Below are positions 1 to 62,341 of a stretch of DNA of 62,341 nt, in pieces (the stretch's first letter is position 1; each line of letters begins with the position of its first letter). The stretch spans positions 1 through 62,341 of the forward strand of contig JBIJBE010000021.1 in assembly GCA_044345405.1 (NCBI GenBank), read 5' to 3'. A model generated the notes under the pieces. That model was given only the letters and a program-made list of their open reading frames with translations. It did no database searches and had not been told where the DNA came from. The stretch is from Bdellovibrionota bacterium (GTDB lineage Bacteria; Bdellovibrionota_C; UBA2361; OMII01). The translations under genes were made by a program, and so were the position numbers.

Positions 1-127
1 TCCCCTGCCCGTCCCCTACCTTTCAAAATGAGGCGAAGCTGTTGATATCGCGGGGTGGCTGAAACTATTTCTGATATGCGCTGCGGCGCTTGGGCGGCTT
101 AGATAAGTTGGGGTGTACCAGAGGATT
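1..127. mobile_element. Partial copy (cut by the window edge) of the ~200-bp MITE/REPIN-like element
   Basis: Matches 8738-8864 essentially base for base and ends in GGGTGTACCAGAGGATT. Confidence 0.85.
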
Positions 128-208
128 CGTGACATCAACCACTTACGTTCCACTGGTGCCAGGCTACTCTGGCGGTCGCTAGAAAGTAGCCTGACACTAG
201 TGGTTAAG

Positions 209-280
209 GCGGACGGCATCAAGATGATCAAGCGTCTTGAGGATGGGCAGCAGTTCGGAAAGATCGTGCTGAAGCCGTAA
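209..280 (+). pseudogene. C-terminal fragment of a zinc-binding/quinone oxidoreductase (MDR family)
   Basis: Translates to ADGIKMIKRLEDGQQFGKIVLKP*, the typical ..GKIVL terminus; no N-terminal part between it and the upstream repeat. Confidence 0.5.
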
Positions 281-441
281 GCATGCGCCTTGATGGAGCC
301 TTTCCGGAGAGACAGGCCTGAGACTGTCCCTTTTTGCTCGTCCCTCTCGATGAGATTACTACATCGAGAGAGGCAAGCCTTAGGCCCCCCCCTAGCCGAT
401 AAGGGTTGGTTGTTAAGCCACCGGCGCGGATGGACCCCTCT

Positions 442-635
442 CTGGTACAGCCCAACTATCTCCCCTCAAACTTCAAACTAAGTAATCATACGAATTCCGC
501 TCTTGTTATGAGAACCAGGTTGGCCCAAGGAATTGTTGTCTCGCCAAGAAGAACGAGTTTGTCCACATGAAGGCTCGAAAAGGCTTGGTTTTTCGCCCTC
601 CATAAATACCGCCTCCCTGGTACAGCCCAACTATC
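442..635 (+). repeat. Two identical 19-bp direct repeats CTGGTACAGCCCAACTATC (442-460, 617-635)
   Basis: Seen directly; same motif family as the ends flanking the RAYT-like transposase. Confidence 0.8.
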
Positions 636-1025
636 GTCCACCATTTCTCTCAGAGACCGCGCGGGATTTGAAATACAGCAATAATCTACACAGTTTCGAT
701 ATCTTACCTCTATCGCCCTGGCACAAGGAGGGGCCTACAGCCTCAGCCTACATGCTTTCAAAACATCTAAAGCTCGCATTCTAATCGCGCGCGCTCCCTG
801 AGAGAAAGAGCAGGGAGCAGGAGAGGAAGACTTCCGGCGTGAGCAAGGTGCCCCTCCTTCGGCCCGTCTAATGGAGCAAAGTTCAACGGAAGATCCCGTC
901 AGTCACGACTATCGCTATGTATTTACCAAAGGGTTTCGATCCGAAAAGAAAAAAAGGGGAAAGTCATGACTGACACGAGTTCTCAGGTTCGCCTGCCTTT
1001 CCAAGGTAGTGTGCACCATTCGGGA

Positions 1026-2150
1026 CTAGGCAACGCCGGCATCGAACTCGTCCTGCGCATACACGTGTTCAACAACAGGCACGTCATCCCGAGGCGCACC
1101 AACGACATCAGCGCTCTCTGCGTTGATCGGTCGTCTCTCTGCTCCACTCGCGAGTCGCTGCCACGGCGACGATACTTTCTCTTGCTTAGGATAATACAGC
1201 TTATGCAGGTCGTTCATGCTTGGCTCTCCCGGTATGCAGGAGACCCCGATTCGTTTTTCCTCAGCGAGAAACGCGTTGGCTTCCTGAATTGCGTTACTGA
1301 TGAAGCTCCTTACATCGTGCATGACGGACTCGATCTTGTTGCACAGAGAGCTCTTTCGCGCGGCATCTAACTGTGGAGCGGCCGTAATATAGTCCTGCAG
1401 CTGGCCTTCGAGGGTAGCGATAAAGCTAGTCATATCATGCATGTCAAAGCGGGTGGTCTCCCGTATCGTTCGGGCAAGAACCGCGACTAAGTTTGAACTT
1501 ACATCGCTCAGTACTGGATAGAGCCCGTTCAACGGAGACACCATCTTCCGGAACTCAGCGGAGTAAAGAGCATCTACGACCCGGCCTACAGACCGAATGT
1601 GGCTGTTGCTGACGAGATCCAGCGGCGTGGGATTGAACGTAAACCCGACCCACCGATCAAAGTGAGCGCTGTTTACCATCTTACTCCACTCGCTTGAACC
1701 TTTTGAATCAGGTTCCACGCACACACTCCTAATCCCGGCAGCGTTGAGAACCGCGATACCTCTGAACGGCTCGCCCGAGGGCAGCTTTAGATCCTGAAGC
1801 GCCAACCGGTCCGGTGACCTGTCCCCCAGGGGCTTGAGTTCGATTCCCGCGCGCACTTGGAGAATCTCCGGAAGCGCGAGGAACGCTTTTAGGTTAGCGC
1901 CCGGCGATAGCTCCGCGGTGTACACAACCGATGCGGCTCGCGAAAACGCCGGCTGCTCTTGGCTAAGGCGGATGCCAAGCTCCGCAAGGTGTTTCTGTTG
2001 TTCCTCGTTGAGCGGGCCCGCCGTTCTAATCCAGATCGCCTGGGCCTCGCCGTGGTATATCCCTCCCCTATCGGTATTTGGAGCCGCTGACATCGCCAGG
2101 TTCGGGCATAGCTTTTTCGTAAGAAGCGGTTCGTTTGTGCTGAAACTCAT
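1026..2150 (-). CDS. Hypothetical protein (374 aa)
   Basis: Long ORF with an AGGA/GGAG-type RBS, directly downstream of the ORF ending at 2170; no confident family. Confidence 0.7.
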   Translation of the reverse strand: MSFSTNEPLLTKKLCPNLAMSAAPNTDRGGIYHGEAQAIWIRTAGPLNEEQQKHLAELGIRLSQEQPAFSRAASVVYTAELSPGANLKAFLALPEILQVRAGIELKPLGDRSPDRLALQDLKLPSGEPFRGIAVLNAAGIRSVCVEPDSKGSSEWSKMVNSAHFDRWVGFTFNPTPLDLVSNSHIRSVGRVVDALYSAEFRKMVSPLNGLYPVLSDVSSNLVAVLARTIRETTRFDMHDMTSFIATLEGQLQDYITAAPQLDAARKSSLCNKIESVMHDVRSFISNAIQEANAFLAEEKRIGVSCIPGEPSMNDLHKLYYPKQEKVSSPWQRLASGAERRPINAESADVVGAPRDDVPVVEHVYAQDEFDAGVA

Positions 2151-2169
2151 AAAGGTTCTCCGTAAACAG

Positions 2170-2994
2170 CTAGTCTTTGTTGCTCAATCCAAGTCCCTTT
2201 GCCATCTGCTCTAATCCCAGCGCGACTGCACCGAGAGACATCGCGAGGGCTACGTTGTTGAGGCTGAATAAGCTGACGCTCTCACCCAGTGAGGAGCTGA
2301 ACACCAACGCTCCGGCGATCGTAGCGGCCGCTCCACCAACGGTTTGAACGATGTGCGAAAGAGCCGAACGATTCCTTGATGCGCCACTAACTGCCGCAAT
2401 ACCGACAGCGCCGAGAGCCGCTGCGTCGACACCCAGGCGAGCTATGGTGCGTGACGAGTCAACTTTGCTCATCACCTCAACCAGTTCTGCGGACTTAGAC
2501 GGAGGGAGATCAAGCTGATTTTCACTCTTATTCAATTCGTCCATAAAGCCCAGATGTGGTTTTTGTCCGCTCATCACGGACTGGGCGCAGAATTTCTCGA
2601 AGGACTCTGTATCGAGGGTCGCAAAGGCTCTCAAAATCCCAACGCGGGCGGCGTCAGGGTAAACTTCACGGACGGTTCGAGCTACTCGCTGAGCGTCCTC
2701 AACTTTTCCTTGGAGCATGAGATCCTTCACAACCTTTTCAACAACAGAGGCCATCTCCTTTTCAACTACCTCTGGGCGGACATCCTTGAGCCCCGAACCT
2801 TCGATGATCTTGAAGGCATCCCTCGCCGTTCCGTGAATAAGAGCGTTCTCAACGTGCGAGAGGCTTGAGGCGCTCGGCGAACTAAGGTGGTCGGCTCCTT
2901 CCGCAGCGGGAAGAGCAGGCGCTTGCAACAACGAGAGCGCCAGAGCTGTGGTCGCTGCGGTGGTTGAGGGTGAGGGGCACATGGTGTTTTTCAT
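2170..2994 (-). CDS. Hypothetical membrane protein with C-terminal hydrophobic helices
   Basis: ATG at 2994 after GGAAGGAGA; N-terminal hydrophobic stretch and 2-3 C-terminal TM-like segments. Confidence 0.65.
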   Translation of the reverse strand: MKNTMCPSPSTTAATTALALSLLQAPALPAAEGADHLSSPSASSLSHVENALIHGTARDAFKIIEGSGLKDVRPEVVEKEMASVVEKVVKDLMLQGKVEDAQRVARTVREVYPDAARVGILRAFATLDTESFEKFCAQSVMSGQKPHLGFMDELNKSENQLDLPPSKSAELVEVMSKVDSSRTIARLGVDAAALGAVGIAAVSGASRNRSALSHIVQTVGGAAATIAGALVFSSSLGESVSLFSLNNVALAMSLGAVALGLEQMAKGLGLSNKD

Positions 2995-3171
2995 ATGAGG
3001 TCTCCTTCCCATCAATCCTACGAGGAGCACGGCGGTAGCCAAGGGTGGGAGGACCTCTTTGGTGTTTGTCCACTGGGAAGACCTGACTATGGACATTTGC
3101 CATCCAGCTTCCGTAGCAATCGCAGGTGAGCCAAGCTGTTGATGCGACCCTAGTTTTTGAGAGGAATACGT

Positions 3172-3984
3172 ATGTTTGCCGATAAAGCCAAAGCTCCCAC
3201 CCCCAACCTTACCCTGGCTGACTGCAGGGTTAGTCCTGAGCAACCGTATCGCGGTTCAGCTTTCGATCACCTTGGGGCTGCCGGACATGAAAAGGAGTAT
3301 CTCGGCTATCGTGAGGCACGCACGTTTGCGGGTTATGGAATCTCTCTCCTCGACTCCGATCGGACCCCCCTTCCCCTCTATCGTGATCAGGACGGAACGC
3401 TGTGGGTAGCGATCGAGGATGGGGCGTCGTTTGTGGCTGAATTACACCTGCAAGGCTGGAGTCGGCGTGGAGATAGGTGGGCAGCGGCTCTCCGCGTGAA
3501 CGATACGCAGGCGTCAACTTCTCCGAGCGAGAAGGTCGATGAGGCGTTCGTGATCGTGACTCAACCACGTCACAAGGGCGACAATATACTTACAGGCATT
3601 ACCCAACCATCGGGAGAAGTACAGCAGTTTGTAGCGCGTTCCGAGGAGCACCCACATCACTCACCTAACGGACCCGCTCGCTACGGTAGTGTAACGTGCA
3701 CCTTCTACTCTGAGTGGCATCCCCAACGCTTTATGAGCCCAAGCCTTCGAGGGCCGGTGGTGAGTGGATATAGTGTCGGTTCGAATCGTGAGGGAGTCGC
3801 TCAAGCGCAACGCGAAACGTTTACCGTAAGCAGAGATTTAAATACGAAAGTTGAGATTCGCTATGCACCACAAGCTGAGATCTCCCGGCTGGGGCTTGAA
3901 CCCGTTGAGCCTGTAAAGCCGACTGATGGTATGGATTTCCAGTGGCAGGGACTCTACATGCCTCGAAGAGCGGCCCATACGTGA
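3172..3984 (+). CDS. Conserved hypothetical beta-rich protein
   Basis: ATG after GAGAGG; pattern (LPLY..DG.LWV, YGSV.CTFY, EIRYA...LGL) resembles a widespread uncharacterised family. Confidence 0.65.
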   Translation: MFADKAKAPTPNLTLADCRVSPEQPYRGSAFDHLGAAGHEKEYLGYREARTFAGYGISLLDSDRTPLPLYRDQDGTLWVAIEDGASFVAELHLQGWSRRGDRWAAALRVNDTQASTSPSEKVDEAFVIVTQPRHKGDNILTGITQPSGEVQQFVARSEEHPHHSPNGPARYGSVTCTFYSEWHPQRFMSPSLRGPVVSGYSVGSNREGVAQAQRETFTVSRDLNTKVEIRYAPQAEISRLGLEPVEPVKPTDGMDFQWQGLYMPRRAAHT

Positions 3985-3994
3985 ACGTAGAGAA

Positions 3995-4981
3995 TCACTC
4001 AGCCCTCTCGACAGGCGCACAAAACGGATAACACGCCACCTTCATCCGTTCCTCGCGCTTGAGAATGCCCACGACCTTGAGAAGCTTGCCAAAACGTTGC
4101 GAGAGCTTCGCCGTGATAGTGTCGACGCATTCTCTTGAGGGTGCCTCTACTCCAACCTCAAAGTCCCAAGCGCCAAAGCTTTCTAGGAATACGGTAACTC
4201 TCGACTCACTTTGACAGAATTCGAACAGCTCCTTCCGCAGATCCGGATGGAGGGTGCACGCTTTCAGTGTGACGGTATAAACATCCATCCCCAACGCGGT
4301 GGCATTCGGAAGGTAGACAAATCGCTCAATCACTCCATCGGCTTTCAAGGAATTCACCCTTTCGCTCACAGAGGAGTGAGGAAGTTCTAACTGGCGAGCG
4401 AGATCCCGAATGGAGCTGTACGTGTTGGTGAGCAGCCCGGAAAGGATGACCCGATCGGTATCATCTAACTGAACCACGCCTCCCTCGGCTGTTAATGTGA
4501 GGTATTCCTGGCCTGGTCGACTTGGCGCGAGGTATTTCGGGCTAAACATGGTGAGCGCGGTCTGGATCTGAGTGGTGCTTGAGTAAAAGGAAGCTCCGTG
4601 TGCTCGACCGAGCTCCTGAAGTGCTCGTTGATATTCCAGCGGGGTCTTGCATACGAACGAAGCGCAGTAACGGAACTCATCAGAGGCGTATCGAGCGAGC
4701 CAAGAAACCTTATCGCTCGCTTGGAGTGTGGCGACGAGCGCATCCTCGTGCGCCTTTACCGGATTAAAGTAAAAGAGAAAAACCGAGTAGCCGAGTCGGA
4801 ATACGTTCACGAAGGGATAGAAGCGAATGAGCTTTCTCTCTTCAAGCTTTGCGAGAGAAGCTCGGAGCGTCGAAACACTCTTTCCGAGAGTGTCGGCGAT
4901 CTCTTTCAGCGAAACGTCTCCGTCAAGCTTTACGGCATGGATGACGGCCGCCTCGAATTCGGTAAGCTCCTTTGACTCCAC
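3995..4981 (-). CDS. Lrp/AsnC-family transcriptional regulator with tandem-duplicated HTH+RAM modules
   Basis: Two modules: LTEFEAAVI..SLKEIADTLG..LEERKLI and LDDTDRVIL..SIRDLARQLE..LKADGVI, plus GAWDF. Confidence 0.85.
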   Translation of the reverse strand: MESKELTEFEAAVIHAVKLDGDVSLKEIADTLGKSVSTLRASLAKLEERKLIRFYPFVNVFRLGYSVFLFYFNPVKAHEDALVATLQASDKVSWLARYASDEFRYCASFVCKTPLEYQRALQELGRAHGASFYSSTTQIQTALTMFSPKYLAPSRPGQEYLTLTAEGGVVQLDDTDRVILSGLLTNTYSSIRDLARQLELPHSSVSERVNSLKADGVIERFVYLPNATALGMDVYTVTLKACTLHPDLRKELFEFCQSESRVTVFLESFGAWDFEVGVEAPSRECVDTITAKLSQRFGKLLKVVGILKREERMKVACYPFCAPVERAE

Positions 4982-5258
4982 TCGCTCTCCCCAAGATATG
5001 AACTACTCGAAGTATCGAAACGATTGAGCGCGCAGTTAACAATTCGCGCCGCCATAGTCATCGGTACACGGGCACCTCTCTGCTCAAACGCATAGGAGAA
5101 ACTCGTAGCATGGGACACCTAGGTGCCGCAACGGAGAGGTTTTTTAAGCGCTTTTCCGCGCAACTATCAGGAGACGCAAGAAGACCGGCCGCAGCCGTGC
5201 TACACGGCACGCTCTCGGAAGCATATCAAATGGGGGGGGGGGCAAGGAGTGAGTTGAT

Positions 5259-7493
5259 ATGGCAGAAATTGCTGCAAGATCGTCCCCAACCGTTGTTGAC
5301 CACACATCCGACGATACCTCTCTCACGAGCGATGCTCCGGAAATCGCTACCATTCAAACTTCACCCGCCGAGTTCATCAGCGCTCTGAAGCGATTGGCGC
5401 AGGGCGAGCCTGTGGAGGCGATCCTCCCCGGCGACAAATTTCATGATTACGGGAGGTTTATAACCCACTTCGTCGAAGCCACTCCCCTTCCGGAGTTGAT
5501 GACCCCGCAAGAACGCAGTGACTACGATGCCCGGCGAGCTCTCATCCGCAACGAGTTACTGGTAGAGCTTAAGAGGGACCTCAATGACATACTACGCGCG
5601 TCTCCCCCGCCGTCGGCGTCGAAGGAGGCACACGCGAACGCGATCGTCGCAAAGCAACTGGCTACCGAACTCACCGTTGCTCTTCGCATGGACTTGGAGC
5701 CACTTTCCCGAAGGGGTGACAAAGACGTATGGAGCACACTCATTGAGGGGCTTCGCGATAGGTCACAGGAAAACCACCTCGTTTCCCGCGGACACACGAG
5801 CGAGAGTATCATCCTCGCGCTTACCGAGCTAGAGACCGCCTGTCGAGAGATGAACTCTAACAAGGAGCACATCGGTGTAAAAGCCATTGAGGGAGGTCTC
5901 CAACACTCGCCAAACGGCGGTGAGAGGATCTCCAAGCTTGGCTCCGCCTTCTTCAAGGCTGTTAGAAATGACGTACTGCACGCGCGTGAGGAGGGCCGTC
6001 CAACCCTTCCTGATGACCTCGTGAGAAACTGCGTCGATTATCTGATTACGCGAGCAAGCCCAGTTGGAGCATTAGCGGGGATTAATAGCCCCCTCTCCAT
6101 TTTAAGAGATGGGGGTGGGCTCAGTGTCGAAGAAGCAGAAAAGCGGCAGCTTAGTTTCCTCAACGAGCCACTCTACCAACGGGTATCAGAGCGTTTTGTT
6201 GAGACGCAATGGGACTCCTTGGACTTCGAAGGCCCGCATGGGTTCCTCATCTGTTCCGACCCGGTCGCGCGGTACGATCTTGAGATCAAGTTAGCAGTAG
6301 AATTTCTGCGAGAGGACGCGACTAAAGCCCTGCAAGCTGCGGGGATCACCCTAAAAAAGGGGGAGGATCCACTTGCGGTGCTGAAAACCAAGACCGCGGA
6401 GCGAATCTTTGGAGACTCTCCAACCCGCGCGGAGGGATGGCAGGAGATCATATGGATACTCCTCAAACACGAGAAGGCCTATTTCTCCGCAGACCCCAAA
6501 GCAACCGAAGAGGCGGCAAGAGCGGAGTCCCTTGACGAGCCGATAACCAAAGAAATTCGGGATATGGGCGTCAGGAGCGAGGGGCATTTTATACTCTCTC
6601 TGTGCTGTCTGTTATCAAGAACTATCGACCGCGCCCAGGCCCTACCGGGCAAAAACCCGGCGGAAGCTCTTACAAACCTTGAGAGCGATGTTGTATCCGC
6701 CCTCCAAGAGGGAGCCCCGCGTCCTACCATTCAGTTTTTCAAATACGCGCTCACCATTGAGCGACTGTTCAAGGACATCGCTGATAGGACATCTCCTACC
6801 TGGAAGGAGACGTGGAATAAAAAGGTCTCTCTTGAGCAGCACGCCAGGAACACCATATTCACCTCCGATAAGACCAAGGCGCTTTTGAACGAAATGGGGG
6901 TATCTCAGAGCGATGCCCCTAAAATAGTTGGACTCGTGTCATCCCTCTTCGACACCCTCAGAAATCGTTGGGCGCACAACACAAGAGAGTGCCCCACGAA
7001 AGCAGAGGTCGCTGAACTTTTGCACACCGCAGCTCTTCTTTCGACGCTCACCGACCTGACCGACGGCCGACTTCCACAGTACACCTCAACCCGCACCCAC
7101 TTTGAGGTCAGAGATGTGGCACTGGCGGCGTCGCTCCACTCGAGCGTGTTCGAGTGCATCTCTTCTACTATAGCGGGAACGACATCGACTCAGGAGGCGG
7201 CAGCCTCGCTCAAACGGCTTGTCTCTGAATGTGCCAAGGAGTCCCCTTCGGGTGACCCGTTATCCTCTGACGACAAATTTCGCCAAGGGGCCGTGCGGGA
7301 GCTTAGCGAGGGAATTACGGCGATATGGGAAAGTAAGATCCTACCGCCAGAGGAAACTACTGAGGGACTTATGTCGAGGGCCGCTCTTGTGAGCGCGTTA
7401 CTCCGGTGGACTAAGGAGCCTTCTCTTCATGAGCCGACCTTTCCGTTGTGGCAGGTATACGGTACAGCAGCGCCGTCACCGGGCTCGGTGTGA
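5259..7493 (+). CDS. Large helical hypothetical protein (744 aa)
   Basis: Long ORF with AAGGAG RBS, divergent from the Lrp/AsnC regulator. Confidence 0.8.
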   Translation: MAEIAARSSPTVVDHTSDDTSLTSDAPEIATIQTSPAEFISALKRLAQGEPVEAILPGDKFHDYGRFITHFVEATPLPELMTPQERSDYDARRALIRNELLVELKRDLNDILRASPPPSASKEAHANAIVAKQLATELTVALRMDLEPLSRRGDKDVWSTLIEGLRDRSQENHLVSRGHTSESIILALTELETACREMNSNKEHIGVKAIEGGLQHSPNGGERISKLGSAFFKAVRNDVLHAREEGRPTLPDDLVRNCVDYLITRASPVGALAGINSPLSILRDGGGLSVEEAEKRQLSFLNEPLYQRVSERFVETQWDSLDFEGPHGFLICSDPVARYDLEIKLAVEFLREDATKALQAAGITLKKGEDPLAVLKTKTAERIFGDSPTRAEGWQEIIWILLKHEKAYFSADPKATEEAARAESLDEPITKEIRDMGVRSEGHFILSLCCLLSRTIDRAQALPGKNPAEALTNLESDVVSALQEGAPRPTIQFFKYALTIERLFKDIADRTSPTWKETWNKKVSLEQHARNTIFTSDKTKALLNEMGVSQSDAPKIVGLVSSLFDTLRNRWAHNTRECPTKAEVAELLHTAALLSTLTDLTDGRLPQYTSTRTHFEVRDVALAASLHSSVFECISSTIAGTTSTQEAAASLKRLVSECAKESPSGDPLSSDDKFRQGAVRELSEGITAIWESKILPPEETTEGLMSRAALVSALLRWTKEPSLHEPTFPLWQVYGTAAPSPGSV

Positions 7494-7711
7494 GCAACGC
7501 AGGCATCCTCAAATCGTCCCAAAAGGATCTACCGGTGGTTGGGGGTGAGTAGGCGAGATGGCGAAATACCCTGGCGTAACAATCGGCGATCTCTCGAGGT
7601 GTAGGCGTTACCTGGGTAGGCGTGGGCGGTCCTTGTGTCGGCTTATTGTATTGAGACGATAGCATTCCTTCTCCTACGTTCTTTTGTACTTCCGTGCGTG
7701 AGCGAGTGCGC

Positions 7712-8257
7712 CTAGATGCACCTCTGGTGATACTCTAGCGAGATCCGCCTCATCCCTTTTGTAACGTGAACGAATACCGGGGCTTCGGCATCGGTGTATG
7801 ACGTTAATTGCGGGTCTTGAGACTCTCGGTAGTGTGGCGGGTATGAAAGAGGGAATTTGGTAACTGGAAAACATCCAGTCTGCTCAGGACAGGAGAAGCC
7901 GCCGTTTGTTGCGGTGTCGCGATTACACTGCTTCATTCCGAACGCTTCATTCATAACGCCGTACGCGTATGTCCCTCCAACACCTATCTCGTAACGCCCG
8001 GGCTGAAGCCGAACAGACAAAACTCCACGTCGATTAGTGTTCGCGAGTCGGACAGTAGAGCTGTACAGCGTTCTTACATAGACCTTTGCGCCGATGAGAA
8101 ACGAAGAGCGGCAGAGGACGAGAGTTCCCTGATATCCACATGTGTTACGTGGCTTTTTCATGATAACCACGGCGCCCCTGTTTGAAGACTCGGCGTAGCT
8201 CTCCGAAGAGAGCGCGATACTCGTCATGAGAATCAAGGCACTGATTACTGATTTCAT
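7712..8257 (-). CDS. Secreted Cys-containing hypothetical protein
   Basis: Signal peptide MKSVISALILMTSIALSSESYA; strong RBS; LQPGRYEI carboxypeptidase-regulatory-like strand. Confidence 0.65.
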   Translation of the reverse strand: MKSVISALILMTSIALSSESYAESSNRGAVVIMKKPRNTCGYQGTLVLCRSSFLIGAKVYVRTLYSSTVRLANTNRRGVLSVRLQPGRYEIGVGGTYAYGVMNEAFGMKQCNRDTATNGGFSCPEQTGCFPVTKFPLSYPPHYRESQDPQLTSYTDAEAPVFVHVTKGMRRISLEYHQRCI

Positions 8258-8454
8258 AATTGAAACTCCCTCTCTCCTAGAACTTTCGAGAACTGGTGTC
8301 GAAACACTAGCCCTCTACCACCCTCCAAGCCAGTTGATTGGGGTTTGCCCGAAAGATTGGTCTTGGTATGGACAAAAAACACTGGGCGTTGCGCACCCTC
8401 TCAGCGGCCGGCGTCTTGCCTGAAGCGAAACACCCTCCCTTTGCGTAACGTATC

Positions 8455-8621
8455 GGCGGCCGACACCCTCCTACGCTGCGCTACGGCGAGGTAGGCCGGC
8501 CGCCCTCCCAGGGTGCGAACTCGAAACACGGGAGCGCCGGTCAGCCTGCCTCGCCGTAGCGCAGCGAATGAAAACGTTGCTACACAACCGAGAGAGGGAA
8601 CGCGCATCGAGGTTCCCTACT
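8455..8621. repeat. REP cluster: GGAG-foot REPs with nested hairpins plus a GTAG-foot REP
   Basis: GGCGGCCG...CGGCCGCC-CTCC with a CTCCTACGCTGCGCTACGGCGAGG insert; second GGAG unit at 8531; GGGAACGCGCATCGAGGTTCCCTAC at ~8596-8620. Confidence 0.65.
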
Positions 8622-8666
8622 GGTAGTGGAGGGATGCCCCATGCTCTGGTCCAATGCTCTGGTACT

Positions 8667-8866
8667 CCAATTCTCTGGTACACCCTACTCTTCTTTCCCC
8701 ATACCCGGGCTACTTTCTCACGACCTCTCCCGAAACTTCCCCTGCCCGTCCCCTACCTTTCAAAATGAGGCGAAGCTGTTGATATCGCGGGGTGGCTGAA
8801 ACTATTTCTGATATGCGCTGCGGCGCTTGGGCGGCTTAGATAAGTTGGGGTGTACCAGAGGATTGG
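8667..8866. mobile_element. ~200-bp MITE/REPIN-like element, full copy
   Basis: Terminal inverted repeats CCAATTCTCTGGTACACCC...GGGTGTACCAGAGGATTGG; near-identical to 10444-10645. Confidence 0.85.
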
Positions 8867-8955
8867 GCATTCTTCGTTTGCGCATAGTGCCTCCTACATC
8901 GAGAGGCGTGCACAAATGTTGCATCTTTAATTCACGAAAGTTGGGCTGCACCAGA
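8866..8955 (-). pseudogene. Relic of the 5' end and upstream terminus of a RAYT-like transposase
   Basis: Aligns with 24862-24951 (encodes MRKRRMP vs MRKPRMP; same RBS hairpin; AAAGTTGGGCTGCACCAG end). Confidence 0.8.
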
Positions 8956-9030
8956 GAAGGGGGGGTCTCATAAGTTCAAAAATACTGTCCACTCCGATCC
9001 TCCGTAGCCCAGAAGGCTGATATCTAGGTG

Positions 9031-9133
9031 CTGGTGCCACTCACCTTAGGTAGGTACTGGTTGTCGCCTACTACAGATCGTAATAGTCAGCTTTAGCCAC
9101 AACCACTTATTGTAAAAGGTGGACTGGCACAAG
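9031..9133. repeat. ~100-bp element with imperfect inverted ends CTGGTGCCACTCACCTT / AAGGTGGACTGGCACAAG
   Basis: Inverted pair seen directly; variant of the CTGGTRC end motif. Confidence 0.5.
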
Positions 9134-9209
9134 ATTTAATACCACCGTTGCGTACCTACAGCTACACCTCCAGTGGTACCACACCAGATATTTTATTTAG
9201 AGAGGCACA

Positions 9210-10121
9210 TCATTGCACCTGAGCTGCTTTTTCATCAATGATTTTACGTTCGTGATCATTGAGAATCTCTCGCGTACATCCCTCTGGAGGAACACCATTT
9301 CGGAGAGGATTCTCACACAGTAATGCGTTTGAAGGATCGTTAGCAAGAAATGTTTCAGAGGATGACCGGTAGTACGTTAAATCATCATCTTTGATTTGTT
9401 TTCGTTCTTCAGTTGCGAACTCTCGTACCTGCAACGTTCCTTTATAGTTGGCCCAAATAGAATGTTTTATCTCAGTCCTACAGTTCATAGTTATGTACTT
9501 TGAGCCAGGCTCGTAGTGTTCTCGACTTTGAGGGCCAACCGGAGAGCATTTTTTGGATATCTTTTTTTCATAGAGATCTTGTGACACGCCCATGAAGCTA
9601 AAAATATGATTGTCTTCTCGATAACCACTCAAATAGCTGTAATGATAAAGACCATCCTTCGATTTTAGAGTTTCTACGGTGGTCGTAAACTCTTGGTACT
9701 CTTGAGGGACGAGAAACCACCAGTTTTTTAGGCTAGGAACTACTGCTGATTGATTAAATTCTATGCAGGCAGCTCTACGAGTTCGCTTCTTGGTAAATAG
9801 AACCTTTTGTTGTCGGGTAGCCTCTAATTCGCCTACACCAACGCCATTACTCCACGTGGTAGCCGATAGTTGGCGTGCTCGAAAATCGCAATCTTCCTTA
9901 CGTCTATACATTGCATCAGCAAGGTTGGACCCTAAAGTAACCGGTTGGCGTCCTGTATACGCAGGTGAAGATGACCGAATCGGTGCGGTCTCTGATATAG
10001 CTGAAGAACTATCGAGAAAACTTATGATAGTCACTAAGAATCGTAGTGAGGAGTTGGCTATTTTGAGAGCTCCACGGTTTACATTACTAGTAGTTGTCAC
10101 ACTGCTCGATAGTGTCGACAC
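9210..10121 (-). CDS. AT-rich hypothetical protein (start uncertain, possibly 5'-disrupted)
   Basis: 303-aa ORF, visibly more AT-rich than the core genes, lying between two mini-elements. Confidence 0.6.
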   Translation of the reverse strand: MSTLSSSVTTTSNVNRGALKIANSSLRFLVTIISFLDSSSAISETAPIRSSSPAYTGRQPVTLGSNLADAMYRRKEDCDFRARQLSATTWSNGVGVGELEATRQQKVLFTKKRTRRAACIEFNQSAVVPSLKNWWFLVPQEYQEFTTTVETLKSKDGLYHYSYLSGYREDNHIFSFMGVSQDLYEKKISKKCSPVGPQSREHYEPGSKYITMNCRTEIKHSIWANYKGTLQVREFATEERKQIKDDDLTYYRSSSETFLANDPSNALLCENPLRNGVPPEGCTREILNDHERKIIDEKAAQVQ

Positions 10122-10201
10122 TTCGACAAGTCTTCTTTAGTGGAATTTCTTAACTTCTGGCTTGATAGCCTGCTCCCCACGGCATTTTCCTCCAGCAGCA
10201 T

Positions 10202-10294
10202 TGGTACAGGGCAACTCCCGAGGCATGAGATTACATGAGTACCGGGCGGCAAAACGATTGAGATTTCAGCATAGTGAATAGTTGCCCTGTACCA
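10202..10294. mobile_element. 93-bp mini-element with perfect 15-bp inverted ends TGGTACAGGGCAACT
   Basis: TGGTACAGGGCAACT at 10202 and AGTTGCCCTGTACCA ending at 10294. Confidence 0.75.
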
Positions 10295-10443
10295 GCGACA
10301 GCGATTAGATGAGTATCAAGTGATGACTTGATCATCGTTAAAGAAGGTGCCAGTTACCGCACGCCCGAAAAACAATCCTGCGGCGATAGCAAAGAACACT
10401 AACGCTAGGACGAGTAGTTTTTTCGACGATTTGTATTTGGCCC

Positions 10444-10645
10444 CCAATCCTCTGGTACATCCTACTTTTCTTTCCCCATACCCGGGCTACTTTCTCACGA
10501 CCTCTCCCGAAACTTCCCCTACCCGTCCCCTACCTTTCAAAATTAGGCGAAGCTGTTGTGATATCGCGGGGTAGCTGAAACTATTTCTGATATGCCCTGC
10601 GGCGCTTGGGCGGCTTAGATAAGTTAGGGTGTACCAGAGGATTGG
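10444..10645. mobile_element. ~200-bp MITE/REPIN-like element, full copy
   Basis: CCAATCCTCTGGTACATCC...GGGTGTACCAGAGGATTGG; few differences from 8667-8866. Confidence 0.85.
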
Positions 10646-10653
10646 ACCAGTGG

Positions 10654-11025
10654 GCTCTTGGCGGAGAGCGATACCGAATCGCGATCGGCTCCCTCATGAT
10701 AACGTGTGTGGCGAGCGACCTGGCTCCGCCTCAATCAAAAAAGGGACGCTCTTATTCACCATCGCAACCTCTCCGGTCGTCCCCTTCCCCTCGCCCCCCG
10801 CAGTCCCTCGACCTTCACGGCCTCACTGTCGATGAGGCGATCCGAAAGTTGGACTCTTGGCTCGATGCCGTCATCCTGTCAGACCTCTACCACGTGAAGG
10901 TCGTCCACGGCCTGGGAACGGGGAGGGTTCAGCGAGCGGTGCACGAACGACTACAGAACTTCAAAGCGGTTAGGAGGTTCGCGATCAATCAGCACAACGC
11001 AGGAGAAACGGATGTGTATCTGTAG
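10654..11025 (+). pseudogene. Smr/MutS2 C-terminal domain protein, apparently 5'-truncated by the MITE (could initiate at ATG 10696)
   Basis: LDLHGLTVDEA..VVHGLGTG..NAGETDV Smr motifs, preceded by half of a KOW-like segment (GGERYRIAIGSLMITC). Confidence 0.75.
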
Positions 11026-11194
11026 GGAGAAGAACCACAACCCAACCTCTTACCGCGTAACAGGCCGGACACAGGCGGCCTATTGGGGATCCTTCGTAGT
11101 CCAACAAATCGCTTAAGAGCGACCTGTTTCATAAAGTCCTAACCGGAAGTCGTCGACTGAGGCCGTGGACCAAATAACCTTCAGGAGGGAAGTC

Positions 11195-11701
11195 ATGAAG
11201 CGCAAACTAAAATCGACAACAATCGCACTAGGTCTCACTCTACTTGGACAAGCGACAACAAGCACCGCGGAACCAACTGGATATACATCTTTCAAGGACG
11301 ACCTCCTCACTGGACGTGCAGTTCAGACCTCCCTCACCGGAACCAGCCAATTTCTTCTGCCTCGGGGGAAGTTTTTTGTGACCCAGATCTTTTGCAACTT
11401 CACCGCTTCGACATTTATTGTGGGCCAAGGAGTCCGTTCCATTCCATTGTCGATTGAGTCTACCGATCCAAAAATCACTCTCAACAATTTCAAGGTCGAA
11501 ATACCATTTGACCTTACGGAGCAAACACAACACACCTCCGCCGGCTACGGCCTCGGAACTTTCTTCTACACTCCTGAGACACCCCTGTTTATCAACAACC
11601 TTTCCGGCAAGATGCGCCTTAAAGCGCAAGTAGAGGAAGCCTCCGATACTGCCATGGAGCCGCCGGCCTGCAACGTAGTAGTGATAGCCTACCGATCATA
11701 G
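11195..11701 (+). CDS. Secreted hypothetical protein
   Basis: AGGAGG RBS; signal peptide MKRKLKSTTIALGLTLLGQATTSTA. Confidence 0.75.
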   Translation: MKRKLKSTTIALGLTLLGQATTSTAEPTGYTSFKDDLLTGRAVQTSLTGTSQFLLPRGKFFVTQIFCNFTASTFIVGQGVRSIPLSIESTDPKITLNNFKVEIPFDLTEQTQHTSAGYGLGTFFYTPETPLFINNLSGKMRLKAQVEEASDTAMEPPACNVVVIAYRS

Positions 11702-11731
11702 GCTCCCAGCACCTTCGCGAGGTGGGTCAGC

Positions 11732-11855
11732 CCAATCCTCTGGTACACCCTACTTTATCGAGGACGCCCGAGCGCCGCAGCGCATATCATAAATAGTTTC
11801 AGCTATCCCGCCATATCAACAACTTCGCCTACTTTTGAAAGTTGGGGTGTACCAG
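11732..11855. mobile_element. Short (~125 bp) reverse-orientation variant of the 200-bp element
   Basis: Interior matches the reverse complement of the right half of 8667-8866; ends CCAATCCTCTGGTACACCC and GTTGGGGTGTACCAG. Confidence 0.8.
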
Positions 11856-11881
11856 GAGCCAGGCTCCTATCCTTTACCTGA

Positions 11882-12387
11882 GGAATCTACTTGTGTCGAA
11901 GATACACGAGCCCCATCAAGCTTACAGCCCAGTTTTTTGACACAGCAAAATACTCACAAGTCGTACCAGTATAACCAATACATCCGACTAAAGAAGCATA
12001 GCGGGAATCGCTGTGTTAGGAGCCACTCTGAGGACCGTGAAATAATCGCGTCGAGTACTCGCTCGCACGAGAGACGACAAGCTCCGGGGCCATCGGTGAA
12101 TTTCAAGGACGAGACGAATATAAACGGGGACTTGAGAAACGAAAGCCAGAAGACTTTCACCTAGACTCTCACGAGCTTCCGCCTTGGCGAACGCTTCGGC
12201 GGACAGGGCGGTGGACAGGTAAGCGGCTTGCCCGCCATAGCTCGCTAGAGCGTAGGCGGGAACGCCTCAAACCTCAGACTGAAAACTGAAATCATAAGCC
12301 TCGTATGAAAGTGATAAGTCGCTACATGCGCAGAAGTAGTACGAGGTCCCGAATATCGGTAGCGCTTTACTCACAAGTAAGTGTTCC
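11882..12387 (+). repeat. ~505-bp repeat element, copy A
   Basis: Highly similar to the reverse complement of 15597-16099; imperfect self-complementary ends GGAATCTACTTGTG / CACAAGTAAGTGTTCC. Confidence 0.9.
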
Positions 12388-12570
12388 TTGTTGTAGCCGC
12401 GGCTCGTGGTTGGGCGACCTCGACCCCATCTTCCTCCTACTCTGAATCGTTAGCAGAGTAGTTGCCTCTTCAACCTTACCTACAATCACGGTCAGCGACG
12501 ATAGTGGGATTGGGGGATCTCAATTCCATCTTTGTTTATGGCTGGTCTGGTGAGGAGCAACGAAACATCG

Positions 12571-13740
12571 ATGGGTATTTCCTATACCAACAATCCTAAT
12601 GAGGAGGGCGTTACGTCTCACGGTCCTTCTGGGTCTTCTCTATCCGCGGGTCTTTATGGGCCCTCCGTGGAGAGGCTCAAGATAATCCTGGAGACCGAGC
12701 GCGACGGATGTGTGCGGTCCCTCTGTGATGCTTCGCCGGACCTCAATTCCCTCGTTCATCAGTACGTCTCACGATTGTTTACCGCGATTGAGCGCCGTAT
12801 TGATGAGCAGCATGTGAGCGATGATGAGAACTTCGAGGGGGCGGTAAAGGCTGCGATCGCGAGGGAAGGAACACAGCTGTACTATACTGCCGGGCGGGAT
12901 GTGCTCGGTCCCCTCGTGGTTAGGTTTGTGGAGAACGTTCTTGCACACGCACCCAGGGGAGCCACCGTCGCGTTCCTCGCGCGGGATGCGGAGCCGTACT
13001 ACCGAGCCGCCAAGATAATTGGCCAGATGCCGGAGTTTTTGGATAAGGATCTCCAGCTTCGCTACGTCACGCTGAATCGACGGCATTTTAAGATATTCGA
13101 TGAGAACTTTAATCGGGCACAGCCGACCGATGTAGATACGGAACAGGAGGAACTAAAGGAGGTCTATCTACGGCAGGAGCGTTTCGACAACCCTAACGGC
13201 GTGGTGATTGTCGACACTGGGTGTTGGGGAACGATGGTCGAGAAACTGTTTGCTGCGATGGCTGTCAAGGGACGGGAGTCGCTTAATCTTCAGCAGGTGC
13301 ATTTCATGTATAGTCACAATCCGGGTGTTTACGGTTTCGTGAACGATGTGGCGATTAAAGGGGGTGCTCCTGATCTGGCTAAGGAAGGGGTTTTCGTGGC
13401 GGATACCTTCGAGTGTCTTCCGAAGCGGAATGAGAGCTCTACGCGCTTTCGTTGTGGAGAAAAAGGCACGGTAGAGCCGGTGCTCGTGCCGATTGACTCA
13501 CCGTACCTTCCGGTGTGGCAGTGAGGTGTGCTGACGGGTATCGACGCGTCGGCGAGGACATTTGTTGAAAAGCGAGCGACATTCCCAACCGCACTCGAGG
13601 CTGTCCATAGTATGGAGCGAAAGCGGATTGAGGCTCGATCTGAATTCACTGGAGTTTTGCATGAGGCTACGCCAAAGTGGTCACAGGGAGATGCCTACCT
13701 TGCGCGGTGGTCTATACCGCCGATATCTCCGCAACGATAA
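12571..13740 (+). pseudogene. Phosphoribosyltransferase-like protein (FLARD / VDTGxxGT motifs) with an in-frame TGA at 13522-13524
   Basis: VAFLARDA, YVTLNRR and VIVDTGCWGT motifs; the ORF resumes in the same frame and runs to 13740, just before the next gene. Confidence 0.6.
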
Positions 13741-13763
13741 ACGCCTGACACGTGACGATCGAT

Positions 13764-14552
13764 ATGAGTACAAGTTCACCCTTTAATCTTACCGGAGTTG
13801 TTCACCTCCCGCCCATGCCTGGTTACGAGAGCTCCCCTGGGATAGAGCGCGTTATTGAATTCGCAATCCAGGAAACGCGCACGTTAGAGCGGGCCGGATT
13901 CACGGGGATCCTGCTTGAGAATGAGGGAGATCGTCCGCACGCCCTTCACGTTTCCGATGAGTATATCGAGAATACGGCCCAATTGATTAAGGCCGTCAAA
14001 GCAGCCACTGCGCTCCCGGTTGGCTTCGAGATCCTCTATGACATGGTGGGGACTATTCGAGCGGGGATCGATGGCAGGGCTGATTTTGTTCGGCTGGATG
14101 TCTTCACGGATGACACCGAGGTGCGGTGGGGCATCGTGCGGGAGTGTACCAACGAGGTTGCAGATCTCCGTCGACGCTCTCCTGAGTTCTTCCCGCAGAT
14201 CTGGGCTGATATTCATGTCAAACACGGTAGGAATCTGTCGGGCCGCTCCCTGGCTGAATCCACCCGTTTAGCAATCGACCACGGCGCACGTGCTCTCATC
14301 GTAACCGGCACCGTCACTGGTGAGCCCCCGACAATTGCTGACTGTCAGGAGATGCGTAGGTACGCCAATGGGGTGCCCCTCTTGGTTGGAAGTGGCTTTT
14401 CAGCTGAAAACGCCTCGAGATTAGGTGTCGTATGCGATGGAACGGTCGTCGCGAGTTCTGTGCAGGTGGATGGGCGGTTCGACCTAGAGAGGTGTCAGAG
14501 GCTAGTCGAGGCAGTTATTCGACGACAGGAGGGGGCTGTATGTTCTCATTAG
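13764..14552 (+). CDS. BtpA/SgcQ family TIM-barrel protein
   Basis: GVVHLPPMPG, GILLENEGD, ADIHVKH, LIVTG..TG and LVGSG motifs. Confidence 0.9.
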   Translation: MSTSSPFNLTGVVHLPPMPGYESSPGIERVIEFAIQETRTLERAGFTGILLENEGDRPHALHVSDEYIENTAQLIKAVKAATALPVGFEILYDMVGTIRAGIDGRADFVRLDVFTDDTEVRWGIVRECTNEVADLRRRSPEFFPQIWADIHVKHGRNLSGRSLAESTRLAIDHGARALIVTGTVTGEPPTIADCQEMRRYANGVPLLVGSGFSAENASRLGVVCDGTVVASSVQVDGRFDLERCQRLVEAVIRRQEGAVCSH

Positions 14553-15361
14553 CCTGTATCGGGGACGTGGCCGTAGACAATTATGTCACTATCGCGCGGA
14601 GGTATGTGGGCGGGATCAGTTTCAACGTGGCGTGGAATGCCAGGGCGTACGGCGTTGATGCTCGTGTATGTTCCGCTGTTGGCACCGACCCGGATGGCGT
14701 GGCAGTGCTGGAAACGCTCGCTCAAAGAGGTGTTCCGTGCGATCAGATTAGGGTGCGGGATGGACGTACGGCAGAACAACGCATCCTCATCAAACCAGAT
14801 GGTGAGCGTGTCTTTGATGGGTATCGAACGGGTGTGCTTTCCTCCCTTTCGGTTCAGGATCTTGCAGAGTGGAATCTTTATCAGTTTGATGCTCTCCATA
14901 TTCCGCTCTCCGATGGCCTTGAGGCGCTCTTTGATTCTATCGCGCACGACGTGCGTGGAGTGATCAAGATAGCCGACCTCTCGGTTGATGGACCGAATCA
15001 GGGAGGTCTACACGCAGCTGTCCAACGGTACGCGGAGTGTTTTGATCTCATCTTTGTCGGGGGGCGAAGGGAGGATCTGCTGTATGTTCGTGAGATCTCC
15101 CGAATCCATCCGCAGACCCTTTTCGTACTCACACTTGGAAGTAAAGGGGTCGTCGCGTTTCACGGCGGTGAGCCGTATGAGCAAGGGGCGCTGCCGGTTG
15201 ATCAAGTTGTTGACACAACCGGATGCGGGGACGGATTTCAGGGGGCGTGTATCGCACGGTGGCTAGCACAGAGAGGTGACATTCGGGGAGCCCTTGAAGC
15301 TGGTGTCGCTCAGGGTGCAAAGGTGGCGTCGTTTTTGGGCGCTACTAAGTGTGAGATGTAA
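14540..15361 (+). CDS. PfkB family carbohydrate kinase (fructoselysine 6-kinase-like)
   Basis: CIGDVAVDNY, GGISFNVA, LTLGSKG and VVDTTGCGDGF motifs. Confidence 0.9.
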   Translation: MFSLACIGDVAVDNYVTIARRYVGGISFNVAWNARAYGVDARVCSAVGTDPDGVAVLETLAQRGVPCDQIRVRDGRTAEQRILIKPDGERVFDGYRTGVLSSLSVQDLAEWNLYQFDALHIPLSDGLEALFDSIAHDVRGVIKIADLSVDGPNQGGLHAAVQRYAECFDLIFVGGRREDLLYVREISRIHPQTLFVLTLGSKGVVAFHGGEPYEQGALPVDQVVDTTGCGDGFQGACIARWLAQRGDIRGALEAGVAQGAKVASFLGATKCEM

Positions 15362-15381
15362 TCAAGTTGGGAGCGCTTCAC

Positions 15382-15596
15382 ATGCGTAGCACCCTCGACA
15401 ATGTTCTTCCCGACGTGGCCTTTCGACGGCTTTCCGTAGCATCCGCATTCATCTTCGATGTGGACCGAACGCTTGCAGATCCCCATGAGCGGATGGAGGA
15501 AGGTATCTTGTCGGAGCTCGCGCGGCTTCGGGTCCCCGCTGGTGTTGCGACAGCACGAACGCTCTCGGAGCTTGAGGAATCATTGCCCTCTGGAAA
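15382..15596 (+). pseudogene. HAD-superfamily (Cof/IIB-like) hydrolase, 3'-truncated by the 505-bp repeat
   Basis: FIFDVDRTL motif I and VATART motif II, after which the frame runs into repeat copy B. Confidence 0.75.
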
Positions 15597-16099
15597 GGAA
15601 CACTTACTTGTGAGTAAAGCGCTACCCATATTCAGGACGTCATACTACTTCTGCGCATGTAGCGACTTATCACTTTCATACGAGGCTTATGAGTTCAGTT
15701 CTCAGTCTGAGGTTTGAGGCGTTCCCGCCTACGCTCTAGCGAGCTATGGCGGGCAAGCCGCTTACCTGTCCACCGCCCTGTCCGCCGAAGCGTTCGCGAA
15801 GGCGGAAGCTCGTGAGCGTGTAGGTGAAAGTCTTCTGGCTTTCGTTTCTCAAGTCTCCGTTGATATTCGTCTCTTCCTTGAATTTCACCGATGGCCCCGG
15901 ACCTTGTCGTCTCTCGTGCGAGCGAGCACTCGACGCTATTATTTCACGGGCCTCAGAGTGGATCGTAACACAGCGATTAACGCTACGCTTCTTTAGTCGG
16001 ATGTATTGGTTATACTGGTACGACTTGTGAGTATTTTGATGTCTCAAACTGGGCTGTAAGCTTGATGGGGCTCGTGTATCTTCGGCACAAGTAGATTCC
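15597..16099 (-). repeat. ~505-bp repeat element, copy B (inverted relative to copy A)
   Basis: Reverse complement of 11882-12387 with scattered substitutions and a small indel. Confidence 0.9.
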
Positions 16100-16133
16100 C
16101 CTCCTTGTCAGAGAGACCATGCGGGCCGACAAA

Positions 16134-17897
16134 CTACGCAACGGAGGTAGCGACCGCAGCGTCCTCACTCTCCCGAAACTGCAACGCATGGAGCCGCGAG
16201 TACTCTCCCCCCTTATCCAGAAGCTGCGCATGGGTGCCCTGCTCTACGATCCGGCCCTTGCTCATCACAACGATAAGGTCAGCATCCTGAACAGTTGAAA
16301 GTCGGTGCGCAATCACAACAGTGGTGCGCCCCTGCTCTAACGCCTGAATCGCCGATTGCACCTCCCGCTCCGCTCGATTGTCGAGTGAGGCGGTCGCCTC
16401 ATCGAGGATAAGGATCGGCGCGTTCTTCAAGATAGCGCGCGCGATCGCGAGACGTTGTCGCTCTCCACCAGAAAGGGTCATACCACCCTCTCCAACGAGG
16501 CTCTCAAAGCCGGAAGGTAGTTGCATGATAAAGTCGTAGGCAAAGGCAGCCTTAGCCGCGGCTTCAACCTCTGCGCGTGTGGCTAAGGGGTTACCGTAGG
16601 CGATATTGTTGTAGATCGTGTCGTTGAAGAGGAAGGTGTGCTGACCCACCATCGCCATCCGTCCACGGAGTCCGCTGAGCGAGAGCTCCCGAAGATCAAC
16701 TCCACCGAGCAAAACCCCACCCTTCGAAGGATCAATGAAGCGAGGAATGAGATCCACCATCGTACTCTTTCCGGCGCCAGAGAAGCCAACAAGCGCGACC
16801 TTCTTCCCCTCGGGAATGACGAGTGAGATCCCATCAAGGGCGAGGCTCAGCTCATCCCCACCGTTTCGAGCGGGATACTCATAGGCCACATTCTTTAATT
16901 CGATATCGTACCGAGTAGGGAGGGGCTTACATACCGCCGGCTCAGTGACAGAGGGTTTGGTATCCAAGATCTCAAAGATACGCTGAGCGCCCGCGATCCC
17001 TTGTTGAATCGTGGCGTTCACACGGGTGAGCTTCTTGAACGGTTCGTACATAAGGAACACGGAGACGAGGAAGGCCATAAATTCGCCCGATGAGCGAACA
17101 CCCGAGATAACGGTGTAGCCTCCGTACATCAACACGCCAGAGATGGCGAAGCTCGCAAGCACCTCGTTGATCGGCCCAGCGGCGGCACGCATCCGCTCCG
17201 ATTTAATGAAGGTCCGAGTGAGCTCGTGGTTCCCCTTCTCAAAGCGTGCCTGCTCATAATCCTCACGACAGAAGATCTTCACGACCCGATGACCCTGCAT
17301 ACTCTCTTGAAAGAGCGCAGAGAGCTGACCGATAGCGTCCTGACCCCGCTTCGAGAGTCGACGGATCTTTTTGCCGATCTTCGCGATCGGAACGCCCGCC
17401 ATCGGGAAGAAGATGATCGCGATAGCTGAGAGCGTTGGATCAAGGTAGAAGCACGACCCCATCAGCGCGATGAGACGGATGAGATCACGAATGATCGTTG
17501 CCGACGAGTCGGTGAGAAGGGTTCGAATAAGGAGCACATCACTCGTCACACGTGAGAGAAGCTCTCCGGTGGAGTGGCGCACGAAGAAATCGGGAGAGAG
17601 GGAGAGTACGTGTCGGTTGACATCGTTTCGAATATCCTCGGTTACCTGATGTCCTACCCGAGCCATCAGGAACTGCTGCCCGAAATCGCTCGCAGCGCGA
17701 ATGATCGCGAAGCCCATGAGAACGCCGGGAAGAATCCAAAGAAGCTTCTCATCCCGATTGGTGAATACCCCATCAAGGATGTACTTCACAAGGAACGGAA
17801 CGACGCCGTCCGTACCACCAAAGATAACCATGCAGATAAGGGCGCTGAAGAATCCAGCTTTGTGGGCTTTGAGATACTGTAAAACACGTCTGTACAT
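16134..17897 (-). CDS. msbA: Lipid A export ABC transporter MsbA
   Basis: TMD+NBD; GFSGAGKS, LSGGERQR, DEATASLD; adjacent to lpxB. Confidence 0.9.
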   Translation of the reverse strand: MYRRVLQYLKAHKAGFFSALICMVIFGGTDGVVPFLVKYILDGVFTNRDEKLLWILPGVLMGFAIIRAASDFGQQFLMARVGHQVTEDIRNDVNRHVLSLSPDFFVRHSTGELLSRVTSDVLLIRTLLTDSSATIIRDLIRLIALMGSCFYLDPTLSAIAIIFFPMAGVPIAKIGKKIRRLSKRGQDAIGQLSALFQESMQGHRVVKIFCREDYEQARFEKGNHELTRTFIKSERMRAAAGPINEVLASFAISGVLMYGGYTVISGVRSSGEFMAFLVSVFLMYEPFKKLTRVNATIQQGIAGAQRIFEILDTKPSVTEPAVCKPLPTRYDIELKNVAYEYPARNGGDELSLALDGISLVIPEGKKVALVGFSGAGKSTMVDLIPRFIDPSKGGVLLGGVDLRELSLSGLRGRMAMVGQHTFLFNDTIYNNIAYGNPLATRAEVEAAAKAAFAYDFIMQLPSGFESLVGEGGMTLSGGERQRLAIARAILKNAPILILDEATASLDNRAEREVQSAIQALEQGRTTVVIAHRLSTVQDADLIVVMSKGRIVEQGTHAQLLDKGGEYSRLHALQFRESEDAAVATSVA

Positions 17898-19093
17898 TAC
17901 CCGTTCTCCGCTCCTCGCTCTTCGCTCACCTGAGCGCTCCTGTCACCCCGCGCCACCGACTCAATGACGTAAGCCAATCGCTCAGCAGCCGTTCCCGCGT
18001 GGGTCATTCCTGGCGGAACATCGAAACTCATTAACATCGTACGAACCTCTCCGAGAGCCGCAACCATCGCCTCTCGACGGGGACCATCATCAAGGATCTC
18101 GATGACAGCGTGCTCAAGGGCATCCTCATCGATTCGAACGCCGAATACCTCGCGAGCCGTTCCGGAGCGCATAATGTTCACCGGAGAGTACTCTTTGAGT
18201 CGCACGAGAAAGAAGGTTATCACCTTGCTCACCCACGAGCCACTGTACACCGACACGAACGGAATACCCGCCACAGCGCCTTCGAGGTTACAGGTGCCGG
18301 ACTTTAGGATACCCGCGCGCGCCTTTCGCATCTCCTGCACGGCATCATCGTGCGTCCATGAGAGGTGTTCGATAGTATCCTCTGATACGACGCTCCGCGC
18401 TAACGCCGCAAGCTTCTCCGGATCCATATTAGGAGCCGCAACGACCCGCCCCTTCAGCGCTGGTCGTTCACGACGGAGTCGCTCGAATACTCGAAGCATC
18501 GGGGGCAAAATGAGTTCAACCTCAAACTTCCGGCTTCCCGGTAACATGAGCAGCGTGTTGTAGCGCTCTGGCCACTCGTTCGTAACCTTGTCACCGAGGG
18601 GATTCCCTACGTAGGTAACGTGAGAATAGCCGCGGTCCGCGTAGAACTTTTTCTCAAAGGGAAAGATAGCGGCGACCTGCGTGACGAACTCTTTAATGAG
18701 TTCGACCCGTCCGGGGCGCCATGCCCACGCCTTTGGCGGAATAAAGTAGACCACTCGAACACCAGCTCGGTACGCGACCTTAGCGAGCCGCATATTGAAG
18801 TCAGGGTAATCGGTGAGAACGAGCACATCGGGCTTCCACTCTCGGATAAGCTTCGACATCGTCTTAAAGGAGGCGAAGATCTTGGTGATCGACTTGAGGA
18901 TCTCAGCGAAGCCCATGGTCGCCCCACTTCGGTAGCAATCAACCAGGAGCTCGGCTCCGGCCTGCTCACACTCGCGACCCGCCATCCCCCGAATCTCACA
19001 CTCGGGATATCGAGCCTTGAGGGCAGCGACCGCCTTTGAGAGGTGTCGATCCCCTGAAACCTCTCCAGCGCTGATAACGATTCGTAATGACAT
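17897..19093 (-). CDS. lpxB: Lipid-A-disaccharide synthase
   Basis: AGEVSGD, DYPDFN, WAWRPGR, FPFE, LPGSR and SGT motifs. Confidence 0.95.
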   Translation of the reverse strand: MSLRIVISAGEVSGDRHLSKAVAALKARYPECEIRGMAGRECEQAGAELLVDCYRSGATMGFAEILKSITKIFASFKTMSKLIREWKPDVLVLTDYPDFNMRLAKVAYRAGVRVVYFIPPKAWAWRPGRVELIKEFVTQVAAIFPFEKKFYADRGYSHVTYVGNPLGDKVTNEWPERYNTLLMLPGSRKFEVELILPPMLRVFERLRRERPALKGRVVAAPNMDPEKLAALARSVVSEDTIEHLSWTHDDAVQEMRKARAGILKSGTCNLEGAVAGIPFVSVYSGSWVSKVITFFLVRLKEYSPVNIMRSGTAREVFGVRIDEDALEHAVIEILDDGPRREAMVAALGEVRTMLMSFDVPPGMTHAGTAAERLAYVIESVARGDRSAQVSEERGAENG

Positions 19094-19256
19094 CCTATGG
19101 TTACTCCCTCGTGGCAGATGGGTTGTACCTTATATATGCCGAGACGTATAGGTAGAGGGGGTAGATATCTGGAATTACACTGTTTAACACCCGGTTGTTC
19201 GGGCTTTTTCTCAAACTGCCTCGATACCGCTCCGTCGTTGTCAGGCCCCACGTTAC

Positions 19257-19371
19257 CGTGAACGTGCTCGTTAACGTAAACGTACCCGATATTGCCCTAC
19301 TAAATTAGCTTCAGACATAAGCGAAGCATCGTTCGGGCACGTTCACGTTCACGTTTACGAGCACGTTCACG
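19257..19371. repeat. Inverted repeat built from 6-bp ACGT-core units
   Basis: CGTGAACGTGCTCGTTAACGTAAACGTACCCGA ... TCGGGCACGTTCACGTTCACGTTTACGAGCACGTTCACG. Confidence 0.8.
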
Positions 19372-19457
19372 TGCCCGCGACTCGAACGGAGACCACCACT
19401 TTAACCCTTGGCTCCTCCCCCCAAAGCCGCCACTATGTCTTGAACGTAGGCCCCACG

Positions 19458-20363
19458 ATGTCCCATATATCCATCACACCACTTCAAGGAACATTCGCCG
19501 GGATAATTTCATGCCTCATCTGGAGTATGGCGATCCTCCTGATGAACGTTCTTGGGGAGGCGTTCGGGCCACTCCGCGCCGCCGGACTCGAACTCGGAAT
19601 CGCGGGAGCGATCCTCACTCTCTCCGCATACATGCGGGGAGACCTCAAACGAATTGGACTACACTCTCCCACGTGTCACCTCGTGTGCGGAACATTTTGG
19701 ATCCTTAATCTCTCCCTCTCGTGGCTAGCGGTCTCATTGGTTCACTCGAAGGGGGAGCTTTTAGTGACGGGTCTCCTCAACTACCTGTGGCCATCCCTTA
19801 CCCTTCTCCTCTCGATCCCTATCCTGCATAAGCGCGCCACCTGGTGGCTCTTTCCAGGGATGTTCGCGGTCCTCGTAGGAGTACTGTTGGTGAAACTGGC
19901 TACCGCTCCGGCGGGCGCCACACACGATCTCTTTACCCACCTCAATCCATGGGCCTACTCATGTGCGGTCTTGGACGCGATTGCGTGGGCACTGTATAGT
20001 AACTTCTCCCGCAAACTCTCGAACCCCGACGGCGCATCTGCGGTTCCGTTCTATATGCTTGTCGGGAGCGTTATCCTTATCGTCGCGAATCTCTCGTTCG
20101 CCGACGAAGCGCGAGAGCCTCACATGCTGGATTGGCTGCTCCTCGTTGGATGGTCATGCGCGGCGGCCGTCGCGTACCTCTTCTGGGACGTCGGTATGAG
20201 ATTCGGTAACGTCGTAACTATCTCAACCACGTCGATGCTTATTCCCCTCCTCTCCACTATAATTACCGCCTACATGTCGGGGCATGGAATCTCAACCATG
20301 TTACTCATCTCCGCCGGCTTGGTGGTTATCGGTTCTCGGGTCTGTCGTCGTGGAGTTGTATGA
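19458..20363 (+). CDS. EamA/DMT transporter, YddG-like aromatic amino acid exporter
   Basis: About 10 TM segments; LLNYLWPSLT, WALYS and AYLFWD motifs. Confidence 0.85.
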   Translation: MSHISITPLQGTFAGIISCLIWSMAILLMNVLGEAFGPLRAAGLELGIAGAILTLSAYMRGDLKRIGLHSPTCHLVCGTFWILNLSLSWLAVSLVHSKGELLVTGLLNYLWPSLTLLLSIPILHKRATWWLFPGMFAVLVGVLLVKLATAPAGATHDLFTHLNPWAYSCAVLDAIAWALYSNFSRKLSNPDGASAVPFYMLVGSVILIVANLSFADEAREPHMLDWLLLVGWSCAAAVAYLFWDVGMRFGNVVTISTTSMLIPLLSTIITAYMSGHGISTMLLISAGLVVIGSRVCRRGVV

Positions 20364-20692
20364 GGCGGACCTCAAGAGCGATTCGAGCGTTAGTGCTCAT
20401 AACGATACTGGCGTTCAGCGCAGGCTGTTGCGATGAGAAAGCGCTCCCCGCCGCCTTTCGAGCGCTCAACAGCGAGAAGGCGAGCGAACGTAATCAAGCG
20501 CTCCTCCTGATAGCCAAGTGTGGGGAACGAGCGGAGGGAGCTGTGCCACGCATTATCCAGCTCATGTACGATGAGAACGTCGGCGTCGCGAGCTCCGCGG
20601 CGTATGCATTACGCTGCATCGATTCCAAGAGAGCTAGACAGGCTCTGAAAGCCGCTGAAGACGCGCGAGCGGCGCGGAGGGCGAAGAGGTAG
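20360..20692 (+). CDS. HEAT-repeat lipoprotein
   Basis: Lipobox SAGC; AVPRIIQLMYDENVGVASSAAYAL HEAT repeat; ATGA overlap with the upstream gene. Confidence 0.7.
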   Translation: MRRTSRAIRALVLITILAFSAGCCDEKALPAAFRALNSEKASERNQALLLIAKCGERAEGAVPRIIQLMYDENVGVASSAAYALRCIDSKRARQALKAAEDARAARRAKR

Positions 20693-21128
20693 CGAAGAGC
20701 AAACTCCCCCCCTTGATCCTTGTCGTACGGGAAAAAGATTACGACTCGATTGCTCCCTTCGGCTCAACGTTCGGGCGCCCCTTTGTGACCAAGCCATACA
20801 GATACTCAGTATCAATCGACCACAGCAACAAAGCGAACCATGCGACTCCAGTTCAACCGAGGGTCACATTAATAAATGTTATCAACCCCGCTCGTTCGTG
20901 ATGAAGGCCAACAGCGAGGAGAGTCGGCAACATATAGGTCGCCACAAGCGAGACAGCGATAAGGACCCAAAAGATTAGCTCGAGAGGTTGTGTTTGCATT
21001 GAGCCCCCTCAGGAAAAGTTTATCCAATAGTAATCCCAAATTTCTGAGAGATGCATGGGCCCCCTCATCCCCGTTGATGACGAGCAATACTACGCGATGG
21101 TAGCCCAACAAGATGGAAGAGCTCGAGA

Positions 21129-21482
21129 TTAACGAGACCGATGGATCTCAACCCCAACGAATTCAACTCCGGGGAGGATGAACTTCTCAATAACGAGGTG
21201 AATCTCCGTGATGAGAGAGAAACGCTCAAAGAGCCGCTCGGCGCACACCTCAGCCAACTCCTCCACGAGAACCCATGGCTGAGCGGCCCCGATCTCACGA
21301 ATCATCTGACATACGGTCGCATAACACACCGAATCAGAGAGATTTTTTGAGAGCGCCGAGCGCCGCGCGTCAACACCCAGACGGGTCGAGATGAGGAGAC
21401 GTTGAGGAAATGAGCGCTCGGCCTCGGAACAACCGATGCGGCAGAAGGTCTCAATTTTGTGAGCGAGGATAAAATCTGTCAT
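21129..21482 (-). CDS. folB: Dihydroneopterin aldolase
   Basis: IG...ER..PQRL, L.DSVCY, LVEELAE and VGVEIHR motifs. Confidence 0.9.
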   Translation of the reverse strand: MTDFILAHKIETFCRIGCSEAERSFPQRLLISTRLGVDARRSALSKNLSDSVCYATVCQMIREIGAAQPWVLVEELAEVCAERLFERFSLITEIHLVIEKFILPGVEFVGVEIHRSR

Positions 21483-21604
21483 AGGTGGCTATCTCTACCA
21501 TAAGAGCCATGCGGCCACGAGCTTCAAGGATCTGACAAACACCGCCACCAAGGGTGAGCCACCACCTTGCGGCGTACGCGACCACGCCCTATGATCCCCC
21601 CACT

Positions 21605-23530
21605 ATGAAGAAAAAGATCCTGCTCTCCTTCCTCTCCCTCTTCATCATTGTCGCTGCCGGCGCAGGGGTTGCCCTCTACAAACTTAATGATATCGTCTCG
21701 ACCTTCAGGCCTCAAATTGAGCAACAACTTTCGACCGCTCTCGGCGCGCGAGTACAACTCGGTGAGATCTCAGCATCGATCTTTCCGACCTGCCACCTCT
21801 CCGTGAAAGAGGTGAAGGTGCTCGCGGCAGACGGTAAGGCAGCCGCGCTCTCCCTGGGAGGGCTCACAGCCTCGGTCGCTCTGCGTCCTCTGCTCAGCAA
21901 GAAGCTCGATATCTCCAATCTTGAGATCGAGCGACCTCGGATTACCCTTATTAAGGATGCCTCTGGCACCACGGTGCAAGGACTCACTCCAGCGAAATCC
22001 GCAGGCCAACCCTCCCAGCAACCTCAGACATCTCCCTCGCCATCTCAGGCGAATGCATCCTCAGCACCGATCGACGTAACGGTCTCTCGCATCACTATCT
22101 CAGATGGCGAACTCACTCTCGACGACCGAACAACCAATAAGCGCACACCGGTTCGAGCTATCAATCTCGATGCCGGCGTCGCGGTACAAGGCAAGGAGAT
22201 CCAGATTCCAACCCTCTCTCTCTCGTTTGCAGCATCCCCTCTTCCACCGGTCCGATTCACCGGTTCAAGGCTTTCGTACGGTCAGGACTCGGGCAAAGTT
22301 TCGATCGGCTCCTTCGACGCGGCATCAGATGTGGGATCCATTCACGCCGATGGAATCCTCGATGCGACGACTCAGAGCGGAAACCTCAACGTAACGTCGA
22401 ACGGGATAGACCTTAAGAAGGTCGCCACACTCCTCAAGGACGCCGCACCCGCTCTCATGGCGCTCAATCCGAGCGGATCTATCACTACATCGCTCGCGGT
22501 TACCCTTGCCGGAGGACAGCCGTCAATCAAGGGACCGTTCAACCTTCGAGAGATCAATATGGACCTCCCCGGGCCTCAGAAGGTTCGGGGCCTCGCAGGT
22601 GAAATCGCAGTTCAGGGAGCGCTCTCAGATCTCTCGCTCTCCGCTCCGAAACTCCAACTCTCATTCCAAGACACACCGCTCCGCGTGGCGACCGCGGCCC
22701 GCATTACCTCCTCCAACGTTACGGTGCAGTCCTTAACGATTAACGGTTTCGGGGGAGAAGCGCGATTGCCGGCGACCTTACAACTCGTGGCACCAAAAAA
22801 TTTCTCGGCACAACCGAACCTCTCCGGAATCTCGATCGGAGAACTGCTCAAGGTAACGAAGCCATCACTCGCGAGCATGGTCTCAGGAACGATAGTATCA
22901 TCCAAAGGGAACTTCTCCGGTTCGACGATGGGGGATATCGCCCGCTCAGTTAACGGTTCAGGGGACATCACCGTGAAGGATGCCGTCCTCAAAGGTGTGA
23001 ATCTTCCCGCGCTCATCCTCTCGAAGGTCTCGAACATCCCGCTTCTTGAAGGGTCACTTCGGTCAAATATCCCACCTGAGCATCAGAAGTATTTTAACGA
23101 CCCAGACACCAAGATCTCGGAGCTCAAGAGCGAGTTCTCGCTAGGTGGTGGCGTTATCAACCTTAAGTTACTTCGGGCCACAAGCGTGGCGTTTACCCTT
23201 GAGAGTAGCGGCACCATGTCGATGGACGGAGACCTAAACCTCTCATCAAACTTCATCCTCGCGCCTGACATCTCCGCGTCGCTCGCGAAGCGTTCGAAGA
23301 CGGTAGAGAAGATGCTCAACAAGAATAAGCTCCTCGAGATCCCGGTCGTGATCAAAGGAAGGAGCCCTGCGCTCGTAGTCGCTCCAGACATCTCCAAACT
23401 TCTTCAGGGCGCTGGCGGAAAGATCCTTGAGGAGAAGGCGGGAAGCCTCCTTGAAAAGGCGCTCGGGGGCAAAAAGGGCGCGGATGGAAAGCAGAAGAAT
23501 CCACTCGGCGGGCTCTTTGGCATTAAGTAG
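21605..23530 (+). CDS. AsmA family protein
   Basis: N-terminal anchor, LRPLLSKKLDISNLEIERPRITL, beta-groove repeats, C-terminal LEIPVVIKG. Confidence 0.85.
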   Translation: MKKKILLSFLSLFIIVAAGAGVALYKLNDIVSTFRPQIEQQLSTALGARVQLGEISASIFPTCHLSVKEVKVLAADGKAAALSLGGLTASVALRPLLSKKLDISNLEIERPRITLIKDASGTTVQGLTPAKSAGQPSQQPQTSPSPSQANASSAPIDVTVSRITISDGELTLDDRTTNKRTPVRAINLDAGVAVQGKEIQIPTLSLSFAASPLPPVRFTGSRLSYGQDSGKVSIGSFDAASDVGSIHADGILDATTQSGNLNVTSNGIDLKKVATLLKDAAPALMALNPSGSITTSLAVTLAGGQPSIKGPFNLREINMDLPGPQKVRGLAGEIAVQGALSDLSLSAPKLQLSFQDTPLRVATAARITSSNVTVQSLTINGFGGEARLPATLQLVAPKNFSAQPNLSGISIGELLKVTKPSLASMVSGTIVSSKGNFSGSTMGDIARSVNGSGDITVKDAVLKGVNLPALILSKVSNIPLLEGSLRSNIPPEHQKYFNDPDTKISELKSEFSLGGGVINLKLLRATSVAFTLESSGTMSMDGDLNLSSNFILAPDISASLAKRSKTVEKMLNKNKLLEIPVVIKGRSPALVVAPDISKLLQGAGGKILEEKAGSLLEKALGGKKGADGKQKNPLGGLFGIK

Positions 23531-23542
23531 CCCGGACATCGG

Positions 23543-23765
23543 CTGGTACACCAGCTGGTGCAACCCACCAATTTTAACTGCGGCATCTGATTTGTTTGAT
23601 CTTACCGATTGCGCACACCAGCTGGTGCCCAGCTGGTTGCCCAGCTGGTGCAACCCACCAATTTTCCCAGCCACCAGCTGGTGCAACCCACCAATTTTCC
23701 ACCAGCTGGTGCAACCCACCAATTTTAACTGCGGCATCTGATTTGTTTGATCTTACCGATTGCGC
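23543..23765 (+). repeat. Tandem array of transposon-end/REP-like units CCAGCTGGTGCAACCCACCAATTTT (4 copies) inside a 65-bp direct repeat
   Basis: Copies at 23551, 23641, 23674, 23702; 23550-23614 is identical to 23701-23765. Confidence 0.9.
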
Positions 23766-23912
23766 TCGTTCTCGCGCGATAGAAATAGACTACCGCACTG
23801 TGATGTCACCAAAAGGAATGATTTTTAGCCCATGAAGGCTCAAAAGATGTCAGTTCTGTCGGTATGCGGATACACGGGTGCCTCCAGTTTAACCTGGGAT
23901 GCGTTGGGGCTA

Positions 23913-24881
23913 TCAGAGAGCGTTACATAATTGGGGGATCGGAGGTTTGAAACACCCTGGCGGCCACGGGACGTCCCTATGTCCCTGCTTCATAAGGAGA
24001 TAACATTCCTTGCACTGACGAATGAAGCTGTGGAAGGTCTCCAGAAATTCCAACCGAAGCTCTTTACATGAGGCATACATGAATATCTTCCGACTCTTCT
24101 TTCGGGGAACATAGGCATCTGTAACGACAAACCCCTCAATTCTGCGTACGGTGACTTTCTTAGTAGCCAGCCGAGCTTCCTCTTGTCGAACTTGATTGAT
24201 GATTTGCTGTCGTATCTTCTCAATCTCAATCGGATCTACGATGTTAAATGCCTGAAGCCATTTAAGGGGCATAACACGTACGATGTTACGTGTGCGGGAG
24301 GACGCTTTCTCCGTAATCGTATTTATAAGACCACGCTCCTCAGAGAGCCCTGGATTCTCCTGAGAGAGCGGGTCAACATCGGTAAGAACAACCCACGGAA
24401 CCTCTTTTGCAACGCTTGCATTAACATCTGCAGGCACCGAGAGAAACTCTTTCCAGGTATTGCAACCGCTATACTCATCAATGGATCGAACAAGTCCTGC
24501 ACGGACCGGATTGAGGTAGGTATAGACGACCCGGGCTATGGCGGCTTCAAGATCGAGAACCTCTCCGATGTTCGTTCGGCGGTCCCACAGATTTAGTTGC
24601 CGGAGACTTAGAAGACGCTTTAGAAAGTCCGTTAGCCGTTTCTTGAGTCGCTCGTGGAAATGGGTAAGTGCCGCACAATCAAGAGAAAACACCTGCATGT
24701 GGACATGGTTACTCATCCATACATAACCACATACGATGATAGCTTCAGAGCAAAGCAAGCGTCCGATGATACTCTCAATCAAAAGCTTCGTCAGAGCGCG
24801 CGCTGGCAGCGGCAACCCCCTGATGGACCGAAAACACATATCGTACATTTTTTTACTTCGAGGCATTCTTGGTTTACGCAT
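23913..24881 (-). mobile_element. HUH/Y1 transposase, REP-associated tyrosine transposase (RAYT)-like, with C-terminal extension
   Basis: YVWMSNHVH (HUH), LW and YTYLNPVRAGLV motifs; flanked on both sides by repeat arrays. Confidence 0.9.
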
Positions 24882-24930
24882 AGTGCCTCTTACATCGAGA
24901 GGCTTACGGAAGTGTTGCGTATGGAATTCA

Positions 24931-25059
24931 CAAAAGTTGGCCTGTACCAGTGAATTCGTCAAAAGTTGGCCTGTACCAGTGAACTTAAATTCACAAAAGT
25001 TGGCCTGTACCAGTGAATTTAGCCAGTGAATTCGTCAAAAGTTGGCCTGTACCAGTGAA
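24931..25059 (-). repeat. Tandem array CAAAAGTTGGCCTGTACCAGTGAA (4 copies)
   Basis: Copies at 24931, 24960, 24994, 25036; the reverse complement CTGGTACAGGCCAACTTTT resembles the left array. Confidence 0.9.
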
Positions 25060-25287
25060 TTTCACTTTGGTTTCTACTATTAGTAGAAAGGTCACGGTGC
25101 GCCCCGTCCGAATCAGTCAATTCCTATCCTCATTCATATCCCACGCATGACTAGCGGCGGCGATACAGGTAGTAATTATTATCTACATACGGGAATTCTC
25201 AGTGCGCAACTGAGGTGAATTCTTGCCGAGTGCGCCTTGTCGGTGCCTCAGGCGCGGTTGTTTGATTGGTTTTTTTGGAGAATAAAT

Positions 25288-25833
25288 GTGAGAACCGCTG
25301 CAGCAATTTCTGCAGCATGGATGCTGATGGTGATTTTGGGCGGGACGGCTCCAGGGCAGGAGAGTCCCGCGTTTCCCGGCTTCCGAATGGAGGCTGTTGG
25401 GCCAGTCGGTGTGAGCTATCAGAACCGACCCGGCGAGTGGACGGTGATTAACTTGGGGAACGGCCCCAAGACCGTGTTCGTCGACGGGGGCGGTAATCTG
25501 ATAGAGCATCGGCTCGTCTCCTGGGAGCTCGGCGTTCCCACGGAGACGTACATCACGGCCGGACAGCTCTTTGTCCGGCACGGGGGAAGAACCTACCGGT
25601 TCGCCCCGCAGGGGATGAACGTTCCGGGGGTCGGAGTCGCTGCGGTGACTCGGCCGTGTCAGGGAATCTTCGTCACCTGGATGGTAACAAGGACCGAGAC
25701 TGTTCCCACTACCCAATGGGTGCCGATGACTCAATGGGTGGAGGTGCCGTCCTCCGGCCCGCTGCCGATCGCTCCCACAGCATCCCCTCCCGGCGGTGCT
25801 AGTGTTGGCGGTCGGCGTCCCAACACCACGTAA
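25288..25833 (+). CDS. Secreted hypothetical protein
   Basis: GGAG RBS, GTG start, signal-like N-terminus, GC-rich codons. Confidence 0.55.
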   Translation: MRTAAAISAAWMLMVILGGTAPGQESPAFPGFRMEAVGPVGVSYQNRPGEWTVINLGNGPKTVFVDGGGNLIEHRLVSWELGVPTETYITAGQLFVRHGGRTYRFAPQGMNVPGVGVAAVTRPCQGIFVTWMVTRTETVPTTQWVPMTQWVEVPSSGPLPIAPTASPPGGASVGGRRPNTT

Positions 25834-26037
25834 AGCCCAAGTGTCTCGCGAGACACTTTTCAACTCCTCCTAGGGTTCTTATCTCGCGCACTGAGAACCC
25901 ACCTTTTCCCCCTGTCTGTCCCCCAAGCCGTTAGAACACCCTGCTGTATGGAAGCCGTCCGATACCTGGCTCCACACGAACACAAAAATCTCGGTTTACC
26001 AAATCTCAGCTCTGCGGGTATCCTAAATGAACCGCTC

Positions 26038-26775
26038 ATGGCAGACACGTTCGAACACCACGACGAAGATGATTCCCAACCTCAGGCAGAAAGCGCTGAG
26101 AAGCAGGATCTCGTCGGCGGCTTCGCGTTCTACCTCTCCCTCGCCGCGCTCTTGCCAACAGGCCTCATGTTCACCACCCTCACTTTTCTCCGGCTTGAGA
26201 CCGCCAACTCAACTACCACGATGAACTTTATCTTCGCCACACTCGCTGGCGCCGCCATCGCGCAGATGTTTATTAGAGGACACCTCTCCGTGTTCATCCA
26301 CGAGTTCAAACACTCTCTGGTCTCAAACCTCGTAGGCAATCGTCATAAAGGGATGAAGATCGGAGAACGATCGGGGCACTACCAGTACTCGTATACAAAG
26401 AGCACCGCACACTACAACGCCTTCATCTCACTCGCGCCCTACATCACTCCGGTGTTCACCTTTATTGCTGTCGTGCTCGCCTTGATCTTCCTTCGAGAGG
26501 ACCGAGAGATTGCGGCGATCGTCGTTGGCGTGGGTTATGGGATCGACATCCTACTCAATGTGCGAGACATCTCCCCCATTCAAACAGACATCTCCTTGAT
26601 TCGAGGGGGGTACAATATGGGACTCGCCTACATCGCGGCGTGGAATCTTCTCATCGCCGGGCTCGTCTTCGCGTGGGCATTCCATGGCGTAACCGGACTT
26701 TCGATGTTGCTGGAGGACATCTCATCGTGCTTCATCCAGCTCTACATCGCGCTATTTGGCGACCCTCGAGCGTGA
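26038..26775 (+). CDS. Membrane zinc metallopeptidase (M50B-like)
   Basis: FIHEFKH (HExxH), ISLAPY, QTD; multiple TM helices. Confidence 0.75.
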   Translation: MADTFEHHDEDDSQPQAESAEKQDLVGGFAFYLSLAALLPTGLMFTTLTFLRLETANSTTTMNFIFATLAGAAIAQMFIRGHLSVFIHEFKHSLVSNLVGNRHKGMKIGERSGHYQYSYTKSTAHYNAFISLAPYITPVFTFIAVVLALIFLREDREIAAIVVGVGYGIDILLNVRDISPIQTDISLIRGGYNMGLAYIAAWNLLIAGLVFAWAFHGVTGLSMLLEDISSCFIQLYIALFGDPRA

Positions 26776-26954
26776 GGTGTGAGCGCGGCTTTCTTATGCC
26801 CCCACCTCGAATCAGCTACTTACGGCAAAAATTCCCCGCCACTAGCGTAATAAAGTGACCTTTTCAATCGACGTACGCCCTCGTCTCGTGTGACTCTATA
26901 GGCCGGACTCTTTTCCAAGCTAATGAAAGCTTGAACGGTCCTTTCAGGAAACAT

Positions 26955-27362
26955 ATGGGAAATAAATTATACGTAGGAAACCTTTCCTACGACGTACAGG
27001 ATCGCGATCTGCAAGAGCTTTTCGCTCAACATGGAACAGTATCATCCGCTCGGGTGGTTACGGACCGAGATACGGGACGATCTAAGGGATTTGGATTTGT
27101 CGAGATGGGCACCGATGGCGAGGCTGAAGCCGCGATATCGGCACTCAATGGTCAGGAGGTCGCCGGACGAGCTTTGACCGTTAATGAAGCACGTCCGAAA
27201 GAAGCCGGCGGCGGAGATCGACGTGGTGGCGGCGGTCGTGGCTTCGGCGGCGGCGGCGGCGGCGGATACAGCGGCGGCGGCGGAGGCTACGGCGGTGGTC
27301 GTGGTGGAGACCGTGGCGGTCGCGGCGGCGGCGGCCGACGTGGTGGCGGAGATCGCTACTAA
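26955..27362 (+). CDS. RRM RNA-binding protein with Gly/Arg-rich tail
   Basis: KLYVGNL (RNP2), KGFGFVEM (RNP1), LTVNEARP. Confidence 0.95.
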   Translation: MGNKLYVGNLSYDVQDRDLQELFAQHGTVSSARVVTDRDTGRSKGFGFVEMGTDGEAEAAISALNGQEVAGRALTVNEARPKEAGGGDRRGGGGRGFGGGGGGGYSGGGGGYGGGRGGDRGGRGGGGRRGGGDRY

Positions 27363-27390
27363 TATCACCTCTTCAATCCAGAAGAGGTTG

Positions 27391-27433
27391 AGCCCCTAGC
27401 TCTGTAGCTCTGCCGCAGAGCCAGGGGCTTTCT
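27391..27433 (+). terminator. Probable intrinsic terminator
   Basis: AGCCCCTAGCTCTG...CAGAGCCAGGGGCT stem followed by TTT, after the RRM gene. Confidence 0.55.
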
Positions 27434-27534
27434 AACTACTCACCATCCCTCAATCCTCGGAGCGGGGTTTCAGTTCATCTGAAGGCTTACGTTCTGTGGC
27501 GGCTCGATACGTATCGGGTGGGGGCTTCCATGCC

Positions 27535-28335
27535 CTATTCCGGGCTTAATGCCCTTCGTCGAACACGCTCTAGCAAGTACTCCGGAACGGGATCATAGGA
27601 GACCCACTCCATGCATAAACCATGCGGTGGAGCGGTCACGCCCGCGCGGCGCCGATCTCGCGACGCGAGGATCTCTGGCATGGCATCACGCGCTAGGTGA
27701 CCCCGCCCTATATCCACCAGGGTGCCCACGATGTTGCGCACCATCTGTTTGAGGAAGCCGGAGCCGATAACCTGGATCTCAATAAGATCATCCGTTCGCT
27801 CCACCGAGAGGGAATAGATCGTCTTCACCGGCGTTCTCGCGCAACACTCGGAATCGCGAAAACCAGAGAAGTCGTGCGTTCCAACGAGGCACTGGGATAT
27901 CTCGTTAAGAAACGCCGCGTCGAGTGGTCGGTGCATGTGCCACACGAACCGCGACTCAAGGATCGCCGGCGAGGGGCGGTTCATAATGCGATAGGTGTAC
28001 TGCTTATGTGTGCTGTCGTGTCCGGGATGAAACTTTTCCGGAATGATCTCCGCGGAGATAACCGCAAGCTCCCCCTTCATCAGATGACTTACCCCGTTTA
28101 CGATCTTAAGGAGCTCAGGGGGATTCGAAGCCCGAAAAGTTACTACCTGGCCTCGCGCATGCACACCGGAATCGGTACGCCCCGCGGCATGGAGGGGGCC
28201 GACCTCTTCGCGACACACTACCGAGAGAGCCTTCTCAAGCTCAGACTGCACGGTCTTAAGATTCGGCTGCTTTTGCCATCCGAAGAAGCAACTCCCGTCG
28301 TACTCCACTATGAGCTTGATGTGCTTCACAACCAC
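27535..28335 (-). CDS. truA: tRNA pseudouridine(38-40) synthase
   Basis: EYDGS..GWQ, AGRTDSGVHA, GTHDFS, FLKQMVRNIVG. Confidence 0.95.
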   Translation of the reverse strand: MVVKHIKLIVEYDGSCFFGWQKQPNLKTVQSELEKALSVVCREEVGPLHAAGRTDSGVHARGQVVTFRASNPPELLKIVNGVSHLMKGELAVISAEIIPEKFHPGHDSTHKQYTYRIMNRPSPAILESRFVWHMHRPLDAAFLNEISQCLVGTHDFSGFRDSECCARTPVKTIYSLSVERTDDLIEIQVIGSGFLKQMVRNIVGTLVDIGRGHLARDAMPEILASRDRRRAGVTAPPHGLCMEWVSYDPVPEYLLERVRRRALSPE

Positions 28336-28341
28336 AGCTTC

Positions 28342-29349
28342 CTATTCGGAACAAAGTCTCTCAGCGATCTGAACAGCGTTAAGCGCCGCGCCCTTTCGAA
28401 CGTTATCGGCCACGATCCACATCGACAGCCCATTCGGGACGGAGGGATCCGTACGAAGGCGACCAACATGAATATCGTCGGTGCCAGCCACATCGAGCTG
28501 CATCGGATACTCCTCAGGGGTCGTGTGCACGACAACGCCTGACATCTTGGAGAGTTTCTCGGTTACCGCCTCTGGCGTGATCGGTCGCTCGGTCTCAACG
28601 AACACGCTCTCAGCGTGACTGTAGAAGACCGGTACTCGAACAGCGGTCGCGGTGATCCGAAGATCAGGAATACCGAGGATCTTTCGACTCTCGTTGATAA
28701 TCTTGTACTCCTCTTTGGTGAACCCGTTCTCCATCAAGACATCGATCTGCGGTATGCAGTTGAAGGCGATTTGATGCTGGAACGCCTCATGAGTCATCTC
28801 GGATTGATTGAAAACAGCGATACTTTGTCCCCACAACTCATCGAGCGCCGCTTTGCCAGCGCCTGACACGGATTGATAGGTTGAGACGACGACGTGCTTC
28901 AACCCAGCGACCTCATGAATGGCCTTCAACACCGGAACCAACTGAATCGTTGAGCAGTTCGGATTAGCGATGACCTTCTTTCCACGCGCGCTCTCGAAGT
29001 TCACCTCCGGCACTACGAGCGGCACATCCGGGCTCATGCGGAAGTGACTTGAGTTATCAATAGCGATCGCTCCAGCCTTAACGGCGAGAGGAACGAACTT
29101 GGCCGCGAGCTCTCCCGAGGTCGCAAAGAGCGCGATATCCACCCCTTCGAAGGAGTCCTCCTCAAGGAGCCGCACAGCGACCTCATCATCCCTGAATTTG
29201 TACACCTCACCCACCGAGTCCTGCGAGGCGAAGAGCCGCACCTCAGCGACGGGAAGTTTACGCTCCTCAAGAATGACAAGCATCTCATTTCCAACGAGCC
29301 CGGTGGCTCCTACGATGGCGATTACGGGGGTTTTTGTGGTTGTAGTCAT
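28342..29349 (-). CDS. asd: Aspartate-semialdehyde dehydrogenase
   Basis: GATGLVG, ANPNCSTIQ, TYQSVSGAG, DNVRKGAALNAVQIA. Confidence 0.97.
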   Translation of the reverse strand: MTTTTKTPVIAIVGATGLVGNEMLVILEERKLPVAEVRLFASQDSVGEVYKFRDDEVAVRLLEEDSFEGVDIALFATSGELAAKFVPLAVKAGAIAIDNSSHFRMSPDVPLVVPEVNFESARGKKVIANPNCSTIQLVPVLKAIHEVAGLKHVVVSTYQSVSGAGKAALDELWGQSIAVFNQSEMTHEAFQHQIAFNCIPQIDVLMENGFTKEEYKIINESRKILGIPDLRITATAVRVPVFYSHAESVFVETERPITPEAVTEKLSKMSGVVVHTTPEEYPMQLDVAGTDDIHVGRLRTDPSVPNGLSMWIVADNVRKGAALNAVQIAERLCSE

Positions 29350-29552
29350 AGTCCATCATTTGTACGACACATCGAGCCTTGAAGCCACTCCACGGCCGTA
29401 TAACCGCCAGGTTTGTCCCCTTCTCCTCGGCTTTTAAGCTGCGATCAGCTTCGGCGGGAGCAAAAGCACCTCTCCGGGCATAGAAAAACCCCCTTACAGC
29501 TTGTGGAGGAGCCATAAGGGGGTCAGCTTCGAAACGTATGCCTGGAGATTGG

Positions 29553-29747
29553 CTACGCCTCTGAAATCTCGCGCCGACGCTTATCGCGGAGGAGCTTCTC
29601 GATGGTCAACGAAGCGAGGGCGTACCCTTCTGCCTCTGTCTTTCCAGCTTGAAGAGCGATGTCGGTTACTGCCTCAACCAACTCACCAAGTGTTGTTGTT
29701 ATCGTCGATGTCTCTTCCTTAAGGACCTGCTCGTTTCGGTTATCCAT
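29553..29747 (-). CDS. Small hypothetical protein
   Basis: AGGAG RBS; 64 aa, TTLGELVEAVTD amphipathic helices. Confidence 0.6.
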   Translation of the reverse strand: MDNRNEQVLKEETSTITTTLGELVEAVTDIALQAGKTEAEGYALASLTIEKLLRDKRRREISEA

Positions 29748-29975
29748 AACTCACTCCTAAAACCTGGGAAATTCAACCTGCGTTGACCCAGTATACCTCA
29801 CGCTCAAAGCGGGCCCGAAACAAATTGTTTCACACCTGCAACTTTCACCTATCTTTGAGATGCGAGGGGGCATTGAGGGATGTTCAAATTATTGACACCC
29901 CCCGAAAAAGGTTACGATTTTGGTACAAATACGTGGCTGACGAGGAGGGCGAGAAAAAGCTTGACCAGGGGGTGG

Positions 29976-30095
29976 AACGTGGGACGTAGCGCATCGGACG
30001 TTAGAACTCGACGTGAGACGTGAGACGTGAGACGTGAGACGTGACCGTAGGACGTAAGACGATGGACGTCTACGTAGACGTGGGACGTAAACGTC
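29976..30095. repeat. Heptamer array (GACGTGA)x5 with degenerate flanking units
   Basis: Perfect copies at 30010-30044; GACGTAA/GACGTGG variants around them. Confidence 0.85.
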
Positions 30096-30114
30096 CGCCG
30101 CTACAACGCACTTC

Positions 30115-30417
30115 TTAATGCCGCGGCGTTATTCCGTACAGCGTCCAGGTATACCCCTCGGGGAGAGAACCACCGGTTAATACGAGGATCCATCCCGGCT
30201 TTGGCGTCGACTGCATCGCAGAGCTCCGAAGGGTAAGGATTTCACCACCGTCAATGCGAACCACATCCTTTCCGGGCCGTCGCTCGTCCCACAGGAGCGG
30301 GCGCTCAGCATCACGTCCCCCACCATATCGGGAGGACACGACCTCGGCGACACTCACCTTTGCATGAAGATGAATGGATCTCTGACCGTCGTTCTGATGC
30401 GCTGAGTTCATGGACAT
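30115..30417 (-). CDS. Hypothetical protein (100 aa)
   Basis: AAGGAG RBS, protein-like composition. Confidence 0.65.
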   Translation of the reverse strand: MSMNSAHQNDGQRSIHLHAKVSVAEVVSSRYGGGRDAERPLLWDERRPGKDVVRIDGGEILTLRSSAMQSTPKPGWILVLTGGSLPEGYTWTLYGITPRH

Positions 30418-30447
30418 TTCTCCTTGGGGAACCTTCTATCAGACCTT

Positions 30448-30482
30448 AAAAACAAAAGAGCCGCCTCACAAGGGGCGGCTCT
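30448..30482 (-). terminator. Intrinsic terminator of the IHF/HU gene
   Basis: AGAGCCGCC stem-loop followed by TTTTGTTTTT on the minus strand. Confidence 0.7.
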
Positions 30483-30526
30483 CCATCACATGACCCTTTC
30501 GAGCCCCGTGAACCTCGTAGCGGGGA

Positions 30527-30820
30527 CTAGCGTCCCTCGCCCTCGATCTTGTCGATACGCTCCTTGAGCTCCTTACCGACCTTGAAGAATGGGAGTTTCT
30601 TTGGGGGAACTGGAATCTTCTCACCGGTCTTTGGGTTACGGCCTTCGTATGCGCCGTACTCCTTAACCACGAAGCTACCGAAGCCTCGGATCTCGATTCG
30701 GCCACCATTAACGAGTGTGTCTCGCATCTTGCGGTACACAAGGTTAACAACTTCTTCAGCTTGAACGACGTTGATGCCACAGCGTTGAGCCAATTTTTCG
30801 ATGAGTTCTGACTTGTTCAC
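30527..30820 (-). CDS. ihfB: Integration host factor beta / HU family protein
   Basis: NKSELI, RIEIRGFGSF, GRNPKTG, PFFKVGKELKERI. Confidence 0.85.
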   Translation of the reverse strand: MNKSELIEKLAQRCGINVVQAEEVVNLVYRKMRDTLVNGGRIEIRGFGSFVVKEYGAYEGRNPKTGEKIPVPPKKLPFFKVGKELKERIDKIEGEGR

Positions 30821-31136
30821 ACGGACCCCTATAAACAAAGAGCTTTACGGCTAACTGAGCGGTGTGTGTCTCGGAAACGCTCCATTCGACACCTGCGGTA
30901 CTGCTCAGTCAGATAACCTAACCCGCTAACAACACAAGAGAGGATATAATCACTATGATGAATATCTGTCAAAAGTGATTGCAACTATTAGCAAAAATTT
31001 CGGCAGATTACCCCTCCTGTTCTATTGATTATCACACGGGTTTGGCCGGAGGGGTAAAAACCACCACTTTGGGCCCTTTGACCACCCCCTCGAAGTGATT
31101 TACCCTCCCCTCGTTGTAACAAAGTCTCCACCATTC

Positions 31137-31994
31137 ATGTCGACCTCTACCCCCTCCACCCCTCGCCGCCGCCCAACAACCCTCGAGGTTCGTAAGAGGG
31201 ACAACCTCTTTCAGCGTGCCGAGGTCATCAAGAGAAACCGCGAAAAGCGCCACCAGCACGGGGAGTTCCTCGTTGAGGGGGTCGCTCAGATTAACCTCGC
31301 CGTAAAGTACCAATGGAAGGTCCGTGCCCTCCTCTTCGCGGTCGACAAGCCGCTCTCCTCATGGGCTCAGGAGCTCGTATCCTCAGGCGTGGCCTCAGAG
31401 CATTGGGAGATCGCTCCGGAACTAATGGCCGAACTGAGCGATAAGGACGACACCTCGGAGATCCTGGCCATCGTTGAGCAGAAGCGGCTCGATCCATCGA
31501 TTATACCCGCTCAGCCAGGGGGGCTCGTGGTCGTATTCGACCGACCAGCAAGCCCCGGTAATCTCGGTTCCTCTATCCGCTCAGCGGACGCGCTCGGTGC
31601 CCAGGGGGTAATCATCTCAGGGCACGCGGTCGATATCTACGACCCGTTCGTCGTGCGAGGAAGTATGGGGGCGGTCTTCGCCCTTCCCGTCACCACCACC
31701 GCCTCACACACCGGTGTGAAGGAGTGGGTCGACAACGCGCGTGCGCAAGGGTTTGACTACCAAATCATCGGCAGTAGCGGCAAAGCTACTGACCTCGTTT
31801 ACGGCGTCGATTTTAATAAGCCAACTGTGCTCATCCTCGGCAACGAAACCGTGGGGATGTCGCGGGGCTACTGGGATATTTGCGACTCTACGGTGAAGAT
31901 CCCGATCGGCGGCGCGATATCCTCTATCAATGTGAGCTGCGCGGCTTCGATCCTGTTGTACGAGATCGCTCGGCAGCGTGCGGTAAGGGCGTAG
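31137..31994 (+). CDS. TrmH/SpoU family RNA methyltransferase
   Basis: PGNLGSSIRS, LGNETVG and SINVSCAASILLYE SPOUT motifs. Confidence 0.92.
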   Translation: MSTSTPSTPRRRPTTLEVRKRDNLFQRAEVIKRNREKRHQHGEFLVEGVAQINLAVKYQWKVRALLFAVDKPLSSWAQELVSSGVASEHWEIAPELMAELSDKDDTSEILAIVEQKRLDPSIIPAQPGGLVVVFDRPASPGNLGSSIRSADALGAQGVIISGHAVDIYDPFVVRGSMGAVFALPVTTTASHTGVKEWVDNARAQGFDYQIIGSSGKATDLVYGVDFNKPTVLILGNETVGMSRGYWDICDSTVKIPIGGAISSINVSCAASILLYEIARQRAVRA

Positions 31995-32197
31995 CCGGCT
32001 TCCGCCGCTCGGCGTTTTTTGCGCCGCGCAGCGAGGATTAAAATCAGTCGGCATTCTCGTTTTCATCGGAGGCTGAGGGCCGCGTCGAAGCTGATGCGTA
32101 TCTTAACCGAAAGGTTTTTTAACCCCCTTTCCTCTTCTCTCATTGTCCCTCCCCCTTTTCGGTGTAAGCTCACGATCACATCAACTCAGGAAATTCC

Positions 32198-33118
32198 ATG
32201 AAAGCAACATCAATACTCGACACTATCGGACACACCCCACACGTTCGCGTGAACAAGCTCTTTCCTGGGCAGAGCTCAATCTATATCAAGCTCGAGCGAG
32301 CAAACCCGGGAGGAAGTATCAAGGATCGCATCGCGCTCGCCATGATCGGTGACGCGGAGAGCCGCGGAGCGTTGAAGCCTGGCGGCACAATCATCGAGCC
32401 GACCTCGGGGAATACCGGAGTGGGATTGGCAATGGTCGCCGCGGTGAAGGGATATCGACTCATCCTCGTTATGCCCGAGTCGATGTCCGTAGAGCGACGA
32501 CGCCTCATGTTGGCGTACGGCGCCGAGTTCGTCCTCACACCTCGCGAAAAGGGGATGAAGGGAGCGATCGAGAAAGCGAATGAGCTTCTCGCCTCAATGC
32601 CCGACGCATGGATGCCTCAACAATTTGAGAACGAGTCAAACATCGAGGTTCATCGACGAACGACCGCCAAGGAGATCCTTACCGACTTCCCGCAAGGAAT
32701 CGACTACCTCATAACCGGCGTCGGAACGGGTGGGCACATCACCGCGTGCGCGGAGATCCTCAAAGAGCGTTTTCCAAAGCTCAAAGTATTCGCCGTTGAG
32801 CCAGCGGCATCACCCGTGATCAGCGGAGGCTCCCCATCCCCCCATCCGATCCAGGGAATCGGCGCTGGCTTTATCCCGAAGAATCTCAACAAGGAGTTGC
32901 TGGATGGCGTCATCCAAGTAACGAACGACGAGGCCTTCGAGTTCGCCCGTCGAGCGGCGCGTGAGGAGGGAATCTTCATCGGAACCTCTTCGGGAGCGTC
33001 CCTCGCCGCCGTGGCGAAAAAACTCCCCGAAATTCCAAAGGGCTCCACAGTTCTCACCTTCTGCTACGACACCGGAGAGCGATACCTTTCGGTGCCGAAC
33101 CTCTTTCCAACCGAGTAG
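32198..33118 (+). CDS. cysK: Cysteine synthase A
   Basis: [38 protein letters not shown]. Confidence 0.95.
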
Positions 33119-33412
33119 GAGCGGCCCCGGGGCTCGCATACGTCTACGACGACATTAGACGCACTACGCAACCCATCGACGTCTAACGGTTTACGTTTAT
33201 CGTCGTCGGAGGACGTCGTCGATTCCAAGGTAGGGTGTACCAAGGGGAAGGCAATATCAACGACACCTGCCCGGCTCCGTCTCCATCGAGGCACGCTTTG
33301 GTCAGGAGGGTCCGTGGGAGCGAGATAGTGTTGCACCGTGAAAGTTCATCGATAGTCTCCCCTTGGTAACTATGTAACACTCGTCGGGCATGTCTAGGTT
33401 TCTAGTAGCCCC

Positions 33413-34573
33413 ATGAAACGTTTCTCTATCTTTCTCCTCTTGTTTTGCGTTGGCCTGGTCGGAAATGCGTCTGCTCAGACGTTCGTGGCCTGCGTACACA
33501 AAAAAACCGACAAGCTCGTGTTCAGGGCTCGGTGTCGCGCCGGCGAGACAAAAATATCGACTCGAGCCGCACTCCAAGGTGTCGCGGGCACCAATGGAAG
33601 TAATGGTGCTGATGGCGCACCGGGCGCGACCGGGCAAGATGGCTCGATCCGAGTTTATGGTGACGGATCTGCGGGCGCTCTCTCACTTACAAGCTCTACG
33701 TCCTTTACCGACCAGCATGTTAAACAGTGGACCGATTGCTCAATTGACTCCGGGATAATCATCACCGTGCCGTCAGGGACGGTGTTGCGCTGCAGTGGCA
33801 CTTTCACCAACAACGGCTCTATCTCAGTGTTATCCTCCACCGCCACGCAGTTCGGTTCCCTGCAGGCTTTGTCTTACTCCTTCCCCTCGATTAAACCGGC
33901 TGGGATCCTCGGTATCGGGTGGAGCGTTAGCCAGGCCTCAAACGGGCAGGCCGGTAGCAACTCCTCAGTTCTATCTGGCGGTAGCGGCGGTGGCTCCATG
34001 ACCGCGGCCATGGCTCGCACAATTTTACGCCCGGGCCCGATCGGGGGCGGTGCGGGCGGCACCGGGCTTGGGGCGTTTGGAGGGGGCGGTGGAGGATCGC
34101 TGACGATTCTGGCAGCCGGGGCATTCGTTAATAATGGAGCTATTGTGGCAGATGGCTCCGACGCAAGCGCTACCGGCGGCGGTGGAGGCGCTGGTGGGGT
34201 CATTATCTTGGCGTCAAAGACCTCCTTCTCCCAGTCTGCCAGTGGTTTCATATCCGCCAACGGAGGCGACGGTGGCACATTCAGCGTGAGCCGCGGTCCT
34301 GGAGGAGGCGGTGGTGGTGGTATAATCCATGTGTTAGCCCCGAGCATAAATGACCTAGGCTCTCGCTCCGTAGCTGGCGGCTCCGGGGGAGCCGCCGGGG
34401 GTACTGGTAGCGTCAGCGCAGCTTCCCGAAGTGGAGGAGGAAGTGGTGGCTCGTGTGCTGGCGGCGGCGGAGCTGGCGGGGCAGTCAACAGCGATGACTC
34501 AACAGGCACGGCATCCGCCGGCAGCTCTGGGCAGTCGCTGTCGACGGTCAGTGACCCCACGTCCTTGCTTTAG
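33413..34573 (+). CDS. Secreted glycine-rich protein with short collagen-like linker
   Basis: Signal peptide; G-X-X run (GTNGSNGADGAPGATGQDG); YGDGSAG; polyglycine tracts alternating with short beta strands. Confidence 0.8.
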   Translation: MKRFSIFLLLFCVGLVGNASAQTFVACVHKKTDKLVFRARCRAGETKISTRAALQGVAGTNGSNGADGAPGATGQDGSIRVYGDGSAGALSLTSSTSFTDQHVKQWTDCSIDSGIIITVPSGTVLRCSGTFTNNGSISVLSSTATQFGSLQALSYSFPSIKPAGILGIGWSVSQASNGQAGSNSSVLSGGSGGGSMTAAMARTILRPGPIGGGAGGTGLGAFGGGGGGSLTILAAGAFVNNGAIVADGSDASATGGGGGAGGVIILASKTSFSQSASGFISANGGDGGTFSVSRGPGGGGGGGIIHVLAPSINDLGSRSVAGGSGGAAGGTGSVSAASRSGGGSGGSCAGGGGAGGAVNSDDSTGTASAGSSGQSLSTVSDPTSLL

Positions 34574-34799
34574 CGTGAGCCCCCTCGTCGATCACGAGAC
34601 GCAGGGTGGGCATAGCAGACACTGAATCCCACCTCCGCTCGGGAGGCTTTGGAGCATGTCCGTTTCCGATTGAGCAGGAACACTCGACTCGGTCGGGACT
34701 CTAATACCGCACAGCGGCGACGAGACGCGACTAAAAAAGACCCGTATGTGGGTTTCGAGAGCTTTTACCTTGCCGCGATGAGGGTGTACTATCCAAGCG

Positions 34800-35489
34800 A
34801 TGTCACCTTCGACCACACCATCACACCAAGGCACCCCTCGTGGGGTCCTTTTCGATTTCGACGGCACCCTCGGTGTGACTCTTCCCTCGTGGACAAGCGC
34901 GTTCGGCGCCGCCATGCGAGATCACGGCATCACTCCATCCGAGGAAGAGCTTATTCACTACTGCTTCCACAGCTGCACCGATGAGGTGATCCGAAATCAT
35001 GGTATCGGAGACGGTGCTCGCTTCAAGGAGCAGGTGTGGGCGACCGTCGTCGAACGCATGGGTAGCGTCGACCACTATCCCCTTATCCCCGAAACCCTCC
35101 ATGCCCTTCGCGACGAAGGGTTTAAGATGGCTGTGGTAACGAACTCACGCAGGGCCGCCGTCGAGCCCGTTCTACGTCGCTGGAACCTTCACCACCACTT
35201 TGACGAGATCATCACTATCGACGATGTGTCCCACGGCAAACCGGATCCCGAGATGATCCACCACGCCCTAAACCGCCTCAACCTCTCCCCATCGCACACC
35301 TACATCATCGGAGACTCACGGGCAGACGTGAACGCTGGAAAGCGCGCTGGAATTCGGACCATCGGGTTCTCACCGGAAGAGAACCGGAAATACCTCGCTT
35401 TTGACGCGCTCAGGAACCTCGAGCCGTCGCACCTTATCCACTCCTATCAGGACCTCTGGGAGATCTTAGGACTCTCCAAAAACCGGTAA
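34800..35489 (+). CDS. HAD-IA family phosphatase
   Basis: FDFDGTL, VVTNS, KPDP, IGDS. Confidence 0.92.
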   Translation: MSPSTTPSHQGTPRGVLFDFDGTLGVTLPSWTSAFGAAMRDHGITPSEEELIHYCFHSCTDEVIRNHGIGDGARFKEQVWATVVERMGSVDHYPLIPETLHALRDEGFKMAVVTNSRRAAVEPVLRRWNLHHHFDEIITIDDVSHGKPDPEMIHHALNRLNLSPSHTYIIGDSRADVNAGKRAGIRTIGFSPEENRKYLAFDALRNLEPSHLIHSYQDLWEILGLSKNR

Positions 35490-35756
35490 CACGGGCAAAG
35501 GTTGTGGTAAGGCTTTGAAATGACGCCGGGCGCCCAGCGGCCGATAACACCCTGTTGCGTAAGACCCCGAAGTCTCTTAAAATTTTTTCACTCGGGATCA
35601 AGGATTCTGGTGTACCGGCCGATAGTACTGTGTTCAAGCAGGTGGCTGGATTCCCCTTTCCTCTCGAGGTGGAGGTCTCTGTGACCAGACTGCCACAGCG
35701 CATACGCCGCGTACGCGCGAACGTGATACGTAACAACTTTAGTAGATAAGGTTCCT

Positions 35757-36173
35757 ATGAAACCGATGCCCCATATCGACTCGATGATGACCCCCTTCCC
35801 TCACTCCATTGAGGCATCGATTACGATTCATGACGCTCAAGCGATCATGGCATCGGAGGGAATTCGACACCTTCCAGTTACCTCAGAGGGACGCCTCGTG
35901 GGAATCATCTCCGACCGCGATCTCAAGCTCGCTTACGCGCTCGCCGGCGCCTCACATTCAGATGAAACCCTTCACGTTGGTGATGTGTGCAATCTTGAAG
36001 CCTATATCGTTGAGTACAACACCCCAGTGGATGACGTCGTCATGCACATGGCCGAGATCAGAGTTGGAACAGCGATGATTACACGAAATGGAAAACTCGT
36101 TGGAATCTTTACAACGACCGACGTGTGCCGAAACTACGCTGAGCTCCTCAAGATAGCGTACCCAGACGCGTAA
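35757..36173 (+). CDS. CBS domain pair protein
   Basis: IRHLPV..LVGIISDRD and KLVGIFTTTD. Confidence 0.9.
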   Translation: MKPMPHIDSMMTPFPHSIEASITIHDAQAIMASEGIRHLPVTSEGRLVGIISDRDLKLAYALAGASHSDETLHVGDVCNLEAYIVEYNTPVDDVVMHMAEIRVGTAMITRNGKLVGIFTTTDVCRNYAELLKIAYPDA

Positions 36174-36253
36174 GCGGCATATCAACGGCCGCGTTATTCT
36201 TGTTTGAACGACAACGTCCCACGTGTCAGGGCGCGAGACGTTCAACCTACGCC

Positions 36254-36490
36254 TTAGTGAAGGCTTCCTTTCAATTTATAGATCGTCTCCTGACCGTCCC
36301 CGGTGGTAACAACCGTGCCGGCTTTTACGAGCTCGCGAAGCGCTTCGACAACATCGCTCTCCTCACCTCGCACGATCGGACGCTCCTCCTCCTCATGCAC
36401 GATGATCAGGTTATTGAAATACAAACCGTCCTCGGCCTCTGGATGACTAAGCGCCGCGAGGATCTCTCGTTTAATATCGGTGTTACTCAT
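36254..36490 (-). CDS. Small hypothetical protein (possible winged helix)
   Basis: GAGGAG RBS; ALRELVKAGTV..TIYKL pattern. Confidence 0.55.
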   Translation of the reverse strand: MSNTDIKREILAALSHPEAEDGLYFNNLIIVHEEEERPIVRGEESDVVEALRELVKAGTVVTTGDGQETIYKLKGSLH

Positions 36491-36693
36491 GAGCTCCTCA
36501 CTCATACAGGTTGAAGCGCTACGCGCATAGGCCATGGGAAGGCCTTCTGTCTCCTCCAGGTTAGCGCACATGAGAGGCTCCCCGATAGGTATTTTATACA
36601 GCCTCAAGGTGACTATCTCCCTAACACGACGTGAAACATTCAGGGGGAACTCTCATTTGTCGGGGTGCCCGATTGAGGGTATTCTCCGGCCGT

Positions 36694-37131
36694 ATGGAAT
36701 TTCTCAAATCCCCAAACGCGGCCCTGATCCTGGCGCTGGTCTACTTCGTCTTCCCCCTCGATCTCATTCCGGACCTCTTCGGCCCCTTCGGGCGACTCGA
36801 CGACGTCATCATCTTCGGACTCGCGGTGTGGCGGGTCATGAAAGATAGAAAGGAGCGCGAAAAGGAGCGGGCGCGCGCCGGCGCGCAGCAAACGGAATCC
36901 TCTCCCGAGCGACGAACCACCGAGAAGAAGAGCGACCCGTACGCCCTCTTCAAACTCTCACCAGGTGCCACCCAAGAGGAGATCGACGCGCGATACAAGG
37001 AGCTCGCGAGGGACTATCATCCCGACCGCGTAGCGCATCTCGGAGAGGAGCTTCGAAAGGTCGCGCATGAGAAGATGATTGAGATCCAACGGGCGTACGA
37101 AACGCTCAGTCACAAGGCTTCCGCGCGCTGA
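36694..37131 (+). CDS. DUF1232 (YkvA) membrane domain fused to a C-terminal J-domain
   Basis: YFVFPLDLIPD..GRLDD; DPYALF..YHPDRV..IQRAYE. Confidence 0.85.
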   Translation: MEFLKSPNAALILALVYFVFPLDLIPDLFGPFGRLDDVIIFGLAVWRVMKDRKEREKERARAGAQQTESSPERRTTEKKSDPYALFKLSPGATQEEIDARYKELARDYHPDRVAHLGEELRKVAHEKMIEIQRAYETLSHKASAR

Positions 37132-37149
37132 GAAAAACGAGAGCTTTCC

Positions 37150-38199
37150 TTACTCACCAAGCCCGATCCACCGCTTCTCGCGACTACTATGAAGACACGC
37201 CTCGATGATGCGGATCACGGTGACCGCGTCATCCGCGGGAACCGGAGCGGGAGAACCGCTCGTAATCGCGGCATGCAACTCTGCGTAAAATCGATGGTAG
37301 CTTCCAGGAATAGTAGCGATCGGCACCTGTGTTCTTGCGCCATCGGCACTCAACGCGAAAAGTCGCGCGCTATCACTGTCGAGCCCCCACGGCTCCGAGT
37401 TCTCGGGCGTTTTTCCAGCCTTGAGCGCATCCTCCTGCGGATCAAGCTCCTGCTTTATAAAGGTGCCCTTATCCCCGTGCGCAACTAATACCGGCCCTGG
37501 CACTCCAACAACACACCCTGAGCGCAGCACGACCCTGAGCGCGTCATAGTCCAGAAGCACCGTAAAGTAATCATCAACTACCGCTCCGGGCCGCTGAGCA
37601 ACGAGGTCGCAGTATACCCCCCGTGGCTTACCAAACAGACATACCGCTTGATCGATAAGGTGAGAGCCAAGATCGTAGAGAACACCCGAACCGCCCCTCT
37701 CCTGCTCACGCCACCGCTCGCCCTTTACAGCGGGACGAAAGCGCTCGAAACGCGCTTCGTATCCGTAGACCGTACCGAGATGTCCGGATTCAAGAGCCTC
37801 TCGTAGCGTCAAGAAACCGTTATCCCACCGACGATTGTGATACACCGAAAGAACCCGGTTAGCCCGCTTTGCGCAGTCCACCACACCCTGACCCTCACTC
37901 GCGGTAACTGAGAACGGCTTCTCCACCACGACATGCTTTCCCGCCTCAAGCGCTCGCATAGCGAGTGGCGCGTGTAATTCGTTCGGCGTGGTGATGACGA
38001 CGAGGTCGATGTTCGGGTCCTGAAAAACCTCTTCCTCGGAAGCAACCACGCGCGCCTGCGGCAACTCATCCTCAACCTCCCGCGCTCGGGAAGAGACGAC
38101 CGTAGAGATCTCAAAACCAGGAACGGACTTCATCACCCGGGCGTGAAATATCCTTCCTGAGAGGCCGAAGCCGATAATTGCGGTGCGAATTTCCTTCAT
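37150..38199 (-). CDS. Gfo/Idh/MocA oxidoreductase (YdgJ-like)
   Basis: IGFGLSG, HVVVEKPF, HNRRWD, YDLGSHLIDQ. Confidence 0.9.
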   Translation of the reverse strand: MKEIRTAIIGFGLSGRIFHARVMKSVPGFEISTVVSSRAREVEDELPQARVVASEEEVFQDPNIDLVVITTPNELHAPLAMRALEAGKHVVVEKPFSVTASEGQGVVDCAKRANRVLSVYHNRRWDNGFLTLREALESGHLGTVYGYEARFERFRPAVKGERWREQERGGSGVLYDLGSHLIDQAVCLFGKPRGVYCDLVAQRPGAVVDDYFTVLLDYDALRVVLRSGCVVGVPGPVLVAHGDKGTFIKQELDPQEDALKAGKTPENSEPWGLDSDSARLFALSADGARTQVPIATIPGSYHRFYAELHAAITSGSPAPVPADDAVTVIRIIEACLHSSREKRWIGLGE

Positions 38200-38340
38200 A
38201 ACGTCACTCTACTACGCCCATCGGCAAATTCCTACGCGCCAGTTACTTGGACCGAGATGGTAACCAATGAGAGGAGTTTTTCCTTTCGGACCAGGTCCCC
38301 CCTGCGGTATATCTTATCCGAAGCCTACCAAAAGCGTCCT

Positions 38341-39696
38341 ATGGCACACTCCGTCCTCGACCTCATCGGCAATACCCCTATCATTAAAATCACTCGCTTC
38401 GACACCGGTCCATGCGAGCTCTATGTGAAGCTTGAGAGCCAGAACCCGACCGGCTCGATTAAGGATCGCATCGCGCTCGCCATGATCGAGGAGGCGGAGC
38501 GTCAGGGATTGCTCAAGCCAGGGGGAACAATCATAGAGGGAACCTCAGGAAATACAGGGCTTGGGCTTGCGCTTGTCGCGGCGTTAAAAGGTTACCGGCT
38601 CGTGCTGGTCATCCCGGACAAGATGAGCCAAGAGAAGATCCGCACGGTCAGAGCTCTGGGCGCCGAGGTTGTCATCACCCGCTCCGATGTCGGGAAAGGA
38701 CACCCCGCGTACTATCAGGACATGGCGGAACGCCTGGCTCAGGAGATCCCCAACTCATTTTACACCAATCAATTTGGGAACGACGCAAATCCCGCCGCGC
38801 ATGAAGCAACGACCGGTCCTGAGATCTGGAAACAGATGGACCATAAGGTAGACGCAATCATCGCCGGTGTTGGATCAGGCGGAACGATGACCGGACTCGC
38901 TCGCTACTTCGCGAAGGTGTCCCCATTAACTGAGATGGTCCTCGCCGATCCGATCGGCAGTATCCTTGACCACTACATTAAGACGGGGGTGGTTCTCAAA
39001 GAGTCCGGCTCCTGGCTCGTTGAGGGACTCGGAGAGGACTTTATTCCGCCGGTATCTGACCTGTCGTACGTCAAAAAGAGCTATTCGGTCAGCGACGCCG
39101 AAAGCTTCGACGTCGCTCGAGACCTCTTCCGCAAAGAGGGCATCCTCGCCGGCACATCCGCCGGACTCCTCGTCGCGACTGCCCTGCGCTACTGCAAGGA
39201 ACAAACCACTCCGAAGAGAGTCCTAACGTTTATTTGCGACACCGGAGCTCGATATCTCACGAAGATGTTCGATGACACCTGGATGCGAGACCAGGGACTC
39301 CTCACCGGCGAACACTACGGCGACCTGCGTGATTACATCACTCAAAAGGTTCCCATCACCGTAGAGCCGACCGACACCCTCCTCATCGCCTACACCCGAA
39401 TGCGAGCACACGGAGTCTCTCAACTCCCCGTATTGGATGGCGATAGGATTATTGGACTCCTCGATGAGTGGGATCTCTTGCGGGCGGTAACACCGAACCG
39501 AGATCAATTCTCCCGTCAGGTTCAGGATTTCATGACGACAAATCTCGAGACACTGCCACCAAGCGCCGATGCATCCGAGCTGCTCGCCCTCTTTGAACGA
39601 GAGCGGGTACCCATCATCGTGGATAACGGACGGTTCCTCGGACTGATCACCAAGATCGATTACCTCAATTATCTCCGGAGAAAAAACCATGGCTAA
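38341..39696 (+). CDS. Cystathionine beta-synthase with C-terminal CBS domains
   Basis: NPTGSIKDR PLP lysine, PDKMSQEK, VEGLGEDF, C-terminal CBS pair. Confidence 0.9.
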   Translation: MAHSVLDLIGNTPIIKITRFDTGPCELYVKLESQNPTGSIKDRIALAMIEEAERQGLLKPGGTIIEGTSGNTGLGLALVAALKGYRLVLVIPDKMSQEKIRTVRALGAEVVITRSDVGKGHPAYYQDMAERLAQEIPNSFYTNQFGNDANPAAHEATTGPEIWKQMDHKVDAIIAGVGSGGTMTGLARYFAKVSPLTEMVLADPIGSILDHYIKTGVVLKESGSWLVEGLGEDFIPPVSDLSYVKKSYSVSDAESFDVARDLFRKEGILAGTSAGLLVATALRYCKEQTTPKRVLTFICDTGARYLTKMFDDTWMRDQGLLTGEHYGDLRDYITQKVPITVEPTDTLLIAYTRMRAHGVSQLPVLDGDRIIGLLDEWDLLRAVTPNRDQFSRQVQDFMTTNLETLPPSADASELLALFERERVPIIVDNGRFLGLITKIDYLNYLRRKNHG

Positions 39697-40870
39697 GGAC
39701 GAAGCAGGATTCTCAACCAAGGCGCTCCACGTCGGACAGGAGCCTGAGGGGATGACCGGCGCGATCATTCCGCCGATCTTCGCCACATCGACCTACGTTC
39801 AAGAGAGCCCTGGGGTACACAAGGGCTTTGATTACGCACGTTCGCACAACCCGACCCGGTACGCCTATGAGCGCTGCGTAGCGGCCCTTGAGAGTGGCGG
39901 GGCGGGGTTTGGATTCTCAAGTGGCATGGCCGCGAGCTCTACCGTTCTCGAGCTCCTTCCCGCGAACTCACACCTTATCGCCGGAGACGATCTCTACGGC
40001 GGAACGTATCGACTCTTTGAGCGGGTCCGTAAAAATTCGATGGGACTTGAGGTATCGTACGTAGACCTCTCAAATCCAAAGACGGCGCGAGCCAATCTCG
40101 AAGCCGCTCGGCGTCCGAACACAAAGATGGTGTGGGTAGAGACCCCAACGAACCCCCTCCTCAAAGTGGTGGACTTGGCTCAGGTCGCCGAGTTCGCCAA
40201 CAAGGAGGGATACATCTCGGTGTGCGATAACACCTTCGCCTCTCCTTATCTTCAGCGACCGCTTGAGTATGGGTTCTCTCTCGTCGTGCACTCCGCGACG
40301 AAGTACCTCAACGGTCACTCCGATGTCGTAGGCGGCATCGTCATCACCGGCGATAACAAAGAGGTCACTGAGCGGATGGGCTTCCTCCAAAACGCTATCG
40401 GTTCGGTACCGAGCCCCTTCGACTGTTTCCTTATCTTACGGGGCGTGAAGACCCTCGCGGTACGAATGGACCGAAGCTCATCAAACGCTCTCGAGATCGC
40501 CTCATTCCTCGAAAGCCACCCTCAAGTTGAGCGTGTAATCTACCCCGGGCTTAAGAGTCACCCTCAGTACGAGGTAGCGCACCGCCAGATGCGCGCGGGT
40601 GGTGGCATGATCTCCATGATTATCAAAGGCGGGCTCGACGCCTCTCGGAAGTTCCTTGAAACGGTTCGGGTCTTCTCACTCGCGGAGAGCTTAGGTGGCG
40701 TTGAGAGCCTTATTGAGCATCCCGCGATTATGACTCACGCCTCGATCCCTAAGGAGATTAGGGAGAAGAGCGGTATCGTTGATGGCTTTATCAGGCTCTC
40801 GGTGGGTATTGAGGACCTTGCCGACCTCCGAGCCGACCTTGAGGCCGGATTCAAGGCTGCCGCGCGCTAG
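39689..40870 (+). CDS. Cystathionine gamma-lyase/synthase
   Basis: YARSHNPT, ETPTNP, SATKYLNGHSD, AESLGGVESL; overlaps the CBS gene. Confidence 0.92.
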   Translation: MAKDEAGFSTKALHVGQEPEGMTGAIIPPIFATSTYVQESPGVHKGFDYARSHNPTRYAYERCVAALESGGAGFGFSSGMAASSTVLELLPANSHLIAGDDLYGGTYRLFERVRKNSMGLEVSYVDLSNPKTARANLEAARRPNTKMVWVETPTNPLLKVVDLAQVAEFANKEGYISVCDNTFASPYLQRPLEYGFSLVVHSATKYLNGHSDVVGGIVITGDNKEVTERMGFLQNAIGSVPSPFDCFLILRGVKTLAVRMDRSSSNALEIASFLESHPQVERVIYPGLKSHPQYEVAHRQMRAGGGMISMIIKGGLDASRKFLETVRVFSLAESLGGVESLIEHPAIMTHASIPKEIREKSGIVDGFIRLSVGIEDLADLRADLEAGFKAAAR

Positions 40871-40969
40871 CAACCGCCGCCTTGCGGTCGAACGTAACGG
40901 GCGCGAAACGATTGCATCGAAGGGGCGGGACGGTTACCCTGTGACGGGTCTTTATATCGCTTCTATCCA

Positions 40970-43144
40970 ATGAAACGGATCGCTAATCGCCTCGTTATTA
41001 CTACATGCGCGCTCATCATAGCTGTAGCGGGCGCTACCTATTTCGGCACCCAAGCGCTCTTAGAGCGATATCGCCCCCAAATCATGGCTGAGATATCCGA
41101 CGCCGTTGGGTGCCCGGTCACCTATGGACGGGCAACCCTCAAACTGATCCCCGCGCTTGAGATCGTACTGTATGACGTGGAGGTCATGGGCACCGACCTC
41201 GGATTCGAGGTGACCTCCCCATACTTCAGCGCCGAGGTAAAACTTGGGGCGCTTCTCAAGCGTCACCTCGACTTTGATCAAATAACACTCCGCTCCCCGT
41301 CTGTCGTTCTGATCACCGGCACGCGGGCGAACGGCTCTTTACCGACAGCCCCTGCTCCGGCCCCTTCCTCCACGGCAACGACTCCTCAGCGCAAGGCACC
41401 ACTCACCGGCATCGACATTATCAGTATCGATTCCGGCCGGCTCTCCAAACGGAGTCCGGGTGGCGCGCAGTCCGTCCTCCTTGAGGATCTTCACATTACC
41501 AGCGGCGTAACCACGCAAGGCACTACCATCTCAATCTCCCCTTCAGAGGCTTCGTTTATCCTTCCCATTCGGATTAAAGGAGACAAACGACTCCCCTTCT
41601 CGGCGACCCTTGATAACCTCAGTTACTCGACCAATCCAAAGACCCTATCCGTCACCACCGCGCACCTCGTAACCGGAACGTCGAACCTTACGATCTCGGG
41701 CTCTATGGATATCGACGCGGGAACCGTAACCGCGAACGTCACCGGCGCAAAGGTAGGAATAGGCATCATTCAACAGATCCTTGGCACCTCGGGTCTCGCT
41801 GGAACCGCGGATCTTCAAGCGACCCTCACAATCGATGAGCAATCCTTTCGAGCGACCGGAACAGCAGGGGTAACGAACGCGCAAGCTATCGGGTCGACGG
41901 GGGAGCGATACGGCGTCAGCTCACTCTCGGGTCCCTTCTCGCTGACGACGATTACAGGCCAAGGAACGAAGGTTCAGAGCGATAAAATAAACGTTCAAGG
42001 GTTCTCGTATGGAGATCCAAACGTGACCCTTAGCCACGTGAACGGCACACTCTCATCAGTGTCCGGGACGATAGCCGAAAATGGAGCGGCGTCTTTTACG
42101 GTTGGCGTGAAGAGCACCGGCCTCGATCTTTCCTCAGGGCCTTTCCTGATTAAAAAGATCAGCTCGGTAGATGCGCCCCTTACCATTACGATCCCAGCTC
42201 AATCGGGGTACTCAGTAACGGGCCCCGTTAAAGCCACTGGTGTGGATATGGCGTTTCATGGACGTCCAATGATCGGCTCATCAGGTTCTGTCGACATGAT
42301 CGTCTCGAATACTACGCTCCGATTCACCTCCCCAAATATAAAGACGGAGAGCAACGGGGTTCCGGTCGCCCTGAGCGGCACGGTCGACATAACTAACGAC
42401 GCCTACAAGGTTTCGAACATAACTGGTTCCGTAGCGGGGGGATCCCTCGCGGCGACACTGAATATACAACGCGCACCAGGTCAGGACGTAGAAAGCGAAA
42501 TACTGGCTAAGGGACTCGATATATCATCGGTGAAGGCATTGGCCCTCGGTAACACCAAGGAGGCTTTTAGCGGGCACGTCACTCACCTTTCAGTAAAAGC
42601 TAAGGCAAAAAGGAGCGACCTCCTCGCGAGCGCTCACGGTGAGGGTGTGATCGAGATTACAGATGGAACGGTTCGTAACGCCACTTACGATAAAAAGGTC
42701 GTGGGACTCATCAAAGCGATCCCCGTTGTGGGTGAAGCCGTTTCTTTCACATCGACCGCCACGAATGCCTCGACCTACCAGATGCAGGGGGCCATGCTAA
42801 AGGAGCTCACCGCCGACTTCACCATCGGCGGAGGAAAATTCTCAAGCAAGAACATTAAGGGCCAGGGGCGGTTCACAACCATCCAAGCGTCCGGCGACCT
42901 CTCCTTTGACGGAGCTTTGAATGTAACAGCCTCCGCTGTCTATCTTGAGCAAAATCTCAAGGCTCTCGCCGGCCCAATCACGCCACTCGGTTCTCTGTTC
43001 GGAACGATTGGAAAGATCGAGATCCCGCTACTCATAACAGGCAGCGTTAACAACCCACAGGTAAACGCGGATCTCTCGCGACTACAGGACATCACCGTTC
43101 CCGGGCGAGCGATATCGCCAATTCTGCGGGGGCTTGGTCTGTAA
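40970..43144 (+). CDS. AsmA-like protein
   Basis: N-terminal anchor, beta-rich repeats, C-terminal IEIPLLITGSVNNPQV. Confidence 0.8.
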   Translation: MKRIANRLVITTCALIIAVAGATYFGTQALLERYRPQIMAEISDAVGCPVTYGRATLKLIPALEIVLYDVEVMGTDLGFEVTSPYFSAEVKLGALLKRHLDFDQITLRSPSVVLITGTRANGSLPTAPAPAPSSTATTPQRKAPLTGIDIISIDSGRLSKRSPGGAQSVLLEDLHITSGVTTQGTTISISPSEASFILPIRIKGDKRLPFSATLDNLSYSTNPKTLSVTTAHLVTGTSNLTISGSMDIDAGTVTANVTGAKVGIGIIQQILGTSGLAGTADLQATLTIDEQSFRATGTAGVTNAQAIGSTGERYGVSSLSGPFSLTTITGQGTKVQSDKINVQGFSYGDPNVTLSHVNGTLSSVSGTIAENGAASFTVGVKSTGLDLSSGPFLIKKISSVDAPLTITIPAQSGYSVTGPVKATGVDMAFHGRPMIGSSGSVDMIVSNTTLRFTSPNIKTESNGVPVALSGTVDITNDAYKVSNITGSVAGGSLAATLNIQRAPGQDVESEILAKGLDISSVKALALGNTKEAFSGHVTHLSVKAKAKRSDLLASAHGEGVIEITDGTVRNATYDKKVVGLIKAIPVVGEAVSFTSTATNASTYQMQGAMLKELTADFTIGGGKFSSKNIKGQGRFTTIQASGDLSFDGALNVTASAVYLEQNLKALAGPITPLGSLFGTIGKIEIPLLITGSVNNPQVNADLSRLQDITVPGRAISPILRGLGL

Positions 43145-43214
43145 CGGAGGGTTTAAGGGCAATTGATTTCGACGTGGGCGCGCCCCGTACGGAACGCGCC
43201 CACATGAGGGAATC

Positions 43215-43517
43215 TTATCGCTTACAAACTATATTCGCTTCACGCGGCGTATAGAGCCCGTAGGTGAACACACTCACCAAACCCGTTAGAAATGAATTCT
43301 CCGTCTCGACGGCATCCCATCCCTTCTCGCAACGAGCCTTGAGATTAATCGGCTCGCTAAACTCAACGAGACCCAACACCCCATCGTGATGCCAATCATT
43401 GTACTGAGCGGCTGCCTTGTTGGCGACCGCTTGGCCGCCGTTGTGATAGTAAATCTTGTGACAACCAGACGCTGCGATGGCGACTAGAAAAATTGCAAAT
43501 TTGAGATACTTTTTCAT
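43215..43517 (-). CDS. Bor/Iss family lipoprotein
   Basis: Lipobox ASGC; SFLTGLV..TYGLYTPREA.I.C. Confidence 0.8.
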   Translation of the reverse strand: MKKYLKFAIFLVAIAASGCHKIYYHNGGQAVANKAAAQYNDWHHDGVLGLVEFSEPINLKARCEKGWDAVETENSFLTGLVSVFTYGLYTPREANIVCKR

Positions 43518-43531
43518 AAGCCTCCAATCTA

Positions 43532-43840
43532 TTACTTACACCAAACTCTAGCGGACTCGGGGGCATAAATACCAAGCGTAATGAGTCCAAGAAGACCATC
43601 GACGAACGTACGCTGAGACTGGAGCTGCGCTGGCTGTCCTTTACAAATCTGCGCGGTATTGATGTGCGCCTCGCCGACTAATCCCCAAAGATAAAAGTCT
43701 TGGCGTTGTTCGAACGTCGGGGGTGTCGCCGTCTTAAATCCACCGTCCGGTCTAGTGGTCACGCTGTAGCAGCCGGCGAAAAAAAACAGGCTCGCACAGA
43801 GAATTCCCCGTTTAATTGGTCGGGTAAGAGTGTCTTTCAT
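43532..43840 (-). CDS. Bor/Iss family lipoprotein
   Basis: Lipobox FAGC; FYLWGL..ICKG..TFVDGLLGLITLGIYAP. Confidence 0.85.
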   Translation of the reverse strand: MKDTLTRPIKRGILCASLFFFAGCYSVTTRPDGGFKTATPPTFEQRQDFYLWGLVGEAHINTAQICKGQPAQLQSQRTFVDGLLGLITLGIYAPESARVWCK

Positions 43841-44074
43841 GATTCCAAGCTCCAGAAATATGCCCGAGAGGGGCTGATCGCCCAGCATTAGAGCGTCGAC
43901 GGACGTGTCCGTCAATACGAGAATCAGAACCTCGAACCGCCTAGCGGCACACATCACTCAAGGGACTGGTGACGTAGAGCCCTGGCGAATTCCTATGATT
44001 CAGGCTTAGGGACAGCCTCCACTATTGGCTGTCACCCACATCTTGGCCTAGTCACGTGTGCGTAGAGGAGATAC

Positions 44075-44400
44075 TGCGCTCGCCAGGGATCGAACTCCCG
44101 ATCTTGCTTAGCCTGAGGGACGAGGCGCTCGGGCGAATTGCTCGCTAGCTCGCTATTCAGATCGATCACTCGCAGGTTCGTCCCCTGCGATGCGCATCTC
44201 GCCTCTTCCGAAGGAAGAGGCGGATTGCGCTCGGCAGGGATCGAACTCCCGATCTATCCTGTTCCGCTTTTGCTATTCCCTCGCCCCAGGCTCGGGGCAA
44301 AATCGGCGCAAGGCTGCGCTAGCTCGCCTTGCATATTGATCACTCGGGAGTTTGATCCCTCTCAGACCGATCTCGTCTCTTCTTTCAGAAGAGACGAGAG
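44075..44400 (-). repeat. Two tandem units downstream of tRNA-Arg, each ending in a copy of the tRNA 3' end
   Basis: TGCGCTCG.CAGGGATCGAACTCCCGA at 44075 and 44226 vs tRNA TGCGCTCGGAGAGGATCGAACTCCCGA at 44401. Confidence 0.85.
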
Positions 44401-44474
44401 TGCGCTCGGAGAGGATCGAACTCCCGACCCCAAGTTTAGGAAACTTGTGCTCTATCCAACTGAGCTACGAGCGC
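44401..44474 (-). tRNA. tRNA-Arg(CCT)
   Basis: GCGCTCG acceptor stem, AGCTCAGTTGGATAGAGC D arm, CAAGT-TTCCTAA-ACTTG anticodon arm, GTTCGAT T loop; CCA not encoded. Confidence 0.95.
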
Positions 44475-44579
44475 GTTCCTTTGAGGATAGCAAAAGAAAC
44501 AGGGCGCGCCAATGTCGATGAATACTTCGTTAAGACCCTGCAATCCCCGGACTTTACTGGGTCATGCCGGGCGCATCCC

Positions 44580-45302
44580 TTAGGACCCCTCGCCCATCTT
44601 CACAAAAAAGATGTAGGGATCCACGGCGGCGTATTTACCGTTAGAATCAAGGATTCGCGTCTCAAAGTGGAGGTGAGGACCGGTTGCTCTCCCCGTCTGT
44701 CCTACATCAGCGATGTGCTCTCCCTTGAAGACCTTATCCCCAACAGAGACGTGGTTACCGCTCGTGTGCCCATACGCCGTGAGCAGCTTGTCTCCCTGTA
44801 TCACAACGATCCCACCGTAGTGTCCGTGGGAGCGACTTTCGAGAACGACGACACCATCGTGAGCGGCGTAGATCGGGGTGCCCTCTGGCGCGCCGAAGTC
44901 AGTGCCCTCGTGGAAGCGCTTGCCGCGCCATCCGAACTTTGAGGTGTAGAGGGCTCCGTGCACCGGAAAAGCAAATGCGCCAACGTAGCCGCGGACATGC
45001 GAGATACTTATTTTTCGAGCACCTGTATCACGCAACGCCGCCCGCATGAGCGATTCCTGATCGAGGGGCCCAACCGCGGGGATCTTTACTATCTGACCGA
45101 TTTTGAGGGATTTAGGATTTCGTATCTCATTATACTCTGAGATCTCTTCAACCGAGAGCCCCGCCCGAGTCGCAATACGCTCAAGGGTGTCTCCTTTGGC
45201 GACGGTGTAGATTCGCTCCTGCTCCGACGTCGGGACACTTCGCTTCGCGAAACATCCCGTCGTTACGACGAGCAGCAGTACTAAGAGAGTCCGAGCAATC
45301 AT
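44580..45302 (-). CDS. LysM + M23 peptidase lipoprotein (NlpD-like)
   Basis: Lipobox TTGC; YTVAKGDTL LysM; HEGTD and GPHLHFE motifs. Confidence 0.9.
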   Translation of the reverse strand: MIARTLLVLLLVVTTGCFAKRSVPTSEQERIYTVAKGDTLERIATRAGLSVEEISEYNEIRNPKSLKIGQIVKIPAVGPLDQESLMRAALRDTGARKISISHVRGYVGAFAFPVHGALYTSKFGWRGKRFHEGTDFGAPEGTPIYAAHDGVVVLESRSHGHYGGIVVIQGDKLLTAYGHTSGNHVSVGDKVFKGEHIADVGQTGRATGPHLHFETRILDSNGKYAAVDPYIFFVKMGEGS

Positions 45303-45347
45303 CTGACCTCCTACCTGTCTCGTCCAACATCGACGAGTGAGAGAAAC

Positions 45348-45989
45348 CTATCGAAACTCAACCTCTTCAAAAACAACTCGACGCGCTGTATCGCCTGAAC
45401 GTGTCCACACCGCGAGATTTGTAATTCCGTGCGAAGCGATTGGCGCGACAAGAACTCCGCCATCGGCAAGCTGATTGAGGGGCAACTCACTCTCAAGAAG
45501 CACAGGATACGAAACAACGATTGCGTCGAATGGAGCGGCGTCGGCCCATCCCTTGCGGCCCTCTCCACGACGAACGATAACGCCGTGATGCTTGAGAGCA
45601 TCGAGAACCTTACGGGAACTCTGCGCGAGGGTACCGATCGTATCGACACCGAAAACTTGAGCGCCAGCTGCCGACATAACCGCGCAGAGGTACCCGCTTC
45701 CGAATCCGAGTTCGAGAACGCGCATGCGCTTATCGAGATTGATCAGTCCCATCATACGAATGAGGATCGATGGGCGAGTAAGCCACTGACCTTCCTCGAT
45801 CGGAAGATCGACATCCTTGATAGCGTGATGGATGTACATCGGCTCAATGAAGTGATGTCGAGGAACCGCGGTGAAACTCTCTTGCACGCGACGCTCAACC
45901 TCTTCATCGAGGATACCGGCATCAGCGACCCATTGCTCAACACACTGAGCCCATAGGGATTCATCCGGTACTGCGTTCGCGCTCTGCAT
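45348..45989 (-). CDS. pcm: Protein-L-isoaspartate O-methyltransferase (divergent)
   Basis: VPRHHF, LPIEEGQ, VLELGFGSGY, APFDAIVV. Confidence 0.8.
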   Translation of the reverse strand: MQSANAVPDESLWAQCVEQWVADAGILDEEVERRVQESFTAVPRHHFIEPMYIHHAIKDVDLPIEEGQWLTRPSILIRMMGLINLDKRMRVLELGFGSGYLCAVMSAAGAQVFGVDTIGTLAQSSRKVLDALKHHGVIVRRGEGRKGWADAAPFDAIVVSYPVLLESELPLNQLADGGVLVAPIASHGITNLAVWTRSGDTARRVVFEEVEFR

Positions 45990-46100
45990 AGAAAAAGACC
46001 TGAAAGTGCGCTCGGCTTGGCGCACGGTGATTAGATATCTAATTCACCATGAAGAGGGTTTTTTGGAAAGGTGGAAAAAGAGTTTTGCGGAATGTAACGC

Positions 46101-46154
46101 GGCGGTCAGGCTTGTCCCCCGTAGCTTTAGCGTAGGAGGGAATGGTCGCCCTCC
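46101..46154 (-). repeat. GGAG-foot REP with nested hairpin
   Basis: Minus strand reads GGAG-GGCGACCA-TTCC-[CTCCTACGCTAAAGCTACGGGGGACAAGCC]-TGACCGCC. Confidence 0.7.
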
Positions 46155-46177
46155 GATATCACGGGTCGGAGTGAAAG

Positions 46178-47878
46178 CTATCCAGCCTTCACCACTCCCA
46201 TCTTCTGAAACAAGATCGGCGGCTGGGAAAGCGGATTTCCAAAGAGTTCGAAATTGACCGCATCTGTCCACGACACCGTATCGGCATCACGACCGAACGC
46301 GGAGAGGATCTTCCCTGCGGCGGTCGGTATGAACGGCGACAACATTATTCCAAGCGCATGAATGGCGCGAAGTGAGTACGCGAGGGTAACCTTCGTTCCC
46401 TCCATATCGGTCTTGCGCATCGTCCACGGCGCCTTCTCATCGACGTATCGGTTACACTGACGGCTGAATTCCATCACAGCCTCCAGCGCCCCCTTGAAGG
46501 AATGCCCCTCAAGCTCCTTGGTGACGCTCTCAAACGAGGCGTTGAGCGCATCATCAAAGGCCTTATCGGTTGCGGTGAGAAGCTGCTTATCAAAGAGCGG
46601 CACGTTAGGACCACAGTGCTTGATCGTGAACGAGGTAATGCGATTGACGAAGTTGCCCACCGAATCGGCGAGCTCTGAGTTGAAGCGCTGCTCAAGGTCC
46701 TCTGGCTTGTAGACCGTTCGCGCCTTCTCTGAAGCAATAGAGGTAAGGTAGTACCGCAACGCGTCCGGGTCCTTCCCTTCCGCCAGGTAATCGCCAACCC
46801 AAACCGCGGTGCCTCGAGACTTCGAGATCTTCTCAACCTCTTTCCCAGGGAACTGGATATTAAAGTAGTGATTCACGATGACACCCTTTGGAAGCTTCAT
46901 CGTTCCAACGGCGCTCAACATCGCTATCCAGATAACACAATGGAAGACGGTATTGTCCTCACCGATGAAGTGGACGATCTCGGTATCGTCCCCTGTGCTC
47001 CACATGCGCTCCGCGACGGCGACATCACGCCCCCGTTTAGCCTCAAGCTCATAGGTGTTCGAGATGTATCCGATAGGAGCGTCGAACCACACGTAGAGAA
47101 CCTTGCCCTGAGCCTCTGGGTCATCCAGAGGCACCGGAATTCCCCACGTGAGATCACGGGTCATCGCGCGCTTCACGAGCCCCGTTCCGAGCAAGCCCCG
47201 AACGTACGCCTTCGTCTGATCGCGAAGCTCAGCGGTATCCAACCACTCCGTTACCTCCTTCTCGAAACGCGAGAGGTCGAGGAACCAGTGCACAGTTTCG
47301 CGAATCGTCGCTGGCTGTCCTGAAACTGTGCTCTTTGGATTCTTGAGCGTATCGATATCGAGCATCTTGCCGCAGTTCTCGCACTGATCGGAGTTCTGCT
47401 CGACCGTTCCGCAATATCCGCAGGTGCCCTTCACATATCGGTCGGGAAGGAACGCCGCTCTCGCCTCATCGTAAAACTGCCGAGAGCTCTGTTTCTCGAA
47501 GTATCCCTTATCGTGAATCGCTTTGAAGAAATCCTGACTCACCTTCGCGTGGTACGGATTGATGCTCGTTCCACTGTAGATGTCGAAGCTGATACCCATC
47601 CCCGCGAAGTCCTGCGCCTGCAACTTCTGGTAGTGTTGCGCCACCTCGGCCGGGGTCTTCCCCTCCTGCTCGGCGGTGATCATGATCGCCACACCGTGAT
47701 CGTCTGACCCACAGATGAACCGAACGTCAGCACCCGTCATTCGAAGGTAGCGCACGTAGATATCGGCAGGGATATACGCGCCGCCGAGATGCCCAACGTG
47801 CAGTCGTCCATTCGAGTACGGGAGACCTGCGGTGACGAGAACCTTACGGGGCGTTGTCCCCTTTTGAGCAGCATTCAT
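46178..47878 (-). CDS. metG: Methionine--tRNA ligase (no C-terminal Trbp domain)
   Basis: LPYSNGRLHVGH, GSDDHG, zinc knuckles, YVWFDA, KISKS. Confidence 0.96.
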   Translation of the reverse strand: MNAAQKGTTPRKVLVTAGLPYSNGRLHVGHLGGAYIPADIYVRYLRMTGADVRFICGSDDHGVAIMITAEQEGKTPAEVAQHYQKLQAQDFAGMGISFDIYSGTSINPYHAKVSQDFFKAIHDKGYFEKQSSRQFYDEARAAFLPDRYVKGTCGYCGTVEQNSDQCENCGKMLDIDTLKNPKSTVSGQPATIRETVHWFLDLSRFEKEVTEWLDTAELRDQTKAYVRGLLGTGLVKRAMTRDLTWGIPVPLDDPEAQGKVLYVWFDAPIGYISNTYELEAKRGRDVAVAERMWSTGDDTEIVHFIGEDNTVFHCVIWIAMLSAVGTMKLPKGVIVNHYFNIQFPGKEVEKISKSRGTAVWVGDYLAEGKDPDALRYYLTSIASEKARTVYKPEDLEQRFNSELADSVGNFVNRITSFTIKHCGPNVPLFDKQLLTATDKAFDDALNASFESVTKELEGHSFKGALEAVMEFSRQCNRYVDEKAPWTMRKTDMEGTKVTLAYSLRAIHALGIMLSPFIPTAAGKILSAFGRDADTVSWTDAVNFELFGNPLSQPPILFQKMGVVKAG

Positions 47879-48170
47879 GGCGAAATTCCAAACAACCCCC
47901 TCTGCGGGGGATAGACACGGGAGAAACCGACCTAAACGGTAAATTTCATTGGGATATTAACCACCTAGCCATCTCAAAGTAAAGCCGTTACCGGCACAGC
48001 TGGTGCCCAGAGATACGGGGAACGGAGGCCGCTCTCCCTAAATATCGCGTTTACGGCGCCCCGCGGGCGAAATTCCTCATCTAGGACTACAGGGAAGCTC
48101 TATTCAGGTCGGTGACTTAGCCCCGCCCTGGCCCCCGGCTACGGGGCTGGTAGACGCCCCAAGCGAAGCT

Positions 48171-49271
48171 ATGCACGACCATTATAAAATACTCGGGCTC
48201 TCATCAGCCGCGACGCGCGAGGAGATACGCCGCGCCTATAGGGTCCTTGCGCGGCGCTACCATCCTGACGTCAACCCAGGGAACGCCACGGCCGAGAAGT
48301 TTAGGCAGATATCCAGAGCCTACGAGGTTCTCTCCGATCCCGAAAAGCGCAAGCAGTACGACAGTGAGCGAGAAACGGAGGAGACCTTCTCATCCGCCTT
48401 CGATCGCGCGCATCAAGCATACCGAAAACAACAGGCGGCGGCGACCAAGGGCCCTCGCGCCACTCCTCGACAACAGCCACCGAATCAACAACAGACCCGT
48501 CAACAAGCCTCCACGCCACCACCTCGCGAGGAACCAAAATCACCACCGAAGCCGCAACAACCGCCACCGAAGCCAGAGCCAAAAATAGTTCGCACCACCA
48601 CGAAGGCGCCACCATCGCGCGTCTCAGGTCTCCGAAAAACCCTTGAGGCCTCACTCTCTCGCGCGAAGAACATTCTCGCTAAGCCTCAACCACCCAAGCC
48701 TTCCCGCCCAACGATCTCATCGATCGCGTTGATGGAGGTTTCGATCTCCGTCTTTGAGGCGATCGCCGGAGTTCGCAAAACGATCGAGGTCGCCGAGAAA
48801 GATGGCGAGATGAAAAAACTCTCCATCTCGATCCCGGCGGGAGTAAGGCAAGGAAGTATCGTGCGCCTCCGCAGCAAGGAGAACGAGTCCGAGGAGATCA
48901 TCGTTGTCGTACGGGTGGCGCACCATCCGTGGCTCTCGATCTCGCACCGTGGCCTCACGATTGATGTTCCGATAACGATTTCGGAGGCTATCGCCGGAGC
49001 GAAGGTACAGATCCCATCCCTCCAAGACCCACTCCTGATTACCGTTGAACCAGGAACGCAGAGCGGCAGAGAGGTTCGACTCAAAGGACAAGGCATCCCA
49101 CTCCCCGATGGTACACGCGGAGATCTCTTCGCGAGGTTCCTCATTAAGGTTCCGACACCCTCTGAGGCACCCGAGAGCGCAGCGAAGCTCGTCGAAATTG
49201 AATCGCTCTATCACGGTTCGGTGCGGGAGCACCTTCCCAAATCACTCATGGATGGGGAGACGACCGCGTGA
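48171..49271 (+). CDS. DnaJ-class (CbpA-like) co-chaperone
   Basis: N-terminal J-domain (YHPD), Pro/Gln linker, DnaJ C-terminal domain, no zinc finger. Confidence 0.88.
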   Translation: MHDHYKILGLSSAATREEIRRAYRVLARRYHPDVNPGNATAEKFRQISRAYEVLSDPEKRKQYDSERETEETFSSAFDRAHQAYRKQQAAATKGPRATPRQQPPNQQQTRQQASTPPPREEPKSPPKPQQPPPKPEPKIVRTTTKAPPSRVSGLRKTLEASLSRAKNILAKPQPPKPSRPTISSIALMEVSISVFEAIAGVRKTIEVAEKDGEMKKLSISIPAGVRQGSIVRLRSKENESEEIIVVVRVAHHPWLSISHRGLTIDVPITISEAIAGAKVQIPSLQDPLLITVEPGTQSGREVRLKGQGIPLPDGTRGDLFARFLIKVPTPSEAPESAAKLVEIESLYHGSVREHLPKSLMDGETTA

Positions 49272-50068
49272 CACAGCCATCCTCCACAGCGCCGCTCCTC
49301 TTCTCACTGTATACAGTAGCCGCGCAGGTGATCAGCGCCGTAGTGGCCGTGGTGACGTGGGAGGCGACAGGCAGCATCACGGTAGCTCTTGCGGTGGCGA
49401 CAATTACCGCATTCGTCGTGCCCCACTTTCTCCGTCTCTCGGCGCCCTGGAAGGCCATGAACTGTGTACTTCCGATCTCAATCGCCAGCTCACTCGCCGT
49501 GCCTCTTCCAAGTTGGGTGTTTATGACCCCGTTTCTAGCGCTCTTCGCAATCTACGCCCCAGCTCTATGGACAAGAGTGCCGTACTATCCAACCAGTAGA
49601 GCCGCGTATCCGCTGATACTCGCCGAGCTTCCACCCGATCGCCCCTTCACCTTCATCGATATCGGGTGCGGTATGGGGGACCTTCTACTTTTCCTGAAAC
49701 AGCACCGCTCAAACGGACACTACGTTGGGATCGAGATCGGAGTTGTTCCGTATCTCGTATCGAAGGCGAAAGCGTTGCTATACGGACAAGGTCGCGTGAC
49801 GGTGCGATTCGAGAGCGTCTACAAAACTGACCTTCGCGAGTTTGATTTCGTATACGCTTTTCTCTCCCCGGCAGCGATGACGCAGGTGTGGCAGAAAGCC
49901 TGCCGAGAGATGAAGGCCGACAGCACCTTTATCACCAACTCATTTGAGGCACCCGTAGCCGCCTCGTATCAGGTGAACATCAAAGACCACCGCAAGGGGG
50001 TTTTGTTTGTGCATAGGATGGAGGAGCGGGCGAGCGACAATGAGCGCCCGCACTGCGTCGTTCGATAG
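49268..50068 (+). CDS. Membrane-anchored class I SAM methyltransferase
   Basis: N-terminal TMs, RVPYYPT, FIDIGCGMG, VYAFLSP. Confidence 0.85.
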   Translation: MTQPSSTAPLLFSLYTVAAQVISAVVAVVTWEATGSITVALAVATITAFVVPHFLRLSAPWKAMNCVLPISIASSLAVPLPSWVFMTPFLALFAIYAPALWTRVPYYPTSRAAYPLILAELPPDRPFTFIDIGCGMGDLLLFLKQHRSNGHYVGIEIGVVPYLVSKAKALLYGQGRVTVRFESVYKTDLREFDFVYAFLSPAAMTQVWQKACREMKADSTFITNSFEAPVAASYQVNIKDHRKGVLFVHRMEERASDNERPHCVVR

Positions 50069-50100
50069 CTCACATACCCCATCCACGAAGTCGAAGACCC

Positions 50101-50222
50101 GGAGGGCGACCATTCCTGGTCGCCATACTATCGCGCATCGCAAATGACTATCACTGCACGCAACCGCTCGGCGCGCAGGCTTGTCCCCCATAGCGAAGCG
50201 ACGGGGGGAATGACCGCCCTCC
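50101..50222. repeat. Inverted REP pair (REPIN); right copy carries a nested hairpin
   Basis: GGAG-GGCGACCA-TTCC-TGGTCGCC at 50101; inverted copy 50170-50222 interrupted by CTTGTCCCCCATAGCGAAGCGACGGGG. Confidence 0.75.
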
Positions 50223-50251
50223 CGATTCAAGGGTCGTGACGAAGACGCCCC

Positions 50252-51193
50252 CTACGCCCCCGAAGCCTTAGCCGCCTTCGGTGCTTTAGCGACAGGCTCA
50301 GCTGACTTCCTGCCCTCAAGCATAATCACCACCGACGATACGATGAAGATCGTTGAGTACGAGCCGAGCAAGATTCCCGCGCAAAGGTAAAGACTCAAAT
50401 CCTTAATGTCCCCATCCGCGAAGACGTAGAGAGCCAACGCGGAGAAGAACGTGAGAAGATGCGTAATAACTGTTCGCGAAAGGGTGAAGTTAAGGGCCTC
50501 GTTGACGATATCCACGAGCTTTGCGCCCTTCTTCTTATTTCGCTGCTCGCGCACCCGGTCAAATACCACAACGGTATCGTTTACCGAGTAACCCACAATC
50601 GTAAGAGCGCCCGCGAGGGTTGCCATGCCGATGATGTGCCCTGAGAGAAGATAGATGCCTGTCGCAATCACGACGTCATGTACCAACGCCACGATCGTTC
50701 CGACGCCCACCGCGAATTCAAACCGAATAGCGATGTAGACCAGCATCCCAAGGATACCGAGACTAACCGCCCAAAGAGCGCTCGTACGAAGTTCACGACC
50801 AACCGTTGGACCGACGTAGTCCGTCTTTTGAATGGTGAACGCGTCGCCGAAGGACGCTTTGAGGGCACCTTCAACTTTTCCTCTCACCGCGTCCGCGTCA
50901 CCAGCCTCACCAAGGCGGATGGAGTACTCGTTCTTCGCTCCCTGGAAGGCCTGAACGCGCGCGCCCTCAATATTCTGCGCGGCGAGTCCACTTCGAATCT
51001 TCTCGCTATCAAAATCCCCGTTGAAAGACACAAGAAACTCGTGCCCACCGAGGAAATCGGTGCCGTATTTCTCGTCTCCACTTTGAGCGAAAATATAGAC
51101 CGAAGCGATAAATGCCACCAACGACAGAAGCATGCACACGAAGCGCTTGCCCATGAAGTCGATCTTGGCGTTAGTTGGAATCAGCTCTTTCAT
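50252..51193 (-). CDS. secF: Protein translocase subunit SecF
   Basis: GTDFLGG, IRFE, HDV, GYSVNDTVVVFDRVRE. Confidence 0.96.
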   Translation of the reverse strand: MKELIPTNAKIDFMGKRFVCMLLSLVAFIASVYIFAQSGDEKYGTDFLGGHEFLVSFNGDFDSEKIRSGLAAQNIEGARVQAFQGAKNEYSIRLGEAGDADAVRGKVEGALKASFGDAFTIQKTDYVGPTVGRELRTSALWAVSLGILGMLVYIAIRFEFAVGVGTIVALVHDVVIATGIYLLSGHIIGMATLAGALTIVGYSVNDTVVVFDRVREQRNKKKGAKLVDIVNEALNFTLSRTVITHLLTFFSALALYVFADGDIKDLSLYLCAGILLGSYSTIFIVSSVVIMLEGRKSAEPVAKAPKAAKASGA

Positions 51194-51210
51194 GACTACT
51201 ATCCTCTCAC

Positions 51211-52749
51211 TTAGATCGACAATCCCTGCTTACCCTTCAACTCGAAGTAATCGAAGAAGAGCCGCGCCACGAACACCGCGCAGAACACCGTAGTAACCAC
51301 ACCAACCGATAAGGTGACCGCGAAACCTCGAATGGCTCCCGTTCCGAAATAGTACAGAAGGACACCAGCCAGAAGGGTTGTCACGTTAGCGTCGAAGATT
51401 GCGCCGAACGCCTTATCGAAGCCGCTCGATACGGCTACATCACGACCAGCGCCGTTTCGTATCTCGTCGCGAATACGCTCAAAGATAATAACGTTAGAGT
51501 CGACCGCCATACCAATCGTTAGCGCAAGACCCGCAAGACCCGGTAAAGTGAGGGTAGCTCCAAAGAACGACAAGCACGCCATCATGATGACTGCGTTCAA
51601 GATAAGAGTCACCACAGCGACCACACCGGACTTGGCGTAATACACCATCATAAAGAGCGAGATCGCCACGAATCCGATCGCCATGGCGACAACTCCCTTT
51701 TTGACCGACTCGAGACCGAGCGTTGGCCCAACGGTACGTTCCTCAAGAACCGTAAGGGGAGCCGGAAGAGCTCCCGCCTTGAGGACGACCTTGAGCTGAC
51801 GAGCCTCATCCATCGTAAAGCCACCGGAGATACTAGCCTGCCCCCCAGTGATAGCGTCCCGAATCACGGGAGCTGAATAAACCACGCCATCAAGAATGAT
51901 CGCGAGCTGACGGCCCACGTTCTCCGAGGTAATTCGAGCGAAGGTTTGTTGCCCGAGCGAGGAGAGTCGAAGAGAGACCTCAACCTGCCCCTGCTGATCG
52001 AAGTCGACTCGCGCATCAGACACGGCGTCTCCGGTCATGAGCGCTTGGTCCTCAACGACAACCGGCTGCCCCTCTTTATTCTTGAAGGTTACGGTGCCAA
52101 CGCCCTGAGGCGTGTTTGGTCCGGGCACAAGGCGAAACTCAAGCTTAGCGACGGAACCTACAACCTTCTTAACGGCGTTGATGTCCGATACACCAGGCAT
52201 CTGCAAGATGATCCGGTCTTCCCCTGAGCGCTGAATCAACGGCTCGCTCACACCGAACTGGTCAACCCGGTTACGAAGTGTCTCAACGGCCTGCTCAATC
52301 GCGTCGGTTTCGATCTTCTTCGCGGCCATCTCGCCCAACTGATACCGGAGTCGGGGCCGAGAACCATCCATCTCGGTCGACACAAGCGTGAGCTCGGGAG
52401 CCTTTTCCTGAATCGTTGTCTTGGCGGCCTCTAAGGAGGCGTCACTCAAGAGGGTTATTTGGAGCGATTTGTCAGAGCTCACCGTCGACTGAGCTACGGC
52501 GATCTTCTTGCCACGAAGGTCCGACCGTAACCCAGCAAGAAGCGCTTGAAGCCGACTCGTCACCGCCTCACTCGCCTTCACCCCGTACACGAGGTGAACA
52601 CCACCACTGATGTCGAGTCCGAGGGCCATCGGCCGCGTAAACCACTTCTGTGTGAAATTGTCTCTCAGCACGGTCGGCAAAAGCGACAATACCGACAGAA
52701 CAACAACCGCGACGAAAACAATCGTTCTTTGTTGAATATCCCTGACCAT
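51211..52749 (-). CDS. secD: Protein translocase subunit SecD
   Basis: LGLDISGG, RVDQFGVSEP, GMAVDSNVIIFERI. Confidence 0.96.
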   Translation of the reverse strand: MVRDIQQRTIVFVAVVVLSVLSLLPTVLRDNFTQKWFTRPMALGLDISGGVHLVYGVKASEAVTSRLQALLAGLRSDLRGKKIAVAQSTVSSDKSLQITLLSDASLEAAKTTIQEKAPELTLVSTEMDGSRPRLRYQLGEMAAKKIETDAIEQAVETLRNRVDQFGVSEPLIQRSGEDRIILQMPGVSDINAVKKVVGSVAKLEFRLVPGPNTPQGVGTVTFKNKEGQPVVVEDQALMTGDAVSDARVDFDQQGQVEVSLRLSSLGQQTFARITSENVGRQLAIILDGVVYSAPVIRDAITGGQASISGGFTMDEARQLKVVLKAGALPAPLTVLEERTVGPTLGLESVKKGVVAMAIGFVAISLFMMVYYAKSGVVAVVTLILNAVIMMACLSFFGATLTLPGLAGLALTIGMAVDSNVIIFERIRDEIRNGAGRDVAVSSGFDKAFGAIFDANVTTLLAGVLLYYFGTGAIRGFAVTLSVGVVTTVFCAVFVARLFFDYFELKGKQGLSI

Positions 52750-52768
52750 ATCGACTCGCGAATATAAA

Positions 52769-53194
52769 TTAAGCGGCCTCAGCCTTTGACTCACCCTTCT
52801 CAAGCCCAGAGATATGGGATTGAGCGAACTTCACCTTAACGTTCGGCGCGATCTCAACGAACACCCCGTCCTTCTCAACGCTCGCGACACGACCGATGAT
52901 GCCTCCGGTAGTCATGACGGAATCGCCACGCTTGAGCGAATCAAGCAACGCTTTGTGCTTCTTGACCTTCGACTCCTGAGGACGAATCACCATCACCCAA
53001 AAGATGAGGTAACAGACCGCCAACATCGGCAACATGCTAATGAGGGACTGCATGAAGCTTGGTTGCTGATCGGCGGCAGCTGGTGCGGTCGAAAATACCT
53101 GACCACCATCCTGGGCGAGCACGTCACCAGCCACAAAGAATACTCCGACAACAAGAGCGGACCACGCCGCAAGACAAACGATTCTCTTACTCAT
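52769..53194 (-). CDS. yajC: Preprotein translocase subunit YajC
   Basis: IRPQ, LKRGDSVMTTGGIIG; upstream of secD. Confidence 0.93.
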   Translation of the reverse strand: MSKRIVCLAAWSALVVGVFFVAGDVLAQDGGQVFSTAPAAADQQPSFMQSLISMLPMLAVCYLIFWVMVIRPQESKVKKHKALLDSLKRGDSVMTTGGIIGRVASVEKDGVFVEIAPNVKVKFAQSHISGLEKGESKAEAA

Positions 53195-53250
53195 AATTAA
53201 ACACCTGTTTAAACACGAACTTCTGATACCATGAATAGTCCCGGCGCGCA

Positions 53251-54564
53251 CTAGGCCAAGAACTCCTTAACAACCGGCGGCGGAGCTACTGGAATGGTGG
53301 CCTCTCGCCCTGGCCCTACACTCACGAAGCTGACAGGACACTCAAGAAGCCTCGTAAGGGTCTCAACGAATCCATGAACGGTCTTCGGCAGCCCCTCCCA
53401 CGTTCGAACCCCGCTAATATCCTCGGCCCATCCCGGAACCTCGAAGTATACCGCCTCAAGCCCCTCATAGTCCTCGCTCGATGGAGGGAGGTCGTCAACG
53501 AGCTCATCGCCACGCTTGTATCCCGTACCCAACTTGAGGGTCGGCAACCCACTGAGCACATCTAGTTTGGTGAGGATTACGGAGTCGATACCTGAAGTTC
53601 GGATAGCACGCTTCATCGCGACCACATCGAACCATCCACACCGACGCGCGCGTCCAGTGACAGTGCCAAATTCATGTCCCCTCTTACGGACCTCATCCCC
53701 GAGCTCTCCGAGCATCTCGGTCGGGAACGGTCCCTCACCTACTCGTGTGCAGTACGCCTTCGCGATACCCAACACCGAGTCGATCATCTTAGGCCCGATA
53801 CCCACACCGATCGTGGCGGAGCCAGCGATGGTGGATGAAGAGGTAACAAACGGATAGGTACCGTGTACCTGATCGAGAAGAACTCCCTGCGCCCCTTCAA
53901 AGATAACCTTTTCGTTACGACGAAGCGCGTCAAAGATGAGTCGACTTCCGTTCCCCACGAATGGCGCGAGGATCTCGGCCTCCCGCTCAAGTTGAGCCCA
54001 CAACTGATCGAAATCAACGTGTGCCTTACTCTCAAGAACGTATTTGAGGAGTTTATTCTTCTCGTCAACATGAGCCCGCACACGCTCCCGCATGCGGTGC
54101 GGAGTCAGAAGATCAGCGCAACGAATACCGGACCGCTGACTTCGATCCTCGTACGCTGGCCCGATACCGCGACCGGTGGTCCCGATCTTGCTGGCTCCAC
54201 GCGCGAGCTCGCGCGCCTTATCGACGAGGATGTGGTAGTCGAGAACGAGGTGCGCGTCACGGTCAATCACGAGACGTCCTGGGTTAATCTCAGCCCCAGC
54301 GGCGCGAACACGATCGATCTCTGAGAGAAGCACACTTGGATTAAGCACAACTCCCGCGCCCAAAAGACACTTCACATGTGGACGAAGGATCCCGCTCGGA
54401 AGGAGGCTCAAGGCCGTCTTCACTCCATTAACAACGATCGTGTGTCCCGCGTTGTTTCCACCTTGGAAGCGAACGACCCAGTCAGCGCGTTCGGTAAGTA
54501 CATCAACGATCTTTCCCTTACCTTCATCACCCCACTGAGCGCCAACGATCACAATGCTCGACAT
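53251..54564 (-). CDS. purA: Adenylosuccinate synthetase
   Basis: GAQWGDEGKG, GNNAGHT, EFGTVTGR, TKLDVL. Confidence 0.98.
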   Translation of the reverse strand: MSSIVIVGAQWGDEGKGKIVDVLTERADWVVRFQGGNNAGHTIVVNGVKTALSLLPSGILRPHVKCLLGAGVVLNPSVLLSEIDRVRAAGAEINPGRLVIDRDAHLVLDYHILVDKARELARGASKIGTTGRGIGPAYEDRSQRSGIRCADLLTPHRMRERVRAHVDEKNKLLKYVLESKAHVDFDQLWAQLEREAEILAPFVGNGSRLIFDALRRNEKVIFEGAQGVLLDQVHGTYPFVTSSSTIAGSATIGVGIGPKMIDSVLGIAKAYCTRVGEGPFPTEMLGELGDEVRKRGHEFGTVTGRARRCGWFDVVAMKRAIRTSGIDSVILTKLDVLSGLPTLKLGTGYKRGDELVDDLPPSSEDYEGLEAVYFEVPGWAEDISGVRTWEGLPKTVHGFVETLTRLLECPVSFVSVGPGREATIPVAPPPVVKEFLA

Positions 54565-54635
54565 ACCTTCTCCTCAAGGGATTTCACCCTTGTTTTCACG
54601 ACGTCATCCTATACCGAAGTGGCTCAGAGAGCAGC

Positions 54636-55535
54636 CTATTTTTGCCCCGGATATCGACCTAAATTTATCGCTACCTCCAGCTCCCCCGAACCGAGGACCT
54701 TCAACAAACCGATAGTCTCCCGGTCTTCGATGCTGGCATAGGCAAAGATCGAAAACCTCGGAAGGGAGGCAACCTCCGGAAGCTGCGCTACCTTCCTCAA
54801 GGTAAGCTGATGCCCGTTACGGATCGCGGCCGCCATCTCCTCTGGGATCTCTATTCGTGGAATGTGCGGAATAAGCAAGGACCAGTCCTTGAGCTGTCCC
54901 CACGATATCTCTTCCAAGGTGAGCGCGCCGTCTACTGATAATGGACCTGATTTTTCACGGCGAATTGATTCCACCGCCCCACCACATCCAAGCGCCTCAC
55001 CAAGGTCCCTGGCCAACGAACGAACATAGGTACCTGGACTACACTCAACCACATAGCGAAAGGAGTGGTCCGAAACCCTCTCGATATCGAACCGTGAAAC
55101 CGTAACCTCACGAGCGTTCAGTTCGAATTCCTGACCTTCTCGGGTGAGCTTGTGAGCCCGTTTACCTTGCACCTTTATAGCGCTCACCTTCGGTGGCACC
55201 TGCTGAATAGGGCCGATGAACTGGCGAGAGGCCTCAAGCACCTTTTCGAACGCTGGGATATCAGACGATTCGGAAAGGATCTCTCCGGCCATATCATCCG
55301 TCGAGGTTATCACCCCTAAGCGCATGATTCCCGAGTACCGCTTCGTACCGTCAGCGGCGTAGGACGCGACCCTAGTGGCGCCGTTAACCAGAACAACGAG
55401 AAGCCCCGTAGCGTCAGGATCGAGGGTACCAGCATGCCCCACTCGCTCAGCCCCAAGGATCCGTTTTACCCGGCCAACAACACCAGCGGAGGTAATCCCC
55501 GCGGGCTTGTCGACAAGAAGAATTCCACTATGCAT
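54636..55535 (-). CDS. truB: tRNA pseudouridine(55) synthase
   Basis: DKPAG, GHAGTLDP, GTYVRSL. Confidence 0.96.
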   Translation of the reverse strand: MHSGILLVDKPAGITSAGVVGRVKRILGAERVGHAGTLDPDATGLLVVLVNGATRVASYAADGTKRYSGIMRLGVITSTDDMAGEILSESSDIPAFEKVLEASRQFIGPIQQVPPKVSAIKVQGKRAHKLTREGQEFELNAREVTVSRFDIERVSDHSFRYVVECSPGTYVRSLARDLGEALGCGGAVESIRREKSGPLSVDGALTLEEISWGQLKDWSLLIPHIPRIEIPEEMAAAIRNGHQLTLRKVAQLPEVASLPRFSIFAYASIEDRETIGLLKVLGSGELEVAINLGRYPGQK

Positions 55536-56535
55536 GCGTCGTTGCTAACGCCTCTGAAATTTTCGAGCGCAATTCACGCTGAAGGGTCTCTAAATCTTTA
55601 CGCCATCGAAAGGCGGCCGCCGGCTTATGCCCGCCCCCACCGAACTGCTGCGCTACCCACGCGACATCAACGGCGCCCTGACGAGAGCGCAGACTCACTC
55701 TCCACATATCGACATCTTGCTTGAAGAGCGCCGATACGCGAACACCCTCGATATCTCTCGCACGCTCAGCGAGCGAGTCAGCGTCGAGAAGATCGGCCCC
55801 GAGACGCTTAAGCATCTCTTGCGTCACCGTAACCTCGGCGAACTTTCCACCTTCGTGAAGCGCTACACCGGACATCGCCTCCGCTTGCAAACGGACAGCG
55901 GCGAGGGAGTGATTCGCGAAGAGCTCCTGCGTAAGGATATCGGGACGAGCTCCACGGTCAACCAACTCTCCCGCGACACGGAAGGTGGTAGCTGTGGTGC
56001 TTGGGTAACGGAACGATCCCGTGTCACCGATGATACCGGCGAGCAAACACTTCGCGCTCTCGGTCGTAATGATGTCGTTGCGGCCCGTTCGAGCCTCAAG
56101 GCCGCGCAGAATATTGAAGATCAACTCCGAGGTGCTGCTCGCCCCGTCGACAACGTAGTTCGCGTGACCGAAGAGGGAATTGCCGGTGTGATGATCGATA
56201 TTCACAACCTTAGGAGCGGATCTGATAATGGGAAGATAGGTATCGCCCACCCGCTCCGCGGCGCCGCAGTCACAAATGACGACAACCTCGTCCTCGGCGA
56301 AGGTCGTTGGTAGATCCTTCGCTACGGAGGAGGCGCCCGGGATTACAGCGTATCGGGGGATATACCCGCTCTCGTTAAAGACCCGAACCGAAAGTCCGAA
56401 CGCCTTCAACCCCTGGGCGAGACCGCACGAAGAACCGTACGCGTCAGCGTCTGGATTCACGTGGGAAACGATAACTACTCGCTTAGCTGCCTGAAGAACA
56501 TCCAACACCTCATCACATCGTGAGTCGAGTGTCAT
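55528..56535 (-). CDS. nrnA: DHH/DHHA1 oligoribonuclease/pAp phosphatase
   Basis: HVNPDAD, NIDHH, DTGSF, GGGGHKPAA. Confidence 0.9.
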   Translation of the reverse strand: MTLDSRCDEVLDVLQAAKRVVIVSHVNPDADAYGSSCGLAQGLKAFGLSVRVFNESGYIPRYAVIPGASSVAKDLPTTFAEDEVVVICDCGAAERVGDTYLPIIRSAPKVVNIDHHTGNSLFGHANYVVDGASSTSELIFNILRGLEARTGRNDIITTESAKCLLAGIIGDTGSFRYPSTTATTFRVAGELVDRGARPDILTQELFANHSLAAVRLQAEAMSGVALHEGGKFAEVTVTQEMLKRLGADLLDADSLAERARDIEGVRVSALFKQDVDMWRVSLRSRQGAVDVAWVAQQFGGGGHKPAAAFRWRKDLETLQRELRSKISEALATTHA

Positions 56536-56900
56536 GAGTTCTCCTTGGGACGAATTTTGGCCATGAGCTGCTCGACGTGCTCGACCGTATCAAGCGTATC
56601 ATCGTAATAGAAGCGAAGCTCTGGGGTGAATCGGATACCGAGTTGCTTCGAGCACATCTTACGGAAAAATCCCGCCGCGCTCTCGAAAGCTTCTTGAACC
56701 TCAGCGATTCGCTCGCTACGGTCCGCCTCTCCGAGAAGCGAAACAACCCAGTAGACCTTGGCGTTGCGCAGGTCCGGCGATACCATCACTGAGGTGATAG
56801 TAACCAAGCTGAAGCGCGGGTCAGCAACTCGATTGAGATGCTCCGCGATCAGCTCCTTGATCCGTTCACCAACTTGGAAAACTCTTCTTTGTCCGGACAT
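56532..56900 (-). CDS. rbfA: Ribosome-binding factor A
   Basis: DPR..VTIT, SPDLRNAKVY, PELRFYYD. Confidence 0.95.
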   Translation of the reverse strand: MSGQRRVFQVGERIKELIAEHLNRVADPRFSLVTITSVMVSPDLRNAKVYWVVSLLGEADRSERIAEVQEAFESAAGFFRKMCSKQLGIRFTPELRFYYDDTLDTVEHVEQLMAKIRPKENS

Positions 56901-56922
56901 ACGTAAACTACCCGTTGGCCCC

Positions 56923-59583
56923 CTAGTCGAGAGTTGGCGCGATCTCCTTGAACTCGTACACCTCGATCACGTCCCCGATCTTCACATCGTTGAAGCTCTC
57001 AAGTCCGATACCACACTCGAATCCAGCCTGAACTTCACGAGCGTCATCCTTGAATCGACGGAGGCTCGACATCTTGCCTTCGTGAATAACTCGGTTGTCT
57101 CGCAACAAGCGCGCGTTAGCGTTTCGTCGAACAAGTCCGTTCGTGATGTAACAGCCAGCGATCGTTCCGATCTTCGGAATCGTGAAGGTATCACGCACCT
57201 CAGCGCGGCCGAGGCTCGACTCCTCACGGACCGGCTCAAGCAATCCGACCATCGCGTTCTTCACATCATCAAGGAGTTCGTAAATAACTCGATAGAAGCG
57301 GATCTGAATGCCCAAATTCTCGGCATCAGCGAGCGCTCGTGGCTCTCCACGAACGTTGAATCCGACGATAATAGCGCGGGAAGCGACAGCGAGTTGAACG
57401 TCGCTCTCGTTGATTCCGCCCACGGCCGAGTGAAGCACTCGTACCTTGACCTTCTCTCCGGAGAGCTTCTCGATAGATTGCTTAACCGCCTCTTCCGAGC
57501 CCTGCACATCCGTTTTGAGGATGACGTTGAGCTCTTCAGCAGCCTTGGTACCCGCGCGCTTCGCGAACTCCTCAAGGCTGATAGGACCAGACGCGAGCGA
57601 TCGCTCCTTCTGGGCCTTCATCTCCTGACGATTTGACGAAACCTCTCGAGCGTCGGCCTCAGAATCCACCACCATGAAGTCATCACCTGACTCCGGCATG
57701 CCGTTAAGGCCTGTGATCTCAACCGGCATCGATGGGCCAGCTTCCGTAAGCTTCTCGCCTCGGTAGTCCGTCATCGTTCGGATACGACCATACTCCGCGC
57801 CGCTGATGAAGATATCCCCCATCTTAAGCGTTCCAGCCTGAACCAACACGGTAGCGACAACGCCACGTCCGCGATCGGTACGACTCTCGATGATCGTCCC
57901 CTTCGCGCGACGATCAGGATTGGCCTTCAATTCCTTGACGTCAGCGAGAACGAGGAGGCTCTCGAGGAGCTCCTTGATTCCATCTCCCTTGAGAGCGGAA
58001 ACAGGCATGAACATTGTGTCACCACCCCAGTCCTCAGGCTGCAAACCGAACTCAGCGAGCTGGGTCTTGACCTTGTCAGGATTCGCGTCAGCCTTATCCA
58101 TCTTGTTGATCGCGACGATGATTGGCACTTTCGCGGCTTGCGCGTGGTTGATAGCCTCTCTCGTTTGCGGCATCACGCCGTCATCAGCGGCAACCACAAG
58201 GATGACGATATCCGTAACCTGCGCTCCACGAGCTCGCATCGCGGTGAACGCGGCGTGGCCCGGAGTATCGATGAAGGTGATCGAACGACCATCTTCCGTG
58301 ATAACTCGATACGCGCCGATATGCTGCGTAATTCCTCCAGCCTCCTTAGCGGCCACAGAGGTACTGCGGATTCTGTCGAGAAGAGAGGTCTTTCCGTGGT
58401 CTACGTGACCCATCACCGTCACAACTGGAGCGCGTGGCTGCAAGTTAGCGACATCCTCTTCGACAACATCTTGCAGAATATCTTGCTCGTTGAATTCAAC
58501 GTGCTTGACCTCATAGCCCAACTCATCCGCTACGATCTGCGCGGTATCCTTGTCGATTGCTTGATTGATCGTCGCCATGACACCAAGACCGAGGAGCTTA
58601 GCGATCACCTCACCTGACTTGAGGCTCATCTGCTTCGCGAGCTCGCCCACCGTAATGGAATCTCCAAGCTCAATAACTCGCTTCGCGACCTTCTGCTTTT
58701 CATGTTCAGCTTGAAGCCCTCTTCGACGATCATCATCCCTACCCCTCGACTTACCGCGACGCATCTCACGACCGCCGTAATCGAGAAGGTCAACGCTACT
58801 AATCTCTCGCTTTCGGCCCTTCTTCGCCGCGCCCTTCTTCTTTCCGCCATCGTCATCACTTTCGAAGACCTCGCGTGGAGCCTCCTTCCCAACTCCGGGG
58901 ACTGGTCGTCGAGAATCAGGAGCGGGCTTAACGACCGGCTTGCGCGCGACGGGAAGTTCAATTCGACCCAGAATGCGAGGACCAACACCAGGACGGGTCT
59001 CTGTGGTTGCCGGAGGTGGCGTGGTTGCCTGTGGCCCCGCCTCTGCCTGCGCGGGAGCCGTCTCTATAACCTCAGCGACCTCAGTAACTTCCTCTTCAAC
59101 TGGCTCAGCTTGACGAACCTCCTCAACCTCTTCAACCAACTCGGGCGCTGGAGGCGCCACCATTTCACGAGCGGCCCCACCATCAGAGGAAAGACTCGCG
59201 GAGGAAGAGAGCGCTGTAGGAACGACGTATTCCTCACCAGCGGATGATGCCGGCTGCGCCATCGAAGGGCCGGACGGAGCCGCCTCTGGTCCGTCATTTG
59301 AGCGACGACGACGAATGACGTTACCTGACCGCTTCTCAACAACAGCCTCGGTCGCGCCCGTCACCTTATCGACGCGGGTGGTCACCACCTCAGAGTTGAT
59401 CTCTTTCGGCGTTCCCATCGCCTGACGAATAATCGCGCGACGAACCGCATCGGCCTCGTCGGCGTCAAGGGAGTGGGAGTGAGAGCTCTTTCCTCGGAAA
59501 CCGAGTTCTTGCGCCTTGGAGAGAACGATTTTGTTATCCACTCCGAGCTCTTTAGCTAATTCGTAAATTCTGATCTTTGACAT
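56923..59583 (-). CDS. infB: Translation initiation factor IF-2
   Basis: [21 protein letters not shown]. Confidence 0.98.
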
Positions 59584-59672
59584 GTGCCTTTTGTAATCGC
59601 CGCCGAGAACTCTCCCGATCCGCGAATTCAGTTTTTATTTCCCTCGGAACCCCATTCCTCTATTCAGCTCCG

Positions 59673-60017
59673 TCAGAGCCGAATCTTTTTGGAGCGTCCC
59701 TTTCCAGAGCCCCTGTCCTCAGACGGAGCCACCGAACCTCCCACGCGCGTCATTAACTCCATGACAACCCGCGAAACCTGCGAGGCTTCCAACGAAGCCC
59801 CTTTGAGTCGTAACGCCCGCTCCCACCGCTGTGGTTGCCCCATACGGGACAAGCACTCGATAGAGGCGTGAACGTAACCACCCCGCCCGGGAAGTCGTTG
59901 GTGTTCATCAACAACCAACGAACCTCCCTGAGCGACGAGCCTGATGAGGGTTCGCTTGTCCCCTTTCGAGCGGCAGATACAACACGTGCGCTCAATCGTT
60001 CTCAAGGGAGCCCCCAT
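59673..60017 (-). CDS. ylxR: YlxR (DUF448) RNA-binding protein
   Basis: RTCCICR, LIRL, PGRGGY; lies between nusA and infB. Confidence 0.85.
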   Translation of the reverse strand: MGAPLRTIERTCCICRSKGDKRTLIRLVAQGGSLVVDEHQRLPGRGGYVHASIECLSRMGQPQRWERALRLKGASLEASQVSRVVMELMTRVGGSVAPSEDRGSGKGRSKKIRL

Positions 60018-60029
60018 CGGCCTCCGACA

Positions 60030-61526
60030 CTACACCGGAGACGCGGCGCGCGCGGAACCACTGCGCAAGAACGCGTCAACTGCTTGACGGATCTGCTCAA
60101 TGTCTCCTTCATCGAGACCGCTAACCTGTCGAAGAGCCTCATCATCAGCCTCAACCAGGTTCTGAATGGTCTTGAATCCACCACTCATGAGCATCTCTCG
60201 AACATCAGCCGTGAGCGCCAATCGGGAAAGATCCGAAGAACCATCTCCATCAACCGGGCCAAGGCTATCAGCCTCATCACCAAGCTTCTCAGCGAGGTCT
60301 TTGGCGTTCTTAAGGATCTCCGAAACCTGCTCCTGTGTGAGTCCCTCGATCTCCATGAGATCCTCGAGTGTCGCGTCAGCGACCTCACGAACAGTTCTGT
60401 ATCCTTGCTGGAACAACAACTCGGCGTGCATGAAGTCGATACCAGGGATGCTTGCGAGAGCGGCGCGAGCGCGACGAGCTTCCTCTTCAGCGACCGATAC
60501 GCTTCGAACATCAATTCTCCATCCGGAGAGCTTGCTTGCGAGCTTCACGTTCTGACCACGACGACCGATAGCGAGAGAGAGCTGGTCGTCTGGAACGATA
60601 ACTTCCATCGAGTGCTGCTCCTCGTCTACGACCACACGGCTCACCTCAGCTGGAGCGAGAGCGCGAGCAACGAACGAAGGCTCATCTGGTGTCCAGGTGA
60701 TAATGTCGATTCGCTCTCCTCTGAGCTCCTGCACAACCGCCTGAACGCGAGAACCCTTGATACCAACGCACGCACCAACTGGATCCACGCTTGGATCGTT
60801 CGAGTACACCGCGATCTTAGCGCGTTCACCAGGCTCACGAGCGACAGCCTTAAGCTCGATTACTTTGTCCGCGATCTCAGGAACCTCAAGCTCGAAGAGC
60901 TTCTTGATGAGGTCTGGATGGCTTCGAGTAAGAATAATCTGTGGTCCACGAGCTGAACGGTCTACGTCGAGAACCATTCCACGAAGACGATCGCCAGGGC
61001 GGTAACGCTCACGAGTGATCTGCTCACGCTTCGGAAGGATCGCCTCGGTACGACCGAGGTTCACGATGATGTTTCCTCGCTCAAGACGGAGAACGATTCC
61101 GTTGATGAGGTCACCCTTACAATCTTTGTACTCTTCGTAGATAACGCCACGCTCAGCGTCACGCACCTTTTGCATGATCACCTGCTTCGCGGTTTGCGCG
61201 GCGATACGACCAAGAACATCGGTGTCCAACTTCTTACCGAGCTCGTCGCCCACCATCGCGTCAGGGTCTACCTCTTTACGAGCGTCCGCTGCCGAGATCT
61301 GCGTATCTGGATCTTCTACGTTATCAACCACGACCTTGAACTGAACGACCTCGATCTCTCCGGTCTCTTCGTTGAATTTCGTCTCAAGGTTCAAATTATG
61401 ACCATAGTGCTTGCGCGCCGCTGACAGCATAGCTGACTCAACCGCTTCGATAAGCACCTGCTTATCAATCCCCTTATCTCGCCCCATCTGGCTCAGGATT
61501 GCGTTAAGGTCAAAGTTCGATGACAT
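60030..61526 (-). CDS. nusA: Transcription termination factor NusA
   Basis: GRIAAQTAKQV, ACVGIKGSR, AIGRRGQN, C-terminal HhH repeats. Confidence 0.98.
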   Translation of the reverse strand: MSSNFDLNAILSQMGRDKGIDKQVLIEAVESAMLSAARKHYGHNLNLETKFNEETGEIEVVQFKVVVDNVEDPDTQISAADARKEVDPDAMVGDELGKKLDTDVLGRIAAQTAKQVIMQKVRDAERGVIYEEYKDCKGDLINGIVLRLERGNIIVNLGRTEAILPKREQITRERYRPGDRLRGMVLDVDRSARGPQIILTRSHPDLIKKLFELEVPEIADKVIELKAVAREPGERAKIAVYSNDPSVDPVGACVGIKGSRVQAVVQELRGERIDIITWTPDEPSFVARALAPAEVSRVVVDEEQHSMEVIVPDDQLSLAIGRRGQNVKLASKLSGWRIDVRSVSVAEEEARRARAALASIPGIDFMHAELLFQQGYRTVREVADATLEDLMEIEGLTQEQVSEILKNAKDLAEKLGDEADSLGPVDGDGSSDLSRLALTADVREMLMSGGFKTIQNLVEADDEALRQVSGLDEGDIEQIRQAVDAFLRSGSARAASPV

Positions 61527-61587
61527 ACCTACTTACCTCTTCCTTTACTACCGGCGAACATCCGCGCCGTACGCGCGGCGGTCTCCG

Positions 61588-62172
61588 TTAAAATTTGAAG
61601 TCAACTCTCGCTTCCTTCACTTCCGCGAGGGGAATAGAGAGCGTCTCTTTGAGCTTCTTCTCCTCCACCTCAACCTCAAGGATACCGTCGGTGACTGCTC
61701 GCAGCTGGCCCGTTACGACCTGATACGAACTCTGAGCGTTTCGAAACTTAAGTCGAACTCGCTCTCCAACAGCCCCACTGAAATGCACTGGCAACCGAAG
61801 CGTTCTGTTGACCCCCGGACTGGAGACCTCCAAAACACAACTAGCTGGAACGAACGCGTTCTGTTCGTCGATGTCTAAGAGTCTCTTCGTGACTCGCACA
61901 CAATCGTCGAATGTCACACTGTTACGACGCTCAGGACTCTCTTCAGAGCCTTCAGGGATCGCCGCAGCCGACTTCGTGATATATACCCGCACAACGCCAC
62001 TCCTGCCCGAGGCGCCTCCATCACGAGGGAACTCGATATCAAAGAGCTCTACGCCCTCTGACACGGCGACCTCAGTGATCATGCGCCACATCGGAGTGTT
62101 CTCAATTCCTTCAGCGACCTCCCCTACGGAGAGCTCATCAGAAGACATGTTGTCAGACACTTCACTATTCAT
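61588..62172 (-). CDS. rimP: Ribosome maturation factor RimP
   Basis: VRVYI, DDC, LEVSSPGVNRTL. Confidence 0.93.
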   Translation of the reverse strand: MNSEVSDNMSSDELSVGEVAEGIENTPMWRMITEVAVSEGVELFDIEFPRDGGASGRSGVVRVYITKSAAAIPEGSEESPERRNSVTFDDCVRVTKRLLDIDEQNAFVPASCVLEVSSPGVNRTLRLPVHFSGAVGERVRLKFRNAQSSYQVVTGQLRAVTDGILEVEVEEKKLKETLSIPLAEVKEARVDFKF

Positions 62173-62341
62173 TCGTTACGCCAAACATCTCTCTCTCGTC
62201 ACCCAGTCCCTGTCTTCGAAGCGCAGCCAGTAGCCAACGCTCCGCTTGTGTAGCGCGACCCAACGACACAGACGTGCATCGGAGTTACGTTGATGAGTGT
62301 GAGAGACACACCCAAAATGGCAGGGACCTGCCGAGAGATGC

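Follow-up and report, generated by a model that had tools for sequence, protein, structure and literature searches.

A long RAYT-like Y1 HUH gene between inverted tandem arrays: a probable IS-like element of the TIRtron/REPtron kind in Bdellovibrionota

Results

The Y1 gene and its leader

The window, that is, the whole 62,341-nucleotide stretch of DNA analysed here, carries an intact open reading frame that spans 23913..24881 on the minus strand with its stop codon and that, read from an ATG, encodes 322 amino acids (Table 1). An alternative upstream TTG start would give 349 residues, but it is situated within repeats. The protein contains SNHVHM and YTYLNPVRAGLV, in agreement with the Y1 HUH gene that had been proposed from the sequence alone (hereafter the sequence-only reading); VPWPPGCF, taken there as the end of the protein, is followed by 14 more residues. 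Across 124 aligned family members, H59, H61, W99, Y120, and N124 are invariant, and the tyrosine motif reads Y120-x-x-x-N124-P125, with P125 kept in at least 90% of them. The HUH motif is of the NHVH type, 58 residues lead from H61 to Y120, and the core contains no insertion.

The 5' leader features a conserved GCAAC(A/T)CTT box, and its ribosome-binding site is covered by a short hairpin. A [GC]CAAC[ATC] box is present at -80 to -25 in 44 of 69 loci, compared with 2 of 69 control windows, and the innermost unit lies 54-79 nt from the start codon in nine paralogues. Matches in a promoter and terminator scan were no commoner than in shuffles, and an Rfam search of 23300-25300 returned only microRNA matches at chance level (E ≥ 0.045). 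Of the orphan genes nearby, at 1-12 kb, PADLOC and NCBIfam recognised an HTH regulator alone.

Genes of this long RAYT-like family are annotated as "hypothetical protein" nearly everywhere. In Pfam, the window protein has no match at E ≤ 1 and does not reach the gathering threshold of PF01797 (Y1_Tnp), a family matched at E ≤ 1 by 7 of 11 paralogues (best E 8.7e-10). A six-frame Pfam search of the genome gave eight matches, five of which pass the Y1_Tnp cut-off; the window copy is absent among the eight. The NCBIfam equivalog NF047646 (REP-associated tyrosine transposase) matches residues 50-137 only (E 6.4e-7), and its 29.4 bits fall short of the curated cut-off of 80.

Catalytic core and C-terminal extension

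In a profile search against the PDB, the best match was the E. coli TnpA_REP structure 4ER8 (E 1.4e-6, over residues 1-143), with IS200/IS605 transposases reaching only E 0.004-0.1. The AF2 model of the 322-residue protein (pLDDT 93.7, pTM 0.91) leads to the same structure, both in Foldseek (E 1.3e-6, TM 0.73 of the target) and in VIA-align, where 154 of 165 residues align at Z 13.8 and an rmsd of 2.9 A and the second match is IS608 TnpA at Z 6.9. H59, H61, and Y120 align to the HUH and tyrosine motifs of 4ER8. The catalytic core occupies roughly residues 1-143, which share homology with E. coli TnpA_REP. The protein is a Y1 HUH enzyme and a near relative of the RAYTs, with an intact HUH and tyrosine centre on a TnpA_REP-like fold. 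Its placement in the TnpA_REP branch is based on these motifs and on the 4ER8 match.

The long C-terminal extension noted in the sequence-only reading comprises residues 145-322 (~180 residues), is conserved in the family, and is predicted to pack on the core. It matches no Pfam family, and tails of the Bac_DnaA_C, HTH_23, and HTH_28 types are absent from all 11 paralogues in Pfam at E ≤ 1. The C-terminal 178 residues were modelled alone with a pLDDT of 91, but with a pTM of 0.57, and the best solved structure matched the tail model at Z 3.8, with none at Z ≥ 5, which is not proof of a new fold. A search of the ESM Atlas with the tail gave unnamed clusters with a best score of 0.89, under the meaningful level. 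Prediction of a two-copy homodimer of the window protein scored 0.00.

End arrays of the window element

The gene is bracketed by two arrays of short units in inverted orientation, and the four units claimed for either side were located there as exact copies. In the downstream array, the 21-mer CTGGTGCAACCCACCAATTTT starts at 23555, 23645, 23678, and 23706 on the plus strand, and truncated 5' half-units lie between the full units, for example at 23543-23550 and 23615-23640. The upstream array contains the 19-mer core CTGGTACAGGCCAACTTTT on the minus strand at 24932-24950, 24961-24979, 24995-25013, and 25037-25055, with 5' ends at 24950, 24979, 25013, and 25055. Full units measure ~25-28 nt, longer than first described, and include a variable 5' part of 7-8 nt; their general form is this variable part, a TG(G)TRS core, YAAC or CTAC, and a T-run. 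Each copy of a perfect 66-nt direct duplication consists of one unit plus 39 nt, and the left array was built partly through duplication of this larger block.

For single units of the window, which have no GTAG, the predicted folds are weak (-2.3 to -5.5 kcal/mol, with z between -0.4 and -3.0), and no fold is seen for the array of a paralogue on contig C18 (locus L007; z -0.1). Units of the sister subfamily E are GTAG...CTAC palindromes with stems of 4-6 bp. A stable hairpin conserved family-wide was not found in the unit folding analysis, in line with the earlier view that these ends are neither hairpin REPs nor subterminal hairpins.

Table 1. Features of the element and of related repeats in the window
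Feature	Position	Strand	Description
Y1 HUH gene, 322 aa	23916..24881	minus	ORF and translation; stop codon 23913-23915
5' leader	24882..24931	minus	between innermost unit and ATG
Downstream (left) end array	23536..23726	plus	repeat search; units read inward
Upstream (right) end array	24925..25063	minus	4 units of ~27 nt, inward toward gene
Perfect 66-nt direct duplication	23549-23614 and 23700-23765	plus	100% identity
MITE-like doublet, 183 bp	8675..8857		inverted CCAATYCT-CTGGTACACCC(T/C)A(A)CT ends, sister-subfamily unit type
Second copy of 183-bp doublet	10452-10636		
Doublet relative, 115 bp	11740-11854		
Doublet relative, 93 bp	10202-10294		
Subfamily-A remnant	8866..8958	minus	end unit at 8954, leader, first few codons

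Dispersed motifs and mini-elements

The window contains 20 occurrences of the motif CTGGTRCA, where 2.17 are expected (shuffle maximum 5; 20 or more in none of 100 shuffles), and a longer motif pattern occurs four times compared with 0.02 expected. Eleven CTGGTRCA sites between 114 and 11855 bear out the recurrence described for that interval; near 33230, where a further site had been placed, there is only a one-mismatch relative, TTGGTACACCCTACCTT, at 33243 on the minus strand. Genome-wide, the enrichment that had been expected is seen for the extended pattern of class A (27 matches vs 0-1 in three Markov simulations) but not for the bare 8-mer, whose 142 occurrences compare with ~234 from a rough composition estimate.

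The window gene's own units are confined to a few places. At up to three mismatches, the left unit has four copies in the whole genome, all at the window gene; the right unit has seven at up to one mismatch, four of them local and three beside paralogues, and its exact form is found four times, always in the window array. The genome-wide mini-elements envisaged earlier do exist as small non-autonomous doublets (Table 1), but they bear the unit of a sister subfamily and not that of the window gene. The 17-mer end of the doublet has ~50 copies at up to two mismatches, across 17 contigs. One 183-bp doublet interrupts the remnant of another subfamily-A copy, which is 83% identical to the element at 24863-24954, and the flank of this doublet reads through the ATG.

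The family within the genome and across the phylum

Contrary to the notion of one master gene, the intact paralogues in the source genome number 11, alongside at least 8 partial copies, and a family match lies at 10 of its 170 contig ends. Each paralogue has its own unit-variant array, with up to 9 copies. At E ≤ 1e-20, the family was detected in 105 of 124 sampled genomes of the phylum, individual genomes having between 1 and at least 17 matches, most of them open frames, and 412 sequence clusters (50% identity) match at E < 1e-30.

Homologues in other genomes are likewise flanked by related motifs, as had been anticipated. Upstream, at least two exact 11-mer copies are present in 39 of 61 loci compared with 3 of 57 control windows; downstream, the corresponding numbers are 29 of 59 and 7 of 52. 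Mapped on the protein tree, unit class requires a single change, compared with 10-16 in the 10 shuffles listed of 200. Thus, unit type tracks the clade of the Y1 protein.

Borders, near-identical copies, and signs of movement

Copies elsewhere are discrete elements of ~1.3 kb, and the similarity between them ends exactly at the inverted units, in line with the TIR-like character that had been ascribed to these units. Two copies in the source genome, on contigs C45 and C67, are alike except at 1 of 161 nt when read inward from the unit, and just outside it only 9 of 40 nt match; within their subfamily, divergence sets in exactly at the units at three 5' and at three 3' ends. Two copies within one genome (L028 and L029) share 94% identity across 1325 nt bounded by inverted units, have unrelated flanks, and both lack a direct repeat indicative of target duplication. 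Similarity boundaries likewise fall at units in the pairs L067/L074 and L039/L040. Two further "identical copies" on a 15-kb contig of a congener (G001) were discarded, as the same 1334 nt stands at both contig ends and the copies are not independent.

Presence of the element varies between congeners. In congener G015, the genes that flank the insertion are ~240 bp apart, compared with 2.4 kb in the window, and this congener has an empty site for the element; the absent segment of 2.4 kb exceeds the element by ~0.9 kb, and the intergenic DNA is too diverged for borders at base level. Elements also interrupt one another, as on contig C22, where a subfamily-E element breaks into a subfamily-A gene after codon 73, and on contig C73 a DDE_Tnp_1 transposase gene (E 6.8e-22) lies inside an element, between the Y1 gene and the outer array.

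The window copy itself looks intact, with no sign of recent movement and no dispersed cognate units found. Its nearest relative in the genome is 81% identical in DNA, leaving it with no close twin. Four lake metagenome runs (X1, X17, X20, and X21) show the same locus, and no joint skipping the element was found over 22900-25900 in their assembled contigs, from which, unlike from reads, rare excision forms would be lost. These contigs break at the arrays, and the lone joint, which skips 18 nt, belongs to a divergent strain.

Discussion

We consider it probable that 23536-25063 is one IS-like element of the TIRtron/REPtron kind, whose only gene encodes a long, divergent Y1 HUH endonuclease of the TnpA_REP branch (class 2, Y---NP). 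The hallmarks of an insertion sequence, discrete borders and near-identical copies, are found in its sister copies and not in the window copy. The protein would bind its own units, nick and rejoin DNA at their outer edge by means of Tyr120 and an HUH-held metal, and move the whole 1.3-1.5-kb element; in trans, it may also move short doublets with cognate ends. Tandem arrays and outer truncated half-units could have arisen from end processing that was repeated or aborted, or from slippage, and they may serve as additional binding sites.

An alternative is that the gene is a RAYT that has been domesticated and carries a REP-like array, as in a classical REPtron; kept by the host and immobile, it would only maintain or spread short repeats. 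A host-kept gene would fit the 105 positive genomes among 124, with mostly open frames, and the unchanged locus in the four lake metagenome runs; the palindromic GTAG...CTAC units of sister subfamilies, with their 4-6 bp stems, and the nearest structure, the domesticated E. coli TnpA_REP, point in the same direction. We nevertheless judge this explanation unlikely. The available text of PMC5581495 describes RAYTs as typically present once per genome and housekeeping-like, to be set against 11 intact copies plus fragments here, some of them truncated or nested. Near-identical copies of this family occupy different flanks as sharply bordered, gene-carrying units of ~1.3 kb, congeners differ in presence, and the window gene has no dispersed cognate repeats.

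The inverted units could instead be ends moved by another enzyme, such as a DDE transposase acting in trans, with the Y1 gene as a passenger or as a regulator that binds the arrays. Ends that resemble ordinary TIRs, doublets that resemble DDE-type MITEs, and the DDE_Tnp_1 gene in the C73 element lend this scenario some appeal, yet that gene is placed like an inserted IS, and the unit-bounded ~1.3 kb elements contain the Y1 gene alone. DDE insertion normally leaves a target duplication, and both fully bounded copies lack one. Together with the concordance between unit type and Y1 protein clade, this makes movement by another enzyme highly improbable. Barely credible, in our view, is a reading of the arrays as replicon iterons and of the HUH protein as a rolling-circle replication initiator. 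Direct repeats do adjoin the HUH gene, and the 15-kb congener contig has identical ends; these ends, however, are the element itself, for which a pair of IS copies or a wrap in the assembly is the simpler explanation. By fold and by sequence the protein matches Y1 transposases and not Rep families, inverted arrays stand on either side of the gene, and the element, present in a dozen copies per genome, is chromosomal here, between genes that are adjacent in a congener.

Within the preferred explanation of an IS-like element, it is possible, though we hold it to be doubtful, that the family constitutes a new IS family, in which a TnpA_REP-type Y1 HUH enzyme, aided by a C-terminal domain whose fold would be new, moves a unit with true inverted repeats. 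Such a reading implies that the two ends are cut on opposite strands or are processed via a double-stranded or panhandle intermediate. If true, this route would differ both from the peel-and-paste mechanism of IS200/IS605 and from REP processing, and the outer half-units and growing arrays would be footprints of aborted strand transfer. Since 2013 it has been asked how RAYT-like enzymes without hairpin REPs handle inverted-repeat ends. The family offers a natural test set for this question, with hundreds of clusters, a dozen diverged enzyme/end pairs in one genome, short non-autonomous partners, and sharply bordered elements that lack target duplications. In these lake Bdellovibrionota genomes, it also ranks among the main causes of broken contigs and of locally disrupted genes.

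Comparison with known systems

The sequence-only reading had proposed a distinct system. This overstated the case: REPtrons and TIRtrons, in which inverted REP or TIR flanks surround RAYT-like genes (RAYT, TIRYT), were described between 2012 and 2018, as set out in the accessible parts of PMC3333891, PMC3733652, and PMC6006769, and some sister subfamilies themselves have GTAG...CTAC palindromes. In the literature searched on TIRYT, RAYT/REPIN, and HUH transposases, no description of the family was found, although supplementary tables of PMC6006769 and PMC3733652 may list members; "Bdellovibrio" has no occurrence in the main text of PMC6006769 as available.

IS200/IS605 elements (IS608, ISDra2) share with the window family the Y1 HUH fold, a small transposase-carrying element, and insertion without target duplication. 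Their TnpA has the motif Y---Q and no C-terminal extension, whereas the window family combines Y---NP with an extension. They end in subterminal hairpins of like orientation that are read on a single strand, while the ends of the window family are inverted copies of one unit, a misfit to peel-and-paste, where one strand carries both ends. Y---NP is the motif that separates class 2 from class 1 (Y---Q) in the text available from Quentin et al (2018, PMC6006769), and by it the window family falls into class 2, that of TnpA_REP.

The best match to the core is the E. coli TnpA_REP of the REPtron (4ER8), placed in subclass 2.2 in the consulted portions of PMC6006769 and treated by Ton-Hoang et al (2012, PMC3333891). 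Common to both are the HUH motif, Y---NP, and inverted short cognate repeats or clusters on both sides. TnpA_REP has 165 residues, as against 322 with a ~180-residue extension in the window protein. Furthermore, the units of the window family lack a consistent hairpin (and the window's own lack GTAG), the family is present in a dozen copies per genome rather than about one, and it forms sharp-bordered, gene-bearing units with near-identical copies. RAYTs with REPs or REPINs (Bertels groups 2 and 3) are flanked by palindromic hairpins tagged with GTAG; the window units fold weakly and lack GTAG, and the subfamily-E units have GTAG...CTAC stems. Such RAYTs are also typically present in a single copy, unlike the window family, and have a large dispersed population of their own repeat, unlike the window gene.

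TIRtrons are similar in that a RAYT-like Y1 gene, of the NHVH form, is bounded by terminal inverted repeats and not by REPs. According to the available text of Di Nocera et al (2013, PMC3733652), TIRYTs also come as several genes per genome with differing TIRs, some of which are dispersed as singles, dimers, or groups, and the window family likewise has several genes per genome, each with different ends. The TIRYT consensus GGGGWSAS given in that text was not seen when the units of the window family were read by eye. TIRYTs mostly belong to subclass 2.1, with a median protein of 238 residues (Quentin et al, 2018, PMC6006769, text as accessible); their Bac_DnaA_C/HTH_23/HTH_28 tail was not found by Pfam in the 11 paralogues. 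In the window family, the tail is about twice as long, and the elements often end in tandem arrays that reach 9 units. No TIRYT enzyme with inverted-repeat ends was among the solved structures matched in this analysis.

Subclass 2.3, found in Chromatiales and Alteromonadales with a median of 325 residues and ~4 copies per genome (same source, in the sections available), resembles the window family in protein length, in having several moderately diverged copies and a long, subclass-specific C-terminal tail, and in lacking a typical REP. Its NHYH and YVDLNP motifs and its 55-residue core insertion, as given in Table 1 of the accessible PMC6006769 text, have no counterpart in the window family, which has NHVH and belongs to a different host phylum. 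The closest known systems are REPtrons and TIRtrons, and the window family is an undescribed variant of this known kind of element.

The window gene and its end arrays

The window gene (Table) is a 322-codon open frame that starts at an ATG with a ribosome-binding site 5' of it, and its product carries the motifs SNHVHM and YTYLNPVRAGLV. The sequence-only reading had the protein end in VPWPPGCF, a stretch that lies 14 residues short of the C-terminus. Its description of a gene bracketed by four plus four repeat units on opposite strands is confirmed by exact copies on both sides; the left array also contains truncated half-units between the full copies, and a 66-nt block in it is perfectly duplicated. 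The window has 20 CTGGTRCA sites (2.17 expected), a number that none of 100 shuffles reached, so the observation stands and chance does not explain it. Across the genome, the bare CTGGTRCA is not enriched (142 found versus roughly 234 by composition), whereas the extended motifs are.

The proposal that these ends are unlike hairpin-forming REPs holds for the window copy but not for all sister copies. The left unit of the window forms a weak 5-bp stem (-3.6 kcal/mol, z -1.1 to -1.6); for right units the folding energies are -5.5 kcal/mol (z -3.0) and -2.3 kcal/mol (z -0.4). The array of the C18 paralogue shows no fold (z -0.1), whereas the units on contig C26 carry a 6-bp stem, GTAGCC/GGCTAC. 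Because hairpins are weak or uneven among the units, what is conserved throughout the family is sequence rather than a hairpin.

Coordinates and contigs of the features (C-numbers, other contigs of the same genome unless stated)
Feature	Location	Strand	Content
Gene	window 23913-24881	minus	open frame
Left (low-coordinate) array	window, starts 23555, 23645, 23678, 23706	plus	four exact copies of CTGGTGCAACCCACCAATTTT
Right (high-coordinate) array	window, 5' ends 24950, 24979, 25013, 25055	minus	four exact copies of CTGGTACAGGCCAACTTTT
Outer half-units	window 23543-23550, 23615-23640; C39, C67, C25, C77; L028 (another genome)		
Upstream box	window 24890-24915		GCAAC(T/A)CTT type
Intact paralogues	C40, C39, C51, C73, C22, C43, C67, C18, C52, C69, C26		by tblastn
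Cut copy	C41		
Family fragments	C76, C23, C50, C17, C22, C36, C45, C67		
Subfamily-A units	window 442, 617	plus	downstream type
Further unit	window 8954	minus	upstream type, with 5' gene remnant
Stretch between these units	window 442-8958		orphan genes; HTH regulator at 3995-4981
Interrupted remnant	window 8866-8958		subfamily A, with doublet
Doublet	window 8675-8857		183-bp type
Doublet halves	C39, 49467 onward; window 1-121		same 183-bp type
Stretch adjoining the element	window 25060-25960		ORF at 25237-25833 (198 aa)
Family junction	C22 3743-3961 (L004)		subfamilies A and E
DDE_Tnp_1 gene	C73 3698-4984 (L003)		IS4-type transposase
Extra Y1_Tnp match	C15 62885-63151		186-aa open frame
Repeated contig ends	L101 (genome G001, contig C20) 114-1447, 13682-15015		identical 1334 nt

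A TnpA_REP-like core with a conserved extension

Pfam returned no match for the window protein at E 1 or lower, and the NCBIfam model for REP-associated tyrosine transposases scored below threshold (29 bits versus a cut-off of 80). With a profile built from the 11 intact paralogues, residues 1-143 match the E. coli TnpA_REP (4ER8) at E 1.4e-6, and the HUH and Tyr motifs of the two line up; IS200/IS605 transposases reached E 0.004-0.1 at most with the same profile. The AlphaFold model of the window protein is confident (124-sequence input, pLDDT 93.7, pTM 0.91). Its top solved match in Foldseek is again 4ER8 (E 1.3e-6), to which VIA-align superposes 154 residues at Z 13.8 and rmsd 2.9 A (runner-up Z 6.9). 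Residues H59, H61, W99, Y120 and N124 are invariant in the family. By its Y---NP motif the protein belongs to the TnpA_REP class as outlined by Quentin et al. (PMC6006769).

The extension (residues 145-322) is conserved throughout the family and matches no Pfam family in either the window protein or its paralogues. Modelled alone it forms no compact body (pTM 0.57), and no solved chain matched this isolated model at Z 5 or more; in the full-length model it packs onto the core.

Paralogues with units of their own

The suggestion of a single master gene is contradicted by the 3.59-Mb genome itself, in which tblastn detected 11 intact paralogues, 21-84% identical to the window copy, besides a cut copy and fragments. 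Each paralogue has its own unit upstream, in one to nine tandem copies pointing towards the gene, with inverted copies 155-240 nt beyond the stop. The units share one layout, in which a variable stretch of 7-8 nt precedes a TG(G)TRS core and, after a further 4-7 nt, YAAC or CTAC is followed by a T-run. Outside this long family, C15 has one more Y1_Tnp match, a weak one (E 0.004).

The window gene's own units are private to it. Its left 21-mer occurs in the genome only as the four local copies, even at up to three mismatches, and its right 19-mer has seven copies at up to one mismatch, the three non-local ones lying beside family genes on C41, C51 and C76. At the sites between 0.1 and 11.9 kb of the window, the unit is that of a sister subfamily, CTGGTACACCCTACTTT. 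This 17-mer turns up about 50 times at up to two mismatches, over 17 contigs, where our own estimate puts the expectation at well under one, and many copies pair as MITE-like doublets that have inverted ends and measure 93, 115 or 183 bp. A genome-wide population of mini-elements is not supported for the window gene; the dispersed mini-elements have the sister subfamily's unit.

The end of C39 and the start of the window carry the two halves of a 183-bp doublet type, which probably means that these contigs adjoin and that the assembly broke at this repeat. Subfamily-A units of the downstream type on one side and an upstream-type unit on the other bracket about 8 kb near the low-coordinate end of the window. 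This stretch represents a disrupted element or, alternatively, foreign DNA that the ends have come to surround.

Relatives in other genomes

A word-indexed protein search returned 135 relatives, nearly all annotated as "hypothetical protein", none with a Pfam domain on record and one named RayT. With an exhaustive profile search, 412 clusters scored E below 1e-30. Of 125 loci confirmed in species genomes, the best 80 were all from metagenome-assembled genomes, whose labels read Bdellovibrionota, Bdellovibrionales, Oligoflexia, delta- or other Proteobacteria (Pseudomonadota), or "bacterium". In the phylum sample, 105 of 124 genomes (65 of the 73 of high quality) have a family match at E 1e-20 or lower, with 1 to at least 17 matches per matched genome, mostly open frames.

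Locus analysis took in 70 of the best 80 loci, leaving out 10 fragmentary matches. Within 450 nt upstream, at least two exact copies of an 11-mer are present in 39 of 61 full-flank loci (at least three in 25/61); among control windows taken at a distance of 1-1.5 kb, 3 of 57 have such repeats. Downstream, such repeats occur at 29/59 loci and in 7/52 control windows. The expectation that homologues be flanked by related repeats is thus borne out on both sides, above controls. For the 39 loci with a unit present at least twice, unit class (YTGGT, 17 loci; YTGTA, 22 loci) requires one change on the 70-protein tree, versus 10-16 in the 10 printed of 200 shuffles. As kin share class labels, this single change shows that enzyme and ends are inherited together, and is not proof of recognition.

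A box, [GC]CAAC[ATC], lies 25-80 nt 5' of the start codon at 44 of 69 loci, compared with 2 of 69 control windows. This conserved box, of GCAAC(T/A)CTT type, looks like the 3' half of a unit; it may act as a promoter element or as a half-site.

Evidence of movement

A further subfamily in the window's genome is split over contig ends, with 5' parts on C23, C45 and C67 and 3' parts on C76, C17 and C36. Likeness among the 5' parts begins exactly at the unit CTGGAACACCCTAC: inward from it, C45 and C67 are identical but for 1 of 161 nt, whereas immediately beyond it they agree at only 9 of 40. The 3' parts diverge straight after the inverted unit. In one other genome, two loci (L028 and L029) share a 1325-nt stretch at 94% identity, with an inverted unit as its limit on either side, and their flanks are unrelated; a direct repeat was looked for there and not found. 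Two more copy pairs, each from two different genomes, likewise have their borders at units. The distance from the AsmA-like gene to the next conserved gene is about 240 bp in the congener G015 versus 2.4 kb in the window. On C22, a subfamily-A gene that retains its end unit breaks off after codon 73 at the terminal unit of a subfamily-E element, through either nested insertion or recombination between family members, and in the window a doublet interrupts a subfamily-A remnant. Together, the sharp borders, near-identical copies, G015 spacing and nesting say that discrete elements, with the units as their ends, have moved, apparently without target duplication, as HUH chemistry predicts.

Recent movement of the window copy itself is disfavoured both by its nearest relative in the same genome, at 81% DNA identity, and by contigs of four lake metagenome runs, which show junctions as in the window and among which no excision joint was found.

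Three further arrangements were observed. About 0.9 kb adjoining the window element is likewise absent from G015, and its ORF has a signal-peptide-like start and no family match. The DDE_Tnp_1 gene on C73 (E 6.8e-22) lies between the Y1 gene and the outer four-unit array, and looks like an ordinary IS that has entered the element. The 15,015-nt contig of L101 has one family element at both ends, suggesting either two identical copies around 12 kb or a circular assembly.

A proposed mechanism

The data show a Y1 HUH centre that is intact and sits on a TnpA_REP-like core, inverted units at the element borders that are cognate to the enzyme, enzymes and units that evolved jointly, and copies whose borders are sharp and which lack a duplication. 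Each enzyme would bind its own units, possibly via the extension, nick at the outer edge of the unit through Tyr120 and then transfer the strand into a new site, thereby moving the 1.3-1.5-kb element and, in trans, the short doublets. The inversion of the units puts the same end sequence on opposite strands, which does not fit the IS200/IS605 single-strand scheme and makes this step the least certain.

Half-units, consisting of the variable 5' part and the first 4-6 core bases (X-CTGGT), occur once or twice in tandem just outside many full terminal units. Speculatively, aborted end processing or slippage may have left them as scars.

Comparison with described systems

The claim of a distinct system is not supported in the light of published accounts, which describe RAYT genes between inverted REP clusters (REPtrons), RAYT-like genes between TIRs (TIRtrons, encoding TIRYT), and genomes with several such genes, each with its own TIR family (PMC3733652; PMC6006769). 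Compared with REPtrons and TIRtrons as described there, the family differs in five respects: a 180-residue tail without an HTH match, tandem end arrays, high copy number, IS-like behaviour as a whole unit, and host phylum. Among the subclasses in PMC6006769, 2.1 is given a median of 238 aa and HTH tails, and 2.3 an NHYH motif and a 55-residue core insertion. Judged on published length and motifs together, the family fits none of the 12 published subclasses.
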